Of a stretch of 64,000 nt of DNA, positions 1 through 64,000 are shown in pieces; positions within the stretch are counted from its first letter, which is position 1; each line of letters opens with the position of its first letter. Below the pieces are notes generated by a model, which did no database searches, was not told the origin of the DNA, and saw only the letters and a list, made by a program, of their open reading frames with translations. The position numbers and the translations under genes are program-made. The stretch is from Phoronis australis (taxonomy: Eukaryota; Animalia; Phoronida): contig NMRA01000157.1 in the NCBI GenBank assembly GCA_002633005.1, positions 62,001 through 126,000 on the forward strand, in the 5' to 3' direction.

Positions 1-101
1 TTTCAATAATTTTTAAACTCTTTTGAATCAAACTTTTATCTTGGAAAACATCAAAAGCAATTTTGAAAGGCTTTGCTTGATGTATCTGTGTCACCTTTCA
101 G

Positions 102-13418
<13,317 letters not shown>

Positions 13419-15975
13419 AGGTTAAAGTTCGTCAATCACTCAGCTGATATTCAATGAGCAAAAGGTTCCTGCTTTTGTTCCTAAACTATAGCAAGAATTT
13501 TTCAACATGATCTGTCTTGCCCATATTGGGTAATTATGCGTATATTGATTGTGTAGCTAGTTATCTTTTTGTTATGTTATCCCGGTGACGTGTACATTTG
13601 ACTTGTTGCCTTTTTCCATACTGGTTGTTCAAGTAATCACCCATTTCCGACTTAAATTCTCAAAAGCCATGTGTTTAAACGCCCTGTGAACGCCTTAATG
13701 CCTACTTCTGGATTTTTGGGTTCTTGCGAATTTAAACACCTTGGATCACCGCCTGGATGTTGACCCGAACGGTAATGATTACGTTAACCCAGGAGGGAAC
13801 CAACACGTCTGCACCTACGAGGAGCCATTTAAGGGGCTTTGTTGAAATCAGCTGTCAAAATGTGTCTGACTACAGCTGTCAAACTATTTGTTTTTAACGC
13901 AAATACAGTATTGTAACAATACTCAAGAAGAGGTGGTCCTTGAATTTTTTTTTACAAAGTTGTGACATGGACATAAATCAGAAGAACAGGAGAAAATATT
14001 TGTTGATTGTGCTATTATTAAAAATTTAAATTCTTTTAGGATGTTTAGGGAACCATAAATGGTCTTACGCAGATATATTTTACCTCTTTATACCTAACCA
14101 CTACGAATTAAATCGTCTGCCATCATGCACTCTCCGGTTTTGACCTAATGGCTTTATGTAGGGTCCGGAATGCCAGCCAGTGAGCGAAAAGTGAATGTTT
14201 TAGTTCACAAGTTCACCACTAGATTTAAATTGCAAATGGCGGAATGACATGTGAATTGTAAATCGTCAAATCTATGAGTGAATATCTTCGTTTGAAGGGA
14301 TTGATTTGCGAATAGATATATTTGCTGTAGTACTATTTCTACAGATAAACGGTATCCTTGTAATTTGGACGTGTGCTGGTTAATATTTGATGTATGTTTG
14401 AGTGTGATATGTATGATGCCAAGTCCTACACTTTCAATGTACGGACTTCCAAACCTGTTTAAGGGTTTGTTCACAGACTATTATAACAAGACTCTGATAA
14501 TCATGTTATTATTGTCATTTCTCTTTTTGGTTAGTGTTTTATAAAAAGTTACCTCCAAGATATTTTGTTATTATTAAGTGGCATGTGTTGCACAATAACT
14601 ACCGTAGCTTTAGTTTTGTTTATTCTTCTCTTTTGTGTTCTTGAGATTATGAGTTTGTTTGGACTATGTTTTTGTAGTTAAGATTACATTGTGGGCTGTC
14701 AGGTGTAAAGGTATCGTCTTTACTTTATGTTGTGCTTTTCATTTAGGTTACGGATAGCGGAAATCATTAATTTGAAAAACTATTGTGCTCAACACTTTTC
14801 TTTTGTTTTTTTAAGGCAATTATTCCCGATCTTGGAGAAAAAAATTGGCACTAGCCCAGTCAAGTTATACTAAATAATGTTCGTAGGGTGCTCTTTTGTA
14901 AATCACAGTTGTGCTCAGAGTGACAAGCTTGACTCCCAGGTTTGGAATGTTAGTCTCTGAAATATTCCTATATATTAAATGCTGACTATGCAATCTTGCT
15001 GGCTTTTTCTCATGGGTGACTGACATAGTCGAACATACCCCTGTTTTTTCCAGCACGAGTTCCTTTAGGGAAAACAAAATTTGTGGTGTGGAACACAGTG
15101 ATTGTTGTATTTGCAATGAATTTGTTGGTTTTAATCCACTTGATAGTGTTAATCTCTATCTAGTCTCAGTATGTTAAATACAGATTCAGTAAAATCCCGA
15201 GGCTGTAAATGCCGTCAACTTGAATTTTACCTTCAGTTTTATGATTTATGCTTGTGCTCTAGTAACAAATTACAGTTCATGCCGAAAGTAGTTGAGCGAT
15301 CATTACAAAATTGACGAGGTTTTGTTAAACTTTTGGTGAAAGCCCACAGAAGCTAACCAGGCGCCAAAAATGTTTGGCAGTAAATTATTTGAAAGTTGGC
15401 AAAAATGTTTACTTTGCTCCAGATTTTGACAGGAAAAGATTCGTTTTAATTTGTTTCGTAAATCTGAGAATCTACTAGTAGTTGTAAAATTCGTGTATCC
15501 ATTACCTCATGACGTATACAGTATTTTGCTCATTGTGTTGTTTTAGCTCGTTGTGATGTGGGATGAAAACTTGTTTAACAAAATTCTATGTTAATGCCTG
15601 TTTGTTGTGAATCTTTATGCACCCACATAGGTACAATTTGTGCTAACTGAATAGACAAAACTTAATAAATGGTTGAAGTTTCTATAATCCCGCTTTCTGT
15701 CCAAAGAAAAATCTTGTTCAATTAAGCCCACTCACCATTGATAAAACTTTTCTCAATTTTCTTGCTGAATTTCGACCGTGTTGTGAAAAGGCAAAGGAGT
15801 GTGCCAAAATAGAGCAAAGCTTTCCATAATTCACATCTCTGATGTAGTTTACTAAATGCAGACTTCATACATATGTTGTCACCAATTATCAGTAAGTGTT
15901 GTCAGCGCTTGCTTTGTGAGTTGTTTCAGCAAAATGGCGGCTGTGTTTGTTGAGTTTGATTGAAACTCTTGTTTC

Positions 15976-15981
15976 ATTAAA
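15976..15981 (+). terminator. Candidate distal poly(A) signal ATTAAA of ALDH4A1 (alternative AATAAA at 15664-15669)
   Basis: Hexamer at the end of the T/G-rich + strand segment that follows the ALDH4A1 stop. Confidence 0.35.
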
Positions 15982-15991
15982 TACAACATAA

Positions 15992-15997
15992 TTTATT
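15992..15997 (-). terminator. Candidate poly(A) signal AATAAA of CAMTA (3' UTR about 3.5 kb)
   Basis: TTTATT on + lies where the strand composition switches from T/G-rich to A/C-rich. Confidence 0.5.
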
Positions 15998-18387
15998 ACA
16001 ATTTCGTAACAACTCTCCATCCTGGGGGAATTAAAGTCAAATTTACAACAGAGGTCAGTTAAGACAGATAAGTTGACATATCGAAAAATAAAGACTATTC
16101 ACAAACAATCATTTCTCTCCTATCAGTGAAATAAATTTCAATCATAACAACAGGGTCTATGAACAAAGACAAAATTTTCTGAATGCATGTACCAACTGAA
16201 AACCATCATTTACAAGTCAACGCAGCATTTAAACATTTTTCAGTGTCTGGAATTTGTTTCTGTTAAAGAATATTCTATCCATAACCTGAAGAGTTGAAAT
16301 AACTGAGATGATAAGTATGATGTTGAATGCTCACAAATACCAAAATCTACAGTCGGCAACCACTTAAGTTTCAGACAAAATCTGGCATTCATTTAACAAC
16401 ACGTTGTTATAACATTTAATATATATTATTAAAAACACTGATTAATGCCAAAACCACAGGTTCAATAAGTAACAAAAAATTATCAACCATTAAATATTCA
16501 AAAAATACATAACAATATAATAAAATAATTGCAATCTCAACTACCATGTAATTTTGAATCGGACATTTGATCTCGACGAATTAAATTATGTGAATAAAAG
16601 TTAGAAAACAGCCTAACAAACAGAAGTAAATGGAGTGTAAAAATATTAAACTACTTTCAAAAAGGTACATCATCAATAATTTTAGTTCAGACTTAACAGA
16701 TGGACAAGCAAACAGATGCACACCAGAAGATCTATTTGTAAATAAAACTTCCGTTAGGAGGAAAGGTATTCTAGGATGCTTTGTGAGCATTGACTGGGAC
16801 ACACTTCAACCAAACCGAAAAATGCTGTTGGTTCATCCAAAATGAATTTGCCCAGTATCCAGTCCATTTATAAGCTAGCATATATTGCCTTTTAAGGAGA
16901 TGGAACATTTCCATTAAAGTTTCATAATTCTATTTTTGCTGTCTCACTAAAAACTAATTTCATTAATATTTGATATGAAATAAGCTGAAAATCATTTAGT
17001 ACTTTGCCCAAAACATTACAATCAATATTGAAAAGTGAGAGACTGTTTTTGATTTTATTGTGCAAAAACTCTCTTACCAGGTGGGGACCTCTTGTGATAA
17101 GAGTGGGTACTAAGAAAGAAAACAAGGTTCACTTTGTAATTACAATTACGAAAAGGGTTTAGAAAACGAGAAAAGTTGCCAAATATACACATACAAGCAA
17201 TGTTATTAGTATAAATGAATACAAAAAGCAATCTTAAACAATCCTATAATGACGAGATTCTTAGACAGCAGCTGGACAATGCCTCGACAAAACGAGAACA
17301 ACAGGAGCGTTTTGCAGAAAAGGAAGGAGATGAAAAAATATCGGTTACTACTAAGTATGCATTCAGGCTTGACGAAGACAAAACTACTGGATGACAGTGG
17401 AAACTTTCCTATGCACAAGTCAATCACAGCTCAAAGAGGACTTCATCTGAAGACAACTTATTCTGCTTCCACTTTGATTTAGTAAGTGGTGTCGACATAA
17501 CTGCTATTTACACCACAAATGTCGACACTGAACAGCCGCCATAGACTGAATTGACACGGCGCCACTACGTGTGTAAACTGAAGATGACACATCAGTGTCA
17601 ACTTAGTCACCAGTTTCTGAGGTAGAGCAACTTGCCACCGGCCATCTTGTTCAGCATTAACCATAGATCTTAACATAACTATGGCAAGACGTAAGCGTTA
17701 CCGATTGTTGACTTCCTTCGCGTTTTAGTTCTCTGTAACTTACGTCCTCAACAACCCCTTCAAATGTAATCAAAAAAACTTGCTTAATTTTCTCTTTTTT
17801 GATTGCGACTTGCACTATTTGTAACCCTGAGCATGCCCACTCCATCTTCTTGGCTACAACCTGCGCTATGTTCTCGTTTACGAGTAGTGTGTGTAAACCA
17901 CGGCTAGACACCGATCATCTAGCGCCATCTAGCGCCAGTGTCAGTTAACACCTGTTTAAACCTCCCACGAAGCCTACTTAAATTACGACTAAATCAACAT
18001 GATTATAGCAAAAGTAAACCAAATTTAGGGCGATATAACATCCTTTGTATTCATATATTAGTAGAGAAAATTGGGAATGATGACTCGCGGTATTAAATAA
18101 AGCTCTCAAAATGTATTACAGATCAACACAAGCACTATGCTAGGTTTTTTGAGGTTTTTATTTCTAAAACACAGTGTACTCACTCAGTGCTACATTTTAC
18201 TGTAAAAAATAAGAAACCTTTTTACTTCACTGTAAATAAGATTTTAATGAGATACCAAACACTGTCTTTGGAGGGCCACTGTGCCATCACAAACCAAACA
18301 TTTTCACCCCAATATGAAACTAGCCAATGAAACGCTTAAAGATTTTAATTAAAAGCCCATGAAACTTCAATATTCTTAAGAAAACAA

Positions 18388-18957
18388 CTGTTCCGAACCA
18401 TGCAGGAATCTGCCCTACGTAAGAATATTGATTTCTTACATCGTGCAGGACAATGTAGATATTCTTATGTAGTGCAACAATGAAGGAATTATAACGATCT
18501 CTATGGGCGTGACATCAAAGTCATCATAATTATGATACAACGTTAGTACTCTCTCCTTTTAACCAGCACAGTGCGACGGGATAGGTTTTTCACTGCTTTC
18601 CGATATGACGTCCAATAGGTGGATCACTTACTGACAAGCATTGCGAGTCTGGTGAGTCGGACATTTCCGCCCTCTCTCTAAGGACCTTGTTCTTGTTTTA
18701 TCATATTACCGGTATTTCAAACAAATGCAAATCTAGATTGATGGTGACTGTGTGCGTGAAGTGATAGAGGCTCTGAACCATAGGAAAAATGGGATTTAAG
18801 CAAGTTTCTGTAGTTTGGGGTGCAATGATTAATTTTTCATATCATGCCTAAAAGTAGTACTAAATATTCCTACATTGTCCTGCGCGATATAGTAATATTC
18901 CTACATCATCATGTGAATATTTCTACATGGCGCAGATTTGTACACGGTTTGAAACAA
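18388..18957. mobile_element. Long-TIR fold-back MITE inside the CAMTA 3' UTR
   Basis: tgttccgaaccatgcaggaatctgcc...atcgtgcaggacaatgtag versus reverse complement of ctacattgtcctgcgcgat...cagatttgtacacggtttgaaaca. Confidence 0.7.
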
Positions 18958-19464
18958 AACCATTACTTCTGCGTTAAACAATCACCCCTTTTACTGTCAC
19001 TCAAAAAATACATCAATCAAACACTTTGAATGTTGAAGACTAGCCAAACATTTGGATAAGATCCGTGCTTAACCCAACCAGTATCAGGAGCAATTACAAC
19101 ACTGAAATAACCCCTTTCACATCACAATTCATCGGCAAATAATCACACACTCAATAGATCATACATGATTTACACCAGCACAAAACCGTCTAAAAACTGT
19201 CCTTATCAAGAGACAGCCTTTTCAAAAGTATCAACTCCTGTTGCTCTTCCATGCAAACACATTTTTCTCTCACTGAAAATAGCACCAAACACTAACATAC
19301 ATTGCAAACTGAAATTTCACACTTCTTTACATTTTGTTCTTTGTGAAACTTAAGCCACTCCAATGCGAAAAATTGCCTTAGCCGGAATTCGCTTCATACA
19401 TTCTCTTCTTTGCAACGCACGTTTGTGTTAAAAAATTCCATTCCTTGATGGGTATCAGGTGCCG

Positions 19465-19570
19465 CTATGTCAACTGGTTCGTTCCGGTCGTTGGGTTCAT
19501 GTACTCTTCGTGGTCCGTGACTTCAGCTGGCTGGGTAGTTGTTGTGCCACACTGGCCTGCTCTCTGAGAG
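19465..19570 (-). CDS. CAMTA: CAMTA terminal coding exon (SQRAGQCG...TNQLT*)
   Basis: cttctctgctcttgtag acceptor; TAG at 19467-19465; followed by a long U-rich 3' UTR. Confidence 0.75.
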
Positions 19571-22500
19571 CTACAAGAGCAGAGAAGCAGACGACATCAA
19601 TGAAAATGGAGAGGAAGTAGAGGGACATTGCTCATAGCACAGTTGCTCATAACACAACTCCATTCCACACTATGAGAAACGTGTCAATCAAATGCATTTT
19701 TGGATTAAAAAGGGTTAGAAATCGTTAAAAAGTTGGGATCAACATGGAAGCAGGTAAATACTCCTTGTGGTAGACGTGCGCAATGTGTTACAGAGTTTCA
19801 GTTGAAATTTCTGAAGGCAATAGAGGGAAAGAAACTGATGTCATGTGAACTTAAACTATTTAAACATATCTGAGAGCGGCTGGATAAAAATAATCGAAAT
19901 CCATAAAGTGAAACCATCTAATACAATTATTGCCTTTAAGTCAGACTAAGTTTAACATTTTCATAATGAGCAAATTAAAGTCATTTGTGACTCACAACTG
20001 CGTGATTTAAAAAGAATCCTGGAAAAATGCGGGGAGGGAAAGTTGAAATGACGCAAACGTAAATTTGAGGATACGGTGAACTTTGCTACCAGTCACTTTG
20101 GTTGTATAACTGCCATGTGATCAGGCAAACTCCGCCTACCTCTTGCTCAACACATGCATACAGAGAGAGACAGAGGGGAAAGCTGATCAAACGAGGGTTT
20201 GTAACAATTACTGTGAGGTAAGTGCAAGAACCTTCCACACTCATCGGTTAGCAATTCTCAATCATAACTGATGCGGTGCAATGGTTCCAGAATTTCCGAA
20301 CGCGGAGTCAAACCAAACTGGCAACTTAACGGCTCATTCTGCACTATTTCAGTACAAATTTGTAAGTTTATTTGAAGCATGGCTTACAATTGGTCGATTT
20401 TTGGTAGAGTTTCGAGTACACAGATTAGACACCAGGCGCTGATCTCATAAAACAGACGAATAATATGTAAAGCTAACTTTTTAAGACATACACGTTTAAG
20501 TTTAGATTTTCCCCGTGTTTCAGCTCAAGAGATATTTAAAAGATTGACAGTCGGGCTAAGCCTTCTTAATAAAAATGCACGAGACCTAAAGAGTTGGAAA
20601 AATATATACGAAATAAATTTATGCTCAGATGAAATGGGAACCGGGTTTACGAATCATACATAAATTTAATCCACAACTACTGGCATGATCTATACAAAAA
20701 AATATAAATTATAATGGTCAACAAAATTTTGAGCTGAAAGTGGCATATGCCAATGGTCATGCAAACTTCCTCATCTATCATTGCTAACGAACCGACACAC
20801 AAAATTTTAGATATCAAATCCCCATGGCCCCCAGTTTGCTCCCTGAAGCCTCCAGGCTTTAATCAACATCCTGGATTTTCATTGAGTCCAATGGTGGTCA
20901 ATATTCACTCCTTTACCCAGAAAGTTTAAGTCACGTTACGTTAAGTTTTCACGAATCAATGCAATTTGTAGAGGTAAAAAGACCATTTTCACAAGATAAA
21001 ACTTAATTTTGAATTAATTCAAGACAGAAGAAAAATCTTGAAGTGAACCAGGCAGATGGTTGAAATGCTGATTTTCTCATGCAGGACTGAACTGACAGCA
21101 GAGAGTTGTACATAGACACCTGTGGTTTAAAAATCCTTCGTTATGCTACATAAAACACACAAAAACAAATTATACTTTCAAGAGGAAAGAATGACGCTGG
21201 AATAACACAAATAGGATGACTATGTCGTGACATTGCTGCTTACAATCAAAACAAAAATTCGCACTTAGAAATAGGCAAGATGACAGAGTACAGTAGGTTT
21301 CACAACATAACAATCAAATATAGAGAAATGTTCACCACAACATAGATAATTTTTCAGTCACATAAAACGAATACACAAGAAATGTTGTTTTCTCACAGTA
21401 CAAGCCAATGACAGTTTCCAGCATTGCTCAGCTAACAGTCTCAGTGCAGACACTGGACTTTTTCAAGCATATCTCAATGCAATGATCAATGACAATACAG
21501 AGCCCTCTGTAAGCAACAGTGGCGAATCACAGCTGCTTCATCTGTTCACAGGGAAAAACTGAGAAGTGTGTGACAATGTGTGCTGTACTGTTTGTGCGCA
21601 CCAAAGAAGTAATTGCAATGTAAAAAATGTCAGATACGACACTTAAAGAAACAGACAACCAACGCAGCAAAAGACTGCAGGCAACTCACCCGATAGGCAC
21701 TGTACATGTCCCATAACAGACTGGCAAATGGTTAGGAAACAAACACCATTATATTAGTTATGGCTGGCAGGAAAATCCGAAGTACTACACTATGCTACAC
21801 CCAGTAAATATAAAAGCTCGCATGCAAAATATTACAATTGATTTCACCCGCATCCTACAACAACGATCCCACATTAAATGGACAATCCATGGTCACATGC
21901 AGGCAAATTGTTTGTCCAAACTTCAAACTCCTTAAAATACATCTCACTGAATAACATTTAGAAGTGGTTCTGTAAATAGCCTAAAACTAAACAAACAGCA
22001 TGTTACAAATTTTAGGCAACTTTTTCCGATACTTGTACAGTATAAAGTGGTTTTCTAAACAAAACTTAATAATTTCTGACAACACAATAAAATCTATAAG
22101 AAACGATCCCCTCAACATCACTCTGAATTTTTTAATGTCTCCACTACCTGTCACCCATTACATAAATGATGAAATTTTAGACCAGGGCCCGGTCTCCAAT
22201 CTTTTTACTCGAAATGGAACTCGAAATTAGGTTTGGCATTTTCTACTCTACTTTTGAGCGAACTCAAGATAAGTGTCTATTATTCTATGCTCGAGTACAC
22301 AATAACTTACGTAGATAATTTATTGTCCTTAGTTCACGGTTTGCAAACCCAATATTAAAGCAATAAGTTCGAGTTTGAACTCTAAATTTCGAGTTTTTAC
22401 TCGAGTTTGTAGCACGAATGTAAGGGTCTTCAAGGGCAAACTTGAACTAGAAACTCCTATGCATAAACTATAATGCATTCGAGCACAGTCTGATAACCAA

Positions 22501-25500
22501 TTATCTTAAGTTCGCACAAAAGGAGCAGAGAAATTGCCAAAAATAGTTTCGAGTTCGTTTCGAGTACAAAGATTACAGACCAGGCCCAGGTGTTTAGCAG
22601 CTAGAGTAAGTGTGTTGTCACTGCTACTTGCAAGCCAATTTACAAGATCCCATAACCAGTGTAATAGCCCAAGAACACTCAAAAAATGAAACGCGTTCAC
22701 AGGAAACAAAGATGCGTCTTGGAGAAAGTTGTGCATGTGAACGCGACCCACAGAATATTTCTCAATATCAGCCATTTACCTGAATGGACACATTTCAACT
22801 GAAAGGGTAAGTAGCAACAAAAATGAATACTTCTAACTGTTGAAAGCATGCATTTCTTAACAGATATTTTTCTGAAAAATACTTCCGCAAAGGACAACCC
22901 CAAGAAATAAAAAGTACAAAAAATTACCACCATACCACATTTTGTGTACCGTCTAAACCAATACAGTCAATGGGACCATTGTTACTCATAAGTAACAAGT
23001 TGTGTGCAAATTTGGACAACAAGACCAACATGGCGTGTTGATATCTGCCCAGAATGCATTGCATATGGTATGTTTCTAAGGTTGCTTATCAGCTTTGTGA
23101 AAGCTACAAGGAGACAACGTTTGACCAGGGGTCAGACCGAATGGTCAGAACTGACAAAAGTGTTGGTACCTCACCTTTTAAAACTAACATCAAATCAAAA
23201 AGTTTAAAATATGAACAGTTTTCAACATTTGCAACGAAGAAATAAAACATACCACAAAAACTAAGGGACACAGCGCTGGACATCCAACAATTAGCAGGTC
23301 TAGTGCTTCTTTTTTAAAAAACAATCATAATGTCTGGCAAGAACAAAGACAGACACAAAACACCACAACCGGCAAAACTGGTAGCTGCCATCATCTTCAA
23401 AATGGAGGAGCCACTAGGTGGTGCTGCACCAGTCGAATCAGCCCAAAAATCCATTGGTACCTGCGCGTTACACTAACTTACATCTTTGAAAGTTTCATTA
23501 AAATCATCCGAAAGCATTCTTTCCACAAAAGTCCCTTATTGAGGCAAAAATGGCCACTAGGGTTGCAGTGGTTGAATTCGATGGAAAATTAAATAGTGAC
23601 GGCACACTGCCATCACATACCTCTGTAAAATCTGTCGAATAGTTTTTTAGATAACATCCGGAAATGCTCTTAAACCTAAAAAGTACTGAAAAAGTCCCTT
23701 AGTTGTCAAGACCAAAACGGCCACTAGGGTGTGCTGCTGTGGTCAAATCTGCCCGAAAACAGGAGTGGTGCTGGCACATTGTTGTCACATATATATGTCT
23801 GTATCATGTTTCATTGAAATCCATGAGTTCTCTAGATATCATCCAGAAAAACCTCATCCATCAGCCCCTAGGAGAAAGTGAAGATTGAAAAGTGACATAC
23901 TCCGTCTTAAGCCGCATTTACACGGGAGACAACTCTCATGGAGCAACTAACACGGAACAGGTGATCAGGAGCAAGTGTGTGTAACTTTAAACATGACTGA
24001 CACGCAGCAAGTTGACACCATGGCGGCCATTTTTGACACCGGTTCGAGAGATAAAGTAAGTTGAATTCGATCAGTTGCTCCAGTTTCAACTCCACGTCTA
24101 AACACAACTGGGGCGATTGTGCAATAGCGTATATACGGGCGATCCACAGGCATTTCACATGGTTTGGATGTTGGCTGTTGCTTATGCAAGCATACGCTGA
24201 CAGTCTACGTGTAAATGACTCATACCGATCCAGTTTTGATCCAATGTCGTGAAAATACGACTTAACTGGAGCAAGTTGCGCCATGACAACTCGCACCGTG
24301 ACAACTGATCCCAGTGCAAAAACGGCTATAATAGTGATGACCGACACTCTTGTGCCAAATTTCATTAAGATCTTATCAGGAGTTTTTAGATATCGAGCAG
24401 ACACACGGACAGGATGACGACAATATGCAACCACATAAATTATAATGTGGGAGCACAAAATGTAATCTTGTGTGAACAGAAAACAAGAAAATGTCGAGCA
24501 AACAAATGTTAAAGTCACGTCACGGCAACCTAGTGTACAAACTGACGGTGAAGCCGGGGGCATTAACAGAATGTTGTCTTGCAATCACGGCAGAGTAAAT
24601 CAAATCACATGTTTTTCCCGATGCTACAGAACACATTACACACTGGATTTGATTGAATAAAACATCGATACACACAATCTAAATTACTTGAAGCTGCATG
24701 TCGTCCTATTGGCTGGCTGAAAACAAATTAAGCTTTTTTCTCTCATAAAATCCGTCTCATATGTTACAGGCAATGCAGACAAGCACCATTTTTGAATTAT
24801 CTTGTAATTTTAGGAGACCTAACCCCAAAAAACTCTGAAGAGCTTTTTAGAATCAGGCTGATGGTCTCGAAGTCGTTGATGGTCACCTTTGTTCCAGCTA
24901 AACAATACGAAAATGCAGCTTCAAAGATCACCTGCTAAAATATAAGTCCATAAACTTTGTCTAATGAACTCAAAAGAAATGTATAAAGTTCACGCACAAA
25001 AACAAAAAAACCTTGATAATAACATGAATTATGTGTCAACCTATAGAGAACTCCAGTACCTTGGTATTAATCCGATGACTGTAGACGAAAAACAAACTCA
25101 GGACATTTGAAAAACTTAATTTCTTCAATCTAGTACACAGAAGTATGTCGCAGGAAGGAAATTTCGCTGCATTTTTCAAGAGAATGGTGCTTGACCAAAT
25201 GAAGACATTCTGACCCTCGCAGACACCACTACTTGACATCAATTCTAAATGATAACATTTTGCAGCTTTGTTTCCAACTTGACGCTATATTTCTGGGAAA
25301 CCACAATTCATTTTCCAGTCTCGGTAACTGAGCAAATAACTTTAAGTTTTTATAAACCAATGTGTTAATGTTTACGCTAAATAATCCATCCATGAACAAA
25401 CTCAGGACGCCGAATCGGAGAATTTTTAAGGTCTACCAAATTTTAGTACTCTTACACACAGATATTTCAGTGACTGTACTTCGAAAAATATTCTTTATCA

Positions 25501-28500
25501 AGTAAGGTAAGGTGCACTGTAAATTTTCGGGTGCTAAATCCATTCAACTAATGGTGACTATCCCTAAGAGTTTAAACCAAGGAAATAGTAGCCAAAACAC
25601 AACGAATCAAATCAAATAATTTGATATCTCACAATGCGATACATAAATCACAAATTCCATGCACTGCCTGACAACCAATTGGTTACAAGTCAGTCTCTTA
25701 AACAACACTATGCTTCTACAAGAATCGATACTGTTCCTAAATCCTGGACTAAAAGCACTACCAATAATTTAGTGTATACGCAACGACCGTGTCAATTGCA
25801 CGAATCACAACGAATCACCTTTTGGTACACGCCCACCCAGTGTCAATCAATGAGTTAACCAATCACTTACCTCGCACCAGCCACGGACTTGTTCCTTTCT
25901 TGATTGCGTTTCCTCTGATAATGAGTCCTACAAAAAATCACAGTTGCGAGTACAGTACAAGCCAAAAGTATTCAGACAAAATGATGCCCGGGAAACCACG
26001 TCATGGCGGCTGAGCGGAAGTCAAATTCCTCAACAGAGTAGTCTCCCCTGATGACCAAAAATGAAGGGAAATTAACAGGAAAGTTAGTGAGGTAGCTAAG
26101 CCTTTATGTCCAGTAATTTTTGCTGATAGCAGGATTAGCCGTCATAACAGGAAAACTGTATTTGGCAATTGCTTTTGTCTTGCATTCAAAGATTTAAACG
26201 AAAATTATGATGAAATGAAACGTAAACAAGATACTAGTAGATTTCCACCAAGACAGAAAAACATGTTTATTTATAACTTGAGAAATATTACGGGAAATCA
26301 ATTTTGAGATTTTTCCTTTCTATAAGTCCAGAATCAGAGTTGGTGCTTTTTCAAGAGTGGAAATTAGAGTAAATGTCACTCAGTGCTAGAGTACATATCA
26401 CTCAATGTGAAGAAGAAAGTACTAACAGTGAACCACTGTGGACTGTAATCAATGACGTAACAGGTCAACTCTACCTGGACCTCTGAGCATACTCCATGAT
26501 GCTACAGGTCAACTCAACCTTAACTTCTGGGCATACTCTATGATGCTACAGGTCAACTCAACCTAAACTTCTGGGAATACTCTATGATGCTACAAGTCAA
26601 CTCTACCTGAAGCACTAGTCATACCCTATGATTTTACAGGTCAACTCTACTTGAACCTCTGGGTACACTCTGTGATGCCAGAGTTCAACTCTACCTGAAT
26701 CTCTGCTGTATGATGACTGCAGCATTTCTACTCCGCTTGAATCGCTCATGTTCCTTGTATGTTCGATACTGATTCTGAATAATTCTGGCAGCATCCTGAC
26801 TCTTTTTGAACCGCTTCTGGGCGTAATATGTGCGGAACTGGCTCTGAATCGTCACAGCTGCTTCACTCATTCTTTTATAGTATGCATACTACAAACAAAA
26901 TAATCCCAGTAACATTGGTTTTTGCATTAAATTAGCAATCATTTTTCTAGCTTGAGATAGCTTTCAGTCTCAGTAACCATAGTTCTGTGAATTTTAATCA
27001 ATGATATAGGCTGAGCTTGAAAATTTTTGGCCAGCTTGAGTAATATTGGGCAACCCTGAATAACATTGGGCAAAGTTGGATGGTACTGATTAAAACCACA
27101 GAGTAATAGCTGCAGAATTGCAAAATTAATTGGCTGTTCGCTATTAATGCACCAACACCTACATGCAAGTTTCCAGCTTTCAACCAGTTACGATTGCAAC
27201 AAATTTGTACTAATTTCTTTGCGACTGACTATTGGATAAATGCAAACGATATAATGACTCATTTGCTTGACTAATGAAACTTTTCCATGACTTATTAATT
27301 TCTTCGGTTTTATGATACGAGGTTTTCAGGCATGAAAACTCGTTTTGTTACGTCCCAGATTTTCCATCGTTCCCAGATTTCCCATCGAGGAAACAACGAA
27401 AAATAGTTGTCAGCAACGCTGTTATAAGCTTGATCACTTTGCTTGCACGCACTAAAAACACAATAAAAACTCCCACCGTTGGCCAAGAGGACTTCTCAAC
27501 ACAAATGCGTCGATACCTGCTTGTAGCGTCGGTAGTAGCTTTGAATTAAGATGGCCGCTCTCACTTCCCGCTCTTTGTGCATCTTATTCTGCAGTTTAGT
27601 CTTGTACTGGCGAAACGCATCCTGGATGATTTTGGCTGCTTCAAACAGGTTACGCTGTTCTTGGTCTACGCAGGCAAACAGAAGAAAAAAAACCCCGAAC
27701 ATTGATGTTTTCAAATAAATTCTATCTACCGGCTAAGATCAAACAGTTTAAACTCATCAACCATTTACTAGAAACATTCCTATAACATAACAAGAAGTGG
27801 CAAGAAAACGGGAATAATTTCATGAGCGCATCTCACATCATAGGTTCATAAAAATGATCACAGGAAAATAGAACACGTATGAAAATAATGGACTCTGTCA
27901 GGTGGTAATGGCTTTCTGCCAGGATCTCCAGAGATCAGACGCTTCAAAACACAACTAACTTTTAACATATGTTTGACTTTAAGCTGCTATATATTCAAGA
28001 CACTTAAATGCTCAAAATGTATAACATTTTAAAAACCTAATAGCAAGATGTAGACTCCACGTAAAACGGCAACTGTTGGTAGTCCAGGAAATAGCAAAGA
28101 CTGTTCAAATGTTTATGGCGTCTTTATTGTCACACAGGAACTTAAGCCCAGAAAATGCGAGAACCGTATACCTGGAAAACAGTCAAACCTGAACACTCCA
28201 CCGTACCTTCAAGTATTGAAACCGATCCAATTTCTATTTTGATTATCAAATGTTACAATTACGTGAGGCACCAACTTACCTGACAATGTGAGCAGAGAGA
28301 AGTCTTGCTCGAGGAACATGGCGGGGGCGTTGAAGTACTCCCTGAAGTCTTCCTTGGTGGGCGGCGGCGAGTCCAGTGCAAAACTGTATGGGCTGGCTAA
28401 ACAGGGTGAGGCGGGGCTTTGGCACGAAGTGGGTGTACCCAGGTCAGGGTATCTAGAACAGACGCGGGCGGTTGAGGCGGTAGTAGTGAGTAAAAGCAGT

Positions 28501-31500
28501 TCCCATATAAATTCAAACCAAGAATAACATGAAATTGTCAGACACAAAAATATGAGAGACTATAATTAAAAAAAAAAACGAGAAACAAAAGAACCACGTT
28601 GGGCAAGAAATACTGCACAATTTTCGTAGACTAAAAACACCACCTATTGGCCAGAACGATAACACCATTAGCCAAGCTGAAGTCTGTGAGAGAGGAACAC
28701 AACGCTGCTAACTCAAGTGAGTAAAGTTCAATAAATTTTTCTGTATTTCAAAACATAAGTAAGCTAATAGACCCTATAAGAACCAGGTCACCAGTTAACA
28801 GCTGATTACGACCAGGACCCCAAGTCACCTGGTTGTTTTGTTTGATGACTGCCCCAATTATGGACGATACCTAACCCACCCTGGCTAATCATGGACAAAA
28901 TTTAGTTCCCGTGGGCATTAAACAAGAGAAAGTTGATGTGTTTTCTGTTTACAATCCACCCACCTCCCTTCATCGAATGCAGAGTTATCTCCCATCGGTG
29001 TGCATATTCCAGAGTCCTCAGCGTGCACCTGAGGCGGGGTGTGGGCAGATGAGCAGTGAGAGCTGAACGAGCTTCGTGAGCTACTACGCTCCCTCCCACC
29101 ACGAGGAACGTCGAAGTCATCCGAACGACTTGGCGACAACTTGATGCGCTCCGGAATGGCGGCGATGATCTGTGTGGCGAGGTTCACCATTTTCTCACTA
29201 GAGGGATCCTGGGCTTCCTCGTCAGAAACTGTCTCGACATCGATGTAAGGACTTGAACACCTGATGTCATCTGGAAATGCAGTATTGGTTAAGAAAAGAA
29301 CAAAAACCATGCTGGACACATCGCTGGGTGCACATAATGACAATGACTTATAAAGATAAAAAAATACTTTTTATTTTACAATGACTGAGCGATACTTACA
29401 CTGAATAAATGTTGCTTCGATCATATGCGAAGCAAAGTAAAGAAATATCCGAACAAATGAAAAACAATGACCACAAATTTAAAGAGCTTTTGTGCACAGT
29501 GAATTAACTATCACTCAAATAAATTTGAAATCGCAGTCTTTACAAAGTTCATTTCATATATATGTAGTAAACAGATTCACAGTTCAATGACCACTAAAAT
29601 GTATAATGATTGTCTGTGGAAGAACATTTCAGTATCCTACAGTACAAGTTGTTGTACTAAGTTATCTTTGTAGACAACAGAGGGCTAGCTCAGCTAAGAG
29701 AAAGTTTACAAATATATTTTACCCGTTTCCATGGCGACATCTTTCCTTGCATCCAAGAAGTGTCCACGGTTGCCAGCAAGCTGTTGGTCCTTGTCCATGA
29801 CAAAGAAACGGTTCACGAGGTTTAGTGACTCCTTCTGTGAGTTAGATATTGAAATGTCATCCAACAAGTTGAGATGGGGATCAGAGTTCACTGATCGAAG
29901 ATTCCTCGATTCCTCTATACTCTGAGGTGTGGTGCTCGTGCGACCCTCTAACGCTGGGCCAACCGAGAACTGCTTTGTTAAATACGTGCGTTTCTTTCCA
30001 GTTTTAGTATCGTCTGTCAGCACAATAGGTGACGCCACTGAAGCACTGCCAGCCATATTGGACAATGGCTGCGTTGGAATGTCGACGGAAAGATTGCTAA
30101 AATGGCTGCTGCCCACTTGGGGCATTGTCGTCGAGAAAGAAATGTCTGATATGCTACTGTCTGTGGCTTGGGTCGTGTTGAATGATGACGATGTGAAACT
30201 GGAATCGACCGAATGTGTTGGCGTTGTTGATATGAATGAGTCACCGGTCGTCAATGCATCCAGGTTCGGTGAGAGCGGCAGCAGAGTGGCGCTACTCGAT
30301 TTCTCCATATCAAGCAGGGACTGCGCCAGGTCGGAGTAACCATGGCAATGCGCTATCGTGACCGGCGTGAAGCCGTTCTTGTCACAGACCTCCATTGCAC
30401 TTCTGTCCCACTGGTACAGCACCTGCGCAGCAGACGCTCTACCAAGACCACAACTCCATAGCTGAAAATGAAATCAAAACAAACCAGGTTATTGGCAATG
30501 GGGACATGTACTCTCACCGACAAGAAACAGCAAAGAGACTAAGTGTTTGATGATGTGACTGACGTCATAATTTTCAAAAGCAGAAATAGTGTGAATCAGT
30601 GCAGTACCTTTTGCGAAAACCGTGAGTGACTTAAATTGTGTTTTTGAAATAACTCCACATTCACCAAGTCGTCTCTCAGTATTTATATTTATATTTATAT
30701 TTATATTGGAGAAATCAAAGATGGTTTGGTACAAGATTCAAGAACGCAAAATACCTGACAAACCGACAGGTGTGGGTGAACATACCTTGGCCACTGGATA
30801 TTTCGTTTCTCTACACTCCGCCAAAATCATCGGCAAGGGACAGAATTAGAAATAAGAATGCTCATAAGATTAAAGAATCTATTGAGATTGTGATACAGTG
30901 CCCCATTCCAACCTGGACAGTAATGCTCAGCGATTTCCCAGTATAATAATCTCCTTAATATTAAAAAGTGTACAGCGGGAACCAATCCATTCATTTGCAC
31001 CACACCAAAACGCTAATGACCATCCTATTTACTATCCTTGTCAATGTTTGCATTAAATTTTCTTTTTACATGCAGGCATTATGGTCTCAGATATAATGCT
31101 ACATTCAGACAGAAACAATAATGGCCTTACCAGCGGAGTTGAGGAGTTGCCATCCACGCTCAGCGCATCGACTTCAGCACTCAGCACAGCACGATTGACC
31201 TCGTGTCTATAAAAGTCGGACAAGGTCAACGATAAGGTCAATGCAAAGGTCACTCCCAAAGTATAAACTAGAAGAGCAATTATCAAAAGAGTTTGAATAA
31301 AATCAATTTTAACGTGGTTTGCAACAAACTGCACAGAATGAAAAGATGACAGTCACAAAAACATAAAAAATAGACGATTCCTTTTTATTCAACCATAAAA
31401 TTTTGCATCTGTATTATAGTTTAAAAGGTAGCACTACTTAGTAATCTTTCTTGTGATGCACTATGATAAGTGAAATCAAGGGTCTGTGTGATGAAATGTG

Positions 31501-34500
31501 ACTAAAGACATCAGACAGAAATGTGGTGTTACGCTCCACACAAGTATTTCAGAGAAATAATTGAATCTCGTGTCAGCACAAAAGCAAAAGTCTCTGAGAA
31601 TATGCCCATAACTTAAAGCGACTGAGATAATATTTCTAGGTTGCAATGAGCTCATAATTACACGGCAAACTTTCATTAATTCACTGTGAAGAGGAAGCGC
31701 GAGACTAAATTTCTGACTTAAGTACTAAGTCACTGTTCTCGTAACAGACCCCAGAACCAGGGTCGGATTCAGGATTTTGAGCTAAGGGAGGCCAGGGCAG
31801 AGTATTAGCCAGGATTTTGCCCATCAGACATTCGTACCTCCGAACTGCCAAATGGAATCTGGGAATATTTTGGGGGAACCCCCCCCCCCCTACCCCTTAA
31901 ATCTACCACTGAGAACACGGCACTTGAGCACTATCCATTGTTCCAGACACCAGAAATTTGTTCCATCTTGACATCTAAAGCACTGGTGGTCAGACAATGT
32001 AAAAAACACACTGCAATGCTACAGCTAGAACCATTGCCATAACTTGGATGTCGCTAGCAAATCTCAATCGAACCATTTTTTTACCTCCACTGAATGAGAG
32101 CTCTGATTAGCTTCTCGTAGCCCAGTGCAGCGGCAAAGTGCAGAAGGGTCATGCCCTTGTACGATCCTTGCTTAGACACATGCTCCAGCGTTGCCCAACC
32201 ACGTGTTTGCATTGCATTGCACGTATGCAATACCCTGTCTTCAAACGGATCATCGCTGGCAATCTTGTCCACATTCTGAAATGAGCAGAACACTGCCACA
32301 ACTTGTGTTTAGTTACCATGCGAAAGTAATTGAATGACCACCCTTGACAAGGCACTTTGGTACACTATGAAAAGCCTTGCTGGTATATTGTAACAAAACT
32401 TAGGCAGTTACTTTGTTTTAACCTATAACAGATTGTCAAATCTCTTAATCTTTTACACTTTATTGATTCTTCGTAACCCTCATCTGCTTTCAAAAATTTG
32501 TAACAATTTTGAGAATTCCAAACTAAGTCTGCAAAATTGGTGAGCAAGTGTAACACTTCAGATGTGTTATTCAACAGCTGTTGAGAAAGAGCAGCTAGAT
32601 GGAGCCACAATGACTACTTTGTGACACACTGAGGGAGCATTCATTGAAAAATATGCATATCTTCCAGGGAAGCGCCGAATGTATAATTTTTATAGGTAAT
32701 GCAACAAGTTTTGAGTTGAAATGAGCACAATTTAAAACTTACTCGGCAATTCTAGACAGTAAAGTCTGTTCTCAGAATTACAATACAGCAATGTTTATGA
32801 TGACGCGGCAGAAGATAGCTTGTAACACTCACATGTGAGTGTGCATGGAGGTTACGAGGAGCACCGTACTTTTGACAGTACCTTCACTTGCAACAGCATC
32901 ATCGACAATAATGAAAATCTCTAAGTAAGCGACAGAAGATTTGAAACATGTTTCGTGAAAAGTGACTCGAGACTTAAGACAAGAAATTTGGTCTTGGCGC
33001 ACCCCCTTCACAATTGTTGAATAAAGGTTTAGTCAAGTAATTATGACCGCATCACAGTCTCAAAATAATTAAAAGAAATCATCTCAAGTAACAATTATTA
33101 TGTAAATATTCTCAGGGACGACGTACTTTTTCTCAAGTGAGATTAAATTATTTTTCAGATACAGTCATGTAGAACGTAAAACCAAATGTCTGACTTAAGC
33201 CTCCAGTCATTTTTCATGAAACACGCCCTCAAATTACTAACTGTAGATCCTTACAGCGTGTGGGTTAAATTGCCCGTACGAGTTATCAACAGGTGTCAAT
33301 CGCTTTTCGATGTCCTGAAGCCTTTGCAACAATCCCGCTTGTAGCTGGTTAACTGCAATGGCAAGAAATCTTGCAGATGACTTCGAAAATACAAAATCCA
33401 ACAACAGTGCAAGTCATAAGTATTACATCAAAATGACCCGGAATTCCCTGTCATGACGACTGGGCGGAAACTGATTCATTTTCAGAGCAGTCTTCCGTTT
33501 CAACTGAGAATGAAGGGAGAATTAACAGGAAAATTAGTATTACGTGGCTAAGCCACTCTGTAATCAAAATTCTGTCACACTAATAGTTATTACAAGCCAT
33601 TTTTTGCTGTTTACAGAGTTATCCATCCTGATAAGGAAAGAGTATTTTGTCTTGTGCTGCATTTAACCAGTATTTAACCATTAACACCTTACTTCATCAT
33701 GCTGTACATTCAGTGGCTCTTTAAGAGAAAGCTCAAAGTCAAACCAAAACAGGAACACATAGGTCATTACTGGGCTTGACATCAGACAAGAAAACACAGG
33801 TATTGCATATTTATACTGATTTTAAGACTACAATATTTACACTGGTTTTGAGACTACAATATTTATACTGGTTTTGAGACTACAGTATATGGACAAAATT
33901 ATTTTGAGTTCAACACCGATTTCATGTAATACTTCGACATCGGAAGACAAAATAGTCTGCATTGAAACTCACTTTCTGTATGGTACGTCACTAGAGAGCA
34001 CCTGATTAGTCCAAAATTTTGAAACTTTACACATCAATTAGGGAAAGAGTTTTGTACTTGGTGCTTCAGACCGATTTCAATATACAGGCTTCAACAGCAG
34101 AAAACTCCGGGTGAAAATGGGGATACACGACGATACCGTAGTTTTGGTCACTTACCATCAATGTCCATCCAGGGCTGTCTCAGGCAGTGACCAGAAGATT
34201 TTGTCTTGTACTCAAACGCACAAGCGCTGGAGATGACGTGACCCTCACAGGCAACTTGTAACGTCACCAAACCGGCACAGTGCGCTGCAAGAATACACAA
34301 AGTCAAACACTTTACCACAAATGTCCGACATGGCCAGCAAGACAAACTTGGCTGCCCGTTTTGAAAAGTAAAACTTGCAAGGCAAAGGCAAGAACAAGTT
34401 TTCTACGTTCTTATGACATAGGCAGGCTTTCACTGAGCTATGTGTCAGTGACAAGCTTTGCACACTAGAAGCTAGAATTGCCTGGTAATGAGGTAGACTT

Positions 34501-37500
34501 TCAGTCACCGTAAGGAATTAGAAACTTGCCGCCCCGATAGTTCTTGCCAGTCATGTTTACTGTTCACAGAATTAGCCGTCACAACAGGAAAATGGAACAT
34601 TGTCTGGTACTTTTTCCTTGCACTGTAAGTCTGATACACAGGAGTGACTACAAATGTGAAACCATGAATTCTGAATCTATTGTGACCTGGCTTCCATTCA
34701 CGCCAAAGGCTGTTCATTCACCTGGTGCAAAGCATCGCAGGACACCGTTCTGCACAAGAGCTGCAGGCACCGTGACATCATCGAAGAGACATGTGTACGG
34801 AGAAGTCGTCGAGTACCACGGGCCGATGATAAGTAGCTTTGTACCACCCTGTGTTGAACAAGACAGGGTGTGTCAGACTTCAAAGACAATTAAAGGCTTG
34901 AAAGATGTACACATTTTCAAAAAAACATTCATAGGAAAAATAGTAACTTCATCGCCACTTACAGGCAACTTTTACAAGAGACAAAGCAAGTTTTTCAAAG
35001 ACGTTGAAACATACAACATAACAATTGAATTATCAACAAAAAATTAATATTTTATGGCAACCAATTGCCATGTGATAAAATAAAGTCAATGATGTCAATA
35101 ACTGTTTTACGTTGCCCCATTTTAAACTGCAGCCATAATTCAATGTACGTGTGCATGTGTACAAGAAGGAAAAGAACTTGGAGAGATGAAGAGCTGAGTC
35201 AGAAAGAGAACATTCAGGAGATTATAAAGTAAGCTTACATAATGCGCATGTAAGTTTCCTAATCCTACCAATTACCTCTGTGAAAGACCATTCTGGAGTG
35301 AAATCGGTGATGTTTGCGATACCCTCGCGTGACTCAACCTTTGGTGCTGCCCCCTGGGCAGACTTGGTTGTGACACCTCTTGACTGAGGAACAGGCAATG
35401 GCTGCTGTCGGCCACCGCTGGCACCATCGTGTGGCGTCTGCGACGTCTGCATGTCCTCAACAGAATTTAGACTGATGTCGCTAAAATCAGGTAGGTCAAG
35501 ATAGTCGAACGCATCCAGGTTGAACTCTGAACCCTGTGGCGACGGGGTTGTGATGGTCCTGAGATTTCGACTAGATTGTTGGAATTCAGCGCTCGGCTTT
35601 CCAAGCGATGGCAAGTTTGCCGACAGCGTTTGATGGAGCTCGTCTGCGGATAGCTGCAGGTTGTTCTGTTCCTCGAAGCTGCTGGACTGCCGAACAATTG
35701 GCTTCTCACTAACATGGCCTTCTTTTGATACCGCATTATTATCATGAGTCAACTGGCTGGGATTCCCTTTATCACAGTTATTCTGAACAGCCCGCTGAAT
35801 ACAGGTCATAGTCGCCTGGTTGGAGCTGGTTCCGGCGCTATACAGCGAACCGTCCCGGTTGATGAAAGAGAACGGAGCCGTGTTCTGCCCGCTGAGGATT
35901 ATCAGTCCATTGGCAGACGGTGAAAAGTTGAGGATTAACGGCGTATTCGATGTGGTGGTGGTTGTAGCGGCGGCATTGACGCCTGTCCCACCATGGTGCG
36001 GTGCCAACTGGATACCGTTTTCCTTCTTGTTTCGGTGTATGAGTTCTAACAGCCGGTTCTGGACCGCGCTCGCTGGCACACCAGTTTGAGATCCTTTTGG
36101 AGAGATTATTCGACATTTCGTGTGCGTGCACTCCGGCGAGTGCAACATACCGCCACCTGTTGTGCCACGACATAGACAATCGTGTGTCTTGGGTCGCGTC
36201 TTCTGTTGGCGAGTCTCCAGCACGTGACTTACTATAGCCTGAATCATTTCGCTGCTCTGAAGAAAATCAAACAAATTTCCATTCAATAGCTTAGCTTGAT
36301 TTTGTACAAGCCATATCGCATGCTACTCGATGTACACTGTCTGAGAATGTAATGGTACACACTGAAAACAGTGATTCTGACAAATCTCATGTTTTTTTTC
36401 TTTAACTGAATTTGGCACTTTCAATACTTTGTGTAACATACCATTAATTTTTTTTTTTGAATTCTGGATGAATACTGTTCTAGCAAATACATAAAATCTG
36501 AACCCGCAAATGCTCAACTTACCACAGTGTCTTGGGATACAGGACTGTCTAAAGTTTTTGGACTGGCATCTAGAATTGCAAAAAGAAATCCGTTGTGCAC
36601 AAGTGACTACCACATAGGCATTTATACAACGAGGACTTGAAATTGACTAGCATAGCAAGTGAAGCGAAAGTCCTGCAAGTAGAAGTGTATGCAATCAGCT
36701 AGTCACAAAGAGTGCGAAGATTCATTGAATTGTAATTGAATCACAGAGTGGGAGTGACCGATTTCAATATTAATATACCAATGCCCATTTTGATTCAATT
36801 ATTAGTTCCAATTTGCGCCATTAGGTGTCTTACAATATTACGACTTATTTGTATCTTTTGAAGAGTATTATTGAGATGTTGAACAAAGAAACAGCTCAGA
36901 ATAATTCACGAGTTGGAATCTTATAATATTTAACAATTTTGTTGCTAAAACTTAAACGAGAGGTAAAGTTAACTACTTATTTATGACAAAAAATTGACTA
37001 ATTTGACAAACGAGAATCGAATCGAAAATAACTGAATTTCTCCGAAAAAGAATCGAATCGAATTCTTAAAAATGCGCATCATCAAGCCCCTAGTAATCAC
37101 ATGGCTCCCTTATAACAAGAACGCTTCTTGATCACAAACTATTCCGGTGTCAAAAAGAGTCTCAAACAAAGAGTGGTCGTCTCACGCCCTGATCACAGCA
37201 CTCACACATAGGGGTCAGCTCTTGGGCGAGTTCTTCACGCGTCCACTCTCGTTTTTCTGGACAGTGTTGGAGCGAGGGCAGGGCTGCCTCTTTGTTGTCT
37301 TCCGTGTTGGGCGTGTTTAAATAATGAACCAGCACGAGGTCGCGGTTCTGTAGCAGCCAATAGCAGCGACGGTGGAACGTCGGCAATATGGCCGAATGCA
37401 CGTAGCAGCCATAAATGCACTGGAATAATATAATCAACATTAGAAACTCTTTACTTTCATTCATTTATTTATATTTATATTTATTATTTATTATTTTTAA

Positions 37501-40500
37501 TAATTTTAAAACTTTCTTGTATGACCATGTTGTGCTAAGAAAAAAATCTTACTAAGAGTTTGAAATCTGTACGACTTTCATTCTGGAGGACCTCTAACAA
37601 AACATTCGTTAAGAAAACTATAATGGTGATGCTTCTCATCGTAGTTAGGACTAATCAATAAAATACATGTCGTGCATGCGAGCATGTGCGCATGAGTTGG
37701 GTCATTAAGATGAAATCTACTTCTTTGTCCTATGCAATTAGTTTGGAAAACAACTTTTATTTATTGACTATGGCACAGGAAGCAAACTTCAAACTAGAAT
37801 ACATCAAATTATGCAGCAGCAACAAATGTTCACATTGAAACAACCAATAATTATATTGGAGTCATTCTTTCATTATATCAAGCAATAGCAAGAACAAAAT
37901 TAATGTTGATACACGCACTGTGTGCAACAATATGATGTCCTAGGTGACCACTATTAAAAAACCTAGCCTAGATGTAAAGCTATATATTAACTAATATTGT
38001 GACAGCTGGGTGAATAACGACAACCATAACGCCTGGCGACTTTCAACACCCCACCTCAGCAGTCTTTCCAAATGCCCGAGAAGTGGCCACTTAATTGAAA
38101 ATTCTCAAAAACAGAGAGTTGGAGCTTAGCCGAGCAGTAACCGGTTGATCAAAAAAATATTCAAACAGAGGGGGTCGATGCTTACGTGAGCATGAACATT
38201 AACCCGAATGTTTTCGGTAACTTAACAAGACCAACAGTGATTATTATCAGCAGAACCCTGTTGCCAAGCAACAATCGCGAAAACACTACAATGCCACAAC
38301 ATCGAACTAAACCCTGTTACCGATACAAGCGTATTTTATAACTCCCAGCTCAGGTAACACTAAACACTAAAGCTGTGACTGTTCCCACCTCTACACCTCG
38401 CACTTTCAACTTCATGTGATCTTCTCGCGTCGTCCGCCCATCCTTCCGTTTCTTCCAGCAGTAGCCATCTTGTCTGTAGCGCACGTGCTTTCGGCTGTAC
38501 AACAGCATGGATCCATTGGCAGGTCTGCAATGTTGCGCAGAACAGTACTGCCAGGCAGCTTCACAGGTAACTCTAATTCATGTCATTGGGCATCAAAATA
38601 ACAGCTTAGGCTGTTATTTTTCAAGTTTCACAGGCAATCTTCATCAGCGGAGGATGAAAAACAAAATTATCACCCGTTATTTGAAACATCTGTACAATAC
38701 AAACTATGCAATCAATCAGTGAAGTTGATTTTCTTAACGATTGTTTATTTTGTTGATAATTTCAATATGGACAGTGTGAATATGAATTGCCCTAGATTTA
38801 TACCAAATGCTGTAGTTTTGGAGTTTCTTTGAAGAGTGGTTCAGCAACCATGTACTTTTGCAAGCAAAAATTTGAACAATTTCAAATTTTGGACACAACA
38901 ATTGGCAAGCAGAAAATTAAAGTACCCACAGCCAACCTCTGTTAGCATTTCACTTCTTGACCAAACCACAATTAATCATCACAATGACTGCAGGACTGCA
39001 TTAAGAGGTGTATTACCTGGTCTGGACCTCAGACAACTGCCACAGCTTGTGTTTACTGAAGGCCAGTAAGATGGAGGCTATTTCCTGTCAAAACAGAAGA
39101 GAAAATGCGTGTTACCAGCCAGAGCTATGTTACCTAGATACAAAACATTTGAGAGAAAGGCCAGTTTAATCACATGCCTGGCTTAAACTTGCAGGGTCTT
39201 TGTTTTTGCAAGATTTTCGTGTCGACGGATCACACCCCAGTAGATGCCACATGAACAGAACAATTATCGAAATTTCTTTGGTATAAATGTCTCGCATCGT
39301 ATTTAAGCTCTAATTTTCAACAATTCAAAACCTTTGTTACAGAAAATTAGCGTGAAGATCTTAACATGAACAAAAATTCTTTCTCACATCTGTTGTGAAC
39401 TTTAGGAACTGTTTAGGGACTGTTCCTGACATCAAAGGAAAGTGATTTACTCGTCTTTTGGCACTGAAATACTCCAAAGATTGTGTTCGTAAAAAGGAAA
39501 CGTTTTCAAATACGGAAAAGCTCAGTGGTGAGAGGATAGCAATTTTTTGAAACAGCTGCGAACGCAGTGTCTCATTTAAAAACCCTGCCTTACTCATTAG
39601 CCCAAGTGCGTACCTCATTCGTGTTCCACCGGTGTCGCTCACGTGTGAAGTCACCAGCAGGCTCCACCTCTTCTAGCTGCTTGGGCAGAACAATCTCTCG
39701 AGGCTCTGCAGAAATTAAGAAAGCGAAAATAGCACCACTAGTCCTGCATGGCACGCTAAGTCGTGTCCACACTACGAGTAACCCCGGAACAACTTGCTCC
39801 TGTTCAGCTGACATTCACACTACAAACTAGACACCGTGTGGCAAATGCAGCGAAAAATAGATTAAACACCCTCCCCACCCACATTGTTGCAAATGCTCAG
39901 AATTTTACCAAACATTGTTTGTTAACAGCAAGGCCATAAGAACTAAGCTAACAGCAAAGTAAATTTTACTGAAAGTTATTTTTTGTTGAAAAATTTGACA
40001 ACATGAAATAATCAAATAATTTTATACTACCAGGAACTCCTAGGTCTCCTTATGGGGACCTCCTGGTGGCTACTATACTCCACGACTATACAGCCAGAAG
40101 GGGTTTTCTTCCTGAAAGAGGCCTAATAGCTGTTTATTGTTACACTAATCAATCAATGCTTTGACATCAATTTTCACTTTGGGTGGTGAAGGAACATGAC
40201 CCTGGTGGTGAAAATTACCCCTCAATGCAAACAGAACATTAGTCTAGCTTAATAGGTAGTGTTTTTCCCACTCATGCGAACCTAGCGAGTTGCCTTCGAT
40301 TTGCCCACCTGATTGATTTTTCATTTTCTAAATCCCCTCGGACGTTAAATTAAATGGGGATGGCATTAAAAATGAAAACTTGTAGTCATTAGCAATTATA
40401 CTAAACACTGCACCACAAGCCATCTGTCAAAGTCATAGAACAAAATACTGAATGTATCAGGCATCATGCACCACAGAATAATGTCTACACCAGCTGCAAC

Positions 40501-43500
40501 AGAACAAGATTGCCAGTAATACACAAAAAAAACTTCAATGCTCATCCATTTATTTTTATCCTAGCTAGCACCCTACAGTAACTGTCATAAGGCTTTTTCA
40601 AACTGAGTTAACTCTGGTCTGAGAGGAGCGTAAACTGCGATGTTAATTAAACCGTTCATACTGGCTTCGGTAGTTAACGGACTTTGAAGTAAACGGTAGG
40701 TGACACTGTTGCCATCCAAGTAATCACAAGGTAGCGCTGCACGCTAGCATTTTTTAATGTGACAATTTGGGAACATTTACATGAGCTAACATAAAACTTA
40801 TTTTTAATGCGACTGGTGATTACTAGACCAAAATTTAAGCAACTATTAGCAACGGTACCACCCTGCAATTGTTCATGATAACAGTAGCACCTGGCGATAA
40901 CTTCCGATAGGACCAAAGTTGACCGTTCATACTGAACCGCATCGTTGACGCTCTGCTGTTTTACGTCCACCTGTTTACTGCGAAGTTAACTGGCGCTGTT
41001 AACTTTGATCCAGGACCGAAATCAAGCATTCATACTGACAGTAACTCCCCAAAAGATTGACTCCACATTAGTATGAAAGGCCTTATAGTCACTGATCCTC
41101 AGAGCTCATGGCTGTGACTATGCATAATTATGAGCTTTGCCTTACCACGTATCACTTCTGTGAGCAGGTCTATTAAAAATGAGATTTTAATCTGTATTCG
41201 ATTAAAAAAAAAACACGGTGATTTTTAATGAGAAATCTAAATGGCCCAATATTAATCTAAATGGCCCAATATTAGTCATATAGGTGTCAAATACCAGTTT
41301 GTGGTCAGTTGCCCTGTTCAGTATGTGACCATATGGACCATGGGTGTAAAACTGGGTTGAAAATGGTTGGGGAGCTCTCTGTGTTGCCCGAATGAAATGC
41401 CAAATTCAAATGAGGCATTCAATTATTTCAAACAAAAGTGCACTACCAACATCTCAAAATGACCGTGCCTGTGTCTGTTTAGATTTTGTGCCCCTGAACT
41501 GTGGCCATCTAATACAGTAGAATTTGAAATTGGGTCAAGTGACAGTGACTCTTTGTCATCTGAGTGACAACCCTAGACAATTGCTTGTCAAGAATGTTTC
41601 AATTGGAATGGTAATATAATATGCGATACATGAAATTTGATACTATCATGAACTAATCTTCTGAGGGGCTCCCACTGTGGCACAGTGCTAGACCCTTGGG
41701 TCAGGTCTCCAGCTCCTCAGCTCAGTTTTATATATATACCACTAAAGCATAAAAAGGTCCCAGGTGACCAGTGTAATGGACCCATCCATCTGAGCGGCCT
41801 GTGCACGTCTGGTACAACGTGTACCAGACCGCCTGCAATTATTTTTTTATGAAATCTTGATGGTAATTACTTTCTGAAGTTATATTTAACACATAAATAG
41901 AGTCCAAAGTACGCGTCTTTTTAGCTTTGTTTCATCAAATAGGCAAAAAATCAACTACGGCAAACTCTAAATATCACGGTAACAATTCTCTAGGTTGGCA
42001 GTCTCTAAGATTTGGAACGCATGAATTCAAGCCAAATTTGATCATTTTGATTTTGAAAATTAGGACGCGAGATTTTGGCATTCATCATACTTCTCAAATA
42101 TGCATTGTGGCTAATTAGTAAACAGCATTCCGCACTCTCACATGCATTCAACGAAATGGGACATTTTTGAGCATATTTTATAACTTTCTTACAACCATCC
42201 TCACATTGCCTGTTGTCACATGGGAGCTAAATCCCACTCCATAAACAGCTGAGTGTTTTAAGTATACTTAACTAATAAAGTCACAATTTCAGTGAATGTC
42301 TGGCAGACAACGGCAGGAATTGGTAATTCATGATAAAATTAAAAAACAACAGATATTGTTGTTTTTACAGCTTTGGACAAAGTTAAAAAAGTCTGTCTCA
42401 TCCAGCAACAATCCCACAAAGGAGGCCTTGTGGCCTAGTAGGTTGAGTATCTCTGCCTCCTGTTCACAAGGTCGTAGGTTCAAATCCCACTGGACCCCGC
42501 TACTGTACCCCCAGACCTCTAGCCCTCAGCTCCGTTTAAATTTATGTACCCGGTATATGTTGCATATGCATCACATGCCAATATTTCATAAATGCAAACT
42601 GGTTTCAGGTGTTTAGTTTTGGGCCTGACTGAGCAGCACTAAGGACCTCTAATGAGACATGCATCTGAGACCACCTGCACTGTTTTTTTCTAACAATAAT
42701 CCCAAAAATGCCTTGTTCAGTCGTAAAAACAAAATAATGTCCCTTTAAAACCCTAGAAATACCACCCATGAGCTCCAACCCAGACAAAATACAATCCTGG
42801 AAAATGTCAAGTGCTTTAAAACTACCATCGTTTGGAAACTGAGTTAATTATCTCGTCTGACAATGCAAAATTGAAACAAAGCCCGAGTTGGTGTTGAAAT
42901 ACATAGCATCCCAAATTAATAGTGAAATTAGCTGCGCGTCCTCGAAGAGCACGCTCGGTCTTGATATTATGCGTTGATTTTGAATAAAAATCCCACCTTT
43001 GAAAGACATTATTTTCCTTCATGCTTTGACAAGGAGCCCTTTGTTTCAATTTTTTATTAAGGAGTTCATGGGCACGTTCCAAGAAACTGACTTACTGAGT
43101 CGACTTAAATTCATTTTTAACTTAAGCCTAAGATTTGTCTCAACTTCCAAACTGCGAAACTTCCACATCCGATAAGATAGTCAAAATTAAGTCAAACTTA
43201 AGATCAATTCCTTAAAACGGACATGAGACAAATTTAAGTTTTATCTTAAAATTGGCTGAAATTTAAGATTCGTCATAGCAAAGTCAGTTTTCTTAGAACG
43301 GACAAAGTGTCGCTATAACCAGTGAAGACAACACCGTGTACTGAACAGAGTTCATTGGCTGCTTTAACGGGAAGATTCACCTCATTGTTAACTTGATTTT
43401 TTGAGTTCGAAAATTGTGACGTCAGCTTGACCTAATTAGCACTCTGTTTCTAACCACTGAATCAATAGCTCAAGCCCCAAAACAGCAGCAGGTGTGTCTA

Positions 43501-45654
43501 GTTCATGGTGTTATCACATCTATAAACTACAGCCTGACAACCCATTTACAAATAATCAAGGGATTTGTTTAAACTGTTATAAAAAACAGCCTTCTACACT
43601 GCGGAAGGAGGGGCTATATTGAGATAAAAAACAACAGGCTTATGGTAAAAAACTGCTTTCCACCATTTCCTTTTGATGACCACGGTGTACAGAATTTCAG
43701 ACTTGCAAGTCACTAGTGTTATACGGTGAGAGTGGTTTTGCTAAAAAATATAGCTAGCGCTGGATTCCGAGAGAAAAGTTCATTGTATAATTTGATTGGA
43801 GATGCGCACCTGGGGCACACAGTGTGAAGTGGTTATCCGGGTGTGGTAAAGTGGAAATAGTACCATACTTTGGGATTTTGGTATTACACTGATGGCAATT
43901 TCAGCCGCGCAAGGTAAAACTATGGGAGGCTAGCTTCCGTATCTCACACTCAGTATAAAAATCAGGTGGCAAGTACTCGGTCATATGGAACACACCCAAG
44001 CTGAACAGTTCAAGTAATCTGAGGCTATCCATTAATACAGGTCAAACCTGACGACATAATTTAAGCTGGGGACCAACTGACAATGTACAGATAGAACAAG
44101 TATTTACTTTAGAGTAGAAAAGATGAATAACTTGAATACCTAGAAATAATTCAGTGAATGACCCAGGCAGACTGTTTGTAATTATAAAAAGATCACAGCA
44201 TAGCGCTGAAATGCGTCCACCGTGTGCATCTCGCATATGGTAAAAAGATAAGCATTGCTCTTTTTTCTCATATTTCCACCATAATCAGATCCATCCGAAA
44301 CTCAGCCTGAGTCGTGCAGGCTCTCCTCATTAGGAACATGCAAGTCCAATTTTAAGAAGATCCATCGAAGAACTTGAAGGCAGAAACAATGACTGTTGGT
44401 CCCTGGAGCGCACCTGAATTGCAATAGTTGAATCCATCCAAAAATTGGAACCAGACATGTTAATCTCAATAGAAACATATGTGCAAATTTCATGAAGGTT
44501 CATCTAAGAACTAAAATTGTACTAAGCGGGCTCCACAGTAGAACACCCCAAAAATTAAAGTCTGCCATGCTTTCCTCAACAGGAACGCATGTGTCAACTT
44601 TCAGGATACATCAAGAGGATTAGTGCGTTGTGGGTTGCACAAAGGGAGGTACAACATCAAAAACAGAATCACAAATTTTTAAATGGCCGTGGGGGAGGCA
44701 AAAAGGTTGAATCCCTCTAAACAAGACAGGTCGCTGTTGATTTCTTCATACAAGCTTATATGTCACATTTCGTGAAGGTCTACCAAGAAACTTGAAAGAA
44801 ATACAGGTTCATGGAAGGGAAATCCAAACTGTCACTAGGGGGCGTCACAGTTGTCGAACCCATCCCGAGATCAACATCAGCCATTTTCTCCTCAACAGAA
44901 ACAAATAGACCAAATTTCATTTAGGTCCATTTAAGGATCTTGGCAGAAAGGCAAAAGAAAATAAAATTGCCACTAGGAGGTGTTATCGTAGTCGGACATG
45001 TCCAAAAATTAAAATCAAGTTATATTCTCTTCAATAGGAGCATACCTTCCACATTTCATCACGGTCTTTGTCAAACAGTTTGGCAGACAGAGCTCGGCGG
45101 ATGCCAAAACAGACTCCAAAGTAATAAAAAATTGTCACCGGGCAGTTCAGAACATATCGAATCTGCCCAATCTGGAAAGTGTTGTCATCATCACAACAGA
45201 AACATATTTGCCAAATTTCATAAAATTCCATCACAGAACTTTGTACACCCAGAAGATATCGCCATCCATCACCAGCTTCATAGAACCACACCTGTCAAAT
45301 TTCAAGAAGATACTACCAGGGTTCAGATACAGCAGTAGACGTCACTCACCGGGGACACCTATACAGAGATGATGACAATATGTACCCACACATGTATGTA
45401 CATGTGTGCGTATTAAAAAAATAGTGCTAACATGATTAACACACCAGGGTAACAGTATACAGGGCACGACATCATCGGTAGAAAAATAAGTACCTTTAAC
45501 TGGTGGGATGATGGCAAGAAAACAGCAACAGACATATTAAAAATTACTAAACAACCATACCAACTACTGCAGCTTATGATTCTATTCCCACGTTATGCAG
45601 GTAAGGCAAACAACGAAGACACTTACCCTCCCTGCCTTGAGACGAGGGTTCCAT
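19465..45654 (-). CDS. CAMTA: Calmodulin-binding transcription activator (CAMTA1/2 co-ortholog), 19 coding exons, about 1303 aa in the microexon-skipping isoform
   Basis: Exons chain in phase. CG-1 domain (RHRWNTNEEIA...DGYCWKKRKDGRTTREDHMKLKV...FHRRCYWLLQN), TIG (ITDFTPEWSFTEGGTKLLIIGPW), ankyrin repeats (GMTLLHFAAALGY), LATQIIAAIPERIK motif and five IQ motifs. Confidence 0.96.
21120..21145 (-). CDS. CAMTA: CAMTA candidate 26-nt microexon (HNEGFLNH)
   Basis: tttgtttttgtgtgttttatgtag acceptor; weak CAG|gtgtct donor; TGCATG about 36 nt downstream. Confidence 0.35.
21690..21720 (-). CDS. CAMTA: CAMTA candidate alternative 31-nt frame-shifting microexon (SLLWDMYSAYR)
   Basis: tttcctaaccatttgccag acceptor, CGG|gtgagt donor; phase 2 to 0. 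Confidence 0.65.
22186..22586. mobile_element. PIF/Harbinger-type MITE with ~45-bp TIRs and CAG target-site duplication
   Basis: Left ggcccggtctccaatctttttactcgaaa versus right (reverse complement) ggcctggtctgtaatctttgtactcgaaa; CAG at 22183-22185 and 22587-22589. Confidence 0.85.
22780..22798 (-). CDS. CAMTA: CAMTA candidate 19-nt microexon (TTGAAATGTGTCCATTCAG)
   Basis: ttttgttgctacttaccctttcag acceptor, CAG|gtaaat donor. Confidence 0.45.
23342..24460 (+). mobile_element. Non-autonomous Helentron-associated (HINE / pearl-CvA-like) element with internal ~150-bp degenerate repeats
   Basis: Recurring gccactagg..., aaatttcat...atcc units; ACAC/GGAC microsatellite remnant; 3' hairpin ccacat...atgtgg then A-run. 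Confidence 0.55.
23911..24326. mobile_element. MITE nested in the HINE-like element
   Basis: taa|gccgcatttacacggga ... tcccagtgcaaaaacggc|tat imperfect TIRs. Confidence 0.6.
24887..24897 (-). CDS. CAMTA: CAMTA candidate 11-nt microexon (CTGGAACAAAG), or the start of an alternative terminal exon
   Basis: gcattttcgtattgtttag acceptor; AAG|gtgacc donor (moderate). Confidence 0.3.
25871..25927 (-). CDS. CAMTA: CAMTA exon (THYQRKRNQERNKSVAGA)
   Basis: ttttgtag acceptor, AG|gtaagt donor, 57 nt, phase 2/2. Confidence 0.88.
25978..26185 (-). repeat. Dispersed repeat family A copy
   Basis: aatgaaggga.aattaacaggaaa.ttagt...gctaagcc shared with 33428-33660. Confidence 0.75.
26461..26705. repeat. 44-bp tandem repeat, about 5.5 copies, overlapping a CAMTA exon/intron junction
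   Basis: Units start at 26461, 26505, 26549, 26593, 26637 and 26681; consensus caggtcaactctacctgaacctctgggcatactctatgatgcta. Confidence 0.92.
26695..26888 (-). CDS. CAMTA: CAMTA IQ exon (YAYYKRMSEAAVTIQSQFR...AARIIQNQYR...AAVIIQQRF)
   Basis: ttgtag acceptor, AG|gtagag donor, 194 nt. Confidence 0.93.
27517..27665 (-). CDS. CAMTA: CAMTA IQ exon (QEQRNLFEAAKIIQDAFRQYK...AAILIQSYYRRYKQ)
   Basis: gcgtag acceptor, CAG|gtatcg donor, 149 nt. Confidence 0.94.
28280..28452 (-). CDS. CAMTA: CAMTA exon (YPDLG...DSPPPT...EQDFSLLTLS)
   Basis: ttctag acceptor, G|gtaagt donor, 173 nt. Confidence 0.92.
28964..29270 (-). CDS. CAMTA: CAMTA exon (DIRC...MVNLATQIIAAIPERIK...AFDEG)
   Basis: ttccag acceptor, AG|gtgggt donor, 307 nt. 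Confidence 0.91.
29723..30461 (-). CDS. CAMTA: CAMTA exon (LWSCGLG...VLYQWD... Ser/Thr-rich linker)
   Basis: tttcag acceptor, G|gtaaaa donor, 739 nt. Confidence 0.92.
31131..31206 (-). CDS. CAMTA: CAMTA exon (HEVNRAVLSAEVDALSVDGNSSTPL)
   Basis: tttatag acceptor, gtaagg donor, 76 nt. Confidence 0.92.
31758..31911. mobile_element. Short CAG...CTG MITE with 5-bp duplication AGAAC
   Basis: agaac|cagggtcggattcagg ... ttaaatctaccactg|agaac. Confidence 0.65.
32085..32275 (-). CDS. CAMTA: CAMTA ankyrin exon (NVDK...FEDRVL...GMTLLHFAAALGYEKLIRALIQW)
   Basis: tttcag acceptor, AG|gtaaaa donor, 191 nt. Confidence 0.94.
32945..33228. mobile_element. MITE with ~45-bp imperfect TIRs
   Basis: tgtttcgtgaaaagtgactcgagacttaagaca versus reverse complement tgtttcatgaaaaatgactggaggcttaagtca. 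Confidence 0.7.
33255..33352 (-). CDS. CAMTA: CAMTA exon (NQLQAGLLQRLQDIEKRL...NPHA)
   Basis: ttgcag acceptor, gtaagg donor, 98 nt. Confidence 0.87.
33428..33660 (-). repeat. Dispersed repeat family A copy
   Basis: caaaatgacccggaattccctgtcatgacgactg is the reverse complement of the 1855-1890 block. Confidence 0.78.
33808..33885. repeat. 26-bp tandem repeat, 3 copies
   Basis: tatttatactggttttgagactacaa x3. Confidence 0.88.
34156..34284 (-). CDS. CAMTA: CAMTA TIG exon (AHCAGLVTLQVA...FEYK...WMDID)
   Basis: ttgcag acceptor, G|gtaagt donor, 129 nt. Confidence 0.94.
34722..34848 (-). CDS. CAMTA: CAMTA TIG exon (GGTKLLIIGPW...GVLRCFAP)
   Basis: acacag acceptor, G|gtgaat donor, 127 nt. Confidence 0.94.
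35276..36256 (-). CDS. CAMTA: CAMTA large exon (SSEMIQ...THDCLC...RIISPK...ITDFTPEWSFTE)
   Basis: cttcag acceptor, GAG|gtaatt donor, 981 nt; lies within ORF 35222-36286. Confidence 0.94.
36523..36569 (-). CDS. CAMTA: CAMTA 47-nt exon (YASPKTLDSPVSQDTV)
   Basis: ttctag acceptor, gtaagt donor; needed to convert phase 1 to phase 0 between the neighbouring exons. Confidence 0.82.
36709..37092. mobile_element. hAT-like MITE remnant
   Basis: Subterminal gaatcgaatcgaa repeats and CCCCTA terminus. Confidence 0.45.
37206..37419 (-). CDS. CAMTA: CAMTA exon (CIYGCYVHS...LVHYLN...ELTPM)
   Basis: ttccag acceptor, T|gtgagt donor, 214 nt. Confidence 0.94.
38389..38524 (-). CDS. CAMTA: CAMTA exon (PANGSMLLYSRK...DGYCWKKRKDG...KVRGVE)
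   Basis: ttgcag acceptor, GAG|gtggga donor, 136 nt; CG-1 core. Confidence 0.95.
39017..39084 (-). CDS. CAMTA: CAMTA exon (EIASILLAFSKHKLWQLSEVQT)
   Basis: ttgacag acceptor, AG|gtaata donor, 68 nt. Confidence 0.92.
39614..39705 (-). CDS. CAMTA: CAMTA exon (PREIVLPKQL...RERHRWNTNE), start of CG-1
   Basis: tctgcag acceptor, GAG|gtacgc donor, 92 nt. Confidence 0.92.
40591..41082. mobile_element. Harbinger-like MITE (ggc.tttca.act TIRs, TAA/TTA flanks)
   Basis: TIRs at both ends; homologous in reverse to 47812-48699 and 61010-61385. Confidence 0.8.
41234..41273. repeat. 20-bp perfect tandem duplication
   Basis: aatctaaatggcccaatatt x2. Confidence 0.85.
42424..42550 (+). mobile_element. tRNA-derived SINE head (degenerate)
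   Basis: Pol III A box TGGCCTAGTAGG and B box GGTTCAAATCCC at tRNA-like spacing; stems decayed; body ctc.agc.cctcagctc.gttt.a shared with about 41705-41740. Confidence 0.6.
43071..43303. mobile_element. MITE with ~23-bp TIRs
   Basis: cgttccaagaaactgactt versus reverse complement cgttctaagaaaactgactt. Confidence 0.65.
44185..45420 (+). mobile_element. HINE-like element, same family, about 8 internal repeats
   Basis: Units of tcctcaa.aggaac.cat.tg.caaatttcatgaag.tcc and cactagg; terminal hairpin acacatgta-tacatgtgt then A-run. Confidence 0.6.
45627..45654 (-). CDS. CAMTA: CAMTA first coding segment MEPSSQGRE (exon 45713-45627 including 5' UTR)
   Basis: ccttgcag acceptor, G|gtaagt donor, GCCATGG Kozak context, in-frame stops upstream; phase 1 fits the next exon. 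Confidence 0.7.
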
Positions 45655-45667
45655 GGCCAGACTGTAG

Positions 45668-45706
45668 TCACCTAACCCATGGTTGGACAAACCTATCTAC
45701 AGTCAT
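45668..45706 (-). promoter_or_regulatory. Two upstream ORFs in the CAMTA 5' UTR (MTVDRFVQPWVR*, 45706-45668; MG*, 45680-45672)
   Basis: Both ATGs are out of frame and terminate 13-17 nt before the main ATG; the second has ACCATGG context. Confidence 0.55.
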
Positions 45707-47346
45707 GGACTATCTGCAAGGAAATTAAACGACAATAAATTATGGCTGGGCCTATTGTGACAGGGTACTTTGCTGCTCTGCTTCCCTGTAGCATGGCTGG
45801 CAGAGAAATAAATAGGCGACTTGGTTTTATAGCAAAATATCCAGCCAGATAAGAAACAGGCCTATCGCTCACTAAAATGTTTGTCTATCTATTTATAGCA
45901 AGATGTTTTCAATACCGGGAGTGAGTTTGAGGAGAAGTTTGGTGTAAAATTTTAAAACAAGACAAACTGTGCCAAACAACTTCAAGTCATTTATTTGATA
46001 GCACCAATCTCTATTTCCAGAGCTTACTTCGAACCATTCAATGCATTAGCTGTCACAGGGACTCGCTCAGAGCATTGAACAGAGAGTTGAGCATACAAAC
46101 ACATAGATTTAAGGTTATATAGGACCTTGAAATAACATTCAAACTTGGCTAACTTTAGAAATTAAATCACATTTCAGAAATGGCTGATCTTATTGAAAAA
46201 CTGAAACTTTCAGATACTGCTCTTGCAAGAGTGACTGCCAAAAAGAGGATTTTTATGAAAGATGTTTGTGAAAAACGAAAAAAATGAGAACCTAACTTGG
46301 AAAACTATAGCATTTTTGAAATTTTATCTTGCACATTTAAATATCAAATGAAATCAGGTCATTTTGCCTAGAATGTACAATTCTTTTTCATTAAATTTTG
46401 CAAAAATGACTAAATCAAGGATAATCAAAATTCAAATTCTACAGTCTCCGCTCTTCGAAAATACATAGGTTTCCTAAGTTTAAATCTATAGCTTTGTAAA
46501 TCCTTGGCTAAGCACATATTTATTGATAAGGTCCATAACCTAAAAGCGCAAGAACCAAACAAGGAGACGGCTCACATTTCTGACATTTCTACACGGACGT
46601 ATATGAAGGGCCCTCCAATTTCTGTCCATTGTTACGGTAGACATGTGCCCCTGGTAACGATCCAGAGGCCGTGCCCGAACAGTAAAGGTACGTATTCTCA
46701 TTTAAAAGACACAAGGATTACGGCTGTGGCACAGACTAAAAATATGCTTTGCATCTCAACCCCTAGATGGCAGGCCAACAAAGACAAACTACCTGACATG
46801 TCAAGACAATATATCGCACTGCGTGTAATGAATATAAACTGCGGTGAAATGTCACGAATTCCAGACAAAAAATAATTGACAAAAATATTTTTTCCGTTTT
46901 TAAAGGCTTGTAACACTTTGACTTGAAATATTGAACGGCCGCAACTTTTTAAAACTTTGCTTGATGGTAACTGTGAAACAAAACTTGAACGTGGAAAATT
47001 ATTTGTGCTGCGTATGCTTCATAAGAAAATGATCGAATAAAATCTCAATTGTTGGCCATATTGAATTCTAAATTGGTGAGATTTTGCTGTATGAGACTCC
47101 TGTCTAAACCCTGGTATAGATGCCTGGCCTGACACCTTGTAAATGGGTTATGAGGCAATATGGTCAACATCAAAGATACAAATCAAGACCTCAGAAGTCT
47201 GCATTTCTAGGTCTGCCTGTCTACATGAACAACATTCTAGAAAGTCACAAAAATGGACCTCAGAGATTTCCTTACGTTCTTCATCGCTCTCCCTCTGTCA
47301 ATGACTTCCTCTGTCAAATGAAGTGCATTTAGAAAATAGGATCTAT

Positions 47347-47743
47347 GGTCTAGAGCTGTAATCTTCTTACTCAAAACTGAACTCAAATTATTTTTGGCAT
47401 TTTCTATTCTTCTTTTGTGCAAACTCCATATATTAAATAGCTGCAGATTATTGCATGCTCGAATACATAATGGCTTATGTGTATAACTTTTTAATCCTAG
47501 TTTGCACTTGATGATCTCAGCTTTAAGGCTAAAAGTCTAAACTCAAAATTCTGAGTTTTCACTCGAAATCTCGAGGTCTCACAAATAAAGGGGTCGCTAA
47601 GTGCAAACTTGGACTAGAAACACATGCACGTATTAAATCACAGATTAATAGCCGCTTATTTAGAGTTCTCACAAAAGTAGAACAGAAATTGCCAAAAATA
47701 ATTTCAAGTTGTATTTAGAGTACAAAGATTAGCTCCCGGGCCC
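47347..47743. mobile_element. Diverged second copy of the 22186-22586 MITE family
   Basis: Shares agaaattgccaaaaata.ttt..agtt...gagtacaaagatta...ggccc right end and ttggcattttcta left arm. Confidence 0.7.
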
Positions 47744-47811
47744 CTGGAATGTTCAAATCAAAACAGGGACCAGCTAACACATGAAGGTCTTTTACTTCAA
47801 TACAATCTAAA

Positions 47812-48699
47812 GGCCCTTTCACACTAACGTCGACGAGTCGAAGTTTTGGAGAGTTGCGGACACTATGAACAGTTAACTTCCTGGCTGCATTGAAGTTAAC
47901 AGCACCAGTTACTTTGCAGTAAACAGGTAGACTTAACAGCGGAGCGTTGACGCTGCGGTATGAACGGTCAAGTCCGGTCTCATCAAAGTTATCACCAGGA
48001 GTAACAGCTATCGTCAATAACGAAAGAGCAGCATCATTGCTACTGGGGTTTCTGTAGATAAGCCTACCCGATGATATGCCCATGGACGTTTATTCGGAAA
48101 ATTATGCCGAATAAAAGTCCATGGGAGTATATTTGGTGTTACAACTTTTGGTATCAAGTATCCAGATAGTGGGGCGTTTATTCGGAAAATTTTCTCTTAA
48201 AGCCCATTCCCCGCCAACGTTTTCTCACAAATTCAGTTTTATGGAGCATTTATCATTTATAAAAACGAACAAGATGTTGGCGAACTATGCATTTATTAAC
48301 ATAAAATTTAAAAACAGTTTCAAGTAAAAAAATGTCAAAGTCAGCAAAAATATGACTTTCCGTATACACGCCCCCTTTTTCCGAATAAACGCCCGGGCGT
48401 TTATTTGGTGTCTCTAAAACGCCTGAAAAATTTCATTCTCCGAATACCCACCCACGGGCTTATCTACGGAAAATCTCGGTAATAGTTACTTATATTTTGC
48501 TCTGATAATCACCAATCGGATTATAAATAAGTTTTGTGTCAATTAGCACGCGTAAATTTTCTCAAATAGTCACATAAAAAATCTTAACATGCACGCAATG
48601 CATCTGCAATACCCTACGGTTAGTTCAATGATGACAGTGTCACCTACCGTTTACTTCAATGTCAGTTAACAACCGAAGCTAAGTTAGCGTCAAGGGTCC
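47812..48699. mobile_element. Copy of the 40591 MITE family interrupted by a nested insertion
   Basis: Homology on both sides of 48043-48479. Confidence 0.78.
48043..48479. mobile_element. Tc1/mariner-type MITE nested in the element above, TA duplication
   Basis: TA|ctggggtttctgtagataagcc ... ggcttatctacggaaaatctcgg|TA; the empty site is intact in the 61010 copy. Confidence 0.8.
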
Positions 48700-49220
48700 T
48701 CTAAAGGCCTTTTACTTCAATACAATCTAATTCTCTCACTGCTCATTGAGGTGCCTAGTGTAGCAGACAAAGCAAATGGATCAAACAGGTTAATCCTACA
48801 GGAGGTAGACTGCAGTAACTCTTCACCCATTTAGCACACAATATGGCCAACAAGTGGAATTTTATTTTGCCAAATTTCTCTACAAAAGGAAAGATTTAAG
48901 AAAATGTAAGTCTACCATTAGCTAGCTTCGTTCTGTGTAGTTGTCACAAAACAACATTTGATCATGTTTCAATCACTTGCAGCACGATAATCAGCCTTAG
49001 AAAAGTGGAAAATCGCAATTTTGGAAATTATTTTTGTGCAAAATAAGTGGTGAACCAGCCTAAGTCTCTGTTCGCATGTCACTCCTACACGACGCACTCT
49101 ATTTCTCACTAAAATAATGCAACCACCAGGAACAACAGTGAAATCAACCAGAAAACCGTGTAGTCAACAAATCAGGCGTAGTCAAGTCAAGCTCTCACAT
49201 TTTATGTGACCAGCCTTTAA

Positions 49221-49610
49221 GGTTTTGTAGGACCCTAGAAAAATGGCCAAATCTGACCAACTTCGCAACATTATATCAAATGAAAGACTGGTTTCAAGTG
49301 AAATATTCAGATATCATGTTTTGTGCACTGCTCTCCAAAAACCCTGCTAGGAATTCTTTTTGAAATATCTCGCTCCTTTATGAGAGGCTATAAAAATGGA
49401 CTCTTGTAACTTTCGTGAAAAAAATGAAGTTGCATAAACGATAACAAAACGATACTTTTAATAAACTTAAACAGCATTTGTGAGATTTCACCTTGAACAT
49501 TTACAGCAAATAAAATTTCATCACGTTATTGATACCGATGTTTTGCAATCAATATACCCAACCATTCTTTTTTGCTGAACTTACTAAAAAGACATGGTCA
49601 TGTTGCCCCC
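49221..49610. mobile_element. TTAA-flanked non-autonomous DNA element (Kolobok-like); related remnants near 9972-10420 and 46112-46480
   Basis: ttaa|gg ... cc|ttaa; shared gaaa..ttcagata block. Confidence 0.5.
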
Positions 49611-49772
49611 TTAAGAAATCAGTTCACAAAAATGCCTCAAGTATAACATCCCACACTTGGTAAACAACATTTTCATACCACCCTTTACCATTAACAAAAT
49701 ATCAACTCATAGCCTCCAATCATTCACTCGTTTTTATAAACAACATAGACCAATAGATACGTGCTTCATCAG

Positions 49773-49970
49773 CTCATAAAATTGATTGCTTGTCTTCATT
49801 TGAAATTATTTAATTTACCAGTTACCACGTTCTCTTCTTAGCTCATTTAATTACGACAAAATTATTATTTACTCATAAAATTGATTGTTTGCCTTCATTT
49901 GAAATTATTTAATTTACCTGTTACCATGTTCTCTTCTTAGGTCATTTAATTGTGACAAAATTATTATTTA
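49773..49970. repeat. 99-bp tandem duplication
   Basis: ctcataaaattgattg...gacaaaattattatttta starts at 49773 and again at 49872. Confidence 0.88.
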
Positions 49971-51180
49971 TTTTTTATTATTTTGTGTAATTAGTCAATT
50001 ATTGTATGGCGGCTAACTCACAGACATGTAACCCACCTTTGCATGTAACCATAGTGCTTGTGTTGTATGCATATGTATACACATAAACATGCGTATACAT
50101 ATCACTTATTTTAAATGTAAATTGTTTAACTTATCTAAAAATAAATTCTACTCACCCAAAAACTATTAGTGAAAGATTAGTAAAAAGTCAAAAATCAAAT
50201 TCTTAGGGCTTTCTAAATTCAGAAAACTATACATTTGCCGAGTTAAAATCTACAGTTTTATAGCCATTTGGCTAATTAGGCAGACTTTACTCACTGGTCC
50301 TACACAACCATATCAGTGATACTCTAGATAAATAGCACACGGCTGGAAAACTGCTAACACTTATTTAAGTGATCATCAAAACAAAAATTGCTTGACTGCT
50401 TCTGTATTCCAACATGACCAAGTGTTCTATAAATATATTTACAAAAGCATCCTGGATGTTATGCGTGACCTAATTTTCTGTGTACATACATCTCCTGTAT
50501 AGCATCTTCAACAGTTATTGCCAAGCACAGGATCAATACAGTTGTTTGCACAGATAATATCTGAGCAAATATGTGTAAGTGAACATACTATATAATCACC
50601 CTAGTAACAACACCTAAATAGACCCCTAGTTTGCATTCTTGACAGTTTCCTGAAAAAAATATCGTGAAATTCTAAAAACACGCCCTCCGGACCAAGCTGT
50701 TTCGCTTCTCCAAGAAAGAGGTATCTGGTGGTGAATCAACACATTGGGTGTATATCAAAAAACACTATGAGCAATTTGTATACATGAATGATATCGCCCT
50801 AAGCAGGCCTGGTATGTAAAAAGCACAACACATGACCCATTTGTTTCATGTCACAGGAGCAATGAAGCAATACGACATGACCCCTCATTTGGTTAGTAGC
50901 ACAGCGGAATATCAAGAAGGCAAGCAGGAGTTTAGCCTTGAGTTTCTCATCGCTGCTGAGAGTTTGTCATCGCTGCTATGTTGCAAAATTCCTTGCTACG
51001 TCAGGTGAAGGCAATGTTGACCTACATACATCTTTTTCCATCAATGTGTTTTGAAACCAATCAATTCACGGCTGATGGCAGTTTGCGTGGGAACAATCAT
51101 GAACTTCACCTGCCTAATGCAATAGCAAACACTACAAGCATCACTTTTAATGCTGCTTATCTTTAATGAGAAAAAAAGTG

Positions 51181-52270
51181 AACAAGAACAACGCAGAGTA
51201 TCGATATGTGCATGCTGCATGCGTCACACAGTAAGCGTATAAGTGGTGCCATCTACAATGGGGAGTTTATCACTCACTGAGAAGTGCTGCAACTGTCAGA
51301 TCTGCCCAAAAATCAACACCCATCATGCTTTCCTCAATAGGAACGCACAGGACAAGCTTCATGAAGGTCCATCAAAGAACTTGGCAGATGCTGAGGCCAA
51401 CGCAAAGAAAACAAATTGCCACAAGGGAGCACCTCGGTATGCCGATCTGTCCAAAAATCAACATAAGTAATGCTCTTCTCAAAAGTAGCACGCATACACC
51501 AAATTTCATGATCAACTGCTGACTGAGGAACTTGTAGGTTATTTAGGGAACCAAACAAAAAACAGCACGTCAAAGTAGTCGGAACTCTCCGAAAATCAAA
51601 GACAGCTGTGCCATCCTCAATACAATCTAATATTAAGTTAAATTTCATAAAGATTCACCCACAGGATATTTACCGTACTAGTACTCAAAAACTAATGTCT
51701 CAGACATGCTCTTCTTAAAAGGAACTCATCTGCCAAGTTTCGCGATGCGTCTTCAATGGTTTGGCAGACAAGGAGGTGTATGCCAAAAAAGACAAGGAAA
51801 TAATATACACAGCTATTAGGGGGCACAGAATAGGTAGAATCCATTTGAAATTAGGGGGCACAGAATAGATACAATGCATTTGAAATTGGGCAGGTGCCAC
51901 CATCGCCTTCATGGACAGTTATTTACCAACTTTCAAGATCAATCAAGGAATTTTATAGACAATGAAGTTGATTGAAAGAAAACTTTAATTACCACGTGTT
52001 TTCTTCAGTAGGAGCACCAATGCCTAATTTCAAGAAAATCCACCACAAAACTTGGAAGACATTGAAATAGAGGCAAAAACCAACAGAATTGCCACTAGTG
52101 GGCGCCACATTAATCGAACTTGTCAACGCCAGTTGCGCTCTTCTCAATAAAACCGCATCTGCCAAATTTTTCAATGATCCTTCCAGTGGTTTGAAGGATA
52201 GAGGCAGATTAAAACAAACTGATGATAAAAGTGGCACACTATGGCCATGAAGAATACCGTATCTGAATTT
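51181..52270 (+). mobile_element. HINE-like element, same family, 3'-truncated
   Basis: Starts aacaaga; same internal repeat units as 44185-45420. Confidence 0.55.
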
Positions 52271-52431
52271 GTCAGAGGCTGGAAAGGTGTCAACTTCTTG
52301 GTAAGAAGCTATAAACACATCCAGGAAGCAAACTTTTGATCTAGACAAGGAATAACACATTCGATAAATCGATTCCAAACATCAAAGTGAACAGGATATT
52401 AGATTGGTGACCTTTATGTTTAGTTTTGGTT

Positions 52432-52828
52432 TATCTTAGTTGGGAGTATGATCAGATCACATTCAGTTTTTCCAGTATCTTAGTTGGGAGTTTGATCAGA
52501 TCACATTCACTTTTTCCAGCTTCTAAGTTGGGAGTTTGATCAGATCACATTCCGTTTTGCTAGTATCTTCGTTAGGACTTTGATCAAATCATATTCAGTT
52601 TTGTTAGATCCTTAATTGGGAGTTTGGATTAAGATCACAATGAGTTTTGCTAGTATCTAAGTTGGGAGTTTGATCAGATCCTGTTCAGTGTTACTAGTAT
52701 CTTAGTTGGGAGTTTGATCAGATCCCTATCAGTTTTTTTAGCATTATAGGTGGGAGTCTGATCAGATCCTGTTCAGTGTTACTAGTATCTTAGTTGGGAG
52801 TTTGATCAGATCATGTTCAGTTTTGCTA
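52432..52828. repeat. 44-bp minisatellite, about 9 copies
   Basis: Unit tatcttagttgggagtttgatcagatcacattcagtttt(g/t)c(c/t)ag repeated head to tail. Confidence 0.93.
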
Positions 52829-53806
52829 CATTGTTGTTAAGGTAATCAGCTCAAAACTTAAATCACGCGGGACACCATCTTGGAATACCAAGAGAACACG
52901 GGTGAGGAAAGCATCGCGTACACCGACAAGCACTCATGAGGTCACAGCTGTTCACGAAATGGGTGCTCAATCCGCTCGCGGACACACTCGCTATAGAACA
53001 GGCTCATGCTGATTTACTGGGGGTCCACTTACACTAACTTCGCAGCTGATTTGTTTGAATAATAATTCCTATCAACATCATTTGTCGTTTCTTCACCTAC
53101 CGCTAGGTCTCTGGTTTAAACACCGGATGGTGTAGTTGAATAATACTCTTGAACTAACAGTGAGGATTGGATTCGAGGTTACTAAAACAATTCTCGCGCA
53201 ATTCACAGTAAATAATGACGGGCTGCTCAGCTATTATCTCTCAGATTTATTTTCTCCTGTTCCTTTACATGTGGCTGTTGGTCTCTAACCATCGATTTTT
53301 CTTATTTTGTTAAGACATTTCTCTAACTGTTGTGAAAAACGCGACAACAGATAATGACAAATGTTGCGTTCCGAGTCGCGGCCTCTAGCAATTACTTCAG
53401 TCAAAGAGGAATTAACCTTTCCCACTGCAATGGAGTTGCGCAACTCCTCACTTTCATCTGTGCCTGTTTGAGAAGAGTTGCGATAGCTAATTAAGTCCGG
53501 GAGTTAAGCTTCTTCATAGAGCGAAACTCCCGCAAAACAAGAGTCAGTTGCGGTGTTGGAGGGAAAGTAACAATAGTCTCATTAATACTGCCCGTCTCTG
53601 GTCATTTACTAATGACACTGACTGACGTAGACACAGCAGTTGAATGACATTCCCAACTGAATGGCGCTAATGATGCTGACACATGGATGAGATAAAATTC
53701 TCCCTCATCACGCCTTTCTAGTCACAGGGGGAGCCACGAATTCAGAAAAGCACAATAAAGGAGCATCAGACACGAAAGCATTTTCAATACCGCGCTTAGA
53801 TGCGTG

Positions 53807-55395
53807 TAACTTTGAACTTATCTGACAAGCCTGCGTATTTAGACAAAGACCTGCAAAACTGAAGATTTTAACTCAATAAAAGCATATATTTTCTAAAAGT
53901 GGAAAGCCAGTAGAATTTGACTTTTTAATATATGACAGCCTTTCATCGGTTGGATTACAAGACCATGTCGTACTAGTAAATTTAAGCAAAGAAGATAGAT
54001 AGATTCATAGCAAAACCAATGACTAAATTTCATTTGAAATGTTCCAAGATGAAATCTCAAAAATGCTGTTGCAGTTTTCTAAACCATAATTTCATTTTTC
54101 ATTTTTTTATTTTATTTTCTCATAAAAATCATGAAAACCCTACCTATTTTCAATAGCCCTCGTGCAAGAGTGCAACATTTTAAAAACGGTTTCTAACAGC
54201 GTTTTGTAGAACAGTGCATGAAGTCTGGTCCAAGAGTTTTATACGGATTCGATCAGACATTTTTGAAATATGATGTTTTAAAGTTAGTTTTCTACGGCGG
54301 TCCTTCATAACCTTAAGACTGCGACATGTTAGCAGCAGAAGTGGATCACTAACACTGACACTGCAAAAATGTGCCGTCATCAGGCATGCAACTGATTCCA
54401 AAACATCTTTTTGCTCAACTGATTAATTTAAAGATGCATAATCTCATTAAATTGTGAATATGCAAATGAAGTACTAATTCAGAAACAACCCCGGGGTCCT
54501 CCAGTGTGCCGGAAACCATCCCAGAACCACTTACCATTACAATCTCACAAAAGTCTCCTTTTGCAAGACTATTTTTATGTAAATGAGTATGGTAACATTT
54601 TATCGGTATCCTAATGAAACAAGGCACAGTGTTTATTATTTATTCATTTCACTATCAAACCGTCAAACAACAATTGCGTAATATTTGGAAATACTGGGGT
54701 TTTAATGTTCAAGCTTGTTTTTCAGTGCATCAGTTGCAGTGTTTTCTTTAAAACCACAATTTATTTACAAATTGTTTCTCTTCCATAATATACTTGCACA
54801 CAGTTCTTCAGGAAGTCACTAGGTGGCGCTAGCTACAAAATTAAATATACACGGTTTCAATGAGACATAGCATCTTTAACATCAATTGACGATAAAATTA
54901 TGAAACACTATAATACAAAACAACACAGAAACAGAGACAGACAGACAAATAGCAGGATGACAAAAATGACTAAGGTATAAGTAAAACCAAACTAGTTTAT
55001 CTACGGTAATTCATCAATTATTTAGAACGCAATATGGCCGACAAGTGAAATTCTACTTAGTCAAATTTCTCCACAAAAAAGCGGTTGATGAAACTTTAGT
55101 ATGGTTTGTACTGTTCAGATGTCGTAAAACAACCTTCGGTAAATATTTCATTATTGGTTTTAAAGTAATCCAGTGTTCTCTACAACAGGGAATTAATGCC
55201 TGATTGGAGTAACAGTTACAGAATTCATGTTCACGTTTGAAACTCCATGTTCACACTGTGGTAGTAGTGTCTTAAGTCTTGGAATAGCTGCACTGAACAG
55301 GTGCCAAAAGTTCAAAATGTCCCATCTTTGCTAAAAATTGACTAATCAATCATCCCCCAATACTTCAAACTCGTTGCATGGGTTTTCAAATTCGA
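53807..55395 (+). repeat. Copy 1 of a ~1.59-kb near-identical duplicate (ends at the N-gap)
   Basis: Aligns to 55760-57344 with about 25 hand-counted differences. Confidence 0.95.
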
Positions 55396-55759
55396 NNNNN
55401 NNNNNNNNNNNNNNNNNNNNNNNNNNNNNNNNNNNNNNNNNNNNNNNNNNNNNNNNNNNNNNNNNNNNNNNNNNNNNNNNNNNNNNNNNNNNNNNNNNNN
55501 NNNNNNNNNNNNNNNNNNNNNNNNNNNNNNNNNNNNNNNNNNNNNNNNNNNNNNNNNNNNNNNNNNNNNNNNNNNNNNNNNNNNNNNNNNNNNNNNNNNN
55601 NNNNNNNNNNNNNNNNNNNNNNNNNNNNNNNNNNNNNNNNNNNNNNNNNNNNNNNNNNNNNNNNNNNNNNNNNNNNNNNNNNNNNNNNNNNNNNNNNNNN
55701 NNNNNNNNNNNNNNNNNNNNNNNNNNNNNNNNNNNNNNNNNNNNNNNNNNNNNNNNNNN
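55396..55759. other. Assembly gap (364 N); a single N also at 8219
   Basis: N run. Confidence 0.99.
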
Positions 55760-57344
55760 TAACTTTGATATTATCTGACAAGCCTGCGTATTTAGACAAA
55801 GACCTGCAAAACTGAAGATTTTAACTCAATAAAAGCATATATTTTCTAAAAGTGGAAAGCCAGTAGAATTTGACTTTTTAATATATGACAGCCTTTCATC
55901 AGTTGGATTACAAGACCATGTTGTACTAGTAAATTTAAGCAAAGAAGATAGATAGATTCATAGCAAAACCAATGGCTAAATTTCATTTGAAATGTTCCAA
56001 GATGAAATCTCAAAAACGCTGTGGCAGTTTTCTAAACCATAATTTTTCATTTTTTCATTTTATTTTTTCATAAAAATCATGAAAACCCTATCTATTTTCA
56101 ATAGCCCTCGTGCAAGAGTGCAACATTTTAAAAACGGTTTCTAACAGCGTTTTATAGAACAGTGCATGAAGTCTGGTCCAAGAGTTTTATACGGATTCGA
56201 TCAGACATTTTTGAAATATGATGTTTTAAAGTTAGTTTTCTACGGCGGTCCTTCATAACCTTAAGACTGCGATGTGTTAGCAGCAGAGGTAGATCACTAA
56301 CACTGACAGTGCAAAAATGTGCCGTCATCAGGCATGCAACTGATTCCAAAACATCTTTTTGCTCAACTGATTAATTTAAAGATGCATAATCTCATTAAAT
56401 TGTGAATATGCAAATGAAGTACTAATTCAGAAGCAACCCCGGGGTCCTCCAGTGTGCCGGAAACCATCCCAGAACCACTTACCATTACAATCTCACAAAA
56501 GTCTCCTTTTGCAAGACTATTTTTATGTAAATGAGTATGGTAACATTTTATCGGTATCCTAATGAAACAAGGCACAGTTTTTATTATTTATTCATTTCAC
56601 TATCAAACCGTCAAACAACAATTGCGTAATATTTGGAAATACTGGGGTTTTAATGTTCAAGCTTGTTTTTCAGTGCATCAGTTGCAGTGTTTTCTTTAAA
56701 ACCACAATTTATTTACAAATTGTTTCTCTTCCATAATATACTTGCACACAGTTCTCCAGGAAGTCACTAGGTGGCGCTAGCTACAAAATTAAATATACAC
56801 AGTTTCAATGAGACATAGCATCTTTAACATCAACTGACGATAAAATTATGAAACACTATAATACAAAACAACACAGAAACAGAGACAGACAGACAAATAG
56901 CAGGATGACAAAAATGACTACGGTATAAGTAAAACCAAACTAGTTTATCTACGGTAATTCATCAATTATTTAGAACGCAATATGGCCGACAAGTGAAATT
57001 CTACTTAGTCAAATTTCTCCACAAAAAAAGCGGTTGATGAAACTTTAGTATGGTTTGTACTGTTCAGATGTCGTAAAACAACCTTCGGTAAATATTTCAT
57101 TATTGGTTTTAAAGTAATCCAGTGTTCTCTACAACAGGGAATTAATGCCTGATGGGAGTAACAGTTACAGAATTCATGTTCACGTTTGAAACCCCATGTT
57201 CACACTGTGGTAGTAGTGTCTTAAGTCTTGGAATAGCTGCACTGAACAGGTGCCAAAAGTTCAAAATGTCCCATCTTTGCTAAAAATTGACTAATCAATC
57301 ATCCCCCAATACTTCAAACTCGTTGCATGGGTTTTCAAATTCGA
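55760..57344 (+). repeat. Copy 2 of the ~1.59-kb duplicate (starts at the N-gap)
   Basis: Aligns to 53807-55395. Confidence 0.95.
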
Positions 57345-60300
57345 TGAGAGCAAGTCAAACTCGTCAAGGGAAAATTCAAACTCAACACTGCGACGAGTTG
57401 TGGAAAGCACTGTAATCACCTATTGAAAAATGAAAAATGATAATTTTGGCGATAACTTTGGCAAAAGAAGTGAAGAATTATTGTAATAGAGGAGAATAAA
57501 TATAATGACATGAACAAGAGGTTATTTAGTTCCAATGGATTAACAGATCCCGATATCAATCTTTACCAAACCTTAGAACTACTTCACCCACCATTCATCA
57601 CTGACAATCCAAGTAAAGCGCTTCAATGAATGGTATTTATTTCTTACTACCACATTACGATAACAGCTTATGAAAAATGCAAATGAACATGACCAGCTCG
57701 TTAATCACTGATGACGAAACTGACCATGGATCTTAAGCAGCATTCAAACATCGTCGAGGACAACTTCCTCCCAAGAGGCACAGTGGTTGTTAAATTATGC
57801 ATTGCAACAAGGGATGTCGTCCAAATCCAAGCGTATTGTTTTAGAGCAGGTGGGTATTCGCGGTTTTTATTTTTGACATTAAACGGTAAATTATGAAGGA
57901 CTTGAGTGAGCGAAAACTAGAGAAGCGTAAGTTCAGGCCAAATCCGTTACTAAAAACATGTTGAAAACAATCACAGTAACATCACTCTCAATAACAAACT
58001 GCTAAACATTGAGCTGGATAACATATTGTGAGAAAAACATATTGCCAATTAACACCGATGGAGATTTTCACTCATCCTGTGGCAAAATACTATTATGGAA
58101 TAATCGCAATTGTTTTCTTAAAAAGCAATGTTTGCCTCAAGATTGGCGCCAGCCACCAGGTGTCGCAGAAATCTGAAAACGTTGACTGTGGCCGGCGTAA
58201 CGTTGCTTTCAATTCTCAACTATAATTCCACGAAAGAATTATGATACTTCCGTATGGGATTGGCAATTAAATAACTAAGCTTAGTAAAATTACGAACAGA
58301 AACCACTTAAAATATGAAATGACCACTTAATGGACAGCAACTCTAAAATTACCATGACGACTTCACTCTCTAGATAACCATAATTTGTAAAGCAATTCGA
58401 GCATGAAAATATATGTGAAAAACAGATTGGCCACTAAATTACTAAAATTACAGGCAGAAAGCACTTAACGTGAAATGACCGCTTAGCGCCTTCAGACAAC
58501 ATTTCACTCCGGAAAGCCACCCTGCGTAAAGGAAGCTGATGTGAATTGCAGACAGGTGAATGACTGATGCCACTCATTCACATACTGGCTTAAAACGTGA
58601 GCAATTTTCATAGAACTTTTGTTGGTGGTCTGAGTTACACAAAAACAATAGCATAATAATCAACCATGTTCTGTCTTGTACATGATATACTTGGGGCCTA
58701 TGGCCATGTGTATATGTCTCAATAAATCATATACATAATCTGTGTCCAGATGGGTTTTTACACTTAAAGCGAAGGCACCTTGAACCAGGTGCAGCTTGTG
58801 AGTACAATAGTTTAATTGACCGTGTGAATAAATTTCAGCTATGTCTACCAACCGACAATCACCCAACAATGCGATTGAAAAACAACTGCCATAGATGAAA
58901 TCCCGCAAACTCTTCCGGTGGTTACTGATCTCTTTCCCTGTTTAGTCAGGGCTGCGTTGCATAGCGTAAGTTGCGAAAGAAAAAAAAAGAGAAGTGGAAC
59001 ACCACACAAAATCACAGAAGTGAAAGGCAGGTGATTAGTGAGTAAACCCAAATCCTTATTAGCAAACACTCGCAAAATGTCACAGGTGAAATGAATAGTA
59101 GGTGAGACTGGGAGGTTGAATTACGGGCGAAATCTGCAAGCAGACGTGCTACTTCTACTTAGTATGCCAAGGTTTCTCGCCGCGCTGTTTTCGCGAGTGT
59201 CTTGATTTATGTAATGCACCCCCAGCTTGGTAGTTATGGTGACGGCTCCACACAGCAATCCAGTCCTCACTGGAACAGAATTCTGAATCGAGTAATGAAG
59301 CCAGAGTAGTGTCAGTGACCATCGAGTGCTTTCTTGTCATTTTATAATCAATTAACACAACTTTTGTAAATCACTGACGTGGAGATAACGAGTGTGGATC
59401 GATTAGCACTCACTCCACCCAAAACCTTCTCATACTCTCCCAAAGCATATTATATCAACAAGTGAAAAACAACCACGATTGATGATCAACAGCAGTCAAT
59501 GACTAATAGGCCAGTATACAATACAGGAAGTCATTTAATGTGTAGACACAAGTCATTACAGGAAACAATATTTGCAATAAATTGTCCTTATGTTTGCTAG
59601 TCATAAATATATGGGTGACAAGAAAATTCTTCAATTAGTTTGACACACGGAAATAACTACAATTCTATTTTCTGGCCAAGTTATCATCTCAAAAATTTAG
59701 GATTCAATAAGGAGGGCAAAATATATTCTATAATTTCTCACTTTTTGGTAAAAAAGAAAGTTATGCTTTACCATATTACTAGACCTACAATAACTGGGAA
59801 TACGCAGCAATGCTAGTTTAAACTTTTGAGAATAAAAAGGCAAATCTGGCAAATTACATACTTTTTGATATTGCCGAAAACTGTTCTGATAACCTGGACC
59901 AAATAATCACCATTTTGCTGAAAAATTTATAAAAAGTAAAATTCTATTCATACATCATAACGAGCACTAAAAAAAACTTACCTCTAAGTTTTGCTGAACT
60001 GATGATTTAAGCATTAAGCTCAGAGAGGATAAGAACTGGCCAGCTTCACACAAAACAATCGTACATCAAATCTTTAACAAGTTCATGTCAGCTGAGGTAA
60101 TAGCTATAGCATGTTTTTACCTGGATAATGTTTGATTTCCCATTGTTTGATGTCACATGAGACATTCACAAGCTACACTGACAAAGAACTAAGCAATATT
60201 TGATCTCAGAGACAGCAGACACTGTTGACTGAAGTTCAAATTACATCTTGACCAATCCACTATGGACTGACATGAGGACATGTCACACACAATCCAAGCT

Positions 60301-60663
60301 GTATACCAGGGAAAGAGGGAAGGAAATCCTAATGGTGGCCAACCACATTGGTGCTATGGTTGACCAAGTCAATAGTTGCTATTCCAGCACTAGTGCTGAC
60401 AAAGTCGGTTATTGACCCAAACCTAACGTCCCAAAATATTTGGTAACGGGCTACGCTATCCTTAACACCAATTTTGTCCCTTCATCAGTACCCTTTAGAC
60501 ATTAACTTTTGGTACAGCCCATCTGACACAGCGCAAGATGATCGGTGTCAAGTGGCTGTTTACACATACAAAATTCAGAAACGGTGGCAAGACGGAAGTT
60601 GCAGGCAGGAGTGTGGAGAGCTTAAGCGCAAAGTTGCAAACTGCACGACTCAGTTCATTTATT

Positions 60664-60718
60664 ATTGTTGTTCTTGTTGTTGCTCTTGTTGTTTCTGTTG
60701 TTGTTGTTGTTGTTGTTC
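60664..60718. repeat. Imperfect (GTT)n microsatellite
   Basis: Directly visible; explains the poly-Cys, poly-Val and poly-Thr ORFs here. Confidence 0.9.
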
Positions 60719-61009
60719 TCATGCGAATTCTAGCTCCAAAAATGTACAGCACTCCCTCATTTTTGAGTAACAAACAGCCAGAGCGTTCACAGCGCCTTGC
60801 CCTATCCATGTGCTAAAAGTGTGCTCACCTACAATATGCAAAGATCCTGTGCAAATGAAGTTCCCTGAAGTACCGGGTATTTACCCAAACTGATCGATTT
60901 CCGACTGCCCAGTTTAAGCCCCCTTGTACCCAGGTGAGTGCAAAAACTATAGCAATGTTCTTGGTCGTTATTGGTACTGCTATTTTTCAGTTTTCAAATA
61001 TGACACAGG

Positions 61010-61385
61010 AGGTGCGGTATCAACTTCAGTCTCATCAAAGTTATCACCAGGGGTCACTGCTATCGTCAATAAATAAAGAACAGTGTCGTCTATAATTAAT
61101 GAACAGTGTCGTCACTAATAGTTGCTTTATATTTTACTCGAATAATCACCAATCGAATTAGCAATAAGTTTTATGTCAATTAGCAGACGTAAATTTTCCC
61201 AAGTTGTCCTAAAACCTTAGGATGCATCAGCGCTACCGTGCGATTACTTTGATGACGACAGTGTCACCTACCATTTACTTCGATGCTATTCGCTACCAAA
61301 GCTGGTATGATATGAACCATTCAATTAACTTCGCAGTTTACATGGACACTCTGCCATACTGGAGTTAAGTTAGTATGAAAGGGCC
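61010..61385. mobile_element. Truncated third copy of the 40591 MITE family
   Basis: ctcatcaaagttatcaccagg, taatcaccaatcg and acagtgtcacctacc blocks; ends tagtatgaaagggcc|tta. Confidence 0.78.
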
Positions 61386-64000
61386 TTATGCCTAAGTGCT
61401 CAGACAAGGTTCTTAACACTGGCAAATTTTGTTACCTTCCACTTGACAATGGCAGCACCACAGTCTACAGTAATCTTATCTCTCATTACATCCCACCAGA
61501 ATAGATAACGATCATATACCAGTCAATGGAGGACCCTCTGGCCTAAGCAGGCCTTCTCCAACTCTTTCAATCACACTCTGAATAGTCATGAAGAGTCCTC
61601 GACCAGTCAGAGCTTAGCGCTTTTACATGTCCAGCATACAGTTAATCTTGTAGTATTGAACTATTATTCTTTCAAAAGATTTAGTATTATGATAATTGTC
61701 CACTTATTTCATACAAAACAACTCAAATATTTAAATCAAATGTATTATCCAAATCAACGGATTACGCAGACTTTGCAGATGACAGTTGTGTGAAATTAAC
61801 TGAGTAACCAAGCAACGTCAATTGTCCGTTTGCAAAATTAATGAAATGCGACCTACGGGGTGGCCAACTTGATCCAATTCACAACAATTAAGTTACTTTA
61901 TCTTGTTCTAACATACTTTTTCCAACCATAGAACATGACCACTCAGTCAGGTGACACTCATTTAGGTCAACACTTTCGCAGCATGAGATATCTGGTGTAA
62001 ACAGATGAATGGTGTATATACAGTATTCATAACTTAGTAACACAGTCAGAGGTTTGGATTATTGTCCTTAAATATTAGGGCTTTGCATTGATGTGCAAAA
62101 CTGATTGTAGGCTAACTAGGTGAGGCAAGAAATTACCACAAAGAAGCCACATGCAAAATAAGTGAGACAAAATATTACTTTTACAAATAATTTTGAGTGT
62201 GAAATGAAGTGAATTTGTGAAATACGAGAATAATTACCGTAGTACCTATCCTAGTAGTGGAAAATCTTCAGTTTCGCACAATAACAGTCAAATTTGTTGT
62301 TTTTCTCATGCTGAGTACCTTACTACCAATAATGGAAATTTTGCCTAACATGATTGTACAACATCTACTCAGTATAACTCAAGCTAATACAAGATAAACA
62401 TTTTCTTAATCTGTTTTTCTGTGAAAAAAATGACATAAAAATTCCTTGTCAATCATATAGTGTGCTTTAGGTAAAGAATTACCTGAATACTTTTGATTTT
62501 ATTGAGAAACTTTTTTCAGAAATCGGGAGTTCATTTTATGCTCTACAGACCTGGCCTAAATCTGAGACGGCCGTTTTTCAGAGACCTGCCGTTTATTACT
62601 TACCCCAATACTATGACACTACAAAGAGGCACGATGTTTATTGATTTCAGCGAATCTTTGGAAAACTGGATTCTATAAGTAGTTTCAATCTCGTCGAGGT
62701 AAACTTGAACACTTGAACTGGTAACTCCACATTGATTTTTTGTATCCATTCCATATAGGTCACTTAATTATTATACATTTTCAACATTTTACATTAGTTG
62801 TTAATGAGACCATGAAAGAACAGACGCCCAGACTTGACTTTCAAACTATGATATTCATTTATTACACAATGAATGAACTTTGGTGCCTGGTGCCTACTAT
62901 TTGAATCTTTCGTTCAACTGTTTGGCCCCAAAGTTCCTATTCCTGGTTGCATGAAACAGTCAAAACTAGGGATTCAACTAAGTTCCCTAAATCTACTGTG
63001 TATTTGTATCTTTTTTGCTCACAGATGAAATCTATTTCTACCATTTCATCTTCATTATGAGCTCCTCTTTGATTACTGACATTTGCTAATAATACAACTA
63101 AAACCAGAGTCCCGAGTTCAGTGAAAATAAATTGGGACTTAGTTCTTAAATAAGGGGCGTTGCATTATTTATTTTTGATGACATCGAGAATTCAGAGTTC
63201 ACTCTCGATTCATACCCAAAGTAACATCAGATACGAACGATAGACGGCCTGCGCACAAAGTGGAGGCAGCCGTTACAATGCTGTACTTAGCACCATTTTC
63301 GTACATCTCATGAATATTAATGATATCTTTTTATAAACATCACATTTACAACGTGCCCTATGGCAAATGCAAACAGGAAAGTACAACCACATATGAATTA
63401 CTGATGTGAAAGGACAGATCATTCAGTGCATATAAATTATAGTAATCAATACTTACTAAGTACAGTAAAATCTCACCAGTTTTGAACAAAAATAATACCC
63501 AGAATTCCCTTTTGCAGTTATAAAGATCTTCTAACATTCTTGTGAATGCTCACAATTTTGGAAAAATTTTGTCTGATCTTAGCTAAGGTAATAGAACTTG
63601 AACACAGAATTTGTTTCTACGTTAATTTTACAAAACACCGAGAATATAAATTTCATTTGTCCCCCATATCCTGTCCTAAATAGGTAAAAAATTACCAAAA
63701 AAGCTTAGTTTTGCTTTCTGTAGAAACGCCTCAACCACTCATCCCATTATTCTAGTTTTTGTGCTTTTGATAATGCTGCCATGGTAACTATTCCCCCATT
63801 CAGCACATAAAATGGCAGACGAGGGACTTTTTCTGCAAAATTTGTGATTGTCCTCAATCCGAAAATTGTCAAGAGATAAAAATCGTAATTCTGTGTATTG
63901 GCAATAGTCACGTACACAGGTCCCACATTTCAAGGAAAAGTTTTCTCCACTGAATAACGGCCACCAAACTCAGGTTCTCAAAATCCGGGACCCACTGTAA

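What the first reader, a model, noticed from the sequence alone, without database searches (positions are those of the whole stretch)
19465..25927. Chain of frame-shifting microexons acting as a combinatorial C-terminal switch for CAMTA
Seen: the last intron (phase 2) holds four AG...GT-bounded segments in transcript order: 11 nt (24897-24887), 19 nt (22798-22780), 31 nt (21720-21690) and 26 nt (21145-21120). None is a multiple of 3, yet their phases chain (2>1>2>0>2). The pairs sum to 30 and 57, and full inclusion reads with no stop: ...AGA-SWNKVEMCPFSLLWDMYSAYRHNEGFLNH-SSQRAG.... Unpaired inclusion either stops at once (19 alone gives AGT TGA; 26 alone gives SITKDF*) or moves the last exon into another frame. 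Inference: a regulated, probably neural, splicing switch that rewrites the tail just after the calmodulin-binding IQ array. Caveat: the 11- and 26-nt donors (gtgacc, gtgtct) are weak, and short AG..GT pairs also occur by chance.
Basis: partly seen in the sequence, partly recalled or inferred. Interest (0 to 1): 0.82.

Follow-up and report, generated by a model that had tools for sequence, protein, structure and literature searches.

The report
Two tiny exons swap CAMTA's tail
The last intron of this calmodulin-binding transcription factor gene holds a 19-base exon that one RNA assembly splices in on its own, predicted to cut off the protein's tail, and a 31-base segment that is likely the same tail-swapping nerve-cell exon known from fly and mouse; the proposed four-exon pairing code found no support.

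Summary
All four AG..GT segments sit at the stated coordinates and the frame arithmetic is right, but they are not equally real. The 19-nt exon has the best splice sites of 1,065 candidates. A contig from run X1 carries it alone, which stops translation one residue after the junction. The 31-nt segment matches a W-containing peptide found at this junction in CAMTA isoforms of 23 mollusc, nemertean, arthropod and echinoderm taxa (rank 1 of 6,268). It corresponds to the fly 28-nt eMIC-dependent Camta exon and probably the mouse 31-nt neural Camta1 exon (PMC8797185 tables). No joint using it was listed in three raw-read runs, which show only skipping (16 reads). The 26-nt segment is undecided; the 11-nt one is no better than chance. 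Best reading: a three-way tail switch (long, swapped, absent) by singly used exons, not frame-restoring pairs. None of 18 relatives' alternative isoforms returns to the skip frame. The scan reported the 31-nt exon before in another annelid (e1-9576177); the RNA-backed 19-nt stop exon is the addition here.

The parts
26695..26888 (-). CAMTA exon with IQ calmodulin-binding motifs
   Evidence: Pfam IQ E 6.9e-08; RNA joints to both neighbours
25871..25927 (-). 57-nt penultimate constitutive exon, basic, ends in phase 2
   Evidence: RNA joints 25926-26694 and 19570-25871
19571..25870 (-). Last coding intron, 6,300 nt against 427-979 nt for the 14 other CAMTA introns measured; 7 sense TGCATG
24887..24897 (-). 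11-nt AG..GT segment; probably not an exon
   Evidence: rank 28 of 1,065, about 17 as good expected by chance; absent from the X1 contig
22780..22798 (-). 19-nt cassette exon; used alone it puts a stop in the first full codon and removes the tail
   Evidence: 19 letters between the flanking exons in the X1 contig, laid in bin 22645-22865; only 19-nt AG..GT segment in that bin; top splice score
21690..21720 (-). 31-nt frame-shifting cassette exon (LLWDMYSAYR), likely orthologue of the bilaterian CAMTA tail-switch exon
   Evidence: rank 1 of 6,268 ten-mers against 23 peptides from relatives; UGC at -6, branch-point-like YTRAY at -15 and -37; no RNA joint listed
21120..21145 (-). 26-nt AG..GT segment; possible exon, undecided
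   Evidence: rank 4 of 1,065; only 1 of 8 downstream candidates that restores the frame after the 31-nt exon; TGCATG 37 nt downstream; no RNA joint listed
19465..19570 (-). Coding part of the last exon, read in two frames: skip frame ends at 19465, the 31-nt frame at 19523
   Evidence: RNA coverage and direct joint

Best explanation
The last intron of this CAMTA gene likely works as a three-way tail switch run by two cassette exons that are each used alone: skipping gives a 35-residue tail, the 19-nt exon is predicted to end the protein one residue after the junction, and the 31-nt exon would shift the last exon into a second frame and give a different 26-residue tail. Shown: the skip form in three RNA runs, the 19-alone form in a contig of a fourth, and the translations. 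Inferred: that the 31-nt exon is spliced in this species, that it is neural and under eMIC (Srrm234) or Rbfox control as in fly and rodent, that both included forms escape nonsense-mediated decay (the 19-nt stop lies 15 nt before the last junction, the 31-nt frame stops in the last exon), and that the difference between X1 and X2-X4 reflects tissue or stage. The likely effect is to change what sits directly behind the calmodulin-binding IQ array (acidic disordered tail, short W-containing hydrophobic peptide, or nothing) while leaving all folded domains intact. The 11-nt segment is probably noise; the 26-nt segment may be a rare partner of the 31-nt exon (about 1 in 3).
For: X1 contig: record 308-548 lies on 19330-19570, 568-626 on 25871-25929, 19 letters between; X1 depth in bin 22645-22865 is 2.11 = 24.5 x 19/221, and zero in the bins of the other three segments. 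The same arithmetic reproduces the two flanking bins, and 22798-22780 is the only 19-nt AG..GT segment in the bin. Direct joint in X2-X4. In 13 of 15 skip/alternative pairs from relatives a W lies 2-3 residues past the point of divergence. The window's 31-nt peptide ranks 1 of 6,268 even with a profile from arthropods and echinoderms only; Lineus reads DLWDMMHTVR. The fly exon DmeEX0003698 is 28 nt, eMIC-dependent, pan-neuronal and 'changes the C-term region'; read in phase 2 it gives IWDGNLAIV. Mouse Camta1 MmuEX0009018 is 31 nt and classed Neural. None of 18 alternative isoforms ends in the skip-frame C-terminus.
Against: No joint or loose end for the 31-nt exon was listed in X2-X4 (threshold 3 reads a run; only 2-10 direct reads a run, 18-19% of each run read), and none in X1 contigs. 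The 19-nt exon rests on one contig from one run whose RNA status is a guess, and the tool did not print its 19 letters. Tissues are unknown, so regulation is not shown; an allele or population difference could also separate X1 from X2-X4. The eMIC-type features are not distinctive here: 8 of 16 constitutive acceptors have UGC within 25 nt and their AG-free zones span 15-78 nt. TGCATG enrichment is borderline (7 seen, about 3 expected, P 0.025-0.065). No vertebrate CAMTA1 protein was retrieved. The 23 W peptides were picked by hand from taxa that have one. The splice model was trained on only 16 acceptors and 16 donors.
Confidence: 0.68

Rival explanations
1. One reading: all four segments are exons, used as frame-restoring pairs (11+19, 31+26) that insert 10, 19 or 29 residues, with unpaired use giving truncated or shifted tails.
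For: Full inclusion is open. The 26-nt segment ranks 4 of 1,065 and is the only 1 of 8 downstream candidates that restores the frame. Relatives do stack short exons here: Mercenaria has A, B, A+B, W and skip forms; Lineus and Argopecten add 13 and 8 residues next to the W exon.
Against: The 19-nt exon is seen without the 11-nt one. The 11-nt segment is at chance level. About a quarter of all AG..GT segments restore the frame. The extra inserts in relatives keep the frame (8, 9 or 13 codons), and none of 18 alternative isoforms returns to the skip tail.
Confidence: 0.08
2. The 19-nt exon is a cryptic or allele-specific exon with no regulated role, and the 31-nt segment is a relic no longer spliced in this species; the gene makes one main tail.
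For: Only the direct joint is listed in three raw-read runs. X1 differs from the window at 9 of 548 UTR bases, so it is another individual or population. A high-copy repeat lies about 180 nt downstream of the 19-nt exon.
Against: The 19-nt sites are the best in the intron in the window's own DNA, and the X1 contig runs unbroken through the exon at depth 24.5. The 31-nt segment keeps peptide, phase, length and both splice sites, which a relic would be expected to lose.
Confidence: 0.14
3. The 19-nt exon is a poison exon that lowers CAMTA output by nonsense-mediated decay rather than making a tail-less protein.
For: It puts a stop in the first full codon; with the 31- and 26-nt segments downstream the stop would lie 72 nt before the last junction.
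Against: Used alone the stop is 15 nt before the last junction, inside the usual 50-55-nt escape zone (rule recalled). The form was abundant enough to be the assembled path in X1, and only 34 residues are lost.
Confidence: 0.1

Closest known systems
Drosophila Camta 28-nt microexon (VastDB DmeEX0003698 = ME672; PMC8797185 supplementary tables, PMC8042270)
   Same: Non-triplet exon behind the IQ region, phase-2 entry, [IL]WD at its start, changes the C-terminus.
   Different: 28 against 31 nt. Head inclusion and eMIC dependence were shown in fly; neither is shown here. No 19-nt stop exon for Camta appeared among the 12 table rows seen.
Mouse Camta1 31-nt neural exon (VastDB MmuEX0009018); rat Camta1 exon responsive to RBFox1 (PMC12713644)
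   Same: Same length. The rat primers read as the last IQ-like exon and as a last exon open in two frames, so the position appears equivalent.
   Different: Its peptide could not be compared, as no CAMTA1 protein was retrieved. The mouse exon is classed Neural, not eMIC-dependent, in those tables.
Non-triplet alternative splicing giving alternative C-termini or dual-coding exons (PMC13247117; e.g. C. elegans tnt-3 28-nt microexon)
   Same: A frame-shifting microexon near the 3' end picks the reading frame of the following exon, with decay not expected.
   Different: Only 45 coding bases are read in two frames here, under that paper's 60-nt threshold, and a second exon adds a tail-less form.
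Annotated mollusc, nemertean and brachiopod CAMTA isoforms (e.g. Mercenaria P0090/P0524-P0527, Lineus P0081/P0185/P0186)
   Same: Several short exons in the same intron, with skip, W-peptide and short-tail products.
   Different: Their extra inserts keep the frame. Their short-tail forms may come from intron read-through or alternative last exons; homology to the 19-nt exon was not testable.

Membership tests
CAMTA transcription factors | CG-1 DNA-binding domain | tested here: met
   PF03859 on two exons, E 4.5e-17 and 1.7e-11
CAMTA transcription factors | TIG domain and ankyrin repeats | tested here: inconclusive
   Single exons: ankyrin hits below cut-off, no TIG hit; tblastn matches of 48-73% to the same region of CAMTA proteins
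CAMTA transcription factors | C-terminal IQ motifs | tested here: met
   PF00612 above cut-off on two exons
Bilaterian CAMTA tail-switch exon (fly DmeEX0003698 type) | Lies in the last coding intron, enters in phase 2, length 1+3n | tested here: met
Bilaterian CAMTA tail-switch exon (fly DmeEX0003698 type) | Hydrophobic-W-acidic/polar peptide at its start | tested here: met
   rank 1 of 6,268 ten-mers and 1 of 319 after an AG
Bilaterian CAMTA tail-switch exon (fly DmeEX0003698 type) | Spliced into mRNA in this species | tested here: inconclusive
   No joint listed in 4 runs of unknown tissue at 2-10 junction reads a run
eMIC/SRRM4-dependent neural microexons | UGC near the 3' site, CUAAY-type branch point, long AG-free zone (PMC8797185) | tested here: inconclusive
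   31-nt exon: UGC -6, YTRAY -15/-37, zone 41 nt; but 8 of 16 constitutive acceptors also have UGC and similar zones. 19-nt: UGC -18, no YTRAY
eMIC/SRRM4-dependent neural microexons | Neuron-specific inclusion lost without the eMIC domain | not testable with these tools
   Run tissues not given; no knock-down data
Poison (decay-triggering) exons | Stop more than about 50 nt before the last junction (rule recalled) | tested here: not met
   19-nt alone: 15 nt
Dual-coding non-triplet isoforms (PMC13247117) | At least 60 nt read in two frames | tested here: not met
   45 coding nt plus stop of the last exon; fits the alternative C-terminal class better
   19-nt seen without 11-nt; 31+26 not seen at all

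The most novel reading that the evidence does not exclude
The last CAMTA intron is a hotspot kept since the bilaterian ancestor: one W-peptide exon shared by flies, molluscs, echinoderms and probably mammals, onto which each lineage adds its own microexons. In this animal a 19-nt stop exon and a 26-nt frame-restoring exon would give cell types four distinct tails (long, absent, swapped, long with a 19-residue insert) and so tune calcium-calmodulin control of transcription by splicing alone.
Probability: 0.25. Interest if true: 0.65.

Novelty: new variant of a known kind. Interest (0 to 1): 0.42.

Why it matters
Neural microexon programmes of flies and mammals are reported to share only four exons at the same position, and Camta is not among the four named (PMC8797185). 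A frame-shifting CAMTA exon with a recognisable peptide in molluscs, a nemertean, arthropods and echinoderms points to a very old regulated tail switch in a gene tied to neuronal calmodulin levels (PMC8428840, search listing only). The 19-nt exon adds an RNA-backed tail-less form, a natural null for asking what the tail does. The finding is otherwise within known biology, and the surprising part of the original claim, a paired frame code, did not hold up.

Tried and rejected
Run search: no RNA holder listed by index; three raw-read runs came by species label. First lay at 90% likeness was swamped by repeats at about 22180-22600 and 25950-26080; repeated at 98% on a narrower stretch. No whole genome is held for this window, so no paralogue or second-haplotype check and no genome-wide splice model. 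The representative search with the IQ exon returned mostly multi-IQ proteins and gene-prediction fragments, with no useful tails. The search for vertebrate CAMTA1 with a bird CAMTA2 region listed only CAMTA2-type tails among the best 120 of 1,629. No protein of this species appeared among 18 hits. Other high-scoring segments (23 nt at 20018, 19 nt at 25078) have no listed RNA joint and were set aside. Homology of the 19-nt exon to short-tail isoforms of molluscs was considered and not claimed: plain read-through of the intron gives an equally short product here. The Camta1 microexon of PMC12868881 could not be assigned to the 21- or 31-nt exon (main-text passages and one supplementary file; its data tables were not seen). 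A 225-codon open frame inside the intron has no Pfam hit. Paper searches for a description of this exon's cross-phylum conservation or its tail function found none; subscription journals and bioRxiv supplements are not covered. No look-alike DNA in other scanned genomes.
Full report
Observation. Translating all 16 combinations confirms the arithmetic: skipping gives a 35-residue tail, full inclusion is open, the 19-nt segment alone stops one residue after the junction, and the 31-nt segment alone moves the last exon into a second frame with a 26-residue tail. The gene is CAMTA: CG-1 and IQ pass Pfam's cut-offs and tblastn lays seven CAMTA proteins along exons from about 39,700 to 26,700. The closest hits to the IQ exon are annelid (84% Dimorphilus, 81% Owenia), so the animal is probably an annelid (inference). 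The last intron is 6,300 nt; the 14 other introns measured are 427-979 nt.

Chance. A splice-site model from 16 acceptors and 16 donors of this gene ranks the segments 1 (19 nt), 4 (26 nt), 5 (31 nt) and 28 (11 nt) among 1,065 AG..GT pairs of 6-51 nt. Scaled from 8,455 bases of control introns, sites this good are expected 0, 2.2, 3.7 and 17 times per 6.3 kb. The model is small and rough. The phase chain is easy to build: 128 of 537 upstream segments restore the frame with the 19-nt exon and 67 of 279 downstream segments with the 31-nt exon. Of 14 upstream candidates scoring at least as well as the 11-nt segment, 6 do so; of 8 such downstream candidates only the 26-nt segment does.

RNA. Four runs of one species label were laid twice. 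Raw-read runs X2-X4, of which 18-19% was read, show the direct 25871-19570 joint (10, 2, 4 reads at 98% likeness) and no other joint in that stretch at the threshold of 3 reads a run. The 928-nt contig of X1 does not use the direct joint: 19 letters lie between the two exons, X1's depth in bin 22645-22865 is 2.11, equal to 24.5 x 19/221, and X1 has no depth in the bins of the 11-, 31- and 26-nt segments. The same arithmetic reproduces both flanking bins, 18 or 20 letters would give 2.00 or 2.22, and 22798-22780 is the only 19-nt AG..GT segment in the bin. So the 19-nt exon is spliced in alone in X1. This is deduced from the tables, as the letters were not printed; it is one contig, and contigs drop rare forms. 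That an unbroken contig marks the main form in that sample is inferred from how such assemblies are built. Tissues are not given.

Relatives. Isoforms of named CAMTA proteins diverge at the equivalent junction. In 13 of 15 skip/alternative pairs a W lies 2-3 residues past the divergence; the exceptions are Dimorphilus (a similar insert without W) and a pair from two genera. Twenty-three hand-picked W peptides (8 molluscs, 1 nemertean, 12 arthropods, 2 echinoderms) were used as a profile. The window's 31-nt peptide LLWDMYSAYR ranks 1 of 6,268 ten-mers in the intron's three sense frames, also without Lineus (DLWDMMHTVR) and with arthropods and echinoderms only, where the margin is thin over all ten-mers (9.2 against 9.0) but wide among the 319 that follow an AG (9.2 against 3.1). 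No such isoform was among the members listed for Owenia, Lingula, Dreissena, Mya, Littorina, Patella, Lytechinus, Holothuria, Cloeon, Watersipora, Saccostrea, bird CAMTA2 or two corals; at most 15 members a cluster are listed, so this is not absence. None of 18 alternative isoforms from 14 taxa ends like its skip partner: the conserved use of this exon is to leave the frame. Stacked short exons do occur here in relatives (Mercenaria A, B, A+B; Lineus +13; Argopecten +8; Lingula +9 residues), but those inserts keep the frame. No sequence match to the 11-, 19- or 26-nt products was seen by eye.

Literature. PMC8042270 (one passage, supplementary rows): Drosophila Camta ME672, 28 nt, included more in heads; read in phase 2 it gives IWDGNLAIV. 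PMC8797185 (passages, supplementary rows): the same exon, DmeEX0003698, is eMIC-dependent, pan-neuronal and 'changes the C-term region'; mouse Camta1 has a 31-nt exon classed Neural, MmuEX0009018; only four fly-mouse eMIC exons share a position and Camta is not one of them. PMC12713644 (passages): a rat Camta1 exon was validated as an RBFox1-responsive event; its primers translate to a match for the last IQ-like exon and to a last exon open in two frames, one resembling the CAMTA2 tail, so the position appears equivalent (inference). PMC12868881 (passages): a Camta1 microexon affects neuronal gene expression, length not determined. PMC13247117 (abstract, one section) defines the classes of non-triplet splicing. 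PMC8015719 (passages) lists a nuclear localisation signal after the IQ motifs of CAMTA1; whether the tail switch touches it was not tested. PMC5314398 and bioRxiv 10.1101/2024.11.28.625692 (passages) were not informative.

Mechanism. Shown: skip form, 19-alone form, translations. Inferred: the 31-nt exon is included in neurons through eMIC and perhaps Rbfox. It has UGC at -6 and branch-point-like motifs at -15 and -37, and TGCATG occurs 7 times on the sense strand (2 antisense; 2 in 9,155 bases of other introns), five of them within 1 kb of the 19-, 31- or 26-nt segments. These signals are modest: P 0.025-0.065 for TGCATG, and UGC is as common at constitutive acceptors. Both included forms should escape decay. 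The outcome is three tails behind an unchanged IQ array: acidic and Thr-rich (net charge -3), W-containing (net 0), or none. What the tails do (localisation, stability, partner or calmodulin binding) is untested.

Verdict. Two of the four segments are well supported, one by RNA and one by conservation; one is undecided and one is noise. The combinatorial frame-restoring code is not supported. This is a new variant of a known neural CAMTA splicing event, with a 19-nt stop exon not found in the sources searched. Interest 0.42.

Noticed in passing
window 19571-25870: Sense-strand reads cover the last intron at about a quarter of 3' UTR depth in X2-X4 (mean 2.3/9.7, 1.4/5.3, 1.9/7.6). Read-through stops right after the junction, so retention would give the same tail-less protein as the 19-nt exon.
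   Followed up: partly
window 26460-26705: A 44-nt tandem repeat (5.6 copies) starts at the donor of the IQ exon and repeats donor-like sequence into the intron; RNA used only the first donor among the joints listed.
   Followed up: partly
window 22180-22600 and 25950-26080: High-copy transcribed repeats: one between the 19- and 31-nt exons, one about 25 nt upstream of the 57-nt exon's acceptor.
   Followed up: no
window 20018-19996 and 25078-25060 (minus strand): Two further AG..GT segments (23 and 19 nt) rank 2 and 3 of 1,065 by splice score, above the 26- and 31-nt segments; no RNA joint listed.
   Followed up: partly
window 4171-7264 (+ strand): Exons of an aldehyde dehydrogenase family gene (PF00171) running towards the CAMTA 3' end; candidate CAMTA poly(A) signals at 18349, 18248 and 18162.
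   Followed up: no
window 23907-24584 (minus strand): A 225-codon stop-free frame inside the last intron with no Pfam hit; probably repeat-derived or chance.
   Followed up: partly
proteins P0092, P0187-P0189 (Lingula); P0090, P0524-P0527 (Mercenaria): Annotated isoforms show real combinatorial use of several short exons in this same intron in other lophotrochozoans; a better place than this window to look for a microexon chain.
   Followed up: partly

Follow-up and report, generated by a model that had tools for sequence, protein, structure and literature searches.

The window, that is, the whole stretch of 64,000 nucleotides of Phoronis australis DNA that was analysed, carries a CAMTA gene on its minus strand (Table 1). 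The CAMTA exons were mapped in order by tblastn, which also matched the TIG and ankyrin regions of CAMTA homologs. In the Pfam analysis, two exons matched the CG-1 DNA-binding domain (PF03859; 1.2e-17 and 5.8e-12) and two the C-terminal IQ motifs (PF00612); when the exons were searched one by one, the ankyrin matches were weak and fell below the cut-off, and the TIG exon run alone gave no match. In a quick tree, for which 36% of the columns were filled, the CAMTA of the window was placed among the lophotrochozoans (support 99), outside the mollusc clade, with Lingula as the nearest record. Exon-like ORFs convergent with CAMTA, presumably resembling aldehyde dehydrogenase of the P5C-dehydrogenase kind, are found on the plus strand at 81–347, 8898–9104 and 13275–13415. 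At 53700–57300, near-identical ORFs flank an N gap, and thus likely reflect an assembly duplication.

Table 1. Features of the CAMTA locus in the window.
Feature	Position	Strand	Basis or remark
CAMTA gene, similarity-mapped part with CG-1, TIG-like, ankyrin and IQ exons	19465..39706	-	tblastn, Pfam
IQ-repeat exon, 194 nt	26695..26888	-	Pfam IQ 7.5e-08; junction reads
Constitutive exon upstream of the cassette, 57 nt, phase 2-2	25871..25927	-	junction reads on both sides; homolog comparison
Likely second microexon, 19 nt, in-frame stop right after the split codon	22780..22798	-	X1 contig and depth; place inferred
Acceptor region of the cassette: AG, UGC at -6, CUAAY at -15 and -37, 41-nt AG-free zone	21721..21762	-	
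Candidate cassette exon, 31 nt; enters in phase 2 and leaves in phase 0; ten whole codons, the third being W	21690..21720	-	sequence; top-ranked match to CAMTA cassettes
Donor GTGAGT of the cassette	21684..21689	-	top-scoring among the intron's 478 GT sites (intron length 6,300 nt; crude matrix)
Seven TGCATG (Rbfox-type) hexamers: 25663, 22852, 21901, 21826, 21083, 20763, 20158	20153..25663	-	intron scan
Last exon, coding part, two reading frames	19465..19570	-	skip junction 19570/25871

Tandem units of about 40 nt, spotted by eye at 26450–26700 (minus strand), copy the donor sequence of the IQ-repeat exon; the reads use the first donor only. The intron at 26889–27517 (minus strand) occupies the place of a 7-residue insert present in some vertebrate records. 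A loose scan of this intron yielded one weak 18-nt candidate at 27228, and the reads show the direct junction only. According to the homolog comparison, the last IQ motif is unrecognisable in exon 25871..25927, whereas it is present in vertebrates, ambulacrarians and arthropods.

The 31-nt segment is located in the last, phase-2 intron of the gene, between exons 25927..25871 and 19570, and on the minus strand it is immediately preceded by AG and followed by GTGAGT. The preliminary description had credited it with a UGC near the AG, a consensus donor and a good acceptor; the first two were found, while under a crude matrix the acceptor turned out to be middling, ranking only 19th of 318 in the intron. 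A fixed-threshold acceptor-plus-donor scan of the intron therefore passed over the cassette (acceptor 2.0, cut-off 3), and gave four other candidates, one of which is the 19-nt exon. The length of 31 nt, the coding capacity (ten whole codons reading LLWDMYSAYR after a split S codon) and the shift of the last exon, all proposed earlier, are borne out by the sequence. Since the upstream exon ends in phase 2, inclusion of the segment adds ten codons and a predicted tail of 15 residues, terminated at 19523–19525; skipping is predicted to give a tail of 34 residues that ends at 19465–19467.

For comparison, 11 CAMTA cassette peptides were taken from records of other invertebrates; as they were chosen by eye from the C-termini, this library leans to W-containing peptides. 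Against it, LLWDMYSAYR ranks first among the 3,565 stop-free 10-mers of the intron and first among the 70,389 10-mers of the window, and shuffled peptides reach its score in 0.035% of cases. The segment is likewise at the top of the 138 AG..GT segments with similar lengths in the intron.

RNA reads were taken from runs X2–X4, chosen by species label, and from X1, the choice of which was a guess, though the X1 contig is spliced. The skip junction 19570/25871 was covered by 10, 2 and 5 reads in X2–X4 (17 in total), and by 10, 2 and 4 at stricter identity. The stricter-identity table, which covers 18–19% of each of the three runs, contained two joints in all, and neither touches the cassette. The inclusion junctions predicted in the preliminary description, 25871/21720 and 21690/19570, were not listed in these three runs, where a joint call needs 3 reads and the depth is too shallow for calling absence. 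The 31-nt segment is nevertheless very probably a real cassette exon in this species, the intact signals and the peptide suggesting that it can be included.

In the spliced contig of X1, 19 letters stand between 25871 and 19570 in place of the 31-nt cassette. The depth of 2.13 in the bin 22665–22883 equals 24.5 × 19/219, and among the 43 19-mers of the intron that are flanked by AG and GT/GC, only 22798..22780 falls within this bin. It is thus likely that a second, 19-nt microexon is in use, at the place suggested by depth and flanks; its predicted effect is that the protein ends at the upstream exon. Records of scallop, mussel and snail likewise include short, stop-ended CAMTA isoforms. At the junction that holds the cassette, five lophotrochozoan proteins (P0151, P0059, P0145, P0168 and P0021; scallop, Lingula, Lineus, Dreissena and Mercenaria) have additional short inserts that keep the frame, which suggests that the last CAMTA intron repeatedly gains microexons in lophotrochozoans.

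Outside the species of the window, mouse and fly excepted, exon lengths were deduced from protein isoforms. The two-frame test asks if a single DNA sequence can encode both annotated tails when its reading frame is displaced by one base; in 20,000 tries with shuffled tails, no run was longer than 6 codons. An insert of 3n+1 nt fitted 12 out of 15 isoform pairs in the first set and 13 out of 18 in the second, three of the 13 being hagfish pairs with a 7-codon run only. Complete 31-nt (10-codon) fits were obtained for bat, amphioxus, Argopecten, Haliotis, Biomphalaria, Amblyomma, Ixodes and Euwallacea, and, across species, for gar and kangaroo rat. In amphioxus 16/16 codons fit, and in the bat, for which both tails are on record, the 10-codon insert shifts the frame by +1 and 11/11 codons fit. 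Inserts of 28 nt (nine codons) fitted two Mytilus records, Cimex and Thrips, and one of 34 nt (eleven codons) fitted the annelid Dimorphilus. Compound inserts were found in scallops (31 + 24 nt) and in Lingula (27 + 34 nt), where the 27-nt insert is in frame and W-bearing and the 34-nt insert is frame-shifting. Partial fits across species were given by hagfish (10 codons, with the 7-codon run), two fly-like records, a barnacle and Hypothenemus. No fit was obtained in the first set for Lineus, for Potamilus against Mactra or for Saccoglossus, nor in the second set for hagfish against CAMTA1, for two arthropod records, or for amphioxus X2 against either X4 or an identical tail.

Saccoglossus and Acanthaster have a 24-nt W insert that is in frame (8 codons in Saccoglossus isoform X3), and in Apostichopus the W insert is terminated by a stop. 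The records of sea urchin, Holothuria, Clytia and Actinostola lack the insert, possibly as an effect of annotation. The 80 vertebrate-type records comprise 12 with the CAMTA1 inclusion peptide, 56 with a skip tail and 12 with another end; the CAMTA2-like records are devoid of the insert. The lineages between phoronid and mammal, which the preliminary description had proposed to search, thus carry the insert in amphioxus, gar, partly hagfish, molluscs, an annelid, ticks and insects, while ambulacrarians differ. The frame-shifting insert suggested there is seen in chordates, molluscs, an annelid, ticks and insects, but the shift is not universal, the insert being in frame in Saccoglossus and Acanthaster.

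The 31-nt mammalian CAMTA1 cassette with two tails cited in the preliminary description agrees both with the bat records and with mouse Camta1 exon MmuEX0009018, listed with 31 nt and labelled 'Neural' (PMC8797185, table S2). Similar to the window exon, MmuEX0009018 lies in the last phase-2 intron and has ten codons, a +1 shift and two tails, and the peptides share L at codon 2, D at 4 and R at 10. Unlike the window exon, it has V or M for W, differs in the rest of the peptide and follows an intact IQ motif. It is a neural cassette, whereas the window exon is known from DNA sequence, with skipping alone seen in the reads. Fly Camta exon DmeEX0003698 is 28 nt long, Srrm234/eMIC-dependent and pan-neuronal, and 'changes the C-term region' (PMC8797185, tables S2 and S3). 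It shares with the window exon the junction, the frame shift and an acceptor with CUAAY plus UGC; fly-like records also share the early W, although the Drosophila exon is one codon shorter and its W stands one place earlier. Primer mapping placed the published rat and fly primers on both sides of this CAMTA junction, which in rat is the one assayed as RBFOX1-responsive in PMC12713644; depending on the frame, each of the two reverse primers encodes either the inclusion tail or the skip tail. The insert of Branchiostoma CAMTA isoform X2, known as an annotated isoform (RefSeq model) only, resembles the window exon in its 31 nt, its shift, the closest peptide and an upstream exon that is also of 18 codons. 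The vertebrate 21-nt Camta1/Camta2 microexons (MmuEX0009019, MmuEX0009028) are neural and belong to the same gene family; in contrast to the 31-nt exon they are in frame and lie upstream of it, and represent a separate event.

Ten pairs of peptides were compared, with p values uncorrected. The closest to the window peptide are those of amphioxus (VLWDYRSVFL; score 28, p 0.001, with 0 of 10,013 real 11-mers as high) and of a nemertean (DLWDMMHTVR; score 24). The window peptide scores 3 with bat (shuffle p 0.053) and 5 with gar (p 0.027), and the mammalian peptide shows no significant similarity to the invertebrate set (p 0.13); the S-x-L-x-D-x5-R pattern pointed out in the preliminary description is therefore present, but weak as evidence when taken alone. 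Amphioxus, in turn, matches gar (score 10, p 0.004) and bat (score 8, p 0.011), so that the similarity between window and mammal is significant only stepwise, with amphioxus as the bridge. Hagfish matches scallop (score 23, p 0.0008) and bat (score 10, p 0.028), and the second insert of Lingula reaches a gapped score of 16 with bat (0 of 3,000 shuffles), being closer to bat than the window peptide is. It is position, phase, length and frame shift that carry the claim of common descent with the vertebrate exon. The intron is in both cases the second after the IQ exon and in phase 2, and the 31 nt and the +1 shift of the last exon are common to the window segment and the vertebrate CAMTA1 cassette. 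Together with the intermediate lineages, these shared properties support the original reading of an alternative exon conserved between this invertebrate and mammals, and common descent of the two exons is probable.

The segment itself, its splice signals, its skipping and the frame-shifting inserts at the same junction in other phyla are direct observations. On this basis, we consider it likely (with a probability of about three in four) that the window harbors a regulated cassette which switches the CAMTA tail, is skipped in these RNAs, descends from an exon of the protostome–deuterostome ancestor, and is probably included mainly in neurons, as mouse and fly suggest. A real cassette, common descent and neural use, taken together, are fairly likely. 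There is a somewhat better than even chance that a single frame-shifting neural exon of 31 nt has been switching the tail of CAMTA ever since flies, molluscs and mammals last shared an ancestor, despite a change of regulator. Such an exon would have survived the change between eMIC (flies) and Rbfox (mammals), an almost complete turnover of the two tail sequences and, among lophotrochozoans, the loss of the adjoining IQ motif.

It is unlikely that the ancestor instead possessed two neighbouring microexons, a W-type one found in the window and other invertebrates and a second one kept by vertebrates, in which case the window exon would be ancient without being the orthologue of the mammalian exon. 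The two inserts of Lingula, the second of them closer to the bat peptide, would agree with such a history, as would the double inserts of scallops (31 + 24 nt) and of the window (19 + 31 nt), the extra in-frame insert of Lineus and the W missing from the vertebrate peptide. However, the single 31-nt shifting W-type insert of amphioxus resembles both window and gar/bat, the hagfish peptide resembles both scallop and bat, and two such inserts were found in none of the chordate records examined.

Even less likely is the separate origin of vertebrate and invertebrate exons in an intron that repeatedly gains short frame-shifting exons. Neural microexon programmes are described in PMC8797185 as almost wholly rewired between phyla, with convergence favoured for most same-position fly/mouse microexons; as far as the available part of that source goes, only four same-position exons are named, Camta not being one of them, and the compared exons are eMIC-dependent in both species. 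The varying lengths (24, 28, 31 and 34 nt), the extra lineage-specific exons in the intron and the weak direct similarity also fit convergence. Against it, the length of 31 nt is found again and again, in chordates, molluscs, ticks and a beetle, codon 3 encodes W from amphioxus to ticks, and neural inclusion is reported for both fly and mouse. That the 31-nt exon is a relic or rarely used in this species, with the 19-nt stop exon as the working switch, would explain why reads and contig gave only skipping and the 19-nt insert, but it is highly improbable given the strong and intact donor, two CUAAY branch motifs, stop-free frame and conserved peptide of an exon that, if neuron-restricted, is expected to be rare in shallow bulk data.

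The preferred reading, a regulated cassette of bilaterian age, leads to the question of regulators. TGCATG, an Rbfox-type motif, occurs seven times in the intron versus 2.5–3.1 expected, a mild excess (10 of 300 shuffles reach 7); the nearest of them precede the cassette by 106 and 181 nt and follow it by about 600 nt. The cassette acceptor, with its CUAAY and UGC elements, has the layout described for eMIC targets, namely a CUAAY branch point with UGC close to the 3' splice site (PMC8797185). Such targets are also marked by a long AG exclusion zone and a UCUC-rich tract; the zone of the cassette, 41 nt, falls within the 29–80 nt of four other acceptors of the gene, and no UCUC run is present. 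Camta1 splicing is RBFOX1-responsive in rat heart (PMC12713644), and PMC8975553 mentions that Rbfox1 is known to regulate a skipped exon of Camta1, which its accessible part does not name.

Stops in the last exon generally escape nonsense-mediated decay. Both CAMTA stops are located there, degradation is expected for neither form, and the cassette is therefore best regarded as a switch of the protein tail: inclusion would add ten residues and, by shifting the frame of the last exon, attach a different C-terminus. In lineages that retain the last IQ motif, the insert takes over from motif position 11. A hydrophobic residue occupies position 14 in 8 of 13 inclusion forms, in 0 of 13 skip forms and in 67% of 407 ASPM motifs, while the basic residues at positions 11–13 are lost in inclusion forms. 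Under a profile of the 407 ASPM motifs, the inclusion form scored higher in only 3 of 13 pairs, and in bat and gar it scored much lower. The idea that the insert serves to complete the last IQ motif was rejected on these two grounds, which rather suggest that the calmodulin site is remodelled. Replacement of the motif from position 11 onward would trade basic residues for a hydrophobic one (at position 14 W, V, M or L, and in insects W at position 13), and such remodelling may retune calmodulin binding. The animal of the window has lost this IQ motif but retains the hydrophobic, W-centred peptide, which is therefore likely a contact surface of its own; its partner may be calmodulin or a co-regulator.

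The mouse and fly exons have each been catalogued already, but the depth of conservation of the CAMTA tail exon is apparently unreported. Camta does not occur in the available portion of the main text of PMC8797185, where the mouse and fly exons are not linked, and it is absent from the supplements of PMC8379844 and PMC5703972; the parts seen of PMC5314398 and PMC10605228 contain nothing decisive on the tail exon. PMC12868881 deletes a Camta1 microexon which, judging from the 3–27 nt definition given there, is probably the 21-nt one. Orthology of these exons is nowhere stated in the literature covered, subscription papers being outside its scope; VastDB or Ensembl may already link them. A frame-shifting exon that keeps its position, and for the most part its length, in chordates, lophotrochozoans and arthropods would be a rare counter-example to the rewiring of microexon programmes and, if the interpretation is correct, one of the handful of alternative exons that can be followed through three superphyla of Bilateria. 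The conservation points to an old function of the CAMTA tail, beside the calmodulin-binding motifs by which CAMTA sets neuronal calmodulin levels; in worm CAMT-1, calmodulin binding at the IQ motifs feeds back on calmodulin expression (PMC8428840). If the interpretation is correct, neurons would have their own setting of the CAMTA–calmodulin feedback loop. The tail switch also sits in the C-terminal part of CAMTA1 which, in TAZ-CAMTA1, is said to hold a nuclear localisation signal (PMC8015719).

Interspersed repeats at 22180–22600, 23430–24420 and 25950–26060 attract reads and contigs from many loci, and the first of them shows opposite-strand joints, as expected of an inverted-repeat element.
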